Shown: positions 1 to 64,000 of the stretch, one piece after another | How positions within the stretch are numbered: the stretch's first letter is position 1 | Layout: each line of letters starts with the position of its first letter | Assembly (NCBI GenBank): GCA_041690175.1 | Contig: JAWLHV010000006.1 | Location: forward strand, 63,914 to 127,913 | Direction of reading: 5' to 3' | Source: Dehalococcoidia bacterium | Lineage (GTDB): Bacteria; Chloroflexota; Dehalococcoidia; UBA2979 | DNA: 64,000 nucleotides | Made by a program: the position numbers and the translations under genes | The notes under the pieces: generated by a model | What the model was told of the DNA's origin: nothing | Seen by the model: the letters and a program-made list of their open reading frames with translations, nothing else | Databases searched by the model: none

Positions 1-285
1 CGGCGATGATACGGCTCATACGTATTTTGGCTGGCGGAGGGGCTTTCTACGATTCCCCGCGCTTGGTGGTCGAGGTGGGGCGACACGTCCAGGGGCGAAC
101 CTCAAGCCGGGGGGGCCGGTGGGGTTCGCTGTTGGTGTTGTCGCCCTCTCCCGTACGGAGGTCCCGGAGTACCCCACTCCGCAGGGTCACCCGGACGGCC
201 GGTTGCGCCGCAGTAGCCGGGGCCGCCAGGCAATCACGCAGCCACCCCGCGCGGACGCCGGGGATGGACCAGACGCGGAGGGAAC

Positions 286-2040
286 ATGGAAGCGAACTAC
301 TGGAGCAGCAGGCTCAGCCGCCGGACCCTGGTGCGCGGCGCGGCGCTGGGCGGGGCAGGCCTCGCCGGCGCGGCGCTCATCGGCTGCGGCAGCGACGAGG
401 ACCGCACGCCCGCTGCCACGGCCACGGCCTCCGCCACCACGGCGGCGACCGCCACGGGCACCCCGGACCCGCTGGCGGGCATCAAGACCGGCGGCACCTA
501 CCGGTACCATCAGACCGGCGACCCCACCACGATCGACCCGTTCGGGAACGCGTCGTTCACGGTCAAGGGCTACGCGGCCCACATCTACAGCCGCCTCTAC
601 AAGATCGCGGCGCGCGCGGACGCGAACCCCAACGCCGTCCCCAGTGAGCCAGACATCGCGGAGTCCGCGGAGACCTCAGACGGCCAGCACTGGGTGGTCA
701 AACTCAAGCAGGGCATCAAGTTCCAGAACGTCGCCCCCGTGAGCGGCCGCGAGGTCACCACGGACGACGTCCTGTTCTCCTGGGACCGTCTGACGGACGA
801 GTCCTCTGCCAACCGCGGGATGGTGTCCGACTTCGTGGGCGTGGAGGCGGTGGACGACTACACGCTGGAGTTCACGCTGAACGGCCCCAGCGCCACCTTC
901 CTGGACACGCTCTCAGACACGAACGTGCTGTTCGTGATGCCGCGCGAGGCTGACGGCGGGTTCAACCCGAAGGAGACCTCCATTGGCTCCGGGCCCTTCA
1001 TGCTGGACGAGTACCAGACGTCCGTGGCGGTGAAGTTCAAGAAGAACCCGGACTACTGGGACGCCCCTCGGCCGTACGTGGACGCCATTGAGCACGCGAT
1101 CATCCCGGAGTACGCGAACTCGCTGGCCCAGTACCAGGCCGGCAACCTGCACACCATTGAGCCGATCGCGGAAGACGTGCTGCCGCTGCGTGACCAGATC
1201 GCGGACGTCCAGTTCCGCGGCAACGTCAACATCAGCCTCTCGCACATCTACTTCTCCGGCGAGGACATGAGCCCGGACGCGCCCTGGCGCGACGAGCGCT
1301 TCCGGCAGGCGCTCTCCATGGCCATCAACCGGGATGAGATGACGGAGCTGCTCTACAACAACAAGGTGTTGGAGGACGCCGGCCTGGACGTCTCCAAGGC
1401 CTGGAACAGCGCGCCGGCGCCGGTGGGCTTCACCCGCTGGTGGCTGGACCCGCAGGGCCCGGAGCAGGGCCCGTCCGCGAAGTTCTTCGAGTACAACCCC
1501 ACGGAGGCGAAGGCTCTGCTGGCCGCCGCCGGCTTCGAGGGCATCGAGTTCCCGTTCATCTACACGAACAACCGCTACGGCGCCCGCTTCAACACGGGCA
1601 CGGAGGCGGTGATCGGCTGGATCGGCGAACTCGGCCTGAAGCCCAAGGTGGAGACCCAGGACTACAACGCGGTCTACATCACCCAGACCTTCGCCGGGAA
1701 CTTCCACGGCGTGGCGCTGGGGCCGGAGACGCCGTTCCCCGAGATCGGTGGCTGGATCAACCGGCTCTACGGGCCGGACCCGAACAACCACGGTCGCGTG
1801 AGCGACGACGTCATCACCGCCCTGAATGCCAAGCAGAAGGTGGAACTGGACGAGGAGAGCCGCCGCGGGTTCATCCACGACATCGTCCGGCGCAACTCCG
1901 AGATGATGTACTACATCCCCACGCAGTTGGGCGCGGGCACCATCTGGCGCACGTGGCAGCCGCCGGTGCGAGGGATCATCTGGACCCGTGGCTACGGCCG
2001 CGGTACGGAGGAACTGCCGTACGTCTGGCTCGACTCCTAG
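286..2040 (+). CDS. ABC transporter substrate-binding lipoprotein, family 5 (peptide/nickel-like), Tat-exported
   Basis: Twin-Arg signal SRRTLVRG, lipobox ALIGC, Thr/Ala-rich linker, SBP_bac_5-like segments (GDPTTIDP, TTDDVLFSWDRL, IGSGPFML, DERFRQALSMAINR); RBS GGAGG upstream. Confidence 0.9.
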   Translation: MEANYWSSRLSRRTLVRGAALGGAGLAGAALIGCGSDEDRTPAATATASATTAATATGTPDPLAGIKTGGTYRYHQTGDPTTIDPFGNASFTVKGYAAHIYSRLYKIAARADANPNAVPSEPDIAESAETSDGQHWVVKLKQGIKFQNVAPVSGREVTTDDVLFSWDRLTDESSANRGMVSDFVGVEAVDDYTLEFTLNGPSATFLDTLSDTNVLFVMPREADGGFNPKETSIGSGPFMLDEYQTSVAVKFKKNPDYWDAPRPYVDAIEHAIIPEYANSLAQYQAGNLHTIEPIAEDVLPLRDQIADVQFRGNVNISLSHIYFSGEDMSPDAPWRDERFRQALSMAINRDEMTELLYNNKVLEDAGLDVSKAWNSAPAPVGFTRWWLDPQGPEQGPSAKFFEYNPTEAKALLAAAGFEGIEFPFIYTNNRYGARFNTGTEAVIGWIGELGLKPKVETQDYNAVYITQTFAGNFHGVALGPETPFPEIGGWINRLYGPDPNNHGRVSDDVITALNAKQKVELDEESRRGFIHDIVRRNSEMMYYIPTQLGAGTIWRTWQPPVRGIIWTRGYGRGTEELPYVWLDS

Positions 2041-2119
2041 TCCCCGGCGACTCGGAGACGCGCCAGCCAGACGCTTGCCCGCCTGCTTCGCCCTCTGAGC
2101 GGCCGGGCGAGTACAACGA

Positions 2120-2147
2120 CAGGGAGCGGCCCCCGGGCCGCTCCCTG
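2120..2147. terminator. Hairpin between convergent genes, probable bidirectional terminator
   Basis: Perfect 12-bp stem CAGGGAGCGGCC / GGCCGCTCCCTG with a CCCG loop. Confidence 0.7.
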
Positions 2148-2178
2148 CTCTTCCCTGCCGGCTCAACCGCGGTCGGCC

Positions 2179-3738
2179 CTAGGGGCGCATCCCCCGGAAC
2201 CGAGGCCCCAGCGTGTGCGTCTCCAGGGCGCGGTATGCGTCGTGCGTCCACGCCACCAGCAGTGGGCGCGTGTCACGCGGGTCCACGATCTCCTCGATGT
2301 TGAAGGACTCTGCCGTGCGGAACGGCGAGCGCATCGCGTTGAACTTCGCCTCCAGTTCCTCGCGGTAGGCGTCCGGGTCCGCCGCAGCTTCGATGTCCCG
2401 GCGGTAGGCAGCCATCACGCCGCCCTCGATGGGGAGCGAGCCCCAATCGCCGGAGGGCCAGGCGATGCGGTAATTCCAGCGCCCGTGGTTCTGGTGCCCT
2501 GCGCCCGCCACGCCGTACGCGCGGCGGATGATTACGGACGCCCAAGGGACCTCCGCCTGGTAGACGGCGGACAGCGCGCGCACGCCGAACTTGATCGTCC
2601 CCGCCTCCTCCGCGGCCACGCCGATCATGAACCCGGGCTGGTCCACGAAGTTCACCACCGGCAGGTTGAAGGTGTCCGCCAGGTCCACGAACTTCGTCAT
2701 CTTCAGCGAGCCCTCGGCGTCCAGGGAGCCGCCCACGGCCATGGGGTCGTTCGCCAGGACGGCCACCGGGTAGCCGTCCAGCCGTCCCAGCATGGTGACC
2801 ACAGCGCGGCCGTAGTAGCGGCCAACCTCGAACAGCGAGCCCTGGTCGAAGACGTGGCCCAGCAGGGCGCGGATGTTGTGGGGGCGGCGGCGGTCACGGG
2901 GGATCGCTGAGAGCAGGGCCTCCTCGCGGCGGTCCGGCGCATCCTCCACGGGGCCGCGCGGCGGCAGGCGCCAGGCGTTGTCCGGCAGGTAGGACAGGAA
3001 CTGGCGGATCTGGTCGAAGGCGTCCGCCTCGTCTGCCGCCTCGTTGTCGCAGACGCCGGACTTGCGGGCGTGGATGCGGGCGCCGCCCAGGTCCTCCTTG
3101 TTCACCTTCACGCCGATGCCGCGCTCCACCACCGGCGGCCCGGCGGTGAACACCTGCCCGGTGCCCTTCACGATCACCGAGAAGTGGGAGGCGGCCACGC
3201 GCGCCGCGCCGATGCCGGCCACAGAGCCCATGGCGGCGGCCACCACCGGCACCTCCGCCATCATCGCCACCACGTGCTCCCAGTTGCCGTTGGCGGGCAC
3301 GTAGGTCCGGCCGATGTTGTCGATGGTGCGCACGGATCCGCCGCCACCGGTGCCGTCCACCAGGCGGATGATGGGGACGCGCATCTCGCGCGCCATGCGC
3401 TCCGCGTGCCCGCTCTTGCCGCCCACCGCGCCGTCCGCGGCGCCGCCCCGCACGGTGAAGTCGTCGCCACCCACCACCACGCGACGCCCGCCCACGGTGG
3501 CCAGGCCCATCACGTAGTTGCTGGGGATGAAGGACTTGAGTTCGTCGTCCTCGTACTCGGCCTTGCCGGCCAGCACGCCGCGCTCCTGGAAGGACCCGCC
3601 GTCCACCAGCGCCTGGATGCGCTCGCGGACGGTGAGTTTGCCCTGGGACTTGTGGCGCTCCACTCGCTCCTCGCCGCCGAGTTGGTAGGCGAGTTGGCGG
3701 CGGCGCTCGATCTCGTCGACTTCGGGCTGCCAGGTCAT
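2179..3738 (-). CDS. Acyl-CoA carboxylase carboxyltransferase subunit (PccB/AccD-like)
   Basis: GGEERVERHKSQGKLTVRERI, DDFTVRGG, GPPVVERGIG, LGGARIH, VNFVDQPGFMIG, IVDPRDTR motifs. Confidence 0.9.
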   Translation of the reverse strand: MTWQPEVDEIERRRQLAYQLGGEERVERHKSQGKLTVRERIQALVDGGSFQERGVLAGKAEYEDDELKSFIPSNYVMGLATVGGRRVVVGGDDFTVRGGAADGAVGGKSGHAERMAREMRVPIIRLVDGTGGGGSVRTIDNIGRTYVPANGNWEHVVAMMAEVPVVAAAMGSVAGIGAARVAASHFSVIVKGTGQVFTAGPPVVERGIGVKVNKEDLGGARIHARKSGVCDNEAADEADAFDQIRQFLSYLPDNAWRLPPRGPVEDAPDRREEALLSAIPRDRRRPHNIRALLGHVFDQGSLFEVGRYYGRAVVTMLGRLDGYPVAVLANDPMAVGGSLDAEGSLKMTKFVDLADTFNLPVVNFVDQPGFMIGVAAEEAGTIKFGVRALSAVYQAEVPWASVIIRRAYGVAGAGHQNHGRWNYRIAWPSGDWGSLPIEGGVMAAYRRDIEAAADPDAYREELEAKFNAMRSPFRTAESFNIEEIVDPRDTRPLLVAWTHDAYRALETHTLGPRFRGMRP

Positions 3739-3810
3739 GGTGCGCTCCCCTATGTGGTGTGCCTGAGGACGTAGCCCCTGACAGCGACACAGTCGGGGCG
3801 AGCCCGAAGC

Positions 3811-4422
3811 CTACGCCTTCTGAGGCTCCCGCCACATCAGCCAGACCGGCGGTCCGCCGCGCGGAAGTTCAATACGCTCCGTCACCCTGAACCCGTGTCG
3901 CTCATAGAGAGGCAGGTTCTTCTCCTTGCTGCTCTCCAGGTAGGCCGGCATCCCCTCGCGGTCCGCGCGTTCCAGGACGGGCGCCATGAGTTGCGAGCCG
4001 ATCCCGCGCCCCTGCATGTCCGGCTCCACGCCGATGCCCAGCAGGTAGTAGTGCGGTTCCTTGGGGTGCTTCTTCTCCTGTAGTTGAAACGTGCTCATGA
4101 CCAGGGGCAGCCGGGCAATCCCGGCCATCCTCACCAGGGACGGCAACAGTTTCAGATCATTCAGCACGCCGTGCGGAAGCCCGTTCGGGGGATTCCACAG
4201 CGCGGCTCCCTCGTATCCCTCGGTCACGTACGTCTCGCCGAAGGGGAAGGTCAACTTTCGGAGTCCCATGTCCATGATGGTGCGGATGCGGGCGGACCGC
4301 CGCGCGTCCTGCTTCACCAGGAAGTTCATCACCGGGTCGTCGTCAAAGGCCCGGCCCATCAGGTCCAGGACCCGCGTGAAGTCTGTGCGCTCGACTTTTC
4401 GAATCGCGATCGTCTGATCCAT
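3811..4422 (-). CDS. GNAT family N-acetyltransferase
   Basis: YYLLGIGVEPDMQGRGIGSQL (acetyl-CoA motif A), AYLESSKEKNLPLYERHGF; start taken at MDQTIAIR, not the longer ORF-track start. Confidence 0.88.
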   Translation of the reverse strand: MDQTIAIRKVERTDFTRVLDLMGRAFDDDPVMNFLVKQDARRSARIRTIMDMGLRKLTFPFGETYVTEGYEGAALWNPPNGLPHGVLNDLKLLPSLVRMAGIARLPLVMSTFQLQEKKHPKEPHYYLLGIGVEPDMQGRGIGSQLMAPVLERADREGMPAYLESSKEKNLPLYERHGFRVTERIELPRGGPPVWLMWREPQKA

Positions 4423-4457
4423 TGCCACCAGGATCCCCCCGAGGCCCCCATCACCTT

Positions 4458-4478
4458 TGTCATGGGCAGAATATGACA
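4458..4478. promoter_or_regulatory. Palindromic operator candidate TGTCAT-N9-ATGACA overlapping a TATTCT -10 element of the GNAT gene
   Basis: Perfect 6-bp inverted arms in the divergent GNAT / CoA-transferase intergenic region. Confidence 0.5.
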
Positions 4479-4622
4479 TCCCGCAATCGTTCAGTGAGTG
4501 CTCAGGGCCTGTGCACCCGGCCGCGGGCACGATATAGACCCGCCTCCCCGCGCCGCTTGCGATGCCTGCGCGCGCGGCGCACCATGCCGCCACCCGGCTG
4601 CCGAGGGCCGCGCGGAGGCCGC

Positions 4623-6959
4623 ATGCGCGTACTGGAGATCAGCGACACGGAGGAGGCAGCGTCGTTCGCCGGGCACCTCTTCGCGCGCTGGGGCGCGGAG
4701 GTCCTGCGCGTCGAGTCGCCCTCGAGGGCGCCCGTGCGGGAGGCGGCGGACATGGCCTGGCACGGCGGCAAGGGCCGCTGGCGCTGCGACTGGCGCTCCG
4801 CGGCCGGCCTCGACGCGCTGCGGGAGGCGGCGGGCGAGGCGGACATCGTCCTCGCGGACCTCCGGCCGCGCGACCTCGACGCCCTCGGCTTCGACGCGCT
4901 GGGCGGCGGTGGGCCGCGCGCGCGGGTGGCGATCACCCCCTTTGGCCGCATCGGGCCGTACCGCGACCACGAGGCGACCCGCACCACGCTGCTGGCCCTC
5001 GGCGGCTACACGCACCTCTCGGGAGACCCGGGGCGCGCTCCGCTGACCATGCCGGGCGCGTACCCGCACGCCCAGGCCGGGACGCTGGCCTACACCGCCG
5101 GGCTTGCGCTCGCCCTGCGAGGGGAGTCGGCGGCGACGGTGGACGTCAGCGTGTTCGAGACGCTGGCCACCCTGCATCAGTTCACGGACGTGATGTGGGC
5201 CGGGGGGCAGGTGCGCTCCCGCCACGGCAACCGCTGGGAGAACCTGGCCCCCACCACCATGCTTCCCTGCGCCGACGGCTGGGTGGCGATGAACATCCTC
5301 CAGCAGTTCTGGCCCTCCTTCGCCCTCTGGATCGGCGGTGGCCTGGCGGAGGACGAGCGCCTGGCGCTGAACGCCGGCCGCATGGCGCACCGAGACGAAC
5401 TCGAGGCGGCGGTCGCCCGCTACTTCGAGCCGCGCCGCGCGGTGGACCTGTTCCGGGAGGGGCAGGAGGTCTGGCGCGTGCCCGTCGGGTACGCGCAGTC
5501 GCTGGGGCAGGTGCTGGAGGACCCGCAACTGACCGGGCGCGGCTTCTGGCGCCCCGTGGAGGGGCCTGGCCGCCGCGTGCTGGTGCCTGGCTCCGCGTTC
5601 CAGTTCGCCGGTGAGCAGCCTCCCGAGGAGCGCGCGCCCTCTACGCCCTCGGAGGGGTTGCAGGCGCCGGCGTGGCGGAGCGCGCGGCGGGAAGTGCCTG
5701 CGGGGGATGCGCCGCCGCACCGTCCGTTGGAGGGCGTGCGCGTCCTGGACTTCACGCGCATCTGGTCCGGACCGCTGGCCACGCGCTTCCTCGCGGACCT
5801 AGGCGCCGAGGTGATCAAGGTGGAGGCCCCCAACGGCCGCGGCCCGGCCTCGGTGCCACCGGGGAGCCCGGGCTACTTCCCGGACGGCGACCCGGGAGAG
5901 CGGCCCTACAACCGCCAGGGGCTGACCAACAAGTTCAACCGCAACAAGCAGAGCCTGGCCGTGGACCTGAAGACGCCGGAAGGCGTGGAAGTGGTGCGCC
6001 GCCTGGTGGACCGCTCTGACGTGCTGGTGGAGAACTTCAGCGCGCGCGCCATGCCCTCCCTGGGGCTGGGGCACGAGGCGCTCCGCGAGCGCAACCCGCG
6101 CCTGGTGTACGTCGCCATGCCGGCGTTCGGCCTCGGCGGACCGTACCGCGACTACGTCGGGCTGGGGCCCAGCATCGAGCCGCTGTCGGGCCTCACGGCA
6201 CTCATGGGGTACGGCCCGGACGAGCCGCGGCTCACGGCCCAGGCGATCACGGACGCGGCCTCCGGCGTCACGGCCACCGCGGCCGTGCTCACCGCGCTCT
6301 GGCGCCGAGAGCAGACCGGCCGAGGCGCGCTCGTGGACCTCTCGCAGTCGGAGGCCATGGCGGCGTACCTCGCCCAGGAGGTGGTGGAGCGCCAGTTGTC
6401 CGGACGCGAGCCGGAGCGTCTCGGCAACGCCTCGGCGTACCATGCGCCGCAGGGCGTGTACCGCTGCGCTGGCGACGACGTGTGGCTCGCCCTGAGCGCG
6501 CCCTCCGAGGTGACGTGGGCCGCCCTGGCTGCCGTCGCCGGGCGCGGCTGGGACGTGGATCCGCGCTTCTCCACCGCCCGCGAACGCCTGGCGCACCGCG
6601 CCGCACTGGACGAGGCGATCGAGGCGTGGACGTGCGAGCAGGAGCGCGCGGCACTCGTGGCGCGGCTGCTCGGGGCCGGGGTGGCCGCCGCGCCCGTGAA
6701 CTCAGCCCCCGAGTGGCTGGCCGACCCGCACCTGCTGGCGGAGGGCTACTTCGCCACGCTCCACGCGCCGGACGTGGGCGATTACCGCACGGACGGCCTG
6801 CCGCTCCGCTTCGATGGGCACCGCGACTACTCGACGTGGCGCGGGGCCGTGGGGCTGGGGCAGGACAACGCCGCCGTGCTGCGCCTGGCCGGCTACAGCG
6901 ACGAGGAGGCTGCAGACCTGGCCGCGCGTGGCATCGTGACGGACCGGCCAACCGTGTGA
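4623..6959 (+). CDS. Class III CoA-transferase (CaiB/BaiF) with two fused domains
   Basis: Two RVL(E/D) starts (MRVLEISD, LEGVRVLDFTRIWSGP), NRNKQSLAVDLK, DVLVENFS; RBS GGAGG before ATG 4623. Confidence 0.9.
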   Translation: MRVLEISDTEEAASFAGHLFARWGAEVLRVESPSRAPVREAADMAWHGGKGRWRCDWRSAAGLDALREAAGEADIVLADLRPRDLDALGFDALGGGGPRARVAITPFGRIGPYRDHEATRTTLLALGGYTHLSGDPGRAPLTMPGAYPHAQAGTLAYTAGLALALRGESAATVDVSVFETLATLHQFTDVMWAGGQVRSRHGNRWENLAPTTMLPCADGWVAMNILQQFWPSFALWIGGGLAEDERLALNAGRMAHRDELEAAVARYFEPRRAVDLFREGQEVWRVPVGYAQSLGQVLEDPQLTGRGFWRPVEGPGRRVLVPGSAFQFAGEQPPEERAPSTPSEGLQAPAWRSARREVPAGDAPPHRPLEGVRVLDFTRIWSGPLATRFLADLGAEVIKVEAPNGRGPASVPPGSPGYFPDGDPGERPYNRQGLTNKFNRNKQSLAVDLKTPEGVEVVRRLVDRSDVLVENFSARAMPSLGLGHEALRERNPRLVYVAMPAFGLGGPYRDYVGLGPSIEPLSGLTALMGYGPDEPRLTAQAITDAASGVTATAAVLTALWRREQTGRGALVDLSQSEAMAAYLAQEVVERQLSGREPERLGNASAYHAPQGVYRCAGDDVWLALSAPSEVTWAALAAVAGRGWDVDPRFSTARERLAHRAALDEAIEAWTCEQERAALVARLLGAGVAAAPVNSAPEWLADPHLLAEGYFATLHAPDVGDYRTDGLPLRFDGHRDYSTWRGAVGLGQDNAAVLRLAGYSDEEAADLAARGIVTDRPTV

Positions 6960-6965
6960 GCGCTA

Positions 6966-6985
6966 GACTCCGGGCGACCGGAGTC
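6966..6985 (+). terminator. Hairpin after the CoA-transferase gene
   Basis: 8-bp stem GACTCCGG / CCGGAGTC with a GCGA tetraloop; no U-tract. Confidence 0.5.
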
Positions 6986-7027
6986 GACCAGGGCGCGATC
7001 GCTAGCGCCAGACGGTGGGGACGCAAG

Positions 7028-7429
7028 GTGACCGAAGCACACAAGCCGGCGGCAGAAGGCGGACGCGCTGCCGTGGGTGGATGCGCACCCGAAGCCCGCG
7101 CGTCAAACCTGAACCTCGCAGCGGGGGCTGTGGGACTCCTGTTGCCGGTGCTGGTGGTGTCGGGGCTGCTGCTTCTGGGTGCATCGCTCGGCGTCGCACT
7201 CGCGGCGCTCGCCGTGATCGCAGCGGCCGCCATCCTGCCCGCGAGGGCGTTGGTGGACGTCGTCGCGGAGCGCGTCCTCTGTCCGCAGGATCACTACTCG
7301 GGGAATGTCCACGACCGAGTGAGGTCCCGGGAGCACGATGTGGGCCGGTCCGTCCTGTGGTACCGATGTGCCGCCGGGCTGATGACCGCGACCGGAGCGC
7401 TGGTGCTCGTATTCCTGAGCGAGGCCTAA
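7028..7429 (+). CDS. Hypothetical membrane protein
   Basis: 3' part of ORF 6482..7429; hydrophobic stretches (GAVGLLLPVLVVSGLLLLGASLGVALAALAVIAAAAIL; GLMTATGALVLVFL); GTG start uncertain. Confidence 0.5.
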   Translation: MTEAHKPAAEGGRAAVGGCAPEARASNLNLAAGAVGLLLPVLVVSGLLLLGASLGVALAALAVIAAAAILPARALVDVVAERVLCPQDHYSGNVHDRVRSREHDVGRSVLWYRCAAGLMTATGALVLVFLSEA

Positions 7430-7442
7430 GCAGGAGCCGCAC

Positions 7443-7781
7443 ATGCCCAACACGAACTGTCCCCAGGGGCCGCACTGGTGTCCGGTGAAGCGCGATGACT
7501 GTGCCGACGCTGATGCCGCGCTAGGACATGACATCTGCGTGCTCGTACGCGCCGCCTACTCCGGTCCCACCATCCAGAAGGCGAAGGCCAAGACGGTCAC
7601 CGCCTGGGAGCAGACTGGTATCAGGCTCGGCTTCCGACAGGCGATGGAGGCTGTCCTTCTCGAGGAAGAGTCGTACGAGCTGGAGCCCTACCCGGCCCCT
7701 CAGATCGGACGGGAGCGGTTGCAGCGGCCTGGTATCCCGATGCCCCCTCCCGAGCCGCCCGAAGCAACTGCCGAGGAGTGA
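7443..7781 (+). CDS. Hypothetical protein with a Cys/His-rich N-terminus and Pro/Glu-rich tail
   Basis: AGGAG RBS upstream, fills the gap between genes, ordinary composition; no family recognised. Confidence 0.6.
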   Translation: MPNTNCPQGPHWCPVKRDDCADADAALGHDICVLVRAAYSGPTIQKAKAKTVTAWEQTGIRLGFRQAMEAVLLEEESYELEPYPAPQIGRERLQRPGIPMPPPEPPEATAEE

Positions 7782-7841
7782 CGCCCGCCGCCGCTTCCCA
7801 CGGGCCGCTACATTGTCGCGGCTGACCGGGGGGAGCACGGG

Positions 7842-8930
7842 ATGACGGATGCCATCGGGCGGCTCGTCGAGGAACTCGACACGCCGGCGCTGTGGGTGGA
7901 CCTGGACGCGCTGGACCACAACATCGCCACCATGGCGCGGCTGACGCGCGAGCACGGCGTGGACTGGCGCCCGCACGTGAAGGCCAGCAAGGCACCCGCC
8001 CTGGCGCGTCGCCTCATCGAGGGCGGCGCCGTGGGGATCACCTGCGCGAAGGTGGGCGAGGCGGAGGTGATGGCCGAGCACGGTGTCACGGACATCCTCA
8101 TCGCCAACGAGATCGTCGGAGACCTGAAGATCGCACGCCTGGTTGCCCTCGCGGGGCGCGCGACGCTCTGCGTGGCCGTGGACGACGAGCGCAACCTGCG
8201 GGCGCTCTCCGCTGCCGCCTCCAAGGCCGGCGTGAACATCGACGTGCTGGTGGACATCAACGTCGGCGCCAACCGCTGCGGCGTCACGCCGGAGGTTGCG
8301 CCGGCCCTCGCGCGGCTGGTGCTGGATCTGCCGGGCGTGAGCCTGCGCGGCCTGATGGGCTACGAGGGCCACGTGATGGGCATGCAGCCGGAGGACAAGG
8401 AGGCGGAGTCCGCGAAGGCCGCCGACGTCCTCCGCCAGGCCATCGCCGCGCTGGAGGCGGCCGGCACCACCCCGCGCGTGGTCAGCGGCGGGGGCACCGG
8501 CAACTACTGGATCGCCAGCGCGCTGGGCGCCCTCACGGAGTTGCAGGCTGGCGGCGGCGTGCTGATGGACCAGACCTACGGCGACCGCATGAAGGTCCCC
8601 GGTCACCGCCAGGCGCTCCACCTCACCGCGCAGGTCGTCTCTACCTCGGTGCCCGGGCGCGCCATCGCGGACGCGGGCTGGAAGGCCTCCGGGATGCACA
8701 CCGGCCTGCCGTTGGTCGTGTCGCCGGCGGGCCTGCAGGTGCGCGGGCTGAACGCCGAGCACACCATCCTGGAGCGCACGGACGAGACGCCCATCGAGCC
8801 GGGCCAGCGGGTGACGCTGGTGCCGCACTACTCCGACTCCACGGTGCTGTTGCACCGCCAGATGTACGCCGTCCGCAACGGACGGGTGGAAGAGGTGTGG
8901 CCCGTCGCTGCCGCCGGCATGCTCCAGTAG
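7842..8930 (+). CDS. Fold-type III PLP enzyme, DSD1 / D-threonine aldolase-like
   Basis: LDTPALWVDLDAL, RPHVK (PLP lysine), GLMGYEGH, SGGGTG, ELQAGG. Confidence 0.85.
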   Translation: MTDAIGRLVEELDTPALWVDLDALDHNIATMARLTREHGVDWRPHVKASKAPALARRLIEGGAVGITCAKVGEAEVMAEHGVTDILIANEIVGDLKIARLVALAGRATLCVAVDDERNLRALSAAASKAGVNIDVLVDINVGANRCGVTPEVAPALARLVLDLPGVSLRGLMGYEGHVMGMQPEDKEAESAKAADVLRQAIAALEAAGTTPRVVSGGGTGNYWIASALGALTELQAGGGVLMDQTYGDRMKVPGHRQALHLTAQVVSTSVPGRAIADAGWKASGMHTGLPLVVSPAGLQVRGLNAEHTILERTDETPIEPGQRVTLVPHYSDSTVLLHRQMYAVRNGRVEEVWPVAAAGMLQ

Positions 8931-8971
8931 CCGCCACCGGCGTGCGGGCCCTCCCGGGGGAGGGACTGGCC

Positions 8972-11302
8972 GTGAACACTGGCATCAACGTCGCCGCGCA
9001 CCTGCCGCAGCAGGATGGCTCGATCTCGCTCCCGGGGCTCCAGGCTCCCCTCGCAATCCATCGTGACCAGCACGGCATTGCCCACGTCGAGGCCTCCAAT
9101 GAGCACGACGCTTGGTTCGGGATGGGCTACACCTGCGCCCAGGACCGGTTGTGGCAGATGGAGTGGTACCGCCGGCGCGGCACCGGGCGGTGGGCGGAGG
9201 TCGCGGGCAAGCCGGGCCTCCCCGCGGATCGCCTCTTCCGCCGGTTCCGGCTGGACGACGCCTCTCGCGCTGACGTCGCGGAACTGACCGCGGAGACGCT
9301 GGCCATGTTCGAGGCATACGCGGCCGGGGTGAACGCCTACGTGGACTCCGGCCAGCCGCTGCCGCCGGAGTACGGACTGACGGGTACGCCCTGGGAGCGC
9401 TGGGAGCCGTGGCAGTCGATCCTCGTCTTCAAGGTGCGCCACGCCATCATGGGGAAGCGTCTCTCCAAGATCGCGCGGCTGGAGATCCTGGCCCGCACGT
9501 CACCTGAGACGTACGCGCTGCTCGAGGGCATCGAGCCGGCTGGCACCAACGTGATCCTGCCGCCGGCAGGGGCCACCTCCTACGCCCGCGCCACCAGCGC
9601 GGAGGAGGCGCGTGCACTCGCGGCTGCGCTGGACACGCTCGCGGTGTCCGAGGGCGGATCGAACTCGTGGGCGGTCCACGGCAGCCGGACCACCACCGGC
9701 AAGCCCGTGCTCTGCAACGACTCGCACCGTCCGCTGGACGTGCCCAACGTCTACTGGCAGGCCCACGTCACCTGCCCGGAGTTCAACGTGGCCGGCGCCG
9801 CCTTCCCCGGCTTCCCGGCGTTCCCGCACTTTGGCTTCAACGGCGACCTGGGGTGGAACATCACGCACGGCCAGGCGGACTACCAGGACCTCTGGCTGGA
9901 GGCGTTCGATCCCGCCGACCCCACTCGCTACCGGACGGAGGACGGCTGGGCACAGGCCGAGGTGACACGCGCCGAGATCCGCGTGAAGGACGGGCCGGCG
10001 GAGCCGGTCACGCTGGTGCGCACGCGCCACGGCGACGTCGTGCACGGCGACCCGGCCTCCGGGCGTGCGATCGCGGTGCGCTATACCGCCACCGACCGCC
10101 CGAACCGGCAGTGGGAGACCCTGCGCCCGATGCTCCTCGCGAAGACTGTGCCCGAGTTGCACGAGACCCAGCGAGGCTGGGAAGAACCCGTGAACGCCAT
10201 CCTCTCCGCGGACGCGGCGGGCAACATTGGCTTCCTGTACCGCGGGCGCATCCCGGTGCGCAGCAGCCGCGCGGGCAGTGAGTTCCCGGTGCCCGGGTGG
10301 ACGGGCGAGTTGACGTGGCAGGGTGACGTCCCGTTTGAACAACTCCCCCAGTCGATCAACCCCTCGGAAGGCTTCCTGGGCACGGCGAACCAGCGTCCCA
10401 CCGACGCTGACGAGCCCTACCTGGCCCACGAGTTCGCCACCCCCGGCCGTTCCACGCGGATCGCGGAATTGCTCCAGGGAGACGCGGTGTTCACCCCCCA
10501 GGAGATCGCGGAACACCAGGCTGACACCACCTCGGTCCGTGCTCGCGGCTGGGCGCAGTTCCTGGCCACGCAAGGCCCCTTCGAGGGCGACGCCGAGCGT
10601 GCCCGCTCCTTGCTGGCGGCGTGGAGCGGGGACCTGGCCGCAGGCAGCGCGGCAGCGCTGCTCTACGCGTGCGCGCGCGTGTCGCTGGTGGAGGCAGTCT
10701 TCCGCCTGATCCTGGGTGAGGAGGCGTGGGCCTACATCTTCTCCGGCGAGAACGACAATGCGCCGCAGCACCTGAGTCGCTGGATGTACTACCTGGGAGA
10801 GCGGCTGCCCGGCTCCGCTGCCACCCCGGACGGACGCCCGTGGGGCGAGGTGCTGCCCGCGGCCCTGGCAGCCGCGTGGGCACGGGCGACCGAACTCGGC
10901 GGCTCGGAACCGGCCGCATGGAGATGGGGCGAGGTGCACCGCACCAGCGCACAGCACTCGCTGGCCGCGGCACTCCCGGACCTCGCAGCGGAGTTGAACC
11001 CGCCATCGGTGGGCGTGGGCGGCGACTCGGATACGCTGCAGGTCGCTGGCTATTCCTCGGCGCCGGGGACCACGTTCGCGCTGACCAACCTCTCCGTCTA
11101 TCGGCAGGTGGTGGACTTCGCTGCCGACGAGCCGGCCACCTGGATCATCCCGGGCGGCGCCTCCGGGATCCCCGGGTCGCGCCACTACGCCGACCAGTTG
11201 GAGGCGTGGCGGGCGCATCAGCGGGTGCCCGTGCACCACGCCCCCGAGCGCATGCGAGCCGCGGCCGCCACCACGCTCACCCTCCAGCCCACAGACGAGT
11301 AG
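8972..11302 (+). CDS. Penicillin acylase family (S45) Ntn-hydrolase
   Basis: IHRDQHGIAH, GYTCAQDRLWQME, GSNSWAV (N-terminal nucleophile Ser of the beta chain), NDSH, IPGGASG; start GTG 8972. Confidence 0.9.
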   Translation: MNTGINVAAHLPQQDGSISLPGLQAPLAIHRDQHGIAHVEASNEHDAWFGMGYTCAQDRLWQMEWYRRRGTGRWAEVAGKPGLPADRLFRRFRLDDASRADVAELTAETLAMFEAYAAGVNAYVDSGQPLPPEYGLTGTPWERWEPWQSILVFKVRHAIMGKRLSKIARLEILARTSPETYALLEGIEPAGTNVILPPAGATSYARATSAEEARALAAALDTLAVSEGGSNSWAVHGSRTTTGKPVLCNDSHRPLDVPNVYWQAHVTCPEFNVAGAAFPGFPAFPHFGFNGDLGWNITHGQADYQDLWLEAFDPADPTRYRTEDGWAQAEVTRAEIRVKDGPAEPVTLVRTRHGDVVHGDPASGRAIAVRYTATDRPNRQWETLRPMLLAKTVPELHETQRGWEEPVNAILSADAAGNIGFLYRGRIPVRSSRAGSEFPVPGWTGELTWQGDVPFEQLPQSINPSEGFLGTANQRPTDADEPYLAHEFATPGRSTRIAELLQGDAVFTPQEIAEHQADTTSVRARGWAQFLATQGPFEGDAERARSLLAAWSGDLAAGSAAALLYACARVSLVEAVFRLILGEEAWAYIFSGENDNAPQHLSRWMYYLGERLPGSAATPDGRPWGEVLPAALAAAWARATELGGSEPAAWRWGEVHRTSAQHSLAAALPDLAAELNPPSVGVGGDSDTLQVAGYSSAPGTTFALTNLSVYRQVVDFAADEPATWIIPGGASGIPGSRHYADQLEAWRAHQRVPVHHAPERMRAAAATTLTLQPTDE

Positions 11303-11331
11303 ACCCGCAGCCCGAGACAGAGGAGGCCCCC

Positions 11332-12873
11332 ATGCCCGAGCAGTTCGACCTGGTGATCCGAGGCGGCACCGTCCTGGACGGCAGCGGCGCACACGGCGTC
11401 CGTGCCGACGTGGCCGTGCGCGGCGACCGCATCGTCACGGTGGGGTCGGTGGCCGAGGATGCCGTGGCCGGTGAGACGGTGGACGCCCAGCGGCTGGTCG
11501 TTGCCCCGGGGTTCATCGACGTCCACGCCCACGACGACACGCTGGTGCTGGTGGAGCCGGACTGCGAGGGCAAGGTGATGCAGGGCGTCACCACCGTCAT
11601 CAACGGCAACTGCGGCGCCGGCGTGGTGCCGTTCCGCTCCAGCCGGCGCGCACAGGAGGCGGGCGGAGACGTGCCGACGTGGGACTCCTACGGCGGCTAC
11701 CTGGACGCCATCGCCTCGCATCCACCGTCGCAGAACATCGCCACGCTGGTGGGATTCGGCACCATGCGCGCGGGTGCGCTGGGGGGCGCACTGCCGTCGT
11801 TCGGCACCACGCCGTCCTCCAGCGGCGTGCCGGGCGCCAACGTCGAGCGCCCCGCCACCGCCGAGGAGATCGCGCAGATGCAGGCCTGGCTCCGGGACGG
11901 CCTGGAGGCGGGCGCGGTGGGCATGTCCACCGGCCTGATCTACGAGCCTGACCGCTACGCGACCACGGACGAGATCGTGGAGGTCGCCCGCCCGCTGGCG
12001 GACTTCGGCGCGCTCTACGCCTCCCACGTCCGCGGCGAGGGCGCCACGCTGCTGGACGCGCACGCCGAGGCCATGGAGATCGGCCGTCGGCTGGGCGTGC
12101 CGGTGCAGATCTCCCACCACAAGGCCAGCGGCCGCGCCTTCTGGGGCCGCGTGCGCGACTCGATCCGGCAGATCGAGGAGGCGCGCGCCCGCGGCGAGGA
12201 CGTGACCACGGACCAGTACCCGTACACCGCCGGCAGCACGCGCCTCGCCGCATTGCTGCTCAACGGGCGCATCGGCGACTCCACCTCGGACGGGCTGCGG
12301 GGCGAGGACGTGCTGCTCGCCTCAGTCCCCGACCGGCCGGAGTGGGAGGGCAAGTCCGTGGCGGACCTGGCGGACGAGTGGGACCTGCCCGCGGAGCAGG
12401 CGGCAGCGCGCGTGGTGGAGGAGGGTGGCCGCGCCACGATCGTGGTGCAGTTCGCGATGGACGAGGCGGACGTGCGCACGGTGCTCGCGCACCCCACCAC
12501 CATGGTGGGCACGGACGGCCTGGGCTTCGGATCGCGGCCCCATCCGCGCCACTACGGCACCTACCCGCGCATCCTGGGCAAGTACGTCCGCGAGGAGGGC
12601 GTGATCACACTGGAGGACGCCGTCTGGAAGATGACCGGCTTCCCGGCCACGCGCTTCAACCTGCCGGGCCGCGGCTTCGTCCGCGAGGGACACATCGCGG
12701 ACCTGGTGCTCTTCGACCCGGACACCGTGGTCGACACGGCCACCTACGAGGACTCCCGGCGCACACCCGTGGGGATGCCGTGGGTGTTCGTGAACGGGAC
12801 GGCGGTGGTGCGCGACGGGCAGCACACCCACGCTCGGGCCGGGCGCCCCGTGCGCCGAGGCCAAGACGCGTAG
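11332..12873 (+). CDS. N-acyl-D-amino-acid deacylase (D-aminoacylase) family amidohydrolase
   Basis: PGFIDVHAHDD, GVTTVINGNCG, YASHVRGE, ISHHK, MVGTDG, PHPRHYGTYPR. Confidence 0.88.
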   Translation: MPEQFDLVIRGGTVLDGSGAHGVRADVAVRGDRIVTVGSVAEDAVAGETVDAQRLVVAPGFIDVHAHDDTLVLVEPDCEGKVMQGVTTVINGNCGAGVVPFRSSRRAQEAGGDVPTWDSYGGYLDAIASHPPSQNIATLVGFGTMRAGALGGALPSFGTTPSSSGVPGANVERPATAEEIAQMQAWLRDGLEAGAVGMSTGLIYEPDRYATTDEIVEVARPLADFGALYASHVRGEGATLLDAHAEAMEIGRRLGVPVQISHHKASGRAFWGRVRDSIRQIEEARARGEDVTTDQYPYTAGSTRLAALLLNGRIGDSTSDGLRGEDVLLASVPDRPEWEGKSVADLADEWDLPAEQAAARVVEEGGRATIVVQFAMDEADVRTVLAHPTTMVGTDGLGFGSRPHPRHYGTYPRILGKYVREEGVITLEDAVWKMTGFPATRFNLPGRGFVREGHIADLVLFDPDTVVDTATYEDSRRTPVGMPWVFVNGTAVVRDGQHTHARAGRPVRRGQDA

Positions 12874-12906
12874 GGGACGCGTAGGGGACGCGTAGGGACG
12901 CAGGGG
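12865..12906 (+). repeat. Tandem repeat: 3 perfect copies of GACGCGTAGGG plus one degenerate copy
   Basis: Copies at 12865-12875, 12876-12886 and 12887-12897; the first contains the upstream gene's stop codon. Confidence 0.9.
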
Positions 12907-12919
12907 AGCGGGGGATTCG

Positions 12920-14458
12920 ATGGCCGAGGTGTACGACGTGGTGGTGCTGGGCGCCGGCTCCGCGGGGGCGGTGGTGGCGGCGCGGGCCTCGGAAGACCCG
13001 AACCGCAGCGTGCTGCTGGTGGAGGCTGGCCCGGACTACGCGCGGATCACGGACACGCCGTATGACCTGGTGAACTCCTACCAGAACTCACTGGTGGACC
13101 ACGACTGGAAGCACGCCTACCAGCCCACGGCGGAGGCGCCCAGCACGCCGTTTCCTCGAGGGCGCGTGACCGGCGGCTCCTCCGCGGTGAACACCACCAT
13201 CGCCCTGCGCGGCGTGCCGGAGGACTACGACGGCTGGGCGGCGCAGGGGAACCCGGAGTGGGCGTGGGACCGCGTACTCCCGGCCTTCAAGCGCCTGGAG
13301 CGCGACCTGGACTACCCGGACGCGCCGCATCATGGCGACGCCGGCCCCATCCTGATCCGACGCTACCCCTGGGACGAACTGACGGAGACGCACCAGGCGT
13401 GGATGGAGACCGCGAAGAACCTGGGCTATCCGGAACTCCAGGATCAAAACGACCCGCAGGGTTCCGGCTACGGCCCGCAGCCCATGAACAAACTCGCGCG
13501 GCTGCGCATCTCCACGGCCATCGGCTACCTCGCGCCTGCGCGCATCCGCCCCAACTTCACCCTGCGCTCGGACACGCATGTCCGACGCCTGATCGTGGAG
13601 GGTGGCCGCGTGGTCGCGGCGGAAGTGGAGACCGCCGGCGAGGTCTCCCGCATCGAGGGGCGGCTGTTCGTGCTGTCCGCCGGTGCCATCCAGACGCCGC
13701 CGGTGCTGCTGCGCTCCGGCATCGGGCCGCGTCGCGAACTCGAGCGGCTGGGCGTACCGCTGGTGGCGGACGTGCCGGGGGTGGGAGAGAACCTCTGCGA
13801 CCACCCGGCGATCGGGGTGATCTGCGAGTTGAAGGACCCCTCGCTGGCGTCCTCCGCGATGCCTCTCATCCAGACGATCATGCGCTACACGGCGCCGGGC
13901 TCGGAGCACCGGAACGACCTGCAGGTGGAACTGATCACCTGGGTGCAGCGCCAGGAGCGCGAGGGGTACGTCTCCATCTCCGCCGTCCTGGAGCAGTCCT
14001 ACGGGCGCGGCTTCGTGCGACTGCCCTCCGCGGACCCGCATGCCCAGCCGATGGTGGAGCCGCACTTCTGCGAGGACGACCGTGACTCCAGCCGCCTGGT
14101 GGCGAACGTGCGCGACTGCCTCGCCTTTGCCGAGGCGAAGCCGCTCGGCGACTACATCGAGCGCGTGACCTTCCCGGACGTGGCGCGGGGCGTGGACGAC
14201 GCGTCGCTGACGCGCCTGGTGCGGCGCTTCGCGCGTAGCGGCTACCACCCCTGCGGCACGGCCAAGATGGGCCCGGCCACGGACCCGATGGCGGTAGTGG
14301 ACCAGTACGGGCGCGCGCACGCGGTGGAGGGGCTGGTGGTGGCGGACGCCTCGATCATGCCGGAGGTGCCACGCGCCAATACCAACCTGACCGCGATCAT
14401 GATCGGCGAGCGCATCGGCGAGTGGATCCGCACACGGGCGGGGGACTACGGCCTGTAG
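12920..14458 (+). CDS. GMC family FAD oxidoreductase (choline dehydrogenase-like)
   Basis: VVVLGAGSAG, PRGRVTGGSSAVN, LSAGAIQTPPVLLRSGIG, YHPCGTAKMG, RANTNL. Confidence 0.9.
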   Translation: MAEVYDVVVLGAGSAGAVVAARASEDPNRSVLLVEAGPDYARITDTPYDLVNSYQNSLVDHDWKHAYQPTAEAPSTPFPRGRVTGGSSAVNTTIALRGVPEDYDGWAAQGNPEWAWDRVLPAFKRLERDLDYPDAPHHGDAGPILIRRYPWDELTETHQAWMETAKNLGYPELQDQNDPQGSGYGPQPMNKLARLRISTAIGYLAPARIRPNFTLRSDTHVRRLIVEGGRVVAAEVETAGEVSRIEGRLFVLSAGAIQTPPVLLRSGIGPRRELERLGVPLVADVPGVGENLCDHPAIGVICELKDPSLASSAMPLIQTIMRYTAPGSEHRNDLQVELITWVQRQEREGYVSISAVLEQSYGRGFVRLPSADPHAQPMVEPHFCEDDRDSSRLVANVRDCLAFAEAKPLGDYIERVTFPDVARGVDDASLTRLVRRFARSGYHPCGTAKMGPATDPMAVVDQYGRAHAVEGLVVADASIMPEVPRANTNLTAIMIGERIGEWIRTRAGDYGL

Positions 14459-15462
14459 CCCTCGCGGGCGGGCTCGGCCGCGGCGCCATGGTGCGCCTCG
14501 TCGCGGCGGGAACCCAGGCGGAGCAACTCCCGGGGCGAGACGCCCAGCGCCCAGAACGCCACCAGGCCGGTGACGTTGATCCACGCGTTCACCAGCAGGT
14601 GCGTGGCCAGCGCGTAGGAGAGCGCCAGGTCGGCCGGCGCGCCGGCAATGGTCATCACCGCGCTGACCAGCGCCTCGTACGGCCCGATGTTCCAGAGCCC
14701 CAGTGGCACCGCGACGGCGAGGTTCGCGGCGACCATGGCCGCGAGGTACGCGGGCAGCGGCACGTCCAGCCCGAACGCCTGCCCCATCAGCGCGAACATC
14801 CCCGCCTCCAGCAGCCATGCCGGCAGCGAGAGCGCGATTGCCCCTACCGCCCGCGAGGGCGTCCCCAGCGCATCCAGCCCCTCGCGAAGGTCGTCCAGCA
14901 CGCCGCGCAGGCGGGCCGGAAGGGGCAGCCGCGACGCGTGGTGACGGAGCGTCACGGCCAGCGCGAAGACGGCGACTGCGGCCGCGGCGAAGCCCGCCAC
15001 CACCGCCTGCGTGACGCCGGGCACGTCGTCCAGGTCCAGGAACGCGACCCCGAAGCCGAGGAGCACGACGAATACGACGGCATCCAGCGTGGCCTCCACC
15101 ACGAAGACCGAACCGGCGACACCGGCGCGCGACATGCCGTAGCGGTTCGCCAGCACCTGGATCTTCGCCAGGTCGCCGGCGCGGAGCGGCAGCAGGTTGT
15201 TCACCATGTTGCCGATGAGGAATGCGCCGAACAGCGCGCCCTGCGGCGGTCGGCCCACGCCCCGCAGCAGGTAGCGCCAGCGGTAGGCGTCCACGAACTT
15301 CGCCAGCGTGAAGAGTGGCAGCGCCGGCACGATCCACCACGGCTCGACGCCCCGCAGGGCATCTCCCAGCGCCTCGAGGTCCACCACGCGCAGCGCCAGC
15401 GCCAGGAAGGCCGCCGTCACCGCTGCCTGGAACGCCAACCGCAGCCAGAGGTTTCGGGGCAC
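14446..15462 (-). CDS. Lysylphosphatidylglycerol synthase TM-domain (UPF0104, flippase-like) membrane protein
   Basis: YRWRYLL, GNMVNNLLPLRAGDLAK, multiple TM helices, GPYEA near the C-terminus; start uncertain (15462 or 15507). Confidence 0.75.
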   Translation of the reverse strand: MPRNLWLRLAFQAAVTAAFLALALRVVDLEALGDALRGVEPWWIVPALPLFTLAKFVDAYRWRYLLRGVGRPPQGALFGAFLIGNMVNNLLPLRAGDLAKIQVLANRYGMSRAGVAGSVFVVEATLDAVVFVVLLGFGVAFLDLDDVPGVTQAVVAGFAAAAVAVFALAVTLRHHASRLPLPARLRGVLDDLREGLDALGTPSRAVGAIALSLPAWLLEAGMFALMGQAFGLDVPLPAYLAAMVAANLAVAVPLGLWNIGPYEALVSAVMTIAGAPADLALSYALATHLLVNAWINVTGLVAFWALGVSPRELLRLGSRRDEAHHGAAAEPAREGYRP

Positions 15463-15514
15463 CGGCGCCCTCCGATCCGCCGGATCGTAGGCGGCACGGC
15501 CTATCATCCCCGCC

Positions 15515-16309
15515 ATGCAGCAAGCAGCCGACCCCTCGATGCAGGCGCTGATCGATGACCTCGTGGCGGAGCAGGACGCGCTGGACGCTGCCATCCGGGA
15601 CGTGCCGCACGAGCGCTGGGAAGTGGACTCGCCCGCGCATGGGTGGCGGATGCGCGACTGCATCGCGCACCTGGCGGAGATGGACGACCTGGCGGCGGAG
15701 ATCGCCGAGACCCGCGCCTACCCCCGCCGGAGCCGCGAGGGCGCCGAGGGCGTCCTGAGCGCCCTCCAGGTGGAGGCGCGCGCCCTGAGCGTCCCGGACC
15801 TGCTGGCGTGGTGGCGTCGGGCGCGGGCACGCCTCGCGGCGGCGCTGTTGCCCCTCGAAGGTCGCGCGCGGCTGCCGTGGGCTGGCAACGAGATGGGCGT
15901 GCGTTCCTTCGCCACTGCGCGCCTGATGGAGTGCTGGTCGCACGGCCTGGACGCGCTGGACGCGGCCGGCGTCCCGGCGGTGGACTCCGACCGCCTGCGG
16001 CACGTCGCCCACCTGGGCTACAGCACGCGCGCCTTCGCGTACCACGTGCGCGGCCTCCCCGCGAACGACGAACCGCTCCGCGTGGAGATCCAGGCGCCCT
16101 CCGGGACGGTTTGGACGTGGGGGCCAGAGGATGCGTCGAACCGGGTGACCGGTTCCGCGGGCGACTTCTGCCGCGTGGTCACCCAGCGCATCCACTACCT
16201 GGACACGACCCTGGCCGCGGAGGGCGAGGCCGCGCGTGAGTTCCTGGTGATCGCCCAGGCGTTCGCCGGCCCGCCCGGCGAAGGGCGCCCTCCTCAGTCC
16301 GAGGGCTGA
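15515..16309 (+). CDS. TIGR03084-like metal-binding protein (mycothiol-dependent maleylpyruvate isomerase N-terminal fold)
   Basis: SPAHGWRMRDCIAHLA, ARLMECWSHGLD, LRHVAHLG, GSAGDFCRVVTQR, IAQAFAGPPG. Confidence 0.8.
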   Translation: MQQAADPSMQALIDDLVAEQDALDAAIRDVPHERWEVDSPAHGWRMRDCIAHLAEMDDLAAEIAETRAYPRRSREGAEGVLSALQVEARALSVPDLLAWWRRARARLAAALLPLEGRARLPWAGNEMGVRSFATARLMECWSHGLDALDAAGVPAVDSDRLRHVAHLGYSTRAFAYHVRGLPANDEPLRVEIQAPSGTVWTWGPEDASNRVTGSAGDFCRVVTQRIHYLDTTLAAEGEAAREFLVIAQAFAGPPGEGRPPQSEG

Positions 16310-16315
16310 CCGCGG

Positions 16316-18775
16316 CTAGGTGAGCGCGCCCGCGGCCGCGTACTCCGCCATCTCCTGCTCCGTGAGGCCCAGGAAGTCGCGCAGCACCATCTCCGTGTGC
16401 TCGCCCAGCGCGGGTGCGGCCCGATGCAGGCGGACGCGCTTGGCGGAGAAGTGGGTGGGCAGGCCGTCGTACGGCACCACGCCCATGACCGAGTGTTCGA
16501 GCGGCACGAAGAAGCCTCGATGAGCCAGTTGCGGGTCGCGATGGAGGTCGCTCATGCGCTGCACGGCGGCCGCCGGGACGCCCGCAGTCACGAGGCGCTC
16601 CTCCAGCGCGAACGCGTCCTGCCCTGAGGCCCACGCGCCGAGCGCGGCATCGATGGCGTCCCGCGCCGCGAGGCGCGACTGCAGCGTGTCGTGCGCCGCC
16701 AGGCCGTGGAGCGGCGCGAGGGCGCATAGCGCGCGCCACTGCTCCTCGGTCTCCGTGGCGATGGCGATGTAGCGCTCCGTGCCCGCGGTGGCGTAGACGC
16801 CGTGCGGGGAGGCGACCGGCGAGTCCAGGCCGGCGGCGACGGCGATGCGTCCGTTCACCAGTTGGTCCAGCAGCAGCGGCGCGACGAACTGCAGGGCGCC
16901 CTCCACCTGGGCAAGGTCGATGTGCTGCCCCTTGCCGCTGCGGCGGCGCTCCCAGACGGCTGCGGCCAGGGCCGGGACGCCCACGCGGGGCGTGATGACG
17001 TCCGTGTAGGGACCGTGCGGGCCGCAGGGGGCGCGGTCCGGCCAGCCGGTGATGCTGTGCAGGCCAGAGAGCGCCGCGCCGTGCTGACCGTAGCCGCCGT
17101 AGCGGGCGAGCGGGCCAGTCTGCCCCATCAGGCAGGTACTCAACATAATCAGATCGTGGCGGTCGCGCGTGACCGTCTCGTAGTCCAGCCCCAGCCGTTG
17201 CATCGTGCCAGGCGTGAATGACTCCACCACCACGTCCGCCCAGTCGATGAGCCGCCGGGCGACCTCGCGGCCCTCGTTGCTGCCGAGGTTCACGGACACG
17301 CCGTACTTGGAGGAGTTGAGGTTGGCCGTCCACTGGCTGCGATTCAGGCCGGGGATCCCGTCCAGGAACGGCGGCAGGCTCCTCAGCAGGTCCGGCCGCG
17401 TGGCGGACTCCACGCGCACGACGGTGGCGCCGTGGTCCGCGAACGCCTTGGCGGTCATGGGGCCCGCGCCTACCCACGAGAAGTCCACGACCTTCAGTCC
17501 CGCGAACGCCTCGCCCAGTCGCTCGCCCTCGACGGCTGCAGGCAGCGGCGCCGGTGGCTCCGAGGTCCACCGCGCCGCCACCTCCTCGCCGCCCTCGTCC
17601 AGCGCCGGCGCCGGCGGGCCGAGGCGCGCGGCAGTGCGGGAGAGCCGGAAGGGCGGGCCGGGGTAGCGGTCGCCGCTGGGGTCACCCGGGATGGCCTGCC
17701 AGAAGCCACGCGCGGCCAGGTGCGCGTCCGCCACGATGTCGCTCGTGTCCTGAACGGGCGCCAGCCGCAGGTCTACCGAGGTGGCCCAGTCCAGCAGTTC
17801 TCGCTTGGTGTGCGCCTGGATGAACTGGGTGATCAGGCCCTGGACGGCCTCCATCGCGTCCGTGCCCACCTGTCCGGCTTCCGCCAGGGCGCCGAAGCGT
17901 AGCCAGTCCACCTGGCGGAGTTCGTCCGGGGCACCCAGCCGCTCCAGCACGCCCGGCATGATCGAGACGGCGCCGGCGATCGTGAAGTTCACAATCACCC
18001 AGCCGTCCTTGCAGGGGGCCATCGTCCGCTCGTGCCGGCCGGGCACCAGCGCTCGGTCGTCGCCTCCGCCGGGGGGTTCCTGCCCGGTCATGGTGAAGTA
18101 CGCGGGCTGATCCATCAGCGTCCAGACCATGACCTCCTGCATGGAGAGGTCCAGGTGCTGGCCGCGCCCGGAGAGGTCGCGTTCGTTGAGCGCAATCACG
18201 GCGTCCGCGGCAGCGTGGCCGCCCGCCTGGAACGCCGCCTGCGGGAAGCCCACAGGGACGGGTGGACGGTCGCGGTCGCCCTGCAGGCTCAGCCGCCCGC
18301 CGGCTGCCTCCACCACCAGTTCCGTGGCCGGCCACGCCGCCTTCGGCCCTCGGTGCCCGTACGGACTGACTGAGACGTAGACGAGCCGTGGGTTCCGCTC
18401 CGCGAGCGCGGCGTACCCCAGGCCCAGCGCGTCCATGACACCGGGGCCAGCCGACTCCAGCAGGATGTCCGCGCGCTCCGCCAGCGCGGCGACACGTTCG
18501 CGGCCCTCCGGAGCATCGAGGTCCAACACCAGGCTGCGCTTGCCGAGCCCCAGCGCCGCCCAGTAGAGCGACCGCCCCTCGGCGCCTGCGCGGTCATCGA
18601 AAGGTGGGAGGCTGCGGGCGCGAGCGCCCCCCGGGGGCTCCACCTTCAGCACCTCGGCACCCAGGGCGGCGAGGAGCCGCCCGGCCATCTCGGCACGTTG
18701 GTCAGCCAGGTCCAGCACGCGGACGCCGGCCAGGGGCGGGGGAGCGGGCTCGCTGCCCGGCGATGTGTCGGTCAT
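16316..18775 (-). CDS. Class III CoA-transferase (CaiB/BaiF) with two fused domains
   Basis: LAGVRVLDL and FAGLKVVDFSWVGAGP, NSSKYGVSVNL, DVVVESFTPG. Confidence 0.9.
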   Translation of the reverse strand: MTDTSPGSEPAPPPLAGVRVLDLADQRAEMAGRLLAALGAEVLKVEPPGGARARSLPPFDDRAGAEGRSLYWAALGLGKRSLVLDLDAPEGRERVAALAERADILLESAGPGVMDALGLGYAALAERNPRLVYVSVSPYGHRGPKAAWPATELVVEAAGGRLSLQGDRDRPPVPVGFPQAAFQAGGHAAADAVIALNERDLSGRGQHLDLSMQEVMVWTLMDQPAYFTMTGQEPPGGGDDRALVPGRHERTMAPCKDGWVIVNFTIAGAVSIMPGVLERLGAPDELRQVDWLRFGALAEAGQVGTDAMEAVQGLITQFIQAHTKRELLDWATSVDLRLAPVQDTSDIVADAHLAARGFWQAIPGDPSGDRYPGPPFRLSRTAARLGPPAPALDEGGEEVAARWTSEPPAPLPAAVEGERLGEAFAGLKVVDFSWVGAGPMTAKAFADHGATVVRVESATRPDLLRSLPPFLDGIPGLNRSQWTANLNSSKYGVSVNLGSNEGREVARRLIDWADVVVESFTPGTMQRLGLDYETVTRDRHDLIMLSTCLMGQTGPLARYGGYGQHGAALSGLHSITGWPDRAPCGPHGPYTDVITPRVGVPALAAAVWERRRSGKGQHIDLAQVEGALQFVAPLLLDQLVNGRIAVAAGLDSPVASPHGVYATAGTERYIAIATETEEQWRALCALAPLHGLAAHDTLQSRLAARDAIDAALGAWASGQDAFALEERLVTAGVPAAAVQRMSDLHRDPQLAHRGFFVPLEHSVMGVVPYDGLPTHFSAKRVRLHRAAPALGEHTEMVLRDFLGLTEQEMAEYAAAGALT

Positions 18776-18844
18776 GCGGGGGTTATAGCACTGCCGGCGC
18801 GCGCCTCGATTGCCCGAGCCACCGGGCGAGGGGATAGTGCCGCA

Positions 18845-20272
18845 ATGCCCCTCCGTTCGATTCCGCAGAAGTGGCGCACCCTGATCGCCGTGGGGTTCGG
18901 CACCTTCATGGCAACGATGGACTTCTCCATCGTGAACGTGGCGCTCCCCACCTTCTCGCGGGAGTTCAACCGTTCACCGGACACGGTGGTGTGGGCCACG
19001 CTGGGCTCCAGCCTGGTGGTCACGGGCCTGACGCTCACTGCGGGGCGCGCGGGCGACCTCTACGGGCGTAAGCGCATCTACCTGGCCGGCTGGATGGTGT
19101 TCACCGCGGGCGTCACGGGGGCGTCGTTCGCGCAGTCCCTGGAGCAGGTGATCGCGTGGCGCCTGTTCCAGGCCGTGGGCGTTTCGATGGCGATCGCGAA
19201 CGCCAACGCCATCGTCACGGACTCCTTCCCGGACAGCGAGCGCGGACGTGCGCTCGGCACGGTGACCTCCATCGTGGGAGCGGGCCTGATGTCCGGCCCG
19301 ATCATCGGCGGCTTCCTGCTGGGCGTCGCGGACTGGCGCGCGATCTTCTACGCGCGTATTCCCATTGGACTGCTGGCGATCACCATGGGCCTCCTGGAGA
19401 TCCGTGAACGCGAGGCAGACCGACCCACGGACCGGCGCATGGACATCCCTGGCGCGGTGCTGCTCTTCGCCACGCTGGCGGCCAGCATCACCGCGATCAA
19501 CCGCGGCCAGGCGTGGGGCTGGACGTCGCCGGTGATCCTGGGCCTGGGTGCGGCAGGCGTCCTCGCCTTCGTCTCGTTCCTGCGCGTGGAGTCGCGCTCA
19601 CCCAGCCCCGTGCTGGCGCTGCCGCTGTTCCGCATCCACGCCTTCGCGGTGTCCCTGGGCAGTCTCACGCTGAACTTCGTGGGCCAGTCCTCCGTGATCT
19701 TCCTGATGCCGTTCTACCTGCTGGAGGTGCGCGACTACTCGACCGTTCAGACGGGGCTGGTGCTGGCGATGGTGCCGCTGATGCTGCTGCTGTTCGCTCC
19801 GCTCAGCGGCTGGCTGTACGACCGCTCCGGCTGGCGACACCAGTCCACGCTGGGGCTCCTGCTGGTGAGCCTGGGGCTGCTCTCACTGTCCACGGTGCAG
19901 GCGGACACGCACATCGTGCTGGTGCTGGCGCGGCTGGCGCTGGTGGGCCTGGGGTCCGTGATCTTCAACCCCCCGAATACCAGCACGATCATGGGGAGCG
20001 TGCCACGCATCGCGCTGGGGACGGCCTCCGCGAGCGTGGCCACCTCGCGCAACATCGGGAACGCCGCGGGCCTTGCGGTGGCCAGCGCAGTGGTGGTGGC
20101 GGTGGCGGGTGGCGCCACCGGCGTGAGCGCGGCGGACCTGCCGGAAGCGGATCTGCTGCGCGGCATCCGCGCGGCCTTCCTGGCCGCGTCGCTGCTGTCG
20201 CTGCTGGCGGTGGTCGCCTCCGTCACGCGCCTGCCGTCGCGCCCGGCGGCCGTCGAGGCCGGCCGCCGCTGA
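18845..20272 (+). CDS. MFS transporter, DHA2 (EmrB/QacA) family
   Basis: FMATMDFSIVNVALP, GRAGDLYGRKR, ERGRALG, GPIIGG, WRAIFY; many TM segments. Confidence 0.88.
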   Translation: MPLRSIPQKWRTLIAVGFGTFMATMDFSIVNVALPTFSREFNRSPDTVVWATLGSSLVVTGLTLTAGRAGDLYGRKRIYLAGWMVFTAGVTGASFAQSLEQVIAWRLFQAVGVSMAIANANAIVTDSFPDSERGRALGTVTSIVGAGLMSGPIIGGFLLGVADWRAIFYARIPIGLLAITMGLLEIREREADRPTDRRMDIPGAVLLFATLAASITAINRGQAWGWTSPVILGLGAAGVLAFVSFLRVESRSPSPVLALPLFRIHAFAVSLGSLTLNFVGQSSVIFLMPFYLLEVRDYSTVQTGLVLAMVPLMLLLFAPLSGWLYDRSGWRHQSTLGLLLVSLGLLSLSTVQADTHIVLVLARLALVGLGSVIFNPPNTSTIMGSVPRIALGTASASVATSRNIGNAAGLAVASAVVVAVAGGATGVSAADLPEADLLRGIRAAFLAASLLSLLAVVASVTRLPSRPAAVEAGRR

Positions 20273-20291
20273 CGCCAGGAGGCACCAACCG

Positions 20292-20693
20292 CTAGGCGGC
20301 GCCCACCGTCTGAAGGGTGGACTGACAAGCCTCCGCGCAGGCGCGGCAGGCCTCCGCGCAGATCCGGCAGTGCTCGTGCATCTGGGCGTGACGTTCGCAC
20401 TCCTCCGCGCAGAGGCGGCAGGCCTCGATGCAGGCCTCCAGCAGCCGCCTGCGCAGCGCGGCGTCCGGCTGCGTCTGGCGCGTGAGCACGGCGGCGGTGG
20501 CCAGGCAGATGTCGGCGCAGTCCAGGTCCAGGGTGATGCACCGCCTCAGGTCGTTGACGTGCTCCTCGCCCAGGCAGGCGTCGGCGCAAGAGTTGCAGGC
20601 CTGCGCACAGGCGTAGAGGGCGTCGATTGCCTGCGCGAAGCCCTGTTGGGCGCTTCCCGCTGGGTGCGCCTGAAGCATCTGACTCGTCTGCAT
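20292..20693 (-). CDS. Four-helix-bundle copper storage protein (Csp3 / DUF326-like)
   Basis: 16 Cys in CxxxC/CxxC arrays, C-terminal HEHC, no signal peptide; AAGGAG RBS. Confidence 0.85.
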   Translation of the reverse strand: MQTSQMLQAHPAGSAQQGFAQAIDALYACAQACNSCADACLGEEHVNDLRRCITLDLDCADICLATAAVLTRQTQPDAALRRRLLEACIEACRLCAEECERHAQMHEHCRICAEACRACAEACQSTLQTVGAA

Positions 20694-20919
20694 GGTGGGA
20701 CTCCTTTCGATGGCCGGTATGGATCGGGGTAAGACAGTGGCAGCGGTGTGACCCCGGACGCTAGGCGTGGCGCTATCTCCGGATGCTCACCGTCTCGCGG
20801 AGGATGCTCGCAAGACTGTTGCGGGTGCGGTTCCGCCCACTCCTGTACCGCTGCTGTGCACGGGACGGCCTGTGGGATGGCATGCTCCATGAAGCTCCCA
20901 CCGTCCGAGAGGTCTCGCC

Positions 20920-21885
20920 GTGTCGCTCCGCCCCGCTCCTACCGCCTCCTCCGTGCCCCGCAGGCTCCCGTTGCTCGCGCTCCTCGGCATCGCGCTGGCA
21001 CTCGGTCCTGCGTGCGGTGGCGGTGGGGACGATGCGCCCACGCCCACGCCGACGGGCACGGCGGCGGTGGAGATCAACCCCACCAGCACGCCCGAGCCCA
21101 CGCCCACGGTGCGCTGGCCCAGGCAGGGGCGGGCCGTGGTGACCACGGACGACCTCAACGTACGGGTGGGGCCAGGCCCGGAGTACCTGGTGCTGGGGCG
21201 CCTGCAGCCGGACGACGAGGTGCCCGTGGCCGGCCGAGGGACCAACGGGCGCTGGCTGGCGCTGCCGGGAATCGGATGGGTGGCGTACGACCAGACGTGG
21301 CTGCGGCTGGACGTGGAACTGGAGAGCCTGCCCCTGATCTCAGTGGAGGAGGCGGGCTACGAGTTCGTCGGCCCGCTGCACCCGCTGGACGTGACCGTGG
21401 ACGTCCCCGTGGTGGACGTGGTGGTCAACGCCGTGGTGCAGGGCAACCGCACCGCCCTTCGAAGCCTGGTGGCCGTCCCAGACGCCGAGGGCGGTGAGGA
21501 CGGCGAGGCGGCGGAGGCCAGCCCCCCAAGCCACGCCTGCCCGGCGGACATCTACCCAGCGTCCGAACTGCCGGAGCGCCTGGACGAGTTCCTCACCAGC
21601 AGTGCCGGTGCGGAGGGCCCGCTTCACCTCTACGCCGTCATCGGCGCTCCCGGCGAGGAGGGCGAGGGCGACGATGAAGGGCGCGACCCGGAGTTCTCGA
21701 TCGTCTTCGCGTTCGAGGGCGGCGAGGGCCGGCAGGTCTGGCTGGACTCGCGGGGCGCGGGGATCACGTGGTTCAACCTCGGCTGCGAGGGCGCGACGCC
21801 CGGCGACCTGCTGCGCCTGGACCGGGGCGAACTCTTCTTCTGGTACCGCCCGGTGGCCCCAGGGCCCCTCGACCCCGTGCAGTAG
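20920..21885 (+). CDS. Lipoprotein with a bacterial SH3 domain and an unassigned C-terminal domain
   Basis: Lipobox LGPAC, PT-rich linker, DDLNVRVGPGPEYLVLG...W...GWV (SH3b pattern). Confidence 0.7.
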   Translation: MSLRPAPTASSVPRRLPLLALLGIALALGPACGGGGDDAPTPTPTGTAAVEINPTSTPEPTPTVRWPRQGRAVVTTDDLNVRVGPGPEYLVLGRLQPDDEVPVAGRGTNGRWLALPGIGWVAYDQTWLRLDVELESLPLISVEEAGYEFVGPLHPLDVTVDVPVVDVVVNAVVQGNRTALRSLVAVPDAEGGEDGEAAEASPPSHACPADIYPASELPERLDEFLTSSAGAEGPLHLYAVIGAPGEEGEGDDEGRDPEFSIVFAFEGGEGRQVWLDSRGAGITWFNLGCEGATPGDLLRLDRGELFFWYRPVAPGPLDPVQ

Positions 21886-21891
21886 GCGTCC

Positions 21892-24450
21892 TCACTCGGG
21901 GAGCAGGAGCGCCACCGGGAAGGCTCCCAGCATCTCCTGCACAGGCGTGCGCCCACCGGCGAGCGCCGCCCCCGTGAACGCGTCCCGCCACGGGCCCGGC
22001 GGCAGCCCGACCGTGGTGTCACCCCACCTCGGCGCCCAGAACGCGCCCCCGCGCTGGAGGGCGCCCGAGAGCCGCGGCACCGCGAGCACCGTTGCCCCCT
22101 CCGATGACGTGCGGGCGAACGCGATCACGCGCTTCGCCTCGTCGCCGCGCACCGGCAGCCGGTCGAACCGCGCGCCCACGAACAGGCGAGGCCGCTCGCG
22201 CCGCACGCGCAGGCCGCGCGCCAGCACGTAGGCCTTCACCGCGCCGCTCGGCCAGTCCTCCAGGAGCCCCGGGAAGACCGAGGCGCGAGCGTCGTGGTCG
22301 CCGTCGAGGGCAGGGCCAAGTCGTTCCAACAGCGCGGCGCGTGCCCGGAAGTCCACAGGGCGGCGATTGTCCGGATCCACCAGGCTCAGGTCCCAGAGTT
22401 CGCACCCCTGGTATGTGTCTGTCACCCCCGGGGCCGCCACCTTCAGTGCCACCTGCGCCAGCGAGTTCACCGCACCCAGCGGAGCGAGGCGTCGCGCGAA
22501 CGCCTCGAGGGCGGCTCGCGGCGACGAGTCCTCCGCCAGCACAGGGCCGGCCAGCGTGGCAACGGCGCCCTCGTACGTCTCGTCGCCGTCCACCCAGTCC
22601 GTCCGCTCGGCGGCCTCCCGCAGCGCCTTCTGCATGTACGCCACGATGCGCTCGGTGTAGGAGGAGCCACCGCCCTCGAGGGCCTCGGTCATGCCCGCGG
22701 GCAACGTGGCGACGACCGTCTGGAGCAGGAGGTAGACGTCCGCCGGATGCACGCGCGCGGGGAGTGCTTGCTGGAGCGGCTCCACGTCCGCCATCACCTC
22801 CCGGACGAGCGAGGCCCACCCGTCCGGGATTTCCGTGAGCGCCGCTAGGCGCATGCGCACGTCCTCGCCCCGCTTGTGGTCGTGCGTGGCGGTGGCGAGC
22901 ATCCGACGCGGCCATCGGGCGGCGTCGCGGGCGAGCCGGTCGAGGAACGCGCTCGCTGGTTCGCCGAAGAGCGACGGATCGCCGCCCACCTCGTTCAGCG
23001 CGAGCAGACGGCGGTAACGGTAGAAGGCGCGGTCCTCCAGCCCCTTCGCCTGCACGGCCGGCATGACCTGCTGCAGACGCATCACCGCCTCGCGCACCGG
23101 TCCCTCTGGAGGCGCTGAGAGCAGCCTCGCGGTGTGGGCGAGGGCGTCCCGGTCGACGCCCTCCGCACCCCCCGCACGCTCGTGCGCGCGGCGCACCGTC
23201 TCGGGTGCCGCGTGATCCAGGTCGCGGGCGGCGTGGTAGGTGCGGTAGCGGTCGAAGGAGGCGAGCAGCCGCAGGAGGGCGTCCGTGAACGCGTCGGGGG
23301 TGACGTCTCCCATGCCACCGGGGTCGTCTGCGGCCGCGGTGAAGAGGGCGGCCGCCAGGCGCTCGAGGTGTCCGCGCAGCGGTCCCTCCACCACGTCCGC
23401 GCGGCAGGCCTCCTCGATGGCCGGCCACGACTGTGGTTCGCCGCAGACCTCGTCGTACAGGGCCGTGAAGGTTCGCTCTGCCTCCGGCGCCACCAGTGCC
23501 CGGGTGGCCGCCGTCATAAACTCGTAGCCGGTGGTGCCGTGGCCCGGCCAGTTCTCGCGTAGTGGCTCGTCCGGAGCCAGGATCTTCTCCACGACGACGT
23601 ACCCCTCGGGTGCCCCGTTCTCGGCCAGCCTGCGCGTGAGCCGGGCGAGATAGCCGGGCGGGTCGAGCAGCCCGTCCGGATGGTCGATGCGGACCCCGTC
23701 CACCGCGCCGCTTCGCACGAGGTCGAGCACCAGTCCGTGCGAGAGGTCAAAGGTCTCGCCGCGCTCGGCGCGGATGCCGATCAGCGTGTCGATGGCGAAG
23801 AATCGCCGGTAGTTCAGCCACCGCTGGCCAGTGCGCCAGAACTCCAGCGAGTAATGTTGCCGGTCCAGCAGCGCCCGCACCGACGAGGCCGATCCGCCAC
23901 CATCACGCCAGCCCTCCAGCGTCTCCGGAGCGAGGGGGAAGCGGGCGTCGAAGTAGCGGACGTGCGCCTCCTCGGGCGGCTCGGGCACCACCTCGATCTC
24001 CCCGCGCGCGAGCACGGCATCCAGGCCGTCGCCGAGGAACGGCAGCACCACGCGGCCGTCCGCGGCGTCCCAGTCGATGTCGAACATCGACGCGTGGGGG
24101 GAGCCGGGGCCGTGGCGCAGCACGTCCTCCCAGTAGGCATTTCCGGTGCCCGGCGCGATCCCCATGTGGTTCGGGACGATGTCCAGCACCTGTCCGAGCC
24201 CATGCTCGTGTTGCGCCTCCACCAGCGCGCGGTAGCCCTCCTCGCCACCGAGTTCGGGGTTCAGGCGCGTGGGATCGATGACGTCATAGCCATGGGTGCT
24301 GCCCGGCACTGCCGTGGTGATGGGCGAGAGGTAGAGGTGTGTGACTCCGAGGGCGGCCAGGTAGGGGACTGCGCGCGCGGCGTCCTGCAACGTGAAGCCC
24401 GCGTGCATCTGCAGGCGGTACGTGTTCACCACTTCCGGCCGCCGCGCCAC
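21892..24450 (-). CDS. treY: Malto-oligosyltrehalose synthase
   Basis: TYRLQ, GSTHGYDVID, DIVPNHMG, NYRRFFAI, GVRIDHPDGL, VVEKIL, YQGCELWDLSLVDPDNRRPVD. Confidence 0.93.
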   Translation of the reverse strand: MARRPEVVNTYRLQMHAGFTLQDAARAVPYLAALGVTHLYLSPITTAVPGSTHGYDVIDPTRLNPELGGEEGYRALVEAQHEHGLGQVLDIVPNHMGIAPGTGNAYWEDVLRHGPGSPHASMFDIDWDAADGRVVLPFLGDGLDAVLARGEIEVVPEPPEEAHVRYFDARFPLAPETLEGWRDGGGSASSVRALLDRQHYSLEFWRTGQRWLNYRRFFAIDTLIGIRAERGETFDLSHGLVLDLVRSGAVDGVRIDHPDGLLDPPGYLARLTRRLAENGAPEGYVVVEKILAPDEPLRENWPGHGTTGYEFMTAATRALVAPEAERTFTALYDEVCGEPQSWPAIEEACRADVVEGPLRGHLERLAAALFTAAADDPGGMGDVTPDAFTDALLRLLASFDRYRTYHAARDLDHAAPETVRRAHERAGGAEGVDRDALAHTARLLSAPPEGPVREAVMRLQQVMPAVQAKGLEDRAFYRYRRLLALNEVGGDPSLFGEPASAFLDRLARDAARWPRRMLATATHDHKRGEDVRMRLAALTEIPDGWASLVREVMADVEPLQQALPARVHPADVYLLLQTVVATLPAGMTEALEGGGSSYTERIVAYMQKALREAAERTDWVDGDETYEGAVATLAGPVLAEDSSPRAALEAFARRLAPLGAVNSLAQVALKVAAPGVTDTYQGCELWDLSLVDPDNRRPVDFRARAALLERLGPALDGDHDARASVFPGLLEDWPSGAVKAYVLARGLRVRRERPRLFVGARFDRLPVRGDEAKRVIAFARTSSEGATVLAVPRLSGALQRGGAFWAPRWGDTTVGLPPGPWRDAFTGAALAGGRTPVQEMLGAFPVALLLPE

Positions 24451-24452
24451 CG

Positions 24453-26333
24453 TTACGGCTCCGGTTCCGCGCGGAAGATCGTCGCACCGGGCCGGCGGAA
24501 GTGCAGCCACAGGGCGCCGCCTACCGTGTCCACCTCGACCGGCAGCGGGTCCAGCACGAACTCCGGCGCCTCCGTGGTCAGCACCGGCTGCCACGAAGTG
24601 CCCTCCGGCGGTTCCATCAGGACCAGGGCGCCCTCGCCGGTGGGACCGGCACCCCGGAGGCGGGCGACCAGCAGCAGGGGCGGCGCGCCGGGGCGCTCGC
24701 GCCGCACGGCCACGCCGAAGCTGTCCGTCTCCGCCGCCCGCTGCCGCGCGCCCTCGCCCCAGCCCAGGGCAGGCTCGGTGTGGCGCAGGGCCAGCAGCGC
24801 CTGGTGCAGACGTAGCGTGGACGCGTAGGGCTCCCGCTCCGGCTCATCCCAGGACAGGCGGCTGCGCTCGAAGGTGGCCAGGGCCTGCGGATCGGGGATG
24901 CGCTTCCGCAGGACGGGATCACGGAAGAGGCTCCAGTCCCGGAACTCGTTGCGGCGGCCCTCCCGCACCAGGCGGCCGAGTTCCTCGTGGTGGTCCGTGA
25001 AGTAGAGGAAGGGCGTGCTGGCGCCCCATTCGTCGCCCATGAAGAGGGCGGGCGTGGCCGCCTCGAAGAGCAGGAGTGCGGTGGCGGCGCGGTAGGACGC
25101 GGCTGAGGTCTCGTGGAAGAGACGGTCGCCGAAGGCGCGGTTGCCCACCTGGTCGTGGTTCTGGAGGGCGTGCAGGAAGCGCGGCAGCGGGACGCCGGTG
25201 GTGGGCTCGCCCCGGCTGATGCCGTGGTAGGCGGAGAACTGCCCGGTGTAGAGCCAGCCGTCGCGCAGGATGCGCACCAGGTCCGTGGTGCTGCCTCGAT
25301 AGTCCGCGAGGTAGCCACCCTCCAGGTTGCCGGCCAGCAGCACGTGCATCTCATGGTGGAAGTCGTCCGCGTAGGAGACGTCGAACCCGTAGCCCCCCTC
25401 GCTCCGAGGGCGCACCACCATCGAGAGGTTGCGGTGTTCCTCCGCGATGAGCAGCGGTGGTGGGCGTCCAGCGGGACGCTGCTCGTCCAGGCGCTCCCGG
25501 TACTCCGCCAGGAAGTGCGTGGGGCTCTCATCGATGAGCGTGTGCACGGCGTCCAGGCGGAAGCCGTCCACGTGGTACTCGTGCATCCAGTGCAGGGCGC
25601 TCTCGATGAAGAACGACCGCACCTCCGCGCTGTGGGGAGCGTCCAGGTTGATGGCAGCGCCCCAGGGCGTGTGGTGGCGCTCCGTGAAGTAGGCGGGGCT
25701 GAAGCGGGAGTGGTAGGCACCGTCCGGGCCGAAGTGGTTGTAGACCACGTCCAACACCACGCCGATGCCCAGCGCGTGCGCGCGGTCCACGAACGCACGC
25801 AGGTCCTCTGGCCGGCCATTCGCGCGCGAGGGGGCGAAGAGCGCGACGCCGTCGTACCCCCAGTTGTGGTCGCCGGGGAAGTCTGCCACCGGCATCACCT
25901 GCACCGCGTCCACCCCGAGCCGGGCCAGGTGTTCCAGTCGTTCCGCCGCCGCGGCGAACGTGCCCTCCGGCGTGAATGCGCCGATGTGCATCTCGTAGAG
26001 GACGGTCGCGTCCGGATCGAGCGCGCCCCAGCCCTCGTCCGTCCACGGGTAGGCGGGGTCGATGACCTCCGAGGGACCGTGCACGCCCTCCGGCTGGTGG
26101 CGCGAGGCGGGGTCCGGGAACGGGCCCTCGCCGTCCAGGCGGTAGCGGTAGCGGCCGCCGGCGCCCAGGCCGGGGACGTGCCCGGTGTGGTAGCCGCGCC
26201 CGTCCGGCTCCAGGCGGTGCAACTCGCCGCCCTCTATCACCACCAGCACCTCGCGCGTCTCGGGCGCCCACACCCGGAAGCGCACGCCGCCCTCCGCCAG
26301 CCACGCACCGAGCGAGGGCGCCCAGGCGGTCAC
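24453..26333 (-). CDS. treZ: Malto-oligosyltrehalose trehalohydrolase
   Basis: FRVWAP, PDPASRHQPEGVHGPS, NWGYDGV, DVVYNHFGPDG, GFRLDAVH, QNHDQVGNR; start GTG 26333 overlaps the GH57 stop. Confidence 0.93.
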   Translation of the reverse strand: MTAWAPSLGAWLAEGGVRFRVWAPETREVLVVIEGGELHRLEPDGRGYHTGHVPGLGAGGRYRYRLDGEGPFPDPASRHQPEGVHGPSEVIDPAYPWTDEGWGALDPDATVLYEMHIGAFTPEGTFAAAAERLEHLARLGVDAVQVMPVADFPGDHNWGYDGVALFAPSRANGRPEDLRAFVDRAHALGIGVVLDVVYNHFGPDGAYHSRFSPAYFTERHHTPWGAAINLDAPHSAEVRSFFIESALHWMHEYHVDGFRLDAVHTLIDESPTHFLAEYRERLDEQRPAGRPPPLLIAEEHRNLSMVVRPRSEGGYGFDVSYADDFHHEMHVLLAGNLEGGYLADYRGSTTDLVRILRDGWLYTGQFSAYHGISRGEPTTGVPLPRFLHALQNHDQVGNRAFGDRLFHETSAASYRAATALLLFEAATPALFMGDEWGASTPFLYFTDHHEELGRLVREGRRNEFRDWSLFRDPVLRKRIPDPQALATFERSRLSWDEPEREPYASTLRLHQALLALRHTEPALGWGEGARQRAAETDSFGVAVRRERPGAPPLLLVARLRGAGPTGEGALVLMEPPEGTSWQPVLTTEAPEFVLDPLPVEVDTVGGALWLHFRRPGATIFRAEPEP

Positions 26334-28360
26334 GGTCCGCCGCCCGCGACCCGCAGGGCGATGCGCGCCTCGAAGACCTCGCCGGGCCGGAGGTCGAGCG
26401 GCCACGAGAGCAGGAGCGCGAGTTGCTGGGGCGTCTCCTCCCGCAGCCCCTCCGCCTCCGAGACGGTGGCGATGGGGCGGATGTCCAGCGCGGCCGGGGG
26501 CGACACGCTCCAGCCGAGGGCGGTGGGCACCTCCTCCATCCGGAGCGTGGCTCGCTCCACCTCGGCGAATGCGCCGCCGCGAGGAAGCGAGAGCGACTCC
26601 TCGCCGCTCGTGAGCGTCCCGTGCGGGTGCTCGGTGAACAGGAGGCCGAGGTTGCATTCCACGGCGAAGCGCGCCCGCAGAGGGCCGCTCTGGGCGGCCA
26701 CGCGGTAGTGCGCCTCCAGGGTCTGCCCGCGCCCGGTGAGCCGGATGCGCTTGCGGACGGCGGCCGCCGCCCGGCCCCCGGCGGCCGCGGTGCGTTCCAG
26801 CGTGACCTCGGCGGCCCCGCGGCGCTTCGTGGGCTGCATCTCGTACGGGCTCCCGGCGAAGTCGCCGCGGTCGCGGACGGCGGAGCGGGGACCCGGCGGG
26901 TTGCCGGCCGCGAGAAAGCGGTCCACGAACACGCCCCGCCGCGCCTGCTCGAACCGGTACGGGGGCGCTGCGGGGTCGTGGTAGCCCTCCTCGCGCCGGG
27001 CCAGCGTGTCCACGAGGTTGACGGCGCCTCGGCGGTCGGTGACCTCCACCACCTGTCCTTCGCCGGGGTGGACGACGACGGTGAGGGCGGCGGACTGGAG
27101 GACGGCCTCGTCGAGACCGTCCGCATCCAGATCGAAGACGCGCAGGGGGACGTCCTCCAGCGTGCGCTCCGCCAGCGCCAGGTGGTGCCACAGGCGCTGG
27201 CGGATGTGCGGCAGGTAGACGCCGCCGAATAGGCCGTGCCAGTAGGCGCAGTTCGCCTGCGCGCGCCACAGGTCCAGTTGCGCCTCCGGCAGCGCGGATG
27301 GCTCCCACGCGGCGAGGTCGCCGCGGTCCGCCCGGTCCAGGGCGGGGTAGCGCTCGCGCAGCCGCGCGCTGACGTCCGCCACCCGCTTCTGCAGGTGGTT
27401 GGCCTCCGGGTACTTCGCCAGGAACTGCAGGTAGTTGCCGGCGCGCAGGAAGCGCCCGGCGCGCTCGGTCAGCCCCGCCTCCTCGATGGCTGCGCGGGCC
27501 TCGCGGAACTGGCGCTGGGCGGCGGCGGGGAGCGACCACTCCAGCATCTCCGGGTAGGAGCCGTCCGGCAGGTAGACGCGACCACCGGGCTCGGTCGCTC
27601 GTGCGGCCTCGCCCACCGGCGCGACCTCCACGTCCGGCAGGTCCAGGACGGCGTTCAGGAACTGCGCGAGCCAGCCGGACTCGATCACGCCCTCGTACGT
27701 GCCGGGCCACATCCCGAACTTCTCGATGTCGTCCGCGTAGACCAGCAGGCGGCGCCCGGCGGCGGCGTGGTCGCGGATGCGGCCCACGGCCACGTCCACG
27801 GGCTCCCACGGCACGAGCATCCTCAGGTCCTCCGCCACCGGCACGGCCAGCAGCGGCTTGCCCTCCGCCTCCGTGACCCACGGCCGGTCGAGGTCCTCCG
27901 CGACGAGCCCGGCCGTGAGGAAGTGTCGGTCGTCCAGCGTCACCACCTCGATCCCTGCGTCCGCCAGGTCCGCGGCAATGGGCTGCTGCCACACGCGCTC
28001 GGTGAGCCAGCCCGTGGTTGCATCTCCGCCGAGCAGGTCGCGGAGGTAGGCGCGGTGGGTGAGCACCTGCGGTGTCCGGTCTCGCGAGGGGAGGAGTGCC
28101 AGGACGGGCTCGTACATGCCCGCGGCCACCAGTTCCACCTGCCCGCGCTCCACCAGCCGCCGCAGTTGCGCGACGTGGTCAGGCGCGTGCGCCTCCAGCC
28201 ACTCCAGCAGCGACCCGGAGTAGTGGAGCGAGAGCCGGAGGCGCGGGCGAGCGTCCACCAGTTCCAGCACCGGCGCGTAGCAGGTGTCCAGGGCGCGCCG
28301 GAAGACGGAGTCGAAGTTGCCGGGAGGCTGGTGCGCGTGCAGGACAAGGCTCAAGCGCAT
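26330..28360 (-). CDS. GH57 alpha-amylase / 4-alpha-glucanotransferase with a DUF1926-like C-terminal domain
   Basis: HAHQP, WLTERVW (nucleophile Glu), DDIEKFG (acid/base Asp), AQANCAYWHGLFGGVYLPHIR. Confidence 0.88.
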   Translation of the reverse strand: MRLSLVLHAHQPPGNFDSVFRRALDTCYAPVLELVDARPRLRLSLHYSGSLLEWLEAHAPDHVAQLRRLVERGQVELVAAGMYEPVLALLPSRDRTPQVLTHRAYLRDLLGGDATTGWLTERVWQQPIAADLADAGIEVVTLDDRHFLTAGLVAEDLDRPWVTEAEGKPLLAVPVAEDLRMLVPWEPVDVAVGRIRDHAAAGRRLLVYADDIEKFGMWPGTYEGVIESGWLAQFLNAVLDLPDVEVAPVGEAARATEPGGRVYLPDGSYPEMLEWSLPAAAQRQFREARAAIEEAGLTERAGRFLRAGNYLQFLAKYPEANHLQKRVADVSARLRERYPALDRADRGDLAAWEPSALPEAQLDLWRAQANCAYWHGLFGGVYLPHIRQRLWHHLALAERTLEDVPLRVFDLDADGLDEAVLQSAALTVVVHPGEGQVVEVTDRRGAVNLVDTLARREEGYHDPAAPPYRFEQARRGVFVDRFLAAGNPPGPRSAVRDRGDFAGSPYEMQPTKRRGAAEVTLERTAAAGGRAAAAVRKRIRLTGRGQTLEAHYRVAAQSGPLRARFAVECNLGLLFTEHPHGTLTSGEESLSLPRGGAFAEVERATLRMEEVPTALGWSVSPPAALDIRPIATVSEAEGLREETPQQLALLLSWPLDLRPGEVFEARIALRVAGGGP

Positions 28361-28388
28361 CACGGGGAGCGCCTCCGGGCCGCTCGGG

Positions 28389-30277
28389 TCAGGCGCTCTC
28401 GTGCACCATGAACAGCGTCGCAAGCGGCGGCAGGCTCAGCGCTAACGACTGCTCCCGTCCGTGTGCCGGAATGCTCTCAGTCGAAAGCGTGTCCGGGACC
28501 GGGAAGCCCGACCCCCCGTACTCGGCGGCGTCGCTGTTGAGCAGCAGCCGCCAGCGGCCCGCTCGCGGGGCGCCGATGCGGTAGCCCTGGTGGGTCAGCG
28601 GCGTGAAGTTGCAGACCACCGCCACGTCCGGCGCCTCCCCTCGGCCGTGCCGGGCGAAGGACAGGACCACGTTCGCGTGGTCCGAGGCGTCCACCCACTC
28701 GAAGCCCTCGGGCGTGGTGTCCTGCTCGTAGAGCGTCGCGTGTTCGCGGTAGGCGGCGTTCAGGTCGCGCACCCAGCGCTGGAGGCCTCGGTGGTTGGGA
28801 TAATCCAGCAGGTGCCAGTCCAGGCTGGCCACGGCGTTCCATTCCGCCCACTGGCCGAAGTCCGTGCCCATGAACAGCAACTTCTTGCCCGGATGGCCGT
28901 ACATGTAGCCGTAGAGGGCGCGCAGGTTGGCGAAGCGTTGCCAGTGGTCGCCCGGCATCTTGCCGGGCATGGAGCCCTTCAGGTGGACCACCTCGTCGTG
29001 CGAGAAGGGCAGCACGAAGTTCTCCGTGTAGGCGTAGAGCAGGCTGAACGTCAGGTCGTCCATGTGGTGGCCGCGATGCACCGGGTCGCGCTGCATGAAG
29101 CGCAACGTGTCGTGCATCCAGCCCATGTTCCACTTGTACCCAAAGCCCAGTCCGCCCACCGAGGTGGGCCGGGACACCATGGGCCAGGCCGTGGACTCCT
29201 CCGCCATGGTCACCGCCCCCGGGAACGCCTGGTAGACCAGTTCGTTCAGGCGACGCAGGAACGCGATGGCCTCCAGGTGCTCGCGTCCGCCGAACTCGTT
29301 GGGCGTCCACTGGCCGTGTTCTCGCGAGTAGTCGCGGTAGAGCATGGAGGCCACGGCATCCACGCGCAGGCCGTCCAGGTGGTAGCGGTCCAGCCAGAAG
29401 AGCGCGTTGGACAGTAGGAAGTTGGCCACCTCCCGCCGCCCGTAGTTGAAGATCGACGTGCCCCAGTCGCGATGCTCGCCCATGCGCGGGTCTGCGTACT
29501 CGTAGAGGTGCGTGCCGTCGAAGTAGCTAAGGCCGTGCGCGTCCTTCGGGAAGTGCGCGGGCACCCAGTCCAGGATCACGCCCAGGCCGTGGCGATGGAG
29601 CGTGTCCACCATGGCCATGAACTGTCGAGGCGTACCGAAGCGGCTGGTGGGGGCGAAGTAGGAGAGCGTCTGGTAGCCCCAGGACTCGTCCAGCGCGTGC
29701 TCCGCTACCGGCAACAACTCCACGTGGGTGTAGCCCATGCGGCTGGCGTAGCGGCCCAGGCGCTCGCCCAGTTCGTCGTAGGTCAGCCAGCGGTTGCCCT
29801 CCTCCGGCACGCGCGCCCAGGAGCCCAGGTGGACCTCGTAGATGGCGACGGGGGCGTCCAGCGCGTGGCGGGCGGCGCGGCCGGACATCCACTCCCCGTC
29901 CTGCCACTCGTAGCCTCCGATGTCGCAGACGATGGAGGCGGTGTTGGGGCGCAGTTCGGCGTGGAAGGCGTAGGGATCTGCCTTCTCGTAGCGGGTCTCG
30001 CCGTGGGCGGGGAGCAGGCTGAACTTGTAGCGGGCACCCACCTCCACGCCGGGGGCGAAGCCCTCCCACACGCCGGCCTCCGGCCGCAGCGTGAGTGGCG
30101 TGGCGTCCGGCGACCAGTCGTTGAAGTCCCCCACCACCGAGACCCCCCGAGCGTTGGGCGCCCAGACCGCGAAGTGCGTCCCGTCCGCTGCCACGTGCGC
30201 GCCCAGGCGCTCGTAGGCGTGGAGGTGCGTGCCCTCCGCCAGCAGGTGCAGGTCCAGGTCCGTGAGGCGCACGCCGC

Positions 30278-30281
<4 letters not shown>
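28389..30281 (-). CDS. glgB: 1,4-alpha-glucan branching enzyme (GH13), short form
   Basis: [51 protein letters not shown]. Confidence 0.95.
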
Positions 30282-33622
<3,341 letters not shown>

Positions 33623-33690
33623 CCCGGCGGTGGCCTGGTCCGGGACCGCCTGCCCCATGCCGGCGAGTACATCCGCGGGCTGGGCGGGGC

Positions 33691-35709
33691 TCACGGCAGG
33701 ATGCCTTCCGGCTCGGGAGCGCCCTGGGGGCGCTCGAAGGCGAAGATCTGGGCCGGCTGGGACGGCTCCAGCGCCACCCAGTTCCACTCCCCCCGCCACA
33801 GGTAGCGACGGTCCGACAGCAGTTCGTGGACCACGAACGGAGCATCCGAGGGCAGCCCGAGCGCGGCGAGCGGCAACCCCACGCTCCCGCCCTGTGGGGA
33901 CGTGGGGTCCAGGCTTACGGTCGTCAGTAGGTGGCCGGGCTCCCCTCCCTCCGCGCCTCCCGGGGCAGCCTTCACGTAGGCCACCACCTGGTCGTTGTCG
34001 ATGGGCAGGAACCAGAGGTCGTGGTTGTACTGCAGCGCCGCGTGGGCACGGCGCAGGTGGTTCCACTGCGTGACCTGCTCTGTGATCCGGTCCGGCGCGT
34101 GCCAGTCTCGAGGACGGACCTGGAACTTCTCCGAGTCCAGGTACTCCTCTGAACCCGGCGCCACCGGCGTGCGTTCCAGCAGTTCGTAGCCGCTGTACAT
34201 GCCCCAGGACGGGCCGAGGGTGGCGGCGAGGGCGAGCCGGGCCAGGAAGGCGGGCCGCCCTCCGGTCTGGAGATACTCGTGCAGGATGTCCGGCGTGTTC
34301 ACGAAGAGGTTGGGCCTGAGGAAGTCCCGGAGGGGCGGCTGGGTGAGTTCGGTGAAGTAGTCCACAATCTCGTGCTTGGCGTTGCGCCACGTGAAGTAGG
34401 AGTAGGACTGCGCGAACCCCAGTTTGGCCAGTGCGGCCATGCGCTTCGGCCGCGTGAACGCCTCCGAGAGGAAGATCACGTCCGGGTGTTCGCGGTGGAT
34501 GCGGTCGATCAACCACTCCCAGAAGCGGAAGGGCTTGGTGTGTGGGTTGTCCACCCGGAAGACGTGGACGCCATGCTCCACCCAGAACAACGTGACGTGG
34601 AGCAGTTCCCGCCAGAGCGCCTCCCAGTCCGCCGTGTGGAAGTTCAGCGGGTAGATGTCCTGGTAGCGCTTGGGCGGGTTCTCCGCGTAGCGGATGGTGC
34701 CGTCCGGGCGGTGCCGAAACCACTGGGGATGCTCTCGCACCCAGGGATGGTCCGGGGAGCACTGAAAGGCGAGGTCCAGCGCTACCTCCAGGCCATGCGT
34801 GCCGGCCTCGCGCACGAACCAGTCGAAGTCATCGATGGTGCCCAGCGCCGGATGCACGGCGGTGTGGCCGCCCTCCTCCGAGCCGATCGCCCAGGGGCTG
34901 CCCACGTCGTGCGGGCCGGCCTCCAGCGTGTTGTTCCGTCCCTTGCGCGCCGTGGTCCCTATGGGGTGCACGGGCGGGAGGTAGAGCACGTCGAAGCCCA
35001 TGGCGGCGATGTCCGGCAGGCGGCGGGCGGCCTCCCGGAAGGTCGCGCTGCGCGCCGGGTCGGGCGTCTCCGAGCGGGGGAACATCTCGTACCAAGAGCC
35101 GAAGCGTGCACGGGCGCGGTCCACCCAGAGCGGCAGGATCCGGGCGTACCACGTCTCCTCCGCCCGCCCGCGGGCGCGGCGCATCGCGGCCAATACCGCC
35201 GGGTCCTCCGCCACGCCGAGGCGTCGAGGCACGTCCAGGCTCTCGTCGCGCAGCCAGGTAGCGGCGGGCCGGAGCGCGTCGTGGTCGACCCCGTGGGCGG
35301 CGGCCGCAGCCGCGGACACCAGGTCCGCGCCCTCCTGGAGTTCGCCGCGCACATCCCATCCGGCGTCCACGCGCTTCCGAAGGTCCACGAGCCACGTCGC
35401 GTAGCGGTCCACCCACGCGACCGTCGTGTACTCCCACCGGCCGATGGCGTCCGGGGCGAATGACGCCTCCCACTCGTCATTCCCCAGCAGGACCATGGGC
35501 GCGTGCTGCCAGGACTCCTCGCCGTGGCGGCGGTAGAGCAGAGCCACGGCCACCTCGTCATGGCCGTCCGCGAAGGCGTGGGCAGTGACGCGAAAGCGCT
35601 CGCCGATGCTGCTGCGCGCGGCGTGGCGGCCCGCGTCCACCTCTGGCAGCAGGGCGTCCACCACGCAGCGAGGTGGCGGCGGTGTGCGGCGTCCGTGCGT
35701 CTCAGCCAC
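33691..35709 (-). CDS. glgE: Alpha-1,4-glucan:maltose-1-phosphate maltosyltransferase
   Basis: [59 protein letters not shown]. Confidence 0.95.
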
Positions 35710-35715
35710 GGTCGC

Positions 35716-37983
35716 TCACACGAGCCGCAGGACGGAGACGGAGCGCGCCGGGGCGATGAAGGCCCCGTCGTCGTTCCAGCGCTGCCGGCGGGACTGGTCG
35801 GTCTCAATGGTCAGGCGCCACTCCTGTGAGGGGCGCGTGACGGGGAGCGTGAACTCCACGTCCTCCTCGCCGGCGTTGAACACCAGCATCAGCGTGTCGC
35901 CCACGATCCGGCGGCCCTGCGTGTCCAGTTCGTCAATGGCGTCCCCGGCCAGGCGGACACTGAAGGCGCGACGCCACGCCTCCTGCCAGTGCTCGTCCGT
36001 GACCTCCACGCCGTCCGGCAGGAACCAGGCGATGTCGTGTTGCTCCGCGCCCCGGATGCGGCGCCCCTGGAAGAAGCGACGGCGGCGGAGGACGGGCTGT
36101 TCCTGGAACAGCCGCACCATGGCGCCGGTAAACCGCGACAGGTCACGCTGCCAGGGCAGCAGTTCCCAGTTCACCCAGGAGATCTCGTTGTCCTGGCAGT
36201 AGGCGTTGTTGTTCCCACCCTGCGTGCGGCCGAACTCGTCCCCGGCCAGCAGCATGGGCACGCCCTGGGAGAGGAACAGCGTGGCGATGAAGTTGCGCAT
36301 CTGCTGCTGCCGGACGGCGTTGATCTCCGGATCGTCGGTCTCGCCCTCCACGCCGTAGTTGGCGCTCAGGTTGCCGTCATGGCCGTCGCGGTTGTCCTCG
36401 CCGTTGGCCTCGTTGTGCTTGTGCTCGTAGGAGACCAGGTCGCGCAGTGTGAAGCCGTCATGGGCGGTGACGAAGTTGATGCTGGCGTAGGGGGTGCGAC
36501 CGTTGGCCTCGTAGAGGTCTGCGCTGCCCGCCAGGCGGGTGGCCATCTCCGGCAGTTGGCCCTCCTCGCCGCGCCAGAAGCGGCGGACCGTGTCCCGGTA
36601 CTCGCCGTTCCACTCGGCCCAGCCCACCGGAAAGTTGCCCACCTGGTAGCCGCCCGGCCCCACGTCCCAGGGCTCCGCGATCAGTTTCACGTTCGCCAGC
36701 AACGGGTCCTGAGCGATGATCTCGAAGAAGGAGGACAGGCGGTTGACCTCGTACAGTTCGCGCGCCAGCGCACTGGCCAGGTCGAACCGGAAGCCGTCCA
36801 CGTGCATCTCCAGCACCCAGTAGCGGAGGCTGTCCATCACCATCTGCAGCACGCGCTGGTGCTGCAGGTTCAGGGTGTTCCCTGTGCCCGTGAAGTCCAT
36901 GTAGTACCGAGGGTCGTCCGGCATGGTGCGGTAGTAGGAGAGGTTGTCGATGCCGCGCCAGGACAGCGTGGGCCCCAGGTGGTTGCCCTCCGCCGTGTGG
37001 TTGTAGACCACGTCCAGGATCACCTCGAGGCCGGCGGCGTGCAGCGCGCGGACCATCATCTTGAACTCGCGTACTGCCTCCAGGCCGTCCCCCGACGAGG
37101 CGTAGCGCGTGTCCGGGGCGAAGAAGCCCAGGGTGTTGTAGCCCCAGTAGTTGGACAGCCCCTTGTCCTTCAGATGCCACTCGTCCACGTGATGGTGTAC
37201 CGGCATCAGTTCCACCGCCGTCACCCCCAGGGAGAGCAGGTGGTCCAGCACCGGCTGGGAGGCGAGCGCGGCGTAGGTACCACGCAGGTGGTCCGGGATG
37301 TCCGGATGGAGTTGCGTGAGGCCCTTCACGTGCGCCTCGTAAATCACGGTGCGCTCCCAGCGGCGCCGAGGGGGGCGGTCGTCGCCCCAGGTGAAGGCCG
37401 GGTCTACCACCGCGGCAAGCGGCGCGAAGGCGGCGTTGTCGCGGTCGTCCGCCTCCAGGTCCTCGTGCGGCCCACCCATGCGATGGCCGAACGCGCTCTC
37501 GTCCCACGCCACGAGGCGGCCGATCGCCTTGGCGTAGGGGTCCAGGAGCACCTTCCGGGCGTTGAAGCGGTGGCCCGCCTCCGGCTCCCAGGGACCGTGC
37601 ACCCGGTAGCCGTACAACTGGCCCGGGCGGGCATCCGGCAGGTAGGCGTGCCAGATCAGGCCGTCGCGCTCCTCCAGCCGCACCCGCTCGGACTCTTCGT
37701 CCGCGTCCGGCGCGTCGAACAGGCAGAGTTCCACCGCCGTCGCGTGCTCGGAGAACAGCGCGAAGTTCACGCCCACGCCGTCCCAGGTGGCGCCGAGTGG
37801 GTAAGCGCTGCCGGGCAGCACGCGTCGGGCGACCCGCGGCCGCTGTCGAGGGGTGGCGCTCGGCCGCGCGCGACGGCGGGATCCCGGACGGGCTGCTGGA
37901 GCCGCGGGGGCCGCAGGCTGCGTCGCGGGCGGGGTGGCCGGCTGCGTGGCTGGCTGAGGCGTGGTCCGGGGTGAGCGCGGCAT
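35716..37983 (-). CDS. glgX: Glycogen debranching enzyme (isoamylase)
   Basis: [53 protein letters not shown]. Confidence 0.95.
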
Positions 37984-37990
37984 CGCGTGG

Positions 37991-37996
37991 AGGCTA
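37991..37996 (-). promoter_or_regulatory. -10 element TAGCCT 7 nt upstream of the glgX ATG (leaderless-type)
   Basis: TANNNT-N7-ATG geometry with no Shine-Dalgarno. Confidence 0.5.
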
Positions 37997-38068
37997 CTCG
38001 CGGGCCTCTCGCGCTCGGGTGTCGGGCGCAGGCAGCCCGTTACAAATCCGGCAAGGTGAGCGCGCGAG

Positions 38069-39187
38069 TCACGCGGAACGGGTTGCAGGCATGACGTGGA
38101 GGTCCTCCGGCGCGAGTTCCAGCGTCCACTCCCGCTGCGCGTCCACGCCCAGCACCGAGTACGGCCGCGCCGGCAGGTCCACCTCCACGGACAGGTCGCC
38201 CGGCGCCTGGAAGCGCAGCAGGTGGTGCAGGCCGTAGCCGTCGTCCTCCACGAGCGTGGCGCTCACTCCATTGGGTGACTCCACCTCCGAGGCCGGGACG
38301 CGGCGCAGGGCCACCCGCTCCGCGCGTATGCCCACGTCCACGGCAGCCCCCACGGGCGGGGCGTGCTCCCCCGCCCAGGAGGCCGCCCGCCAGCGGCGAC
38401 CGCCGAAGTCCACCTCCACGGAGTCCGGGCCGTGCGCCACCACCTCCGCCCGGTAGACGTTGCGGAAGCCCATCAGCGTGGCCACCTCGCGGTCCGCGGG
38501 GCGGAGGAAGGGCTCGTCCGGCGGGCCGGACTGGCGGACCCGGCCGTCCACCAGCACCACCAGGCGGTCAGCCAGCAGGTACGCCTCCCGGAGGTCGTGG
38601 GTGACGAAGATCGCGCCTCGCCCCAGGTCACGGCGCAGGCGTCGCAACTCGCGCCGGAGGCCGTCGCGGATGGCCTCGTCCAGCGCCGAGAACGGCTCGT
38701 CCAGCAGCAGCAACGGCGTCTCCCGCGCCAGCGCGCGGGCCAGCGCCACCCGCTGCGCCTGCCCGCCGGAGATCGTCCGAGGGCGGCGCGAGGCCAGCGC
38801 CTCCACGCCGGTCAACGCCAGCAGCGCCCGCGCGCGGCGCTCCCGGTCGGGAGCAGCGGGCATGCCGAACAGGACGTTCTCCATGACCGAGAGGTGGGGG
38901 AAGAGCCCCAGGTCCTGCGGTACCCACGCCGCCGGCCGCAGGTGCGGCGCCACGTCCACGCCGCGGGCAGCGTCGAACATCGAGGCGCCCTGGATGTCGA
39001 TGCGGCCGGTGTCCGGTCGGAGCAGCCCGGCGATCGCGCGCAGCGTGATGCTCTTGCCGGAGCCGGAGGGCCCGAAGATGACGACGGTCTCCTGCTGCAT
39101 CTCCAGCGCGAACTCCAGCGAGAACGCCCCCAGGGCGAGCCGGAAGTCCGCGGAGACCAACGGGGCGGCGGCAGGAGCAGCGGTCAT
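38069..39187 (-). CDS. modC: Molybdate ABC transporter ATP-binding protein
   Basis: [31 protein letters not shown]-like C-terminus; follows modB with an ATGA overlap. Confidence 0.8.
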
Positions 39188-39852
39188 GCGTGCCTCGCGC
39201 GTCGTAGCGCGGCGGTCAGCGCCACCAGCACCAGCAGGCCGCCGGCGAGCGTCAGCAGGGCTAGCGCGTTCGCCGTGCCGTGGCGACCGGCCTGCACCGC
39301 CTCGTAGATCGCGGCGGGCACCGTACGCGTCTGGCCGGGGATGCTGCCCGCCACCACCACCGTGGCGCCGAACTCGCCGATGGCGCGTGCGAACGCGATG
39401 AGCGTGGCGGCCGCCAGGCTGGGCCAGGCGAGCGGCAGCACCACGCGCAGGAAGCGACGGCGGGGGGACGCCAGGGTGGCGCCGACGTCCAGGAGCGAGG
39501 GTGGGATCTGCTCGAAGCCGGCCTGCGCGGTGCGGACAAAGAGTGGCAATGCCACCACCGCGGCGGCAAGCCCCGCACCCCACCAGGTGAAGACCAGCCG
39601 CAGGCCGGCGTCGTCCACCAGCCAGCGGCCCACCCCGCTCTGGCGGCCGAGTGTGTACAGCAGGTAGTAGCCCACCGAGACAGGCGGGAGCACCAGCGGC
39701 AGGAGCGCCAGCGCGGAGAGCATGCCGCCCAGCACCGGGCGCGCTCGGGCGATCCACCAGGCGATCGGCGTGCCCAGCAGCACACAGGCCACCGTGGCCA
39801 GCGTCGCCACCTGGAGCGAGACGCGGAACACGGACCAGTCGATGTCCGCCAT
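39184..39852 (-). CDS. modB: Molybdate ABC transporter permease
   Basis: LPLVLPPVSVGYYLL, FTWWGAGLAAAVVALPL, FARAIGEFGAT, IYEAVQ. Confidence 0.88.
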   Translation of the reverse strand: MADIDWSVFRVSLQVATLATVACVLLGTPIAWWIARARPVLGGMLSALALLPLVLPPVSVGYYLLYTLGRQSGVGRWLVDDAGLRLVFTWWGAGLAAAVVALPLFVRTAQAGFEQIPPSLLDVGATLASPRRRFLRVVLPLAWPSLAAATLIAFARAIGEFGATVVVAGSIPGQTRTVPAAIYEAVQAGRHGTANALALLTLAGGLLVLVALTAALRRARHA

Positions 39853-40617
39853 CTAGTCCACCGTCTCGAAGCCAGAAGCCCGGAGGACCGAGCGCGCGTT
39901 GTCATCGTGCTGTAGGAGGCGCAGCACGCACTCGGCGGCGGCGCCGTGCTCCGCGCTCGCCACCACGCCTCCGGCCTGCACGATCAGCGCGTGGAGGGCC
40001 GGGTCCACCACCGCGTGCCGGAGCGCCCGCCCCAAGGTCAGAGTGGAGAGCGCGACCAGCCCCGCGTCCGCGTCGCCGCTGCGGACGTACTCGGCGGCCT
40101 GGCGGACGTTCTCCGCCACCACCAGCCGAGGCGACAACGACTCCCACAGTCCGGCCGACTCCAGCGCTTCCCGTGCCGCCCGCCCGTACGGCGCGTGGTC
40201 CGGGTTCGCGATGGCGATGCGCTGGACATCCGGCCTCGCGAGATCCTGGATCGACATGAGCGGCGCTAGCCCGTCCCGCCACGGCAGCGCTAGGTGCCCC
40301 ACGGCGTAGTCATGGACCGAGCCCACCTGGATGTCGCCTGAGGCTTCGAGGTCGTACGGATAGGAGCGGTCCGCCGAGAGGTAGAGGTCGTAGGGCGCGC
40401 CCGCGCGGACCTGGTCCCGCAACTGCCCGGAGGAGCCGAGCACCACGTCCATCTGCGCGCCGCACTCCCGCTCCACGAGCGGCGCCAGCGCCTCCAGCGC
40501 GCCGGCCAGGTCAGACGCCGCGGCTACCGTCACGCGTTCGCCCGCGGTCGCGGAGCCGCAGCCGGACAGGAGCAGCACGAGCAGCCCGGCGAGCAGGACG
40601 GCGTGGCCCACCCTCAC
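39853..40617 (-). CDS. modA: Molybdate ABC transporter substrate-binding lipoprotein
   Basis: Lipobox LLSGC, VAAASDL, GSSGQL, DLYLSAD, IANPDHAPYG, ENVRQA. Confidence 0.88.
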   Translation of the reverse strand: MRVGHAVLLAGLLVLLLSGCGSATAGERVTVAAASDLAGALEALAPLVERECGAQMDVVLGSSGQLRDQVRAGAPYDLYLSADRSYPYDLEASGDIQVGSVHDYAVGHLALPWRDGLAPLMSIQDLARPDVQRIAIANPDHAPYGRAAREALESAGLWESLSPRLVVAENVRQAAEYVRSGDADAGLVALSTLTLGRALRHAVVDPALHALIVQAGGVVASAEHGAAAECVLRLLQHDDNARSVLRASGFETVD

Positions 40618-41156
40618 GAGGCGCGGCGCCCGGCCTCGGGCGGGGTGACGCCCCGGAGCCACTCCAGCGTGGCGCGGCCCGCCGTGACCTTCGAGTCCCA
40701 CAGCAGGCGCTCGAAGCCCTCGGCCGCGTCAAGCGACGCTGTAGCGTTCGCGACATAACGGCGACAGACCTCGACCTGTTCGCGCAGCAGGCGGGGGATC
40801 GAGGCGGGATCCAGCGACTCCAGGAAGTAGATCTTCAGGAGCAGGTCCAGGCGGGCCTCTCGCATGCGCTGCACCGGCCGGGTGAGCCAGGCGCGCAGCG
40901 GAGGCCAGCCCTCCTCGTTCACCGTGTAAACGCGTCGGGGCGGGCGGCGGCCCACGCGGACCTCGTCCCAGTCCAGCACCTGCTCACGCTCCAGGCGGCG
41001 GAGGTAGCCGTACACCATTGCCTGGTCCGCCGGCAGCAGGGTGGCCACGGGGGACTCCGCCCAGCGCCGCGCCACCTCGTAACCGTGGGCCGGCTCCACG
41101 GCCAGAAGCGCGAGCGTGACGTACTCCGGCAGCGAGAGCGCGCGAGGCTCGACCAT
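40614..41156 (-). CDS. PadR family transcriptional regulator
   Basis: LALLAVEPAHGYEV, VYGYLRRLE, RPPRRVYTV wing, C-terminal helical domain. Confidence 0.85.
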   Translation of the reverse strand: MVEPRALSLPEYVTLALLAVEPAHGYEVARRWAESPVATLLPADQAMVYGYLRRLEREQVLDWDEVRVGRRPPRRVYTVNEEGWPPLRAWLTRPVQRMREARLDLLLKIYFLESLDPASIPRLLREQVEVCRRYVANATASLDAAEGFERLLWDSKVTAGRATLEWLRGVTPPEAGRRAS

Positions 41157-41163
41157 GCTCGGG

Positions 41164-41193
41164 AGAATACTTGGAGGTCAGGTATCTGCCAAG
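41164..41193 (-). promoter_or_regulatory. Leaderless-type -10 (TATTCT, 7 nt before ATG) with an adjacent CTTGG-N14-CCAAG inverted repeat
   Basis: AGAATA at 41164-41169, CTTGG at 41170-41174, CCAAG at 41189-41193. Confidence 0.45.
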
Positions 41194-41215
41194 AAAGTAG
41201 CGGGGGCGCTAGGCG

Positions 41216-41974
41216 TTACTGCGCCCACCCCGGCCAGAAGCCGAAGTCGATGCGGTTCCAGTCCGGATGACCCATCGCGGGTGAGTACGGCCCCAGGTCC
41301 TGGCCGTTCACCGCCAGCAGCAGATTGCGCCCGTTGTCCGTCCACACCTGGATGCGCTCGCCGCCCTCCCAGGACTGGCGCTGCCCGGCGCGCAGCGTGC
41401 CATCGAACTGCACCACGCCGTCCACCGTCACGCGCACCTGGGCGTCTTCCGGGGCGGCGAGGCCCACCGTGACGCGGTTGGGCGCAGGGGCTACCGCCGG
41501 GGGCGCGAACGGCTCCGAGGTGGGCGCCACCGTGGTGGCGGTCTCCGCGGGGGGCTCGTCTCCGGCGAATATCGCGACGCCGCCCAGCACCACCAGCGCC
41601 ACCCCCGCCGCCACGGGGAGCGCCACGCGCGCGGGGACGCGGCGCCAGCCGCGGCCGTCTACGTCGCGGCGGGCGGCCTCTTCCCACTCGTCGGGTGGCC
41701 AGGCTTCCCGTGCAGCGAGTGCCGCGCGAGACGGGACCGGCGGGGGCAGCGGCGGCAAGTCCTCCTCGAACGTCCCGGCGGGGACGGCCCGGGGCCGCGC
41801 GGGCGCGCGCTCCCGGTCGGTGGGGCGGTCGGGGGCCATGGCCGGCGTGCGAAGGTCCGCCCACAGCGTCCGGAAGGCCGTGAGCAGGAAGACGTACAGG
41901 AGCACCACCGCGCCGATGCGGAGCGCTAGCAGGACCAGCGGCCAGCCTTCGTCGAGCAGGGCGTCACCTCCCAC
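41216..41974 (-). CDS. Membrane protein with a C-terminal RodZ-like (DUF4115) domain
   Basis: Two TM helices; C-terminus VRVTVDG...GTLRAGQRQSWEG...IQVWTDNG..L.VNG matches the DUF4115 pattern; start uncertain (GTG 41974, or CTG 41959 behind GGAGGT). Confidence 0.65.
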   Translation of the reverse strand: MGGDALLDEGWPLVLLALRIGAVVLLYVFLLTAFRTLWADLRTPAMAPDRPTDRERAPARPRAVPAGTFEEDLPPLPPPVPSRAALAAREAWPPDEWEEAARRDVDGRGWRRVPARVALPVAAGVALVVLGGVAIFAGDEPPAETATTVAPTSEPFAPPAVAPAPNRVTVGLAAPEDAQVRVTVDGVVQFDGTLRAGQRQSWEGGERIQVWTDNGRNLLLAVNGQDLGPYSPAMGHPDWNRIDFGFWPGWAQ

Positions 41975-42105
41975 GGCCCGGATGGGCCTCCCTCCACGAT
42001 ACGGCCGAGAGGGCCACTGGGCGTCCCATGTGAGGACGGTCACGCGGACTCGGGATACGGTGGAAGGACCCTCCCTCCCCACCGCTGGGCCATCCTCGGA
42101 GGTCT

Positions 42106-44802
42106 ATGCGCTCCGCCGAACTCCACTCACCGCGCCGTTCCTTCCTCGCGAACCTCGTCCTGCTGGTGGCGCCCTCCACGCTGCTGCTGGCGGCGCCCGC
42201 GCTGGTGCTGTGGTCCACCGGCCGCGACGCGGATCCGCAGATGCAGGCGATGGCCGTGATGCTGGCGGCGCTGCCGCTCCTCACGCCGCCCATGCTGCGG
42301 CTGGTGGGCCGCCCGTGGGACGCGCACCTGCTGGCGCCGGCGTGGGTGCTGTGCGCGCTGGGCCTGGCCGTGGTGGCGCGCGTGCAGCCCTCGATCCTGG
42401 CCACACAGATGCTGTGGATCAGCGTCGGCTGGTCGGCGTTCATCGCGCTGGTGGGCTTCCCGCTGCTGCTGCCGTGGCTGCAGCGCTTTCGCTACTGGCT
42501 GCTCCTGGCCGGCCTGCTGCTGATCCTGGTGACGCTCATGGCCGGCGAGGACGTGACCGGGCAGGGCGCGCGCCTGTGGCTGACCATTGGCCCGGTGCGC
42601 ATGCAGCCGGCGGAGTTGCTGCGGGTCCTGCTCATCGCCTTCATCGCCGGGCACCTCGCTGAGCGGGTGGCGTCCTCCGGACCTCGAGGGGTGGAGTTGC
42701 GCTCGATGGCGGCGGACTGGGCGCCGTTGCTGGCGATGTTCGGCGTCACGGTGCTGGCCGTTCTGGCGCAGCGGGACTTCGGCCCGTCCCTGATCTTTGG
42801 CGCGAGTTTCGTGGCCATGCTCTACCTGGCCACGGGACGGAAGACCTACGTGCTGGCGGCAGTGGGCGTGGGGTTGGTGGCCTTCGCGCTGATCTACCTG
42901 GGCTCGGACCGCGTGCAGGGGCGCGTGGACGCCTGGATGGATCCGTGGGCGGACCCGCGAGGGCAGGGCTACCAGTCCCTGCAGGCCCTGGGTGGGTTCG
43001 TCTTTGGCGGCGTGTTCGGGTCGGGGCCGGGCTACGGCTATCCCGGCCTCATCCCCGCAGCCCACACGGACTATCCGCTGGCGGTGATCGGCGAGGAGTG
43101 GGGGCTGCTGGGCTCGCTGGCGGTGGTGGCGCTGTACGGGCTGATCGTGGCGCACGCGCTGGGCCGTGCGAGCGCATCCTGGAGCGGCTTCGGCCAGTTG
43201 TTGAGCGCCGGCCTGGCGGTGAGCCTGGCGGCGCAGGTGCTGCTGGTCTCCGGGGGCGTGCTGCGCGTGGTGCCGCTGACGGGCCTGACGAGTCCCTTCC
43301 TGAGTTACGGCGGTAGTTCCATGCTGATGGCGTGGGTGATCCTGGCGCTGCTGGTGGCCGCTCGGGGCGAGCATGTTCCGCGCGCCGTCCCCAACCTCGC
43401 CCCGAACCTTGCACGCCTGCCGCGCATCGAGTTGCGCACGCGCGAGGTAGGGCTGGCCGTGCTCGCCGGCTTCGCGGGTCTCAGCCTGGCGCTGGGCTAC
43501 TGGCAGGCGGCCCGCGCGGACCTGCTGACGGACCCCGCCGTCACCGGCGAGCGCCTGCGCTCCGAGGAGGCGCGCGTCCACCGCGGTCGCATCCTGGACC
43601 GCGAAGGGCGCGTGCTGGCGGAGACGGAGATCGGCCCTGACGGGGAACCTCGACGCGCCTACCCGGCGCCCGGCGCGGTGCACGTGCTGGGCTTCAACTC
43701 CGTGCTGGTGGGCGCTTCAGGGGTGGAGGCCCACGCCTCAGACCGGTTGATGGGGCACCACGACTCCTCCCCGGCGGACACCTGGCGTGACCTGCTGAAC
43801 CGCCCCCGCGCCGGCTCGGACGTCACGCTCACCCTGGACCTGGACTTGCAGCAGGTGGCGGCGGCGGCGCTGGAGGGCGTGGCCGGTGCGGTGGTGGCGC
43901 TGGACCCGCGCACGGGCGACGTCCTCGCCATGGCCAGCAGCCCCACCTTCAACGCGAACTTCAGCCCGGAGGAGTGGGAGGAACTGCGCGCGGCTCCGGA
44001 TAGCCCGCTCCTCAACCGCGCGACGCAAGGCCTCTACACGCCGGGCTCCACGTTCAAGACGGTCACGCTGGCCGCCGCGCTGGAGTACGGCCTGGTGACG
44101 CCGGACATGCCCGCCGCCTGCCCGCCGGAGGTGTTCATCGATGGTGTGCGCATCGTCAGCAGGAACGAGCCGCCGGGTCGCACCACGCAGACCGTGGCGG
44201 ACGCCTACGCGTACTCCTGCAACACCTTCTTCGCGGAACTGGGCGTGGCGGTCGGGGCGGAGCGACTGCGCGCCATGTCCGAGGCGCTGGGACTGACCGA
44301 TGCCCCGCCGTTCCCGCTGCCGACGTCACAGGGGCGACTGGCGACCTCGCCGGGCTTCCTGGAGACGGGGGCCGGGCTCGCGGCCTCCGGATTCGGGCAG
44401 GGGGAACTGCAGTTCTCGCCGCTGCACCTGGCCCTGGTTACCGCCGCCGCCGCGAATGGCGGCGTGATCATGGAGCCGCGCCTCTTCCTGGAGGACGAAC
44501 CTCGCGAGTGGCGACGCGCCCTGTCGCCGGCCACCGCGCGCGACCTGGCAGAGATCATGGGCTACAGCGTGGAGGCGGGATGGGCCTCCACGGCGGCGGT
44601 GCCGGGCGTCCGCGTGGGCGGGAAGACCGGTTCCGCGGAGGTCGTGACGGAGGAACAGCCGCACGCGTTGTTCATCGCCTTCGCGCCCGTGGACGCGCCG
44701 GAGATCGCGGTAGTGGTCATCAAGGAGTACGCCGGCTCCGGTTCGCAGCAGGCAGGCCCGGTGGCGCGCTCGATCATCGAGGCGTGGCTGGCCGGCCAGT
44801 AG
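42106..44802 (+). CDS. Fused SEDS glycosyltransferase (RodA/FtsW) and class B PBP transpeptidase
   Basis: QPAELLR, QRDFG, HTDY (catalytic Asp), TGLTSPFLSYGGSS; then PGSTFK (SxxK), YSCN (SxN), GKTG; one uninterrupted frame. Confidence 0.9.
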   Translation: MRSAELHSPRRSFLANLVLLVAPSTLLLAAPALVLWSTGRDADPQMQAMAVMLAALPLLTPPMLRLVGRPWDAHLLAPAWVLCALGLAVVARVQPSILATQMLWISVGWSAFIALVGFPLLLPWLQRFRYWLLLAGLLLILVTLMAGEDVTGQGARLWLTIGPVRMQPAELLRVLLIAFIAGHLAERVASSGPRGVELRSMAADWAPLLAMFGVTVLAVLAQRDFGPSLIFGASFVAMLYLATGRKTYVLAAVGVGLVAFALIYLGSDRVQGRVDAWMDPWADPRGQGYQSLQALGGFVFGGVFGSGPGYGYPGLIPAAHTDYPLAVIGEEWGLLGSLAVVALYGLIVAHALGRASASWSGFGQLLSAGLAVSLAAQVLLVSGGVLRVVPLTGLTSPFLSYGGSSMLMAWVILALLVAARGEHVPRAVPNLAPNLARLPRIELRTREVGLAVLAGFAGLSLALGYWQAARADLLTDPAVTGERLRSEEARVHRGRILDREGRVLAETEIGPDGEPRRAYPAPGAVHVLGFNSVLVGASGVEAHASDRLMGHHDSSPADTWRDLLNRPRAGSDVTLTLDLDLQQVAAAALEGVAGAVVALDPRTGDVLAMASSPTFNANFSPEEWEELRAAPDSPLLNRATQGLYTPGSTFKTVTLAAALEYGLVTPDMPAACPPEVFIDGVRIVSRNEPPGRTTQTVADAYAYSCNTFFAELGVAVGAERLRAMSEALGLTDAPPFPLPTSQGRLATSPGFLETGAGLAASGFGQGELQFSPLHLALVTAAAANGGVIMEPRLFLEDEPREWRRALSPATARDLAEIMGYSVEAGWASTAAVPGVRVGGKTGSAEVVTEEQPHALFIAFAPVDAPEIAVVVIKEYAGSGSQQAGPVARSIIEAWLAGQ

Positions 44803-44815
44803 GCTGCGCGCGCTG

Positions 44816-45625
44816 CTAGTAGAGGGCGGCGGCGACGTCCTCCAGCGCGCGACGCTCCTCCTGGTCCATCGGCTCGTACTCGGAGGCCACGGCCACGTTC
44901 TGGCGGATGCGGTCCGGGTAACGTGCGCCCGGGATCGCCACCGAGACCCCGGGGTGGGAGAGGACGTAGCGCAGGAGGTTCGCCGGCGTCAGGATGCCCG
45001 CGCTGCCGTCCTCCATCCGGGTGCGCATGACGCTGGTGCGGCCGGATCCGCCCAGTGGACGCATCACGATCACGCCCACGTCATGCTCCGCGGCCAGGTC
45101 GATGAGTGCCGACGACTCCGGGTAGAAGGCGGAGTACTCCACCATCACCGTGTCGAACGCCCCGCTGAGGACGGCCCGCTCCCCGATCTCCAGGTGGTGC
45201 GTGGACACGCCAATGTGCCCGATGAGCCCTCGGTACTGCGCGACCTGGAGGCCCTCCAGCGCGCCGTCCGCGCCCATCGCTTCGTCCCAGGCCTGCGGCG
45301 TGGAGATGTCGTGCAACTGGTAGAGGTCGATGCGCTCGACGCCGAGGAAACTGAGCGAGCGGTCCACGTCGCGCTGGCTGCCGTCCGCAGTGTGGTTGAA
45401 GGTCTTGCTGGCCACGTGGAACGTCTTGCCGCCGCGCTCGCGCACCACCTGGCCGATGAGGAACTCGCTGCCCTCGTACTCGCGAGCGGTGTCCACGAAG
45501 TCGATGCCGAGGTCCAGCGCGGTACGGAGCGTGTCGGCGCCCTCGGACGACTGGGGGGTGTCCATGGCCCCCAGTCCGAGTTCCGCGACCATCAGGTCGG
45601 TGCGTCCGAGTCGCCGCTTGCGCAC
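44816..45625 (-). CDS. Aldo/keto reductase
   Basis: RRLGRTDL, FVDTAREY, VASK, IDLYQLH, HIGVSTH, IVMRPLGG. Confidence 0.85.
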   Translation of the reverse strand: MRKRRLGRTDLMVAELGLGAMDTPQSSEGADTLRTALDLGIDFVDTAREYEGSEFLIGQVVRERGGKTFHVASKTFNHTADGSQRDVDRSLSFLGVERIDLYQLHDISTPQAWDEAMGADGALEGLQVAQYRGLIGHIGVSTHHLEIGERAVLSGAFDTVMVEYSAFYPESSALIDLAAEHDVGVIVMRPLGGSGRTSVMRTRMEDGSAGILTPANLLRYVLSHPGVSVAIPGARYPDRIRQNVAVASEYEPMDQEERRALEDVAAALY

Positions 45626-45679
45626 GATTCCTCCCGCCGCTCCCGCGGGATCCACGATACCGGCGGGCTGTTGGGGAGG

Positions 45680-46129
45680 TCAGGCGGGCTGCGGGTAGAG
45701 CATCATCTGCGTGCAGCGGAAGAGCGCGATGACCTTGCCGGTCTGCTCGTGTCTGACCTCGGCGTCCCACACCTGCGTCATACGGCCGCCGTGGACCAGG
45801 CGCGCCTGCACCTCGATGGCGCCGTCACGGGCTGTCCCGAGGTAGTTGCACTTGACCTCGATGGTGGTGAACCCGCTGGCGCCGGGGGCGCGGAAGGCCA
45901 GCGCGCCGTAGCCACAGGCGGTGTCCGCGAGCGCCACCACGCTGGCGGCGTGGAGGTAGCCATTGGGCGCCATGCGCTCCGGCGTGACCTCCATCCTGCC
46001 GGTCACGGCGTCCTCACCCAGGGCCGTGATCTGGATGCCTAGGTGGCCGGGAAGGTGGCCCTCACCTCGATTGGTCATGTACTCCGGCGTCATGGCGGCG
46101 CCGGTCAACGGATCGGTCGGGATCTCCAC
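45680..46129 (-). CDS. PaaI-like hotdog-fold thioesterase
   Basis: NGYLHAASVVALADTACG, TTIEVKCNYL, HGGRMTQVW. Confidence 0.85.
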   Translation of the reverse strand: MEIPTDPLTGAAMTPEYMTNRGEGHLPGHLGIQITALGEDAVTGRMEVTPERMAPNGYLHAASVVALADTACGYGALAFRAPGASGFTTIEVKCNYLGTARDGAIEVQARLVHGGRMTQVWDAEVRHEQTGKVIALFRCTQMMLYPQPA

Positions 46130-46186
46130 CTGCCAACCTCCAGCGCGTGCCGCCCTCGCTGATCGGGCGGCGCGGCCGGAAGCATC

Positions 46187-46702
46187 TCACGCGCGCGACG
46201 TTGGGTGATGCTCCGCCAGCGGGCGAGGGGAGGCGGACTGCCGCGGTGGCCGATACCCGAGGGCCCGCAACCGCTGGATCGTGTTGGCGGCGGACGAGTG
46301 GCGGACGAAGACCCCGCCGCGAGACTCCCACAGGTGTGCATTGCGGGTGCTGTCGTCCACCAGGACATCGCCGGGGGCGGCGTACAGGCACTTCTCGCGG
46401 GACATACAGGTGATGACCGGCACCTCCGGCCCCAGGTGGCGGGCGACCCAGCGCCGCTTCTGCTTCGCGGCCCACTTGCCGCGAGGAAGCCCGGTCAGGA
46501 TCTGTGGCTCGAAGGCGCGGCAGTACGCCCACAGTTCGGGGGCGTCTGGCGTCATCGGCATGGTCTCGAAAAAGTCGGGCGTCCTCGCGGCCCGTGCCCA
46601 CATCTCCCTGACCGCCATCTCCCGGGGAGCGCGGCCAAAGAGGGCTCGAACGTGGGCATCGAAGTCCGCGAGGACGCCGTCCAGGTCCAGGAAGAGCGTC
46701 AC
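46187..46702 (-). CDS. HAD-superfamily 5'(3')-deoxyribonucleotidase-like protein
   Basis: LFLDLDGVLADF (motif I), ILTG, LVDD; AGGAGG RBS. Confidence 0.75.
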   Translation of the reverse strand: MTLFLDLDGVLADFDAHVRALFGRAPREMAVREMWARAARTPDFFETMPMTPDAPELWAYCRAFEPQILTGLPRGKWAAKQKRRWVARHLGPEVPVITCMSREKCLYAAPGDVLVDDSTRNAHLWESRGGVFVRHSSAANTIQRLRALGYRPPRQSASPRPLAEHHPTSRA

Positions 46703-46758
46703 GCTCTGACGATCCTCCTGCCAATCACCGTGATCTCAACGACACACCCAGGCCTGGG

Positions 46759-46950
46759 CTACGTGTTCCCCATCGCCTGGCTGATGTCGTTGGCGCTGTT
46801 GAACCGCTGGGCGGGCAACTGGCGGAGCGCCTGGAGCGCCTGCTCGTCCGCGCCGCGGGACTGGGCGTGGCTGATCACTTGCTCCTTGTCCACCGGGAAG
46901 TCCAGGCCGCCGAGGTACTTCTGGATCTGGGTCGGGTCCATGTTTGCCAA
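46759..46950 (-). CDS. DUF2795 family small protein
   Basis: YLGGLDFPVDKEQVISHA...GAD...L..L.QLP...FNS..DI pattern. Confidence 0.75.
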   Translation of the reverse strand: MANMDPTQIQKYLGGLDFPVDKEQVISHAQSRGADEQALQALRQLPAQRFNSANDISQAMGNT

Positions 46951-47138
46951 GAGGGGATCCTTTCGCGCAGTGGTGGGCGCGGAACGAGGCGAGCCTAGGC
47001 GCGCGGCTGTTGCAGAACCGGTGCGGTGATGACGGGCGCCCTCGCGTTCGCATGGCAGAGCGGCGTGGAGGCCGGAGGCGGTAGAGTTGCGCGCGGCGGG
47101 CGCCCCGCCTCCCGAGCGGCTAGCGGACGGAACTGGAC

Positions 47139-47354
47139 ATGGCGAAGAACGTAGAGGCCCCCTGGCCGGGGACGGTGCAGGAGATTGCCGTGTCCGTGGG
47201 TGACCCGGTGACGGAGGAGCAGGAAGTCCTGACGCTGGAGTCCATGAAGATGCTCACGCCCGTGGCCTCGCCCGTCGCCGGGACGGTGGCGGAGGTGCTG
47301 GTAGCCGTGGGTGACTTCGTGGACGAGGGAGCGCTCCTGCTCCGGCTGGACTGA
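47139..47354 (+). CDS. Stand-alone biotin carboxyl carrier (biotinyl) domain protein
   Basis: VEAPWPGTV, LESMKM biotinylation motif, SPVAGTV, VAVGDFV. Confidence 0.88.
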   Translation: MAKNVEAPWPGTVQEIAVSVGDPVTEEQEVLTLESMKMLTPVASPVAGTVAEVLVAVGDFVDEGALLLRLD

Positions 47355-47509
47355 CCCCCGCGGCCCTAGGGCTACCCGACGATAGTCAGGATCCTCACAG
47401 GATCCCCCGTCGGGCGGACGGGCCGTTGCATGTACAACTGGGGCTGACCTACCGCGCGCACCGGGCGGCGCGCAGCCGGCGTGCCTTCCCGTGGAAGGGC
47501 CCCTCCCCC

Positions 47510-49987
47510 GTGAAGCACCTGCAGCGGTGGATCTGGGTCCTGGGCGCCGTGGTCACACTCACGGCCTCCGTGTTCATCCTGCTCACCATGAACGGCGTGC
47601 GCGACTCCTCGCGCGCCGCGGGTGACCTGGGGGAACTCCGCGCCTATTCCGAGCGCATCCGCAACGCCGCCGTTGCCGGCGACGCTCCGCGGCTCGCCTC
47701 GCTGATCGAGTCCCGCCACGCGCACATCACCGATCTGGAGCCGGCGCTCCGCGCGGTAGGGGACGACCGCGCGGTGTTCGCGCTGGACAGCATCGACCAG
47801 ACGTTCGACCGGCTGGAGGCCGCCGCGCTGGCCGGGCAGACAGAGGAACTCCCCTCGCTCGTGTCCGGCGTGACCGCGCAGGTGGATTTGCTGCTGGGGG
47901 TGCTGGCGGCAGACCGGGACGCCGCCGTCACCACGGTGCGCCGAACCGCGGCGGCGGCCGCCGCGCTGGCCGTGGCCGGGGCCGCCGCAGCCGTCGCTGC
48001 CAGCGTGATCGCGGGGCGCCGCATGCGTCACCTGGCCGCCCGGGAGGCTAGCGCGAACCGCCGCTACGAGGCGCTGGTGGCGTCCATGCAGAACGGCATC
48101 CTGGTGACAGACGACCAGGGCGTGGTCGCGTACTGCAACCGCGCCCTGGCGGAGATGTTCGGCTTCCAGGTTGAGGAACTCGTGGGGCAGCCGGCCTCGA
48201 TGCTGCTCCCGGCCGGCGAGGACGCGGACGGCCCGGTGGACGCCGTCCGCCGCGGCGAGGTGATGCCGCCCACGCTGGCCCAGCGTGCCGGCCGCGACGG
48301 GGCCCGCGTGGACGTGGTCATCGCCGTGACCCCGATCTTCGAGGGCGACCGTTGCGTGGCCACGCTCTCGGAGTTCCGCAACGTCACCCAGGAGGTGGCC
48401 CTGCGTGCGCGAGTCGGACTGGAGATCGCCAAGGGCGAGGGGATCATGGACGCTGCCCCCGTCCCGATCGTGGTGATGGACGCAGAAGGCGTGGTGATTG
48501 CCGCGAACCCTGCGGTGCACGAAACGCTGGGCTGGGCGCCGGACGACCTGGTGGGGCAGCCCGTCTCCGTGCTCATGCCGGAGCCGTTCGCCTCGCAGCA
48601 CATGGACTACCTGCGGCACTTCCTGGACACCGGCGAGGCATCCACCGAGGGCGGCCTGGTGGTCGGCCGCGAGCGGCCCGCGTTCGCCCTCCACCGTGCC
48701 GGCCACCAGATCCCCATTGGCCTGCGGGTGGCGCAGGCGCTGACGGAGGACGGCCAGCGCGTCTTCACCGGCGTGATCTACGACCTGACCCGCCAGTCCA
48801 ACCAGGAGGGCGAGCGCCTGCAACTGCTGGAGAGCCTGATGCAGGGCCAGCGAGACGTGGCGCTGGGCGCGATGGTGGGCGGGGTGGCCCACGACTTCAA
48901 CAACCTGCTCACCGCCATCGCGGGGGCGCTTGACCTGGAGATCAGCGCTCGCGGTCAGTCCTCGCGGTGGCTGGACCACGCCTCCGTGGCGGCCCGTCGG
49001 GCCAGCGCCGTGGTCCGCCGGCTCCTGCAGACGGTGCGTCCGCGGACCACCGAGTTGTACCCCACGGACGTGTGGGAGGTGGTGATGGAGACGGTGGAAC
49101 TGGCCCGGGAGACCTTTGACCGGCGCGTCTCCATCCAGGCGAACCGCGCGGGGCATCTGCCCCTGGTGCTGGCCGACAACGGGCGCCTGGGCCAGGTCTT
49201 CCTCAACCTGCTGCTGAACGCGCGGGACGCGGTGCTGGAGCGCTCCGGCGACGCGGGGCCCGGATACGCGCCGGAGGTGCGGCTGGCCGCCGGGACTACC
49301 CAGGACGCCGTGGGCCGAGCCGTGGTGCGCGTGGTGGTGTCCGACAACGGAGCGGGGATGGCTCCGGAGGTGCTGGAGCGCATCTTCGACCCGTTCTTCA
49401 CCACGAAGCGCGAGGGGCGCGGCTCCGGCCTGGGCCTGGCGATGGTCCGGTCCATCGTCCGAGAGATCGACGCGACCATCGAGGTGGAGTCGCACCAGGG
49501 GATCGGCACCTCTGTCACGGTGGACATCCCCTCGCTGGGCGACGAGTTCGTGGACCCTCGGCCAGCGCCGGAGTCCCGGCCGGAGCGCGCCCACGTCCTG
49601 GTGGTGGACGACGAGGAGATCGTCCGGGAGGTGGCCGGCAGCGCCCTGGAGCGGGACGGCTACCAGGTCTCGGCCGCCGCCAGCGGCGAGGAGGCGTTGG
49701 AGAACCTGCGACTGGTGGGCCAGTGCGACCTGGTGCTCCTGGACTTGAACATGCCCGGGATGGGCGGGTGGGAGACGCTGGCCCGGCTCCAGGAACGCCA
49801 CCCCGGCCTGCCCGTGGTGATCATGAGCGCCACCGTCTGGCCGGTGGAAGCGGCGCGCAGCGGCGCCTGCGGCACGCTGGAGAAGCCCTTCGCGATGCAG
49901 GACCTGCTGGCCACGGTGGAGCGCGTGCTGGAGCGCGAGCGTGACGTGGACGCCGGCCGCGGCGCGCGGCGGCCCGCCACCTCGTGA
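47510..49987 (+). CDS. Membrane hybrid sensor histidine kinase (TM sensor, PAS, PAS, HisKA, HATPase, REC)
   Basis: H-box [11 protein letters not shown]-box [27 protein letters not shown]; REC with [10 protein letters not shown] and EKPF. Confidence 0.9.
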
Positions 49988-50379
49988 CCTCCCCCGCGGA
50001 CGTCCCCCGCTACGGGACGGAGGACGTCCTGGTGCTGGAGGGTGAGGGCCTCCTGCGGAGCGTGGTCTGCGACGCCCTGGAGCAGGCGCTCCCGCGCGTC
50101 CGGGCTCGTCCCGCCGGCACGGTGGAGGAGGCGGCGCGGGTGCTGGAGTCCTGGCCGATCTCGCAGATGGTTAGCGAGGTGCTGGTGGAGGGCGCGAACG
50201 TCTCCGCGTGGCTCACGGAGACGCTGGAGGCGCGCCCCCTGATGGCCCTGGTCACGTTCTCCGTACAGCGCCCGTGGCTTCCGGCGGACCTGCGCGAGAG
50301 CCCTCGCGTGGCGCACGTGGAGAAGCGCGCCGGCTCGCTGCGGGCGCTGGTAGAGACGTGTGACTCGCTGCTGACGTAG
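49984..50379 (+). CDS. Atypical (pseudo-) receiver domain protein
   Basis: REC-like pattern VLVLEGE ... MVSEVLVEG ... VEK; GTGA overlap with the kinase stop. Confidence 0.55.
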   Translation: MTSPADVPRYGTEDVLVLEGEGLLRSVVCDALEQALPRVRARPAGTVEEAARVLESWPISQMVSEVLVEGANVSAWLTETLEARPLMALVTFSVQRPWLPADLRESPRVAHVEKRAGSLRALVETCDSLLT

Positions 50380-50408
50380 CGGACGCCGTTCCCATGCTCG
50401 GACACGCA

Positions 50409-50436
50409 CAGAGGAGGGAGTTGCCCCCCTCCTCTG
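50409..50436. terminator. Hairpin between convergent genes
   Basis: 10-bp stem CAGAGGAGGG / CCCTCCTCTG with an 8-nt loop. Confidence 0.6.
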
Positions 50437-50460
50437 CTGTCGGGTCCGCGGACCTGGCCG

Positions 50461-52500
50461 CTAGGCGGCGCGGCGTTGGTCCGCGTTCAGCGGTACTACC
50501 TCCGCGCGTCCACCATCGCGAAGGCTGAAGGCGGCGATCTGCTCCAACAGGGCGTCCGCCATGTGCCCCAGTTCGTTCGTGGAGGCAGAGAGTTGCTCCA
50601 CCTGGGCGCTCATCTCCTCCGCGGACGCGGAGACCTCCTCCGTGGCGGCGCTGTTCTCCTCCGCCACCGCGGCAATGGAGGAGATGGCGTCGCTGACGGT
50701 GCTGGCCTGCTCCGCCATGCGCTCCGCCGCCAGGCGGTTCTCGCCGGCCACGTTGCCCACGGCCTGGATGCGCTCGGACATCTCCGCGCCGGCGTCCTTC
50801 AGGTCCTCCGCACCGGCGGCGATGTCCCCGATCTGGCCGGACACCGCGTTCACGGCGTCCAGGATGCGTGCCAGCGCCTGGCCCGCCTCTTCCGCGGCCT
50901 CGCTGCTGGAGCGCATCTCCGTGACGCCGTCCGCCATGGCGTGCACGGAGGAGTCCAGGCCGGACTGCACGCTTTCGATGAGGCTGGCGATCTCCTTGGT
51001 GGCTGCCGCCACCCGCTCCGCCAGTTCGCCCACCTCGTCCGCGACCACCGCGAAGCCGCGGCCCTGGTCCCCGGCGCGGGCCGCCTCGATGGCGGCGTTC
51101 AGCGCCAGGAGGTTGGTCTGCTCCGCCACGTCCTCGATGACCGCGACGATCTTGCCGATCTCCTGGGAGCGGCTGCCGAGCGCCTGGATCTCGTTGGCGG
51201 CGGTGTCCATGCGCGCCTGGAGGCGGGTGATGCCCTCCACGGTGGCGTGGACGCGGTTCGCGCCCTCCGTCGCGGCGGCGGTGGTGTTCTCTGCCCCGCT
51301 GGAGGCGGCCTGCGCGTTGGCCGCCACGCGGGCGGAGGCCTCCGCCACGCGCTCGCTGAGCGCCGCCGCCTCCTCCACTGCCGCGGACTGGCGCTCCGCG
51401 CCGGTGGTGACGTGGCCGATGACCACGCTCAGGTCGTTCACGTTGCTGCTGATGTCCTGCACCGCGGCTGCCTGGTCGCCGGTGCCCTGGGCCACCTGCG
51501 TGCTGGAGCGGGCGATCTCACTGGTGGCCTGGGCCGCCTGCTCCGCCACGGACTCCAGTTCCGCCTTGGAGCGCGCGAGTTCCTCCGCCGTGTGGCGGGC
51601 ACGGGAGAGCACGTCGTTCAGGCTGTCCGCCATCTGCACGAACGCGTTGCCCAGCGCGTCCCGCTCGGACTGGGCACGGACGGACACGGTCAGGTCCCCG
51701 TCCGCGATGCGGGCCGCCGCGGCGGCCATGCCGGAGAGGTACTCCTTCATGGCGGCGAAGGCGCGCGCCATGTCCCCGATCTCGTCGTTGGTGGAGACCT
51801 CGACGTCCTGGTCCAGGTCGCCCTGCGAGATGCCTTCCGCGGCGGCGCGCATCTTGCCCACCCCGGCGGAGATGGAGCGTGCGAGCCAGAACGCGATGCC
51901 CAGCCCGGAGGCCAGTGCGATCCCGGAGATCGCGAGCATGATCGTGCGGGCGCTGGAGGCGGCCGCGGCGGCCGCGTTCACCGCTTCCTCCGCGATCTGC
52001 GCGTTGAACGCGCCGGCTTCCGTCAGGTCCGTGTTCATCCGCGCGATCGCGGCGTTCATCCCAGCGGCGGCCTGCTGTGCCTCTGCCACGCGGTCCTGCG
52101 CCAGGAGGTCCAGCACGGTCTCACGCAGGGCGATGACCTCCACGATCTCCGCCTCGATGGCGCTCCACTGCTGCTCGTCCTCCGCCGAGGCGAAGGTGCC
52201 CTCGTAGAGGTGCATGGCGTCTTCCGCCGCCTGCATCTCATCCCGGGACTGCTGGATGAGCGCGTCGCGGTCCGGGCCGGCGGGGGTCAGGAAGGCGCGC
52301 TTCTCCTCCCGGGCGCTGGCGATCATGTTCTGGTTCGTGAGCAGCGCGTACTGCACGCCCTGCACGTTCTGGGTGTACATGTCGTCGGTGCGCTGGGCTG
52401 CCTGGTTCAAGCGCATGATGCCCAGGATGGCGATCACGCCCATCATCAGCAGCACCAGGCTGAAGCCTCCCAGGAGCTTCGTGCGAATGGTGAGCCTCAT
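50461..52500 (-). CDS. Methyl-accepting chemotaxis protein (four-helix-bundle sensor, HAMP domains)
   Basis: [12 protein letters not shown], second TM, HAMP ([10 protein letters not shown]), hairpin tip [34 protein letters not shown] methylation tracts. Confidence 0.93.
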
Positions 52501-52663
52501 GTCCGTCCTGTTCTCTCCCGCGGGATCCCCGCGCACTGGTTGTCGGGATTGTCCGGACGGGTCAGGAGCGCACCGCTCCGTGTGAACCCTGAGTACGGGC
52601 CTGCGCGGGGGCATGAGTCACGGTGCTGACAGGATCGGGGGCCGGCGTAGGCGGGTGGTCGCC

Positions 52664-53434
52664 CTACGCCGAGGGAATGTGCCGGGGGGCGGCGCGCATG
52701 GAGTAGCCCACGCCGTAGACGGTGTGGATCGCGTCTGTGGGATAGCCCGTGGCCCGCAGTTTGCGGCGGAGTCGCGATATGTGCTGGTGCAGGAAGTTGG
52801 ACTCGCCCAGCGACTCGTAGTTCCAGACGCGGCGGCTCAACTCCTCGGCTGGGACGGCGGTACCGGCCCGCTCGATGAGCAGCCGCAGTAGCCCGGTCTC
52901 CGAGCGTGTCAGCGCCGCCTCCTGCCCGTCGTAGCGGGCGAGTCCCAGGCGGACATCCAGCGTGAGGCCGTACGCGCCGGTGATCAGCGAGTCCGTGGCC
53001 TGGTAGTTCGCCCGGCGGAGCAGGGCCGTGACACGCCTGGCCAGTTCCACGGGGTGGAGCGGCTTGGGCAGATAGTCGTCCGCCCCGGCGTCGAACCCGG
53101 CGATGCGCTCCTCCGGCGTCCCGGCCGCGGACACGATGAGCACGGGTACCTCGCTGGTGCGGCGGACTTCCGCGCACAGGTCCAGGCCAGAGCCATCCGG
53201 CAGCCCCACGTCAAGGATCACCAGGTCAAACGCGGCCTCTGCCAGGCGGTGGCGCGCCTCGCGGAGTGAGCGGGCGGTGCTCAGACGGTGGCCGGCGGCG
53301 GTCAGTTCGCTCAGCAGCACGTCGCGTGCGTGCGGCTCGTCCTCCACCAGGAGCAGGTGCGCCGGCCGCGCGGGCGCCGCGCCGCGTTGGACGAGCGCCC
53401 CGGGGGGTGTGTTGCCGGCGGGGGCCTGCGGCAT
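52664..53434 (-). CDS. OmpR/PhoB family response regulator
   Basis: LLVEDE, ILDVGLPDGSG, GADDYLPKP, HISRLRRKL, IHTVYGVGY; start uncertain. Confidence 0.9.
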   Translation of the reverse strand: MPQAPAGNTPPGALVQRGAAPARPAHLLLVEDEPHARDVLLSELTAAGHRLSTARSLREARHRLAEAAFDLVILDVGLPDGSGLDLCAEVRRTSEVPVLIVSAAGTPEERIAGFDAGADDYLPKPLHPVELARRVTALLRRANYQATDSLITGAYGLTLDVRLGLARYDGQEAALTRSETGLLRLLIERAGTAVPAEELSRRVWNYESLGESNFLHQHISRLRRKLRATGYPTDAIHTVYGVGYSMRAAPRHIPSA

Positions 53435-53596
53435 CCTGCGCTCCAGTTCCCAGCCCTCCCATGGTGGTCGTTCGGGCGGGGACGTGGAGGGGCACCGGGG
53501 TTGTTTGACAGGATCTTGTCGGGATTGCATCGGAGCCACCTTCCGGGCAGACTCCGGCACCCCTCGCCCGCCTTTCCTGCGCGGGCCAGGAGCGGA

Positions 53597-53626
53597 CTGA
53601 CACCGGCCCTCAACGGATGCTATAAA
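53597..53626 (+). promoter_or_regulatory. Sigma70-type promoter candidate for the MinD operon
   Basis: CTGACA-N18-TATAAA with an extended TGn, 86 nt upstream of ATG 53713. Confidence 0.5.
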
Positions 53627-53712
53627 CGGCCCGCCCTGCCGCTGGATCCTCGCGCCGTTTGCGTGGCCTCATGGTGGGATGAACATGCGCGCGCTACAGG
53701 AGCCGGCTGCCG

Positions 53713-54462
53713 ATGGCGAAGATCGTCTCGATCCACTCGTTTCGTGGGGGGACCGGTAAGTCCAACACCACGGCGAACCTGGCGGCCCACCTGGCGCTCC
53801 GAGGGCTGCGCGTGGGCGTGGTGGACACCGACATCCAGTCCCCCGGCCTCCACGTGCTGTTCGGCATCAAGGGCGAGGACCTTTCGCACTCCCTGAACGA
53901 CTTCCTATGGGGCCGCGCGGCCATCACGGACGTGGCGCGCGAGGTGCTGCCGGGACGGACTCCCGGCGCGATCTACCTCATCCCTTCCAGCATCCGCACG
54001 GACGAGATCGTCCAGGTGCTGCGGGAGGGCTACGACATGAAGTTGCTGGCCACGGCCTTCCGCCAGTTGAGCGAGGCGCTGAGCCTGGACTTCCTGCTGG
54101 TGGACACTCACCCCGGCCTCAACGAGGAGACGCTCTTCCTGCTGGCGATCTCCAGCGCCGTGGTCATCGTGCTCCGCCCGGACCAGCAGGACTACGAGGG
54201 CACCGGCGTGACCGTGGAGGTCGCGCGCTCCCTGGACGTGCCGCGGCTGATGCTGGTGGTCAACAAGGCGCCCCGGACGCTGCCGCTGGACGCGCTCGGC
54301 GAGCAGATCGCCAGCACCTTCGGCTGCGAGGTAGGGGCCGTGTTGCCCCACAGCGACGAGATGCTGGACTTCGGGAGCCGGGGCGTCTTCGTCCTGGAGC
54401 ACCCTGAGGATCCCGTGAGCGAAGCACTGCGCGGCGTAGCCGAGCGGCTGGCCACCTCCTAG
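53713..54462 (+). CDS. MinD/ParA family ATPase (variant RGGTGKS P-loop)
   Basis: HSFRGGTGKSN, VVDTDIQSPG, LVDTHPG, LVVNK. Confidence 0.88.
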   Translation: MAKIVSIHSFRGGTGKSNTTANLAAHLALRGLRVGVVDTDIQSPGLHVLFGIKGEDLSHSLNDFLWGRAAITDVAREVLPGRTPGAIYLIPSSIRTDEIVQVLREGYDMKLLATAFRQLSEALSLDFLLVDTHPGLNEETLFLLAISSAVVIVLRPDQQDYEGTGVTVEVARSLDVPRLMLVVNKAPRTLPLDALGEQIASTFGCEVGAVLPHSDEMLDFGSRGVFVLEHPEDPVSEALRGVAERLATS

Positions 54463-54498
54463 GCCGGGCCCACCCCTAGACCAAGCGAGGAGCGCAGC

Positions 54499-57143
54499 GT
54501 GAGGGAGCCCGAGGCTTCGTCCGGATCAGGCGCAGGCACCGGCGAGGACGTCCCGCCCGCGGGTGCTGTGGCCCGCCTCATCGTCCAGGTTGCCGGGGAG
54601 ACCTCGCCGAGGTCCGTGTGGCTCACCGGGACGGTGGCCCGCGTGGGCCGTGACCCGGAGAACGAGGTCACGGTGGACGTGCCGTACCTCTCCCGGCACG
54701 CGGTCACCATCAGGCGCTTCCCCGGCCACGTGTCACTGGAGCCGGTGGAGGGCGCGCTGACCACCGTGACCTACCGCGGGCGTGTACTCACGCGCCCGGT
54801 AGGGCTCGCGGACTCCGACTACTTCCGGCTGGAGGGCGACGGCCCCGGCGAGGCGGTGAACGTCTTCTATGCCAACGCCGCCCCGGGCGCGGAAGCGCCC
54901 GCGCGCCGGCGCCTGGCCCTGCGGGAGGGCGCCACGGTGCGCATCGGCAGCGCGGCCGGCAGCGACATCGGCGAGGGCAGTCCGCTGCTGGAGGGGGAGC
55001 ACGCGACGCTGAGCCGGGAGGGCGGCGCCACCTGGTTGACGCCCGCCGGGGACGCCACCGTCATGGCCAACGGCAGCATGGCCTTCGGCCGCACCCACCT
55101 GGCGCCCGGCGCCTCCGTCTCCGCGGGCGACGTACGCATCACCGTGGACGAGGACGGCGTGGAGTTCTGGGTGGCGCGCTCCTCGCTGGTGATGGGGGCC
55201 AGGCGCGGACGGGAGATGCCGGAGGAGGTGCTGCTCCGCCTGCCAGGCACCGGCGGCGCGGAGGTGGTGGCCCGTGACCTGACACGCCAGGCGGGCGATC
55301 TCACCATCCTGGACGGCGTCTCGCTGCGCTTCATGGAGCGCGAACTGGTGGCGCTGGTGGGCCTGAGCGGCGCCGGGAAGTCCACGCTGCTGAACGCGCT
55401 CACGGGCTTCCGGCCGGCAGACAGCGGCGAGGTGCTGATCAACGGCCTCAACCTGTACGAGAACCGCGACCACTTCCGCTCGCTGATCGGCTACGTGCCG
55501 CAGCGCGACATCGTCCACCAGAGCCTCACCGTCTTCGAGGCGCTGGACTACGCCGCGCGCCTGCGCCTGCCCCCCGGTACGTCCGAGGCAGACCGCCACG
55601 CGCGCATCCAGGAGGTGCTGGCGGACCTGGGGCTGGAGGAGCGGAGAGACACGCGCATCTCCAACCTCAGCGGCGGCCAGGTGAAGCGCGTCTCGATTGG
55701 CGTGGAGTTGATCTCCCAGCCTCAGTTGATGTTCCTGGACGAGCCCACCTCCGGCCTGGACCCGGCCACGGAGACGGACCTGATGCGGCTGCTCCGCCGC
55801 CTGGCTGACCAGGGCCGCACGATCGTGGTGATCACGCACGCCACCAAGAACGTGATGATCGCCAACAAGGTGATCTTCCTGGTGCGGGGCGGACGCGTGG
55901 CGTGGTTCGGGCCACCGGCGGAGGCGATCGACTACTTCGACCGCCAGCGTAGCGAGGCGGAGCGCGCCGACCGGCCGCTTGAGTTCGATGAGATCTACCG
56001 GCTGCTGGACCAGCCGGAGCGAGGTAGCGCGGCCGACTGGCAAGAGCGCTTCCGGCAGGACGCCGCCGCCCAGCGCTACCTCCCTCGCCCCGTCGAAGGT
56101 GGTACGCCCTCCGCTGCCAGGGCGGAGCGAGTGGAGCCACAGCCGCAGCCGGGCCCACTGCGGCAACTGCTGGTGCTCTCCGGCCGCAACCTGCGCCTGC
56201 TGGGGCGGGACCGCTTCGCGCTGCTGCTGGTGATCGCTGCCGCGCCGCTGCTGGCGTCCCTGGACTTCCTGATCACCAAGCGCGACATGTTCGATGCCGT
56301 CTCCGGCGACCCCGCCCGCATCATCACCAACACCAACACGATGATCGTGAACGCGATGCTGGTGGGCGCGCTGGCGCAGATGCGGGAGATCATCAAGGAC
56401 CGCGACATCTACCGCCGCGAGCGGCTGGTGAGCCTGCGCCTGTTCCCGTACGTGCTCTCCAAGGTGTGGATCGCCGGCCTGCTGGCGCTGTACCAGGCGG
56501 TCTGGTGGGTAGCGATCCGCTACGCCGCCGTGGACATGCCCGGCGGCTGGGACGTGGCCACCGGGTTCTACGTCACCATGTTCCTGGCGACGTTCGCCGG
56601 CATGATGCTGGGCCTGTTCGCGTCCGCGGCGTCGCCCTCGGAAGACGCGGTGGCGCTGATCGTGGCGCTGCTGATCGTGCCGCAGGTGCTGTTCAGCGGC
56701 GCGCACCTGCCGGCGCACGAACTCAGTCCCGTGGTGCGCTCCCAGATGGACATCATGCCCTCGCGCTGGGCGTTCGAGGCGCTGACCACGCTGGGCGGAC
56801 ACGGCACGGACGTGGCCAACGACCGCTGCTGGCTGGACACCACGCCGGAGCAACGCGCCGCCATGACGCCGGAGGAGAAGCAGGCCTGTACATGCCTGGG
56901 CGAGAGCATCTTCGAGTCCTGCGGGTACCCGGGCGTGCAGTCGCAGCGGGCGCTGGTCGCCGCCGGCGGCGCGGGCGCTTCGTCGGCCGTCCTCCTGGCG
57001 GAGGGGCGCCTGGAGGTGGGCTACGAGGGCTACGGCCCCGTGTATGACGTGAACGTGCCGCTCCGCTGGGGCGCACTCGTGGTCATCATCACGGCGCTGG
57101 GCGGCATCATCTACGGCATCCAGCGGCTCCGGGACCGCGTGCG

Positions 57144-57147
<4 letters not shown>
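54499..57147 (+). CDS. FHA-FHA-ABC ATPase-permease fusion transporter (Rv1747-like architecture)
   Basis: FHA VGRDPEN...[29 protein letters not shown]-2 type TM region with [14 protein letters not shown]. Confidence 0.88.
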
Positions 57148-60388
<3,241 letters not shown>

Positions 60389-60392
<4 letters not shown>

Positions 60393-60769
60393 GCGAGGCC
60401 GAGGCCCCCGTGCTGGACCGCACCGTCCTGCGGCGCGTCTTCGAGGAGACCGGCGGCGACCCGGAGTTCCTGGCTGACCTGCTGGCGGAGTACCTGGAGG
60501 ACGGCGCGCGCCTGCTGGAGGAGGTGCGCACCGCCTGGGCCGCGCACGAGCGCGAGCGACTGCAGCGCAATGCTCACACCCTGAAGTCCAGCAGCGCCTC
60601 CCTGGGCGCGCTCCACGTCGCCTCGCTCAGCGCAGGCATCGAGGCGGCGGCGAAGCAGGGCGAGCAGCCCGCGGAAGACACTATCCACGCGCTGGCGGCG
60701 GCGTGGGCGCAGGCCTCGTCCGTCCTGGGCGCGCTGGACGTGGAGAGCCTGCGGCAGGCCGGGACATGA
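60389..60769 (+). CDS. Hpt phosphotransfer protein
   Basis: [13 protein letters not shown] (H-x-LK-x-S-x-x-x-x-GA Hpt motif); overlaps both neighbours by 4 nt. Confidence 0.9.
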
Positions 60770-61509
60770 CGGAGCAGCCCCGCGCCGGGCGCACGGAGGG
60801 GCAGCCGGCGCACGTCCTAGCAGTGGACGACAGTTCCGTGAACCGCCGCCTGCTGGAACGCCTGCTGACCCAGGAGGGCTACCGCGTCACGCTGGCGGAG
60901 GACGGTCCACAGGCGCTGGAGCAGCTGCGCGACCCCTCGCAGCCGGTGGACGTGGTGCTGCTGGACATCATGATGCCGGAGATGGACGGCCGGGACGTGC
61001 TGCGCCACGTGAAGGCGGATCCGGGGCTGCGCCACATCCCCGTGATCGTGCTCTCGGCGGTGGAGGACACGGATACCGTCACCGAGTGCATCGAGGCCGG
61101 CGCGGCTGACTACCTCCACAAGCCGTTCAGCCGCTCGATCCTGCGCGCGCGCCTGGTCGCCAGCCTCGCGGAGAAGCGCCTGCGGGACACCGAGCTGGAG
61201 TACCTGGAGCAGGTGGGCCGCCTCACGGAAGCGGCCAGCGCGCTGGAGGCCGGGCGCTTCGAGCCAGACTCGCTCGCCGGCGTGGCGGCTCGGCAGGACT
61301 CGCTCGGCCAACTGGGCCGGGTGTTCGCGCGCATGGCCACCGAGGTGGTGGAGCGCGAGGAGCGCCTGCGGCGCCAGGTGCAGGAACTGCGCGTGGCCGT
61401 GGACAGTCAGCAGACACGCAAGCAGGCGCAGGAGATCACACAGACCGCGTACTTCCAGAGCCTGCGCGGGCGGGTCGCGGAACTCCGCGATCTGCTGGAG
61501 CCGGACTAG
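60766..61509 (+). CDS. Response regulator: REC, HAMP-like domain and coiled-coil tail, no recognisable output domain
   Basis: VLAVDD, LLDIMMPEMDG, YLHKPF; RQDSLGQLGRVFARM resembles HAMP helix 2. Confidence 0.85.
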   Translation: MTEQPRAGRTEGQPAHVLAVDDSSVNRRLLERLLTQEGYRVTLAEDGPQALEQLRDPSQPVDVVLLDIMMPEMDGRDVLRHVKADPGLRHIPVIVLSAVEDTDTVTECIEAGAADYLHKPFSRSILRARLVASLAEKRLRDTELEYLEQVGRLTEAASALEAGRFEPDSLAGVAARQDSLGQLGRVFARMATEVVEREERLRRQVQELRVAVDSQQTRKQAQEITQTAYFQSLRGRVAELRDLLEPD

Positions 61510-62675
61510 CCCGCTACCGCCTCCGGGGCCTCGTCGTGCTCGGCCGCTGCGCGCGTCATCGCCTGGCGGACAAACGCCTGCACCAGCGACTCGTAGCGGA
61601 TCGGGTCCAGGTTCCACGCCTGCCCGTGTCCGGCATCCGGGAAGCGGTGCAACGCGACCGCACCCGAGCGGGCCTCGACGAAACGCTCGCTCATGGTGAT
61701 CGGCACCTGTCCGTCCGCCTCGCCGTGCAGGATGAGCGCCGGCACATCCGTGGCCGCGAAGGCGGGCCGGGTGTCGTAGTCCCGCCAGCGCAGGCCGAAG
61801 CGCAGCCGGCCCAGTTTCAGGCCCAGCCACGTCACCGGCGCAGGCACGCCGGTGGTGCGCGCCGTCCAGGAGACGGCGGTGTAGAAGTCCAGCAGCGGCG
61901 CGTCCAGCACCAGCGCGGAGACGTGACCCGCGAGGCGTGAGCGGCGCAGGAACCACCCCACGATGGCCGCGCCCATGCTGTGCCCGCTCATGACGATTGT
62001 CTCGGCGCCCTCCGCCAGTGCGAACGCCACCGCAGCCTCCAGGTCCTCCCACTCCGACCGTCCGAAGTGGAAGTACCCGTCCTCCGAGGGCGGCACGCCC
62101 TCGTCGTTGCGGTAGAACGGGATCAGCACGGTGCAGCCGGTGGGGTGGACGGCGTCAGCCACCCGAAGGAGTTCCCTGGGACCGCCGCTCTTGCCGTGTA
62201 CCGCGATCACCCACGTGGTGCCGCCACGGGCGCGCCAGCCGCGGTAGGCGCCCAGCGGCCCCGGGAACGAGACGTCCTCCATGCCCTCGGGAGTGGCTGA
62301 TGGTGGGTATGCGATGCCGTCCAGCGCGCAGGTCTCGCCCACGGCGGGTATCCCGACCAGCGGCTGGAAGCGGTAGCGGGTCTGGCCGTCCTCCAGGCGC
62401 ACGCCTTCCGTGACGCGCCCGTACCACCCTTCGCCGCCCAGGCCCTCGCCGCCCAGCCCCCATGTGCCGGTGAGTCGCGGCGCGCGTTTGCCCAGTTGGA
62501 GGAGCGTGACGCTGTCCGAGGTGACCTCCACCACCCTGGTCTGCGGGCGGGGGCGGGAGTGCGCACCCAGGAGCGCCTCGCGGCGGATGCGCGTGGAGGC
62601 GATCCACGAGGCGACGGTCCAGGCGATCAGTACGCATGCGGCCAGCGCGGCCGCGATGAGCGCGAGCGGTTCCAA
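61506..62675 (-). CDS. Membrane-anchored alpha/beta hydrolase
   Basis: N-terminal TM, VHG oxyanion segment, GHSMG nucleophile elbow, LHGEAD, GHG; TTG start. Confidence 0.82.
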   Translation of the reverse strand: MEPLALIAAALAACVLIAWTVASWIASTRIRREALLGAHSRPRPQTRVVEVTSDSVTLLQLGKRAPRLTGTWGLGGEGLGGEGWYGRVTEGVRLEDGQTRYRFQPLVGIPAVGETCALDGIAYPPSATPEGMEDVSFPGPLGAYRGWRARGGTTWVIAVHGKSGGPRELLRVADAVHPTGCTVLIPFYRNDEGVPPSEDGYFHFGRSEWEDLEAAVAFALAEGAETIVMSGHSMGAAIVGWFLRRSRLAGHVSALVLDAPLLDFYTAVSWTARTTGVPAPVTWLGLKLGRLRFGLRWRDYDTRPAFAATDVPALILHGEADGQVPITMSERFVEARSGAVALHRFPDAGHGQAWNLDPIRYESLVQAFVRQAMTRAAAEHDEAPEAVAG

Positions 62676-62748
62676 CGGGCCGACCCTCCAGCGCGCGCGA
62701 GCGTAACACGCGTGTATTCCAGGCGGAGGGGCCTCGGCGCCCCCCGTC

Positions 62749-63321
62749 CTACAGCGTCGCGCGGGCGGGGAGGCTCAACGAGCGCGGCCGGGTGGGGTTG
62801 GGCATCCCGGGCGTCTCGCCCAGGGAGACCACGTCTGCCTGGAGGCCGAGCGGCGTGATCTCAAGCAGCGCCGCGGCGCCCAGCCGGAACTCCCGGTGGT
62901 GGGGCAGCGTGGGGGATCCCGGGTTCAGGACCACCACGCCGTCGCGGTGCTCCAGGCGCTCCACGTGGGTGTCCCCGCCGATGAGGATGTCCACGCGCTC
63001 GCCACCCAGCGCCTCCTGGACCAGCATCTCCACCGGGCGGTCCTCCGGGCGCAGTTCGTGGACCATGCCGATGCGCCAGCCCTCCACGTCCAGGATCTGG
63101 CGGGACGCCATCCGCCGGTCGTGGAAGTCGTCGTTGTTGCCCTGCGCCACCAGGACGGGTGCGAACTGCTCGCACCACTCCAGGACGGAGGGCCGCACCA
63201 CGTCCCCGCCGTGCAGGATCAGGTCCGCGCCGCGCAGGAACGCCGCCAATTGCGGCCCCAGCCCGTCCGGGTCCCGGATCAGCGAGGGGAGGTGCGTGTC
63301 CGCGATTACGGCGATGCGCAT
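62749..63321 (-). CDS. Metallophosphoesterase (YfcE/MJ0936-like)
   Basis: IADTH, HGGD, GNND, GDTH, NPGS. Confidence 0.85.
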   Translation of the reverse strand: MRIAVIADTHLPSLIRDPDGLGPQLAAFLRGADLILHGGDVVRPSVLEWCEQFAPVLVAQGNNDDFHDRRMASRQILDVEGWRIGMVHELRPEDRPVEMLVQEALGGERVDILIGGDTHVERLEHRDGVVVLNPGSPTLPHHREFRLGAAALLEITPLGLQADVVSLGETPGMPNPTRPRSLSLPARATL

Positions 63322-63435
63322 CGCCGGACGGTACGACGCCCCTCCTCCCGGGGCAACGAGCGGCCCGTTGCTCTGCCACGGGGGCCTGTGAGCGCGTGCT
63401 AGCATCCCGCCGGTCACGAAGGAGAGGCACCGCCC

Positions 63436-64000
63436 ATGGCACAGGAACGAAACGCGGCGATCGTGGGCATCCACGAGTGGCCGAAGCGCGTGGACAAGAG
63501 CGTCTCCGCGCTGCAGATCAAGGCGCGCTCGATCGCGCGGGCGCTGGACGATGCCGGCCTCTCCTGGAGCGACGTCGACGGCCTGTATGACGCCGGCGAG
63601 GGCGCGGGAGGCGGCGGCCTGGGCCTGGCCGCGTACCTGGGCATCAAGCCGAAGGTGATCGACACGACCTCCGTGGGCGGCTCGTCCTACGAGTTCCACG
63701 CCGCGCACGCCATGCGGGACATTGCCGCCGGGCGCTGCAACGTGGCTGTGCTGTCCTACGGCTCCAAGGCCGCCAGCGAGCGCATCCCCATCGGCACCGG
63801 GGGCCCTCGCGGGGCCGGTGGCGCCTGGCAGTCGAACATGGAGAACCCCTACGGCGGGACGCTGATCTCCAACTACGCGATGGTCGCGCACCGCCACATG
63901 CACGAGTACGGCACCACCAGCGAGCAACTGGCGGAGATCTCGGTGGCCACGCGGGCCCACGCCATGCGGAACCCGGAGGCGGTGCAGGCCATGCAGGACC
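63436..64000 (+). CDS. Thiolase-like protein (SCPx / lipid-transfer type), truncated by the window end
   Basis: Translated by hand: MAQERNAAIVGIHEW...ALDDAGLSWSDVDGL...VGGSS...YAMVAHRHMHEYGTTSEQLAEISVATRAHAMRNP; GGAG RBS; absent from the ORF track because no stop lies in the window. Confidence 0.8.
   Translation, partial: MAQERNAAIVGIHEWPKRVDKSVSALQIKARSIARALDDAGLSWSDVDGLYDAGEGAGGGGLGLAAYLGIKPKVIDTTSVGGSSYEFHAAHAMRDIAAGRCNVAVLSYGSKAASERIPIGTGGPRGAGGAWQSNMENPYGGTLISNYAMVAHRHMHEYGTTSEQLAEISVATRAHAMRNPEAVQAMQD

Follow-up and report, generated by a model that had tools for sequence, protein, structure and literature searches.

The gene under study lies on the forward strand of the window, by which we mean the whole 64,000-nucleotide stretch of DNA that was analyzed, and it consists of a single open reading frame that starts with ATG and encodes a protein of 898 amino acids (Table 1). 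The AF2 model of the full-length protein is confident (pLDDT 93, pTM 0.83). The initial annotation had described one 898-residue frame with a complete polymerase carrying the HTDY aspartate, a linker, the transmembrane helix of a penicillin-binding protein (PBP) and an intact transpeptidase (STFK, SCN, KTG), and this description is borne out by the Pfam matches, the positions of the motifs and the alignments given below. The complementary strand of the gene contains an open reading frame of 518 amino acids (42127-43683), the usual shadow in DNA with a GC content of 72%.

Table 1. Position in the window of the fused gene, its parts and its divergent neighbor; residue numbers refer to the fusion protein.
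Feature	Residues	Position	Strand	Basis
RodZ_C-domain membrane protein, no HTH, divergently transcribed; conserved neighbor, candidate partner		41216-41974	-	PF13464, E 3.5e-09
Shine-Dalgarno-like GGAGG, 3 nt 5' of the ATG		42098-42102	+	read from sequence
Whole fused gene: SEDS, linker, TM anchor, PbpA-type pedestal, transpeptidase	898 aa	42106-44802	+	ORF, Pfam, AF2 model
N-terminal extension, two extra hydrophobic helices before the 10-TM SEDS core	~11-68	42136-42309	+	hydropathy, AF2 helices
SEDS (FtsW/RodA/SpoVE) glycosyltransferase core, ten predicted TM helices	72-421	42319-43368	+	PF01098, PDB matches
Putative catalytic Asp of the polymerase, in HTDY	322	43069-43071	+	HTDY at 43063-43074, alignment to T. 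thermophilus RodA
Cytoplasmic linker (EHVPRAVPNLAPNLARLPRIELRTR), 25 aa, Arg/Pro-rich	422-446	43369-43443	+	AF2, homologue comparison
Two tandem 12-nt units coding PNLA-PNLA		43390-43413	+	read from sequence
Single TM anchor of the PBP half (EVGLAVLAGFAGLSLALGYW), cytoplasm to outside	447-466	43444-43503	+	hydropathy; AF2 helix 441-469
PbpA-type N-terminal domain (short pedestal/dimerization)	493-572	43582-43821	+	PF21922
Penicillin-binding transpeptidase domain	594-892	43885-44781	+	PF00905, E 1.3e-50, 172.7 bits
STFK	648-651	44047-44058	+	motif
SCN	704-706	44215-44223	+	motif
KTG	840-842	44623-44631	+	motif

The N-terminal half matches the FTSW_RODA_SPOVE family (PF01098) over residues 96-419 with an E-value of 1.1e-64 and a score of 219.2 bits against a gathering cut-off of 26.4, and sequence comparison with the PDB aligns it to FtsW (8BH1, 1e-31), to RodA (6BAR, 1e-25) and also to 6PL5_A. 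Its topology, which is a prediction, comprises ten hydrophobic segments over residues 72-421 and two extra ones at the N-terminus, and the helices of the AF2 model agree with this; the alignment of T. thermophilus RodA to the fusion begins only at residue 81. The ten-helix core, predicted to begin and end in the cytoplasm, is as expected for a SEDS protein, and the six Arg residues of the linker are in line with the positive-inside rule. Asp322 aligns to D255 of T. thermophilus RodA, a residue that is Asp in 6BAR and Ala in 6BAS (the D255A mutant), and it is invariant in the fused homologues (77 of 77).

The C-terminal half contains, besides the transpeptidase domain and its three motifs, a PBP_dimer_2 domain (PF21922; E 6.9e-08, 33.1 bits against a cut-off of 27), and a Pfam search of the open reading frame for the long-pedestal PBP_dimer domain (PF03717) gave no match. 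The transpeptidase motifs, the PF21922 domain and the single N-terminal anchor together identify this half as a class B PBP of the PbpA subclass. It can be superposed on the structures of M. tuberculosis PBPA and Eggerthella lenta 4MNR, with TM-scores on target of 0.82-0.87. The E-values of the Pfam domains in the two halves are far beyond chance.

In the AF2 model, the linker is the one internal stretch with low confidence. The micro-duplication reported earlier within it as PNLAPNL is present as PNLAPNLA, and strain variants carry a third repeat unit (GCCCCGAGCCTT, encoding APSL), which is 12 nt long and inserted in frame after position 43398. A long open reading frame of this type could in principle result from an assembly or sequencing error that fused neighboring rodA and pbpA genes through a lost stop codon or a shifted frame, the more so since the assembly is a metagenome-assembled genome (MAG) in 15 contigs and has a GC content of 72%, at which spurious long reading frames are common. 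The initial annotation had asked whether a stop or frameshift appears at the junction; this region is crossed by Logan contigs of three runs from two studies, namely one of 776 nt (run X1, 42990-43753), one of 955 nt (run X2, 43304-44258), and one of 195 nt (run X3, 43316-43498), the last from a soil metagenome of another study. These are assembler contigs rather than raw reads, and all of them stay in frame without a stop or frameshift, the sole indel being the 12-nt insertion after 43398, a multiple of three. A search for transcript data identified no RNA run, the runs returned being X1 and X2. Full-length homologues, for which a search had likewise been proposed, show the same continuous architecture in more than 110 clusters at 90% identity that derive from many studies; most of the best 150 representatives at 50% identity have 800-1100 amino acids and span the junction. 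The fusion was found in seven of the 12 genomes of the genus, and six same-genus genomes carry it without stops. The artefact explanation is thus effectively refuted, and we attach next to no probability to it. The gene is real, in frame and conserved, both sets of catalytic motifs are intact, and the fold is confidently predicted. With a SEDS and a transpeptidase domain in one uninterrupted open reading frame, an arrangement that its homologues conserve, the protein belongs to the natural SEDS-bPBP fusions.

A continuous reading frame could nevertheless yield two polypeptides, if the chain were cleaved in the linker to give an ordinary two-protein SEDS-bPBP complex, so that the fusion would ensure nothing but co-translation and a 1:1 stoichiometry. 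The disordered, variable and Pro/Arg-rich character of the linker would suit such processing, and the legend of S5 Fig in PMC6207328 states that a minor fraction of an engineered RodA-PBP2 fusion was cleaved upon purification. The linkers of 77 homologues, however, contain no conserved protease motif and are conserved in neither sequence nor length (19-77 residues, median 26, as measured over the slightly wider window of residues 419-447), and uncleaved engineered fusions are fully functional (PMC6207328; PMC10449877). We regard cleavage as unlikely. An internal start codon for a separate PbpA protein was also considered; the frame offers a TTG at Leu443 and a GTG within the anchor, neither with a convincing ribosome-binding site, and this candidate was set aside.

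Fused homologues extend beyond the Dehalococcoidia, as a full-length protein from Coriobacteriia (P0106) is 34% identical across 97% of the length. A quick IQ-TREE analysis of the transpeptidase halves of 35 fused and 11 split proteins, with two outgroups, recovers the Dehalococcoidia fused clade as monophyletic (100*). The best tree requires three changes between the fused and split states, of which the well-supported branches force only one. In 23 of the 77 fused homologues the SxxK, SxN and KTG motifs have been lost and the SEDS Asp has been kept; these proteins with dead transpeptidases form one clade. Their existence, together with the finding that the PBP transmembrane helix alone stimulates RodA (PMC10449877), raises the possibility that the PBP half is chiefly an internal allosteric activator, or a scaffold, for the polymerase rather than a cross-linking enzyme, this apparently being the situation in the dead-motif clade. 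For the fusion studied here, we judge this reading to be improbable: all three motifs are intact in it and in the entire Dehalococcoidia clade (39 of the 39 nearest sequences; a single one has KSG where the others have KTG), and its fold matches that of PbpA structures that bind β-lactams. A decayed SEDS relic 5' of the split pbpA gene of genome G034, suggested by a HMMER read-through (query residues 314-895, two stops), was rejected, as tblastn aligns only from residue 446 onwards.

The host is a MAG of the class Dehalococcoidia, with a size of 3 Mb, and its relatives are named Dehalococcoidia. Its genome also encodes a full dcw cluster with FtsW and FtsI, an mreBC-mrdA-rodA set and two class A PBPs, and the fusion therefore represents a third SEDS-bPBP pair. 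That it might instead be the organism's principal synthase for elongation (RodA-PBP2) or for division (FtsW-FtsI), in fused form, is suggested by the best NCBIfam names (pbp2_mrdA, ftsW and rodA_shape) and by the RodZ_C domain of the neighboring protein. Yet, all three scores remain far below the equivalog cut-offs: 267.5 versus 455 bits for PBP2/MrdA (TIGR03423), 214.3 versus 337.5 bits for FtsW (TIGR02614), and 168.9 versus 336.7 bits for RodA (TIGR02210). The PBP2 and FtsW proteins of the same genome pass theirs with 494.3 and 357.7 bits, respectively, and are encoded in mreB-mreC-mrdA-rodA and dcw contexts (the mre-linked RodA on contig C2, the dcw FtsW on contig C12). The genome inventory contradicts this explanation, which we consider exceedingly improbable. 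The term "RodA-type" used in the initial annotation for the polymerase is consequently apt as a reference to the actinobacterial RodA/PbpA lineage, but not to the RodA of the Rod system.

The fusion resembles class A PBPs in that a single chain carries both a polymerase and a DD-transpeptidase, and it can be called functionally analogous to them because one chain joins lipid II polymerase and DD-transpeptidase; its polymerase, however, is a polytopic SEDS protein and not a GT51 domain. Pfam found no GT51 domain (PF00912) in the open reading frame, and both GT51 loci of the genome are on other contigs. The earlier proposal of a natural synthase comparable to a class A PBP can thus be upheld with respect to the natural single chain, but not in the sense of a substitute for class A PBPs, two of which are present.

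The gene for the RodZ_C protein starts with a GTG at position 41974, preceded by GGAGGGAGG, and is divergent from the fusion in all eight fused loci for which flanking sequence is available; its product is the only RodZ_C match in the genome. The other neighbors in the window are PadR-modA, an aldo-keto reductase and a thioesterase. Genes for FHA, PP2C and Ser/Thr kinase proteins are absent beside the synthase here but present in four relatives: in a relative with 58% identity, an FHA gene overlaps the start of the fusion and a RodZ_C-kinase operon is divergent from it, the order in Limnochordales is PP2C-[fusion]-PknB-rsgA-rpe, and the fused homologue of Coriobacteriia sits within fhaA-fhaB-pstP(PP2C)-[fusion]-pknB. 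Because of this last location, we equate the family with the RodA-PbpA pair of the fhaA-fhaB-pstP cluster. In M. tuberculosis, this cluster has the order fhaA-fhaB-pstP-rodA-pbpA-pknA-pknB, with RodA and PbpA being Rv0017c and Rv0016c. There, rodA precedes pbpA, just as the SEDS domain precedes the PBP domains in the fusion, whose relatives retain FHA, PP2C and kinase neighbors. The M. tuberculosis PbpA shares the short PF21922 domain and the transpeptidase fold with the fusion (3UN7/3LO7; E 1.7e-49, TM-score on target ~0.83); unlike the fusion, the mycobacterial proteins are two polypeptides, and the kinase/FHA context is missing from the window.

Natural single-chain proteins of this kind have precedents. 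A Microlife 2025 article (PMC12516126) catalogues 117 chimeric "bifunctional class B" synthases, among them proteins of Senegalimassilia faecalis (931 aa) and Rhodococcus jostii RHA1 (947 aa), and natural single-open-reading-frame fusions are also mentioned by Nygaard et al. 2023 in Nat Commun (PMC10449877). The catalogued chimeras have the same N-to-C order of SEDS, transmembrane segment, PbpA-type domain and transpeptidase, a size of about 900-950 aa, and coexist with canonical FtsW/FtsI; the protein studied here differs from them in its origin from a high-GC MAG of the class Dehalococcoidia and in having a RodZ_C protein as its neighbor, rather than mreB or kinase/phosphatase genes. Phrase searches of the literature for further descriptions of natural fusions returned none, and no biochemically characterized full-length natural fusion was found in the literature searched. 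The PDB entries 4MNR (E. lenta) and 4JBF (Atopobium parvulum) are transpeptidase halves of natural fusions. These FtsW/RodA-PbpA fusions of Coriobacteriia (4MNR, 4JBF, 4N1X, 4R0Q and others, several of them as β-lactam complexes) were crystallized as soluble halves only and provide the best sequence and fold match to residues ~480-895 (E 2.8e-54, TM-score on target 0.82-0.87, ~34% identity), although their fhaA-fhaB-pstP-[fusion]-pknB cluster is not found at the Dehalococcoidia locus. The initial annotation had portrayed fusions of SEDS and class B PBPs as an engineering device; engineered ones do exist, but natural ones were already known from these papers and from the title of entry 4MNR. 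Because natural fusions are common and have been described before, the present protein is a tidy further example and not a discovery, and it leaves the current understanding of peptidoglycan synthesis unchanged.

Engineered E. coli fusions, RodA-(GGGS)3-PBP2 and RodA-TSGSGSGS-PBP2, complement deletions and polymerize lipid II (PMC6207328; PMC10449877, PDB 8TJ3). In them, the C-terminus of the SEDS protein is joined to the N-terminus of the class B PBP through a short cytoplasmic linker, as in the natural protein, whose SEDS half aligns to 6BAR and to the T. thermophilus RodA-PBP2 complex (6PL5) with the catalytic Asp matched. The differences lie in the long PBP_dimer pedestal of PBP2, in whose place the natural fusion has the short PbpA-type domain, and in the natural linker of 25 Arg/Pro-rich residues. 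We consider it likely that the protein is a true peptidoglycan synthase in one chain, of the RodA-PbpA type, and that it serves the organism as an accessory machine, the third SEDS-bPBP pair after FtsW-FtsI and MreBC-PBP2-RodA; its two enzyme activities, the absence of processing and its cellular role are what we infer from the data presented above. The SEDS domain, with its ten-helix core, two extra helices and a cytoplasmic C-terminus, would polymerize lipid II into glycan strands by means of Asp322, which lies in the large outer loop. The short, flexible linker would then lead in the cytoplasm to the PBP's own anchor, which would carry the chain outside, where the pedestal and the serine transpeptidase (Ser648) would cross-link the new strands. 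Joining the two cytoplasmic termini would fix a 1:1 ratio and pair the polymerase permanently with its activator and cross-linker, through the same type of join as in those engineered RodA-PBP2 fusions that are functional both in vivo and in vitro.

The RodZ_C membrane protein, whose gene is divergent from that of the fusion, probably works with it, and the conserved pairing of the two offers a testable lead to a partner. A further idea, which we put forward as possible but rather doubtful, is that in this Dehalococcoidia family the fusion and the HTH-less RodZ_C protein form a self-contained third wall-building module, which has shed the control by FHA, phosphatase and kinase proteins that relatives have kept, and which adds peptidoglycan where or when the MreB-Rod system and the divisome do not. 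Natural single-chain SEDS-bPBP enzymes provide a fixed 1:1 ratio without engineering, and the confident model (pLDDT 93) makes this protein a reasonable candidate for lipid II polymerization assays, β-lactam profiling and cryo-EM.

The initial annotation had considered a wall synthase remarkable should the host belong to the Dehalococcoidia, in which peptidoglycan is often missing. This expectation did not hold; there is no paradox, because the genome carries the complete peptidoglycan machinery. This high-GC lineage of the class possesses complete and redundant wall machinery, with three SEDS-bPBP sets and two class A PBPs. At first look, few or no SEDS/PBP candidates (0-4) turned up in many of the small genomes that belong to this class.

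The observation in the initial annotation that SEDS and class B PBP (bPBP) domains share a single open reading frame was confirmed, with three Pfam domains in order along 898 amino acids; its HTDY, STFK, SCN, KTG and PNLAPNLA motifs were likewise all found where it had placed them. Asp322 of the HTDY motif aligns with a position occupied by Asp in the RodA protein of T. thermophilus (6BAR) and by Ala in the D255A mutant (6BAS), and it is invariant among the fused homologues (77 of 77). A 518-aa antisense ORF (42127-43683, minus strand) lies opposite the SEDS half; at a G+C content of about 72% for the window, it is taken to be the usual high-GC shadow ORF.

Features of the fused gene, its product and the divergent neighbouring gene
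Feature	Position	Strand	Remarks
Fused gene	42106-44802	+	898 aa; GGAGG precedes ATG
Two extra N-terminal helices	residues ~11-68		hydropathy and AF2
SEDS core, ten helices	residues 72-421		hydropathy and AF2
FTSW_RODA_SPOVE domain	residues 96-419		Pfam E 1.1e-64
Asp322 of the HTDY motif	43069-43071	+	
Linker EHVPRAVPNLAPNLARLPRIELRTR	residues 422-446		six Arg within 419-447
PNLAPNLA	43390-43413	+	in linker
Single anchor helix	residues 447-466		hydropathy and AF2; extracytoplasmic PBP follows
PBP_dimer_2, PbpA-type domain	residues 493-572		Pfam E 6.9e-08, above cut-off
Transpeptidase domain	residues 594-892		Pfam E 1.3e-50
STFK motif	44047-44058	+	
SCN motif	44215-44223	+	
KTG motif	44623-44631	+	
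RodZ_C-domain membrane protein, without HTH	41216-41974	-	divergent neighbour of the fusion

The predicted layout of the protein is based on hydropathy and on an AF2 model (pLDDT 93.0, pTM 0.83), whose low-confidence parts are limited to residues 1-8 and linker blocks within 421-440. Because the number of extra helices is even, both predicted ends of the SEDS part stay cytoplasmic, and a bPBP, whose own N-terminus is cytoplasmic, can therefore be attached in a topologically natural way; engineered fusions with the same join work in vivo and in vitro (PMC6207328; PMC10449877). The protein is most likely a single-chain synthase, for which we infer both activities and the uncleaved state. Its SEDS domain would polymerise lipid II and its PbpA-type module would cross-link, while the PBP anchor and a short pedestal may supply the activating contacts known from RodA-PBP2.

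The junction was checked by aligning Logan contigs (assembler contigs, not raw reads) from four public sequencing runs to positions 42000-44900. The linker is spanned by contigs from the runs X1 (776 nt, 42990-43753), X2 (955 nt, 43304-44258) and X3 (195 nt, 43316-43498; a soil metagenome from a separate study), and these contain neither a frameshift nor a stop codon and only a few substitutions. Their sole indel is a 12-nt insertion, GCCCCGAGCCTT, after position 43398 in X1 and X3. Since the window already holds two PNLA units (CCC AAC CTC GCC and CCG AAC CTT GCA), the insertion adds a third (APSL); what had been described as a micro-duplication is thus a 12-nt tandem repeat whose copy number differs among strains, always in frame. 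Over residues 419-447, the linkers of the 77 fused homologues measure 19-77 aa (median 26) and are A/P/R/S-rich, unconserved and repeat-prone. A 77% identical homologue (P0003) carries IPRIPRIPR at the same place, another sign of a repeat-prone linker.

Independent support for the junction comes from the conserved architecture of the homologues: among clusters at 90% identity, 114 of the top 120 combine SEDS and transpeptidase domains at 86-100% query coverage; at 50% identity, the top 150 representatives are mostly proteins of 800-1100 aa whose matches run across the junction; and seven of the 12 genomes of the genus carry the fused gene free of stops. NCBI routinely annotates these homologues as FtsW/RodA/SpoVE family proteins. 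A rapid ML phylogeny based on the transpeptidase halves groups the fused Dehalococcoidia proteins in one clade (100*) and proteins with lost motifs in another; the best tree requires three changes between the fused and split states, but supported branches force no more than one. The clade with lost motifs comprises 23 of the 77 fused homologues (within P0059-P0114 of the alignment; e.g., P0060, P0068, P0075, P0101, P0107) at about 36-38% identity; where a source is named, it belongs to the Anaerolineae. These proteins retain the SEDS Asp and have lost SxxK, SxN and KTG (typically AxxQ/E, AxP and HWG/HLG); judged by these motifs, they appear to be intact polymerases fused to a pseudo-transpeptidase.

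The reading of the gene as a natural single-chain SEDS-bPBP synthase holds up in its essentials, but proteins of this kind were known before. Natural single-ORF fusions were mentioned by Nygaard et al. (2023; PMC10449877), and a 2025 survey in Microlife (PMC12516126) found 117 such InterPro proteins, named 'bifunctional bPBPs', among them a 931-aa Senegalimassilia protein with exactly the SEDS-PBPA_dimer-TPase architecture seen here. New, if small, points are the in-frame polymorphism of the linker repeat, the presence of a third SEDS-bPBP set beside a complete peptidoglycan machinery in a genome of the Dehalococcoidia class, and a conserved RodZ_C gene as candidate partner.

The genome assembly comprises 3.03 Mb in 15 contigs at 92.8% completeness. 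It holds three SEDS genes and five transpeptidase domains, besides two class A PBPs (GT51). Contig 12 carries mraW-ftsI-mur ligase-mraY-murD-ftsW-murG-murC and, further on, ftsA-ftsZ; contig 2 carries mreB-mreC followed by mrdA-rodA. The FtsW (357.7 bits) and MrdA (494.3 bits) proteins encoded there exceed the NCBIfam equivalog cut-offs, whereas the halves of the fusion fall below every such cut-off tested (ftsW 214.3/337.5, rodA 168.9/336.7, pbp2 267.5/455); the fusion is therefore a third, distinct pair. Compared with solved structures by sequence and by fold (E-values down to 2.8e-54; TM-scores on target of 0.82-0.87), the PBP half has its nearest matches in M. tuberculosis PBPA (3UN7, 3LO7) and, equally near, in structures labelled 'peptidoglycan glycosyltransferase': one from Eggerthella lenta (4MNR, with the title 'D,D-Transpeptidase Domain of Peptidoglycan Glycosyltransferase') and those from Atopobium parvulum (4JBF and beta-lactam complexes). 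Its identity as the RodA-PbpA of the actinobacterial cluster is settled by synteny. A Limnochordales homologue lies in the order PP2C-[fusion]-Pkinase/PASTA-rsgA-rpe, and a Coriobacteriia homologue (P0106) in the order FhaA_N/FHA-FHA-PP2C-[fusion]-Pkinase/PASTA. The latter is the actinobacterial cluster fhaA-fhaB-pstP-rodA-pbpA-pknB, except that rodA and pbpA have become one gene.

The suggestion that the fusion would be notable in a Dehalococcoidia host lapses, as the class is mixed in its SEDS/PBP content and this lineage, with ftsW/ftsI, mreBC-mrdA-rodA and two class A PBPs, clearly makes peptidoglycan. The relatives are named as Dehalococcoidia or Chloroflexi MAGs, and about 15 of 401 sampled Chloroflexota genomes, from several families, have a fused match. 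Within this sample, numerous genomes of the host's class that are small (1.3-2.2 Mb) and near-complete have 0-4 first-look SEDS/PBP candidates, which fits wall-less Dehalococcoidales-like lineages existing beside peptidoglycan-complete families, the present one included.

The only conserved neighbour of the fusion in the window is the divergent RodZ_C gene, the sole RodZ_C match in the genome; such a gene lies divergently at each of the eight fused loci whose flanks are long enough. It likely starts at the GTG at 41974 behind GGAGGGAGG rather than at the longest-ORF start at 42082; the intergenic region would then be 131 nt. Downstream genes for an aldo-keto reductase, a thioesterase and a nucleotidase are shared in part, by the closest relatives only. 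At the locus of a 58% identical Chloroflexota relative (P0040; L040, 5423-8694), the divergent RodZ_C gene shares an operon with a Ser/Thr kinase, and a 193-aa FHA gene, which has no counterpart in the window, has a 4-nt overlap with the beginning of the fusion. In split relatives of the same class, PbpA adjoins FhaA-like genes in convergent orientation to the SEDS gene. One such locus (L026, G030:C1:402000-414000) has a PbpA-type gene with two FHA genes after it on the minus strand, the first of them FhaA_N+FHA, and these point towards the SEDS gene in convergent orientation; it is an actinobacterial-like module, differently arranged.

Follow-up and report, generated by a model that had tools for sequence, protein, structure and literature searches.

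Closest described systems

Several described systems resemble parts of the locus considered here. In the MinD-MinE/MinC, ParA-ParB and FleN(FlhG)-FleQ systems, a dimer of a deviant-Walker-A ATPase passes through a cycle which is set by a segment of a partner encoded nearby, and partner and ATPase are inherited together. Activators of the MinE/ParB type employ a short, flexible, basic peptide with a catalytic Lys or Arg, usually at the N-terminus, or the contact helix of MinE. In the chemoreceptors, sensors of varied kinds (TM-HAMP, PAS and soluble) share one hairpin, the MCP tip of about 300 residues, and converge with CheA/CheW on one ATP-using protein, a histidine kinase. In the Rec-GGDEF enzymes (DgcR, WspR, PleD), helix alpha5 of the receiver extends into a dimeric stalk which transmits phosphorylation to a catalytic domain; in Rec-coiled-coil-GGDEF enzymes such as DgcR phosphorylation shifts the register of this stalk. 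The HAMP-DHp stalk (Af1503 HAMP-EnvZ DHp, 3zrw) combines a HAMP with a subsequent helical hairpin, while in the haloarchaeal HalX response regulators a short helical domain (PF08663) of unknown partner is all that comes after the receiver.

The locus compared here lies near the end of the window, i.e., the whole stretch of 64,000 nucleotides of Dehalococcoidia bacterium DNA that was analysed. It encodes a response regulator, in which the receiver is followed by a HAMP-like unit and a conserved C-terminal tail, and a MinD/ParA-type ATPase. The regulator is likened to the partner-controlled MinD/ParA systems and to the chemoreceptor tip, but is a member of neither. We propose that the tail corresponds to the partner segment which sets the cycle of the ATPase dimer, and tail and ATPase are likewise inherited together. 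In contrast to the MinE/ParB-type activators, however, the tail is predicted to be a C-terminal hairpin on a coiled coil, and D213 is the probable partner of its invariant Arg. The tail is moreover borne by sensors of many kinds, minC, minE and parB are absent here, and the ATPase has an Arg for the signature Lys and lies below the cut-offs of both MinD models. With the chemoreceptor tip the tail has in common that varied sensors share one hairpin and would converge on one ATP-using protein, but this hairpin has only about 50 residues, methylation sites and an MCPsignal match are absent, and the proposed partner is a MinD-type ATPase rather than a histidine kinase.

The receiver and linker are homologous to those of the Rec-GGDEF enzymes (NCBIfam PleD/DgcR matches), with the same extension of alpha5 into a stalk. 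A REC-HAMP-like-cyclase protein (L001) shares this design and has its REC-HAMP-like part in common with the regulator up to 'LEQLHFDIEE'. Unlike both, the regulator has a stalk that ends in the tail module, without a catalytic domain. The HAMP-DHp stalk was the best Foldseek match to the whole C-terminal half (TM 0.61, not significant), but the regulator lacks an H-box His and a catalytic ATP-binding domain and does not match HisKA. The tail shares with the HalX domain its position after a receiver, but the sequence match is insignificant (12.6 bits vs a cut-off of 23.2). Neither the tail nor the RGGTGKS motif nor REC-HAMP regulators turned up in a full-text literature search, and the signalling-helix paper mentions neither MinD nor ParA.

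Organization of the operon

The operon comprises five co-directional genes on the forward strand. The first (53713..54462, + strand) encodes the MinD/ParA-type ATPase (Pfam ParA/AAA_31/CbiA) with the deviant Walker A sequence HSFRGGTGKSN. The second (54499..57147, +) encodes an FHA-ABC transporter in which FHA, ABC ATPase and ABC-2 permease are combined in a single protein (Pfam), and the third (57144..60392, +) a hybrid histidine kinase with the Pfam architecture GAF-HisKA-HATPase-REC-REC. These are followed by an Hpt phosphotransfer protein (60389..60769, +; Pfam Hpt 50.3 bits), in which the Hpt motif is present, and by the final gene (60766..61509, +), an intact open reading frame with its ATG at 60766 and its stop at 61509, which encodes the REC/HAMP-like/tail response regulator of 247 aa. 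Consecutive genes among the last four share 4 nt, the hybrid kinase gene with each of its neighbours and the regulator ATG with the Hpt stop. No Ser/Thr kinase is found among the operon genes. In the best overall explanation, which we hold to be reasonably probable, the regulator is the terminal response regulator of a His-Asp-His-Asp phosphorelay leading from the GAF hybrid kinase via Hpt to Asp67.

The FHA-ABC gene occupies the identical operon position in a homologous locus (L081), and in other loci this position is taken by an Aa_trans/Trp_Tyr_perm-like permease. Thus, in operons with a regulator of this type the gene after the ATPase is always membrane transporter-like.

Receiver domain and overall fold of the regulator

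The receiver domain (residues 17-130; 60814..61155, +) matches PF00072 with 104.7 bits, as compared to a cut-off of 30.2, and the same match is found in 119/119 homologues. Its active site is complete and includes D21/D22, the phospho-acceptor D67, S97 and K119-P120; among the 119 homologues D22, D67 and P120 show no variation, and K119 is conserved in at least 90%. A Foldseek search with the full model retrieved PleD and CheY receivers, the matches being confined to receiver domains. In the AlphaFold2 (AF2) model, based on 119 homologues and with a pLDDT of 91.6, helices span residues 123-161, 167-174, 179-225 and 228-244. The receiver alpha5 runs on into the first of these, the second is a short connector helix, and the third is 47 residues long. 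Beyond the receiver, the predicted architecture therefore consists of a HAMP-like helix-connector-helix and a signalling helix that is separated from the final, amphipathic helix by a kink at TQT, and the same helical layout was obtained in a second AF2 run with the C-terminal half alone. No TM segment is present in the regulator, and Pfam detects no further output domain beyond REC and the sub-threshold HAMP. Since Pfam and both AF2 runs agree with this layout, the preliminary description of the protein, made from the sequence, as an intact REC followed by a TM-less HAMP-like unit and a tail with no other output was correct.

More than 1470 homologues of the regulator were found. The best 120 have 230-276 aa, with one outlier of 362 aa, and share 52-85% identity over about 90% of the length, tail included. 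The nearest relatives appear to be those of Chloroflexota MAGs.

The HAMP-like unit

Residues 150-194 (61213..61347, +) match Pfam HAMP (PF00672) with 22.1 bits, below the cut-off of 25, and only 17/119 family members reach E<=0.01 to this family. A HAMP was also judged by two amphipathic helices with a 14-17-aa connector and by the second-helix motif D-x-[LI]-G-x-L-x-x-x-F-x-x-M. In the regulator this motif reads D178-S-LGQLGRVFARM, and in the AF2 model the first helix of the pair ends at residue 161 and the second starts at 179, with a short helix inside the connector. Residues 150-241 share 54% identity (E value 3e-27) with the HAMP and tail of a TM-anchored receptor with a periplasmic domain (L163), whose HAMP clears the Pfam cut-off with 36.5 bits. 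In the Foldseek search with the C-terminal half, the Af1503 HAMP ranks first (TMt 0.75-0.78, rmsd 1.4-2.0 A), at a non-significant E value of 1.8-2.5, and the HAMP-DHp fusion and the Aer2 poly-HAMP are also top-ranked, likewise with E>1. The unit comes after a cytoplasmic receiver and not, as is usual for HAMP, directly after a TM helix. On the canonical motif, the match to a bona fide HAMP and the non-significant Foldseek ranking we favour a true HAMP; it is formally sub-threshold in Pfam and is termed here a cytoplasmic HAMP-like unit.

Sequence conservation of the tail

The conserved tail module extends from R197 to R241 (61354..61488, +; REERLRRQVQELRVAVDSQQTRKQAQEITQTAYFQSLRGRVAELR), as delimited by three alignments and a conservation table, and includes a signalling helix and a predicted helical hairpin, with the AF2 helices 179-225 and 228-244. 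Its roughly 50 residues follow the pattern RE..L.....L.IEID.......V.EIT.TDYF..L...A..LR., and the consensus of 102 unique tails is M-A-x-x-V-x-x-R-E-x-x-L-R-x-x-V-x-x-L-x-I-E-I-D-x-x-K-R-x-x-Q-V-x-E-I-T-x-T-D-Y-F-x-x-L-x-x-x-A-x-x-L-R. Over these tails R197, E198, L201, L208, D213, I224, L233 and R241 are at least 95% conserved; the tail of the window deviates from the consensus by E22A, V32A and D39A (tail numbering). In the regulator family the tail is as conserved as the receiver, far above chance. From their equal distance to the turn (14 residues), D213 and R241 probably form a salt bridge that clamps the helical hairpin.

On four tails searched against Pfam at E<=10, no family covers the tail beyond the weak match to HalX PF08663 (E value 0.19). 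HisKA gives zero matches even at E<=10, and a conserved His is absent from the tail. A search of the C-terminal half against the PDB by sequence returned only chance matches (IFT70 at an E value of 0.04), and Foldseek found zero significant structural matches for it. With its alternation L-R-I-E-I-D and the two helices after it, the tail resembles an RHH fold in size and rhythm, and a small dimeric RHH-like DNA-binding motif, which would make the protein a transcription factor, was considered. The candidate strand, LRVAVD in the regulator, instead lies inside the continuous helix 179-225 with pLDDT >90 in two independent AF2 runs, neither an RHH nor an HTH family is matched in Pfam at E<=10, and structural matches to such folds were not obtained. 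Because AF2 predicts this stretch to be all-helical, the RHH reading was rejected, and we give it hardly any credence.

A phosphothreonine function of the tail has also been suggested. According to the preliminary description, Thr residues of the tail could serve as FHA ligands; T225 and T227 would be phosphorylated and then bound by the FHA domains of the ABC transporter encoded in the operon. While the FHA-ABC gene does share an operon with the tail in the window and in L081, these are only 2/86 loci, FHA being missing from all other tail loci examined. T225 is conserved in 73% of the tails and replaced in 27% by Val, Ala or Lys, with Val throughout one subtype; the operon contributes no kinase that would modify it, and both Thr residues lie in a helical turn of a confident AF2 model. 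The suggestion is not supported and is very unlikely to be correct.

Distribution and carriers of the tail

A profile was built from the last ~60 residues. The tail of the window, the sole copy in its genome, scores 87 bits with it. Against 1.84 billion representatives the profile identified 2332 clusters (50% identity) at E<=1e-3 and 1313 at E<=1e-10, and, with three exceptions, the matches in the best 150 end at most about 35 residues from the C-terminus. The carriers include REC-HAMP proteins, TM-HAMP receptors, HAMP-GAF and cNMP-binding proteins, proteins in which a PrsW-like membrane domain is combined with cNMP or GAF, and others in which an ECF-S-like membrane domain is combined with HAMP. 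In Myxococcota the tail is carried by HisKA-REC-GAF proteins, in one cyanobacterium by HisKA-REC-HAMP-like-PAS and TM-PAS-PAS proteins, and in heterocyst-type cyanobacteria by CHASE2 receptors. A homologue search with the tail of a 526-aa carrier alone recovered only its own Myxococcota subfamily, an effect of the word filter. Five proteins of 860-872 aa carry the tail internally, ahead of an alpha/beta hydrolase. A convergent alpha/beta hydrolase gene adjoins the regulator gene in the window; its kinship to the tail-fused hydrolase was rejected, as there is only generic fold similarity (28% over 83 aa).

Relatives with a REC-HAMP-like part and no tail carry other outputs, a class III cyclase-AAA-TPR arrangement in L001 and a membrane domain in L007, and the tail thus occupies the position of an output domain. 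It behaves as a discrete, conserved C-terminal module that acts as the output of the regulator and is neither an enzyme nor a DNA-binding domain.

The RGG-type MinD-like ATPase

In the Walker A sequence of the ATPase the signature Lys is replaced by Arg. The residues R11, K16, D38, D40 and D131 are invariant in the alignment of its clade, of which it is the sole member in this genome (455.7 bits with the clade profile, as compared to 55 for the next ParA-like protein). The ATPase scores below the cut-offs of the bacterial and archaeal MinD equivalogs (TIGR01968, 45.8 vs 212.9; TIGR01969, 83.5 vs 201.75), and falls within the broader ParA/CbiA superfamily (PF10609, 64.9 bits vs 27.1). The nearest solved structure is the archaeal MinD 1hyq, with only 60 bits. 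The clade contains at least 7998 clusters at 90% identity, which bear generic names only. Canonical MinD (TIGR01968) is absent from this genome.

Association of the tail with the ATPase

The phyletic distribution was compared in an even sample of 401 genomes of Chloroflexota, the phylum of the window, and in 201 cyanobacterial genomes. In Chloroflexota, 43 genomes have both tail and ATPase, three the tail only, one the ATPase only, and 354 neither (Fisher p 5e-53), so that the tail is present in 46/401 genomes, two of them by weak partial matches, and the ATPase in 44/401. Those two weak matches account for two of the three tail-only genomes; in the third, the sole clear case, the tail lies 621 bp from a contig end. 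The sole ATPase-only genome is 80% complete. Among the Cyanobacteria, both are found in 30 genomes, the tail only in one, the ATPase only in five, and neither in 165 (p 2e-29), with totals of 31 for the tail and 35 for the ATPase. Shared ancestry inflates the correlation, although this spans 27-28 genera in two phyla. Canonical MinD (TIGR01968), taken as a control, occurs in 112/401 Chloroflexota genomes, but among the 44 true tail genomes in only 32. The profile comparison of tail and RGG-type MinD therefore yields a nearly one-to-one co-occurrence, a pattern which canonical MinD does not have. Lack of conservation, or an occurrence independent of MinD, would have spoken against the preliminary description, but the tail is conserved and accompanies the ATPase in both phyla.

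A similar association is seen in gene neighbourhoods. The ATPase gene is found within +-10 kb of 38/72 tail loci (44 genomes), where less than one would be expected by chance. The other 34 loci have no ATPase gene within that distance, and many tail proteins would consequently have to act in trans. For 17/89 tail genes the ATPase gene lies at most 150 bp downstream on the same strand, and the ATPase is present in 13/16 distinct REC-HAMP-tail loci. In the metagenomic contexts of close homologues of the regulator, ATPase, Hpt and hybrid kinase occur together in 4/6. In the genome of the window, a single tail gene and a single RGG-MinD gene are present, and they share one operon. A lone candidate for a natural fusion of tail and ATPase, a 632-aa open frame in L187, proved to be a GC-rich read-through and not a fusion.

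Subtypes were compared among 19 tail genes with an ATPase gene directly after them. Eleven of the tails belong to the subtype 'EF.EE[IL]..T[DE]FY', are carried mostly by cNMP-binding proteins of 245-324 aa, and are all directly upstream of a lower-scoring ATPase paralog (305-336 bits). The seven 'V...IT.T.YF' tails adjoin a higher-scoring paralog (342-439 bits). The tail of L151 also pairs with the lower-scoring paralog (318 bits), yet retains Val at the subtype position. Co-occurrence, neighbourhood and the matching of subtype to paralog thus support, at the level of sequence comparison, a specific tie between the tail and the RGG-type MinD-like ATPase. As the tail is nearly confined to genomes with the ATPase, it is probably the route of the sensors to this enzyme.

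These relationships also bear on what the hairpin does. It might be a mere structural cap which keeps the REC-HAMP coiled coil dimeric, the protein then being a phosphate sink or a CheY-like signaller acting through the receiver surface. The most invariant residues indeed fit a self-contained hairpin with a hydrophobic stripe and the D213/R241 pair, these two residues may serve the structure, through an intra-hairpin salt bridge, and not an interface, and the predicted fold resembles the HAMP-DHp stalk. Such sequence identity behind eight unrelated sensor types is, however, not expected of a mere cap, nor would a cap track one ATPase clade across phyla or match its subtype to a paralog, which makes a purely structural role improbable.

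A physical docking of the tail onto the RGG-type MinD-like ATPase is supported by the comparative genomics (co-occurrence and gene neighbourhood), and on these sequence-based grounds we consider it reasonably probable. The preliminary description had offered either a docking helix for the ATPase of the operon or a MinE/ParB-like activating peptide. The former gains from these comparisons; the latter, in the sense of a short basic peptide, gives way to a C-terminal helical hairpin. Alternatively, the tail may contact another common component of the pathway, with the ATPase acting upstream or downstream of that contact. Candidates are the tail-bearing proteins themselves, whose hairpins could join in mixed bundles, or a small unannotated protein of ~120 aa together with its copies fused N-terminally to permease-like proteins. 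Two to four tail genes per genome are common, frequently in one locus, the small protein occurs at 37 loci in 35 genomes, and a Cys-rich mini-protein and tandem cyclases are further conserved neighbours. Against this, the genome of the window has tail and ATPase with a single tail gene and no detectable small protein, it is the ATPase that has a nearly one-to-one co-occurrence with the tail, and it is the ATPase gene that directly follows tail genes. We regard such another partner as unlikely, if deserving of some weight.

Proposed mechanism

In the proposed mechanism, phosphorylation at Asp67 would alter the alpha4-beta5-alpha5 face of the receiver. Helix alpha5, a single long helix that leads into a dimeric HAMP-like bundle and on to the signalling helix, would pass the change on in a manner that resembles signal transfer in the Rec-coiled-coil-GGDEF enzymes. 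The signalling helix would end in the hairpin (L.IEID...EIT.TDYF..L...A..LR), forming a four-helix cap in the dimer, and this cap may be the shared 'transmitter' of many otherwise unrelated sensors. Most likely, the cap would dock on the dimeric form of the RGG-type MinD-like ATPase, the product of the first operon gene, and either set its ATP-dependent dimer/hydrolysis cycle or recruit it. Control could run in either direction; the ATPase could be regulated by the sensor, or could itself determine where the sensors are located. The ATPase might then act on the membrane transporter encoded with it, FHA-ABC here and an amino-acid-permease-like protein in sister operons, and this transporter-like protein is its likeliest downstream target. 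In our classification, the protein is a response regulator whose output is a contact to another protein and which is paired with a partner-dependent MinD-type ATPase. Since both partners are small and soluble proteins that are encoded side by side, the claim is testable by standard methods.

Significance

The tail and the RGG-type MinD-like ATPase may, as we tentatively suggest, represent an unrecognised branch of prokaryotic signal transduction, in which sensors of the membrane and the cytoplasm, without an enzymatic transmitter, converge via a shared docking hairpin of ~50 aa on a dedicated ATPase switch that controls transporters or other effectors. Under the same tentative reading, the inputs of this branch would number at least eight, namely Cache-like and other periplasmic TM-HAMP sensors, CHASE2, GAF, PAS, cNMP-binding, ECF-S-like and PrsW-like domains, and phospho-receivers. 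If this is true, the regulator of the window is an adaptor which plugs a classical phosphorelay into the ATPase switch. Response regulators and HAMP receptors without an output, usually dismissed as "CheY-like" or "hypothetical", would gain a common, testable output, and the tail-bearing group, with its 2332 clusters, extends over Chloroflexota, Cyanobacteria, Myxococcota and Actinomycetota. The generically annotated MinD/ParA clade of at least 7998 clusters would at the same time gain a candidate role as a signalling switch. If the contact is real, it would add a new transmitter module beside the kinase, the MCP tip, GGDEF and the cyclase, as well as a new mode of regulating MinD-type ATPases.

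The REC-HAMP-like unit of the regulator also occurs with outputs other than the tail in other loci: in L001 (9938–13189) it is joined to a class III cyclase, an AAA ATPase and TPR, and in L007 (394–2262) to a polytopic membrane domain. Pairing with these alternative outputs shows the unit to be a portable input stalk.

The proposed partner of the tail, the RGG-type MinD-like ATPase, is the only close MinD relative in the genome from which the window derives (3.03 Mb, 92.8% complete), and canonical bacterial MinD (TIGR01968) is absent from that genome. Divergent from the promoter region of the operon lies an OmpR-type response regulator gene (52664–53560, reverse strand). At the other end, the reverse-strand gene at 61506–62675 encodes an alpha/beta hydrolase of 389 amino acids (Abhydrolase_1/Hydrolase_4/Peptidase_S9); it is convergent with the regulator gene, and the two genes overlap by 4 nt at their stops.

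The tail is also found fused to an alpha/beta hydrolase domain. In HisKA-REC-GAF proteins of 860–872 amino acids, encoded at L120 (8390–11002), L128, L133, L152 and L183, the tail is internal and is followed by the hydrolase domain. No MinD-like gene is present within ±10 kb of these five genes; the corresponding genomes do carry one, at another site. The window hydrolase shares 28% identity over 83 amino acids (E value 7e-4) with the tail-fused hydrolase of L120, a similarity that is generic only.

A protein of about 120 amino acids with no Pfam match recurrently adjoins the tail and ATPase genes (L138 10139–10543, and 36 other loci), and was not found in the genome of the window. Permease-like proteins and a cNMP-patatin protein apparently carry a related segment as an N-terminal fusion; such N-termini are encoded at L083 (6792–9086), L085 (7585–9678) and L081 (4123–6378).

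DUF928 genes are the usual companions of CHASE2 sensors, and in a cyanobacterium of approximately 6.7 Mb (L191, 3300–8880) two of them adjoin the genes for a CHASE2-tail protein and a MinD-like ATPase.

Within one family of the phylum to which the window belongs, a gene cluster recurs (L125, L135, L146, L154, L168, L171, L178, L180 and L184) in which a cNMP-binding-tail protein is encoded with a second MinD-like paralog directly downstream, together with a HAMP-GAF-tail protein. The cluster further encodes a tandem class III cyclase of 528 amino acids, a Cys-rich mini-protein of 73 amino acids, and an ECF sigma factor. It appears to feed a cyclic-nucleotide input into the same MinD-like ATPase system.
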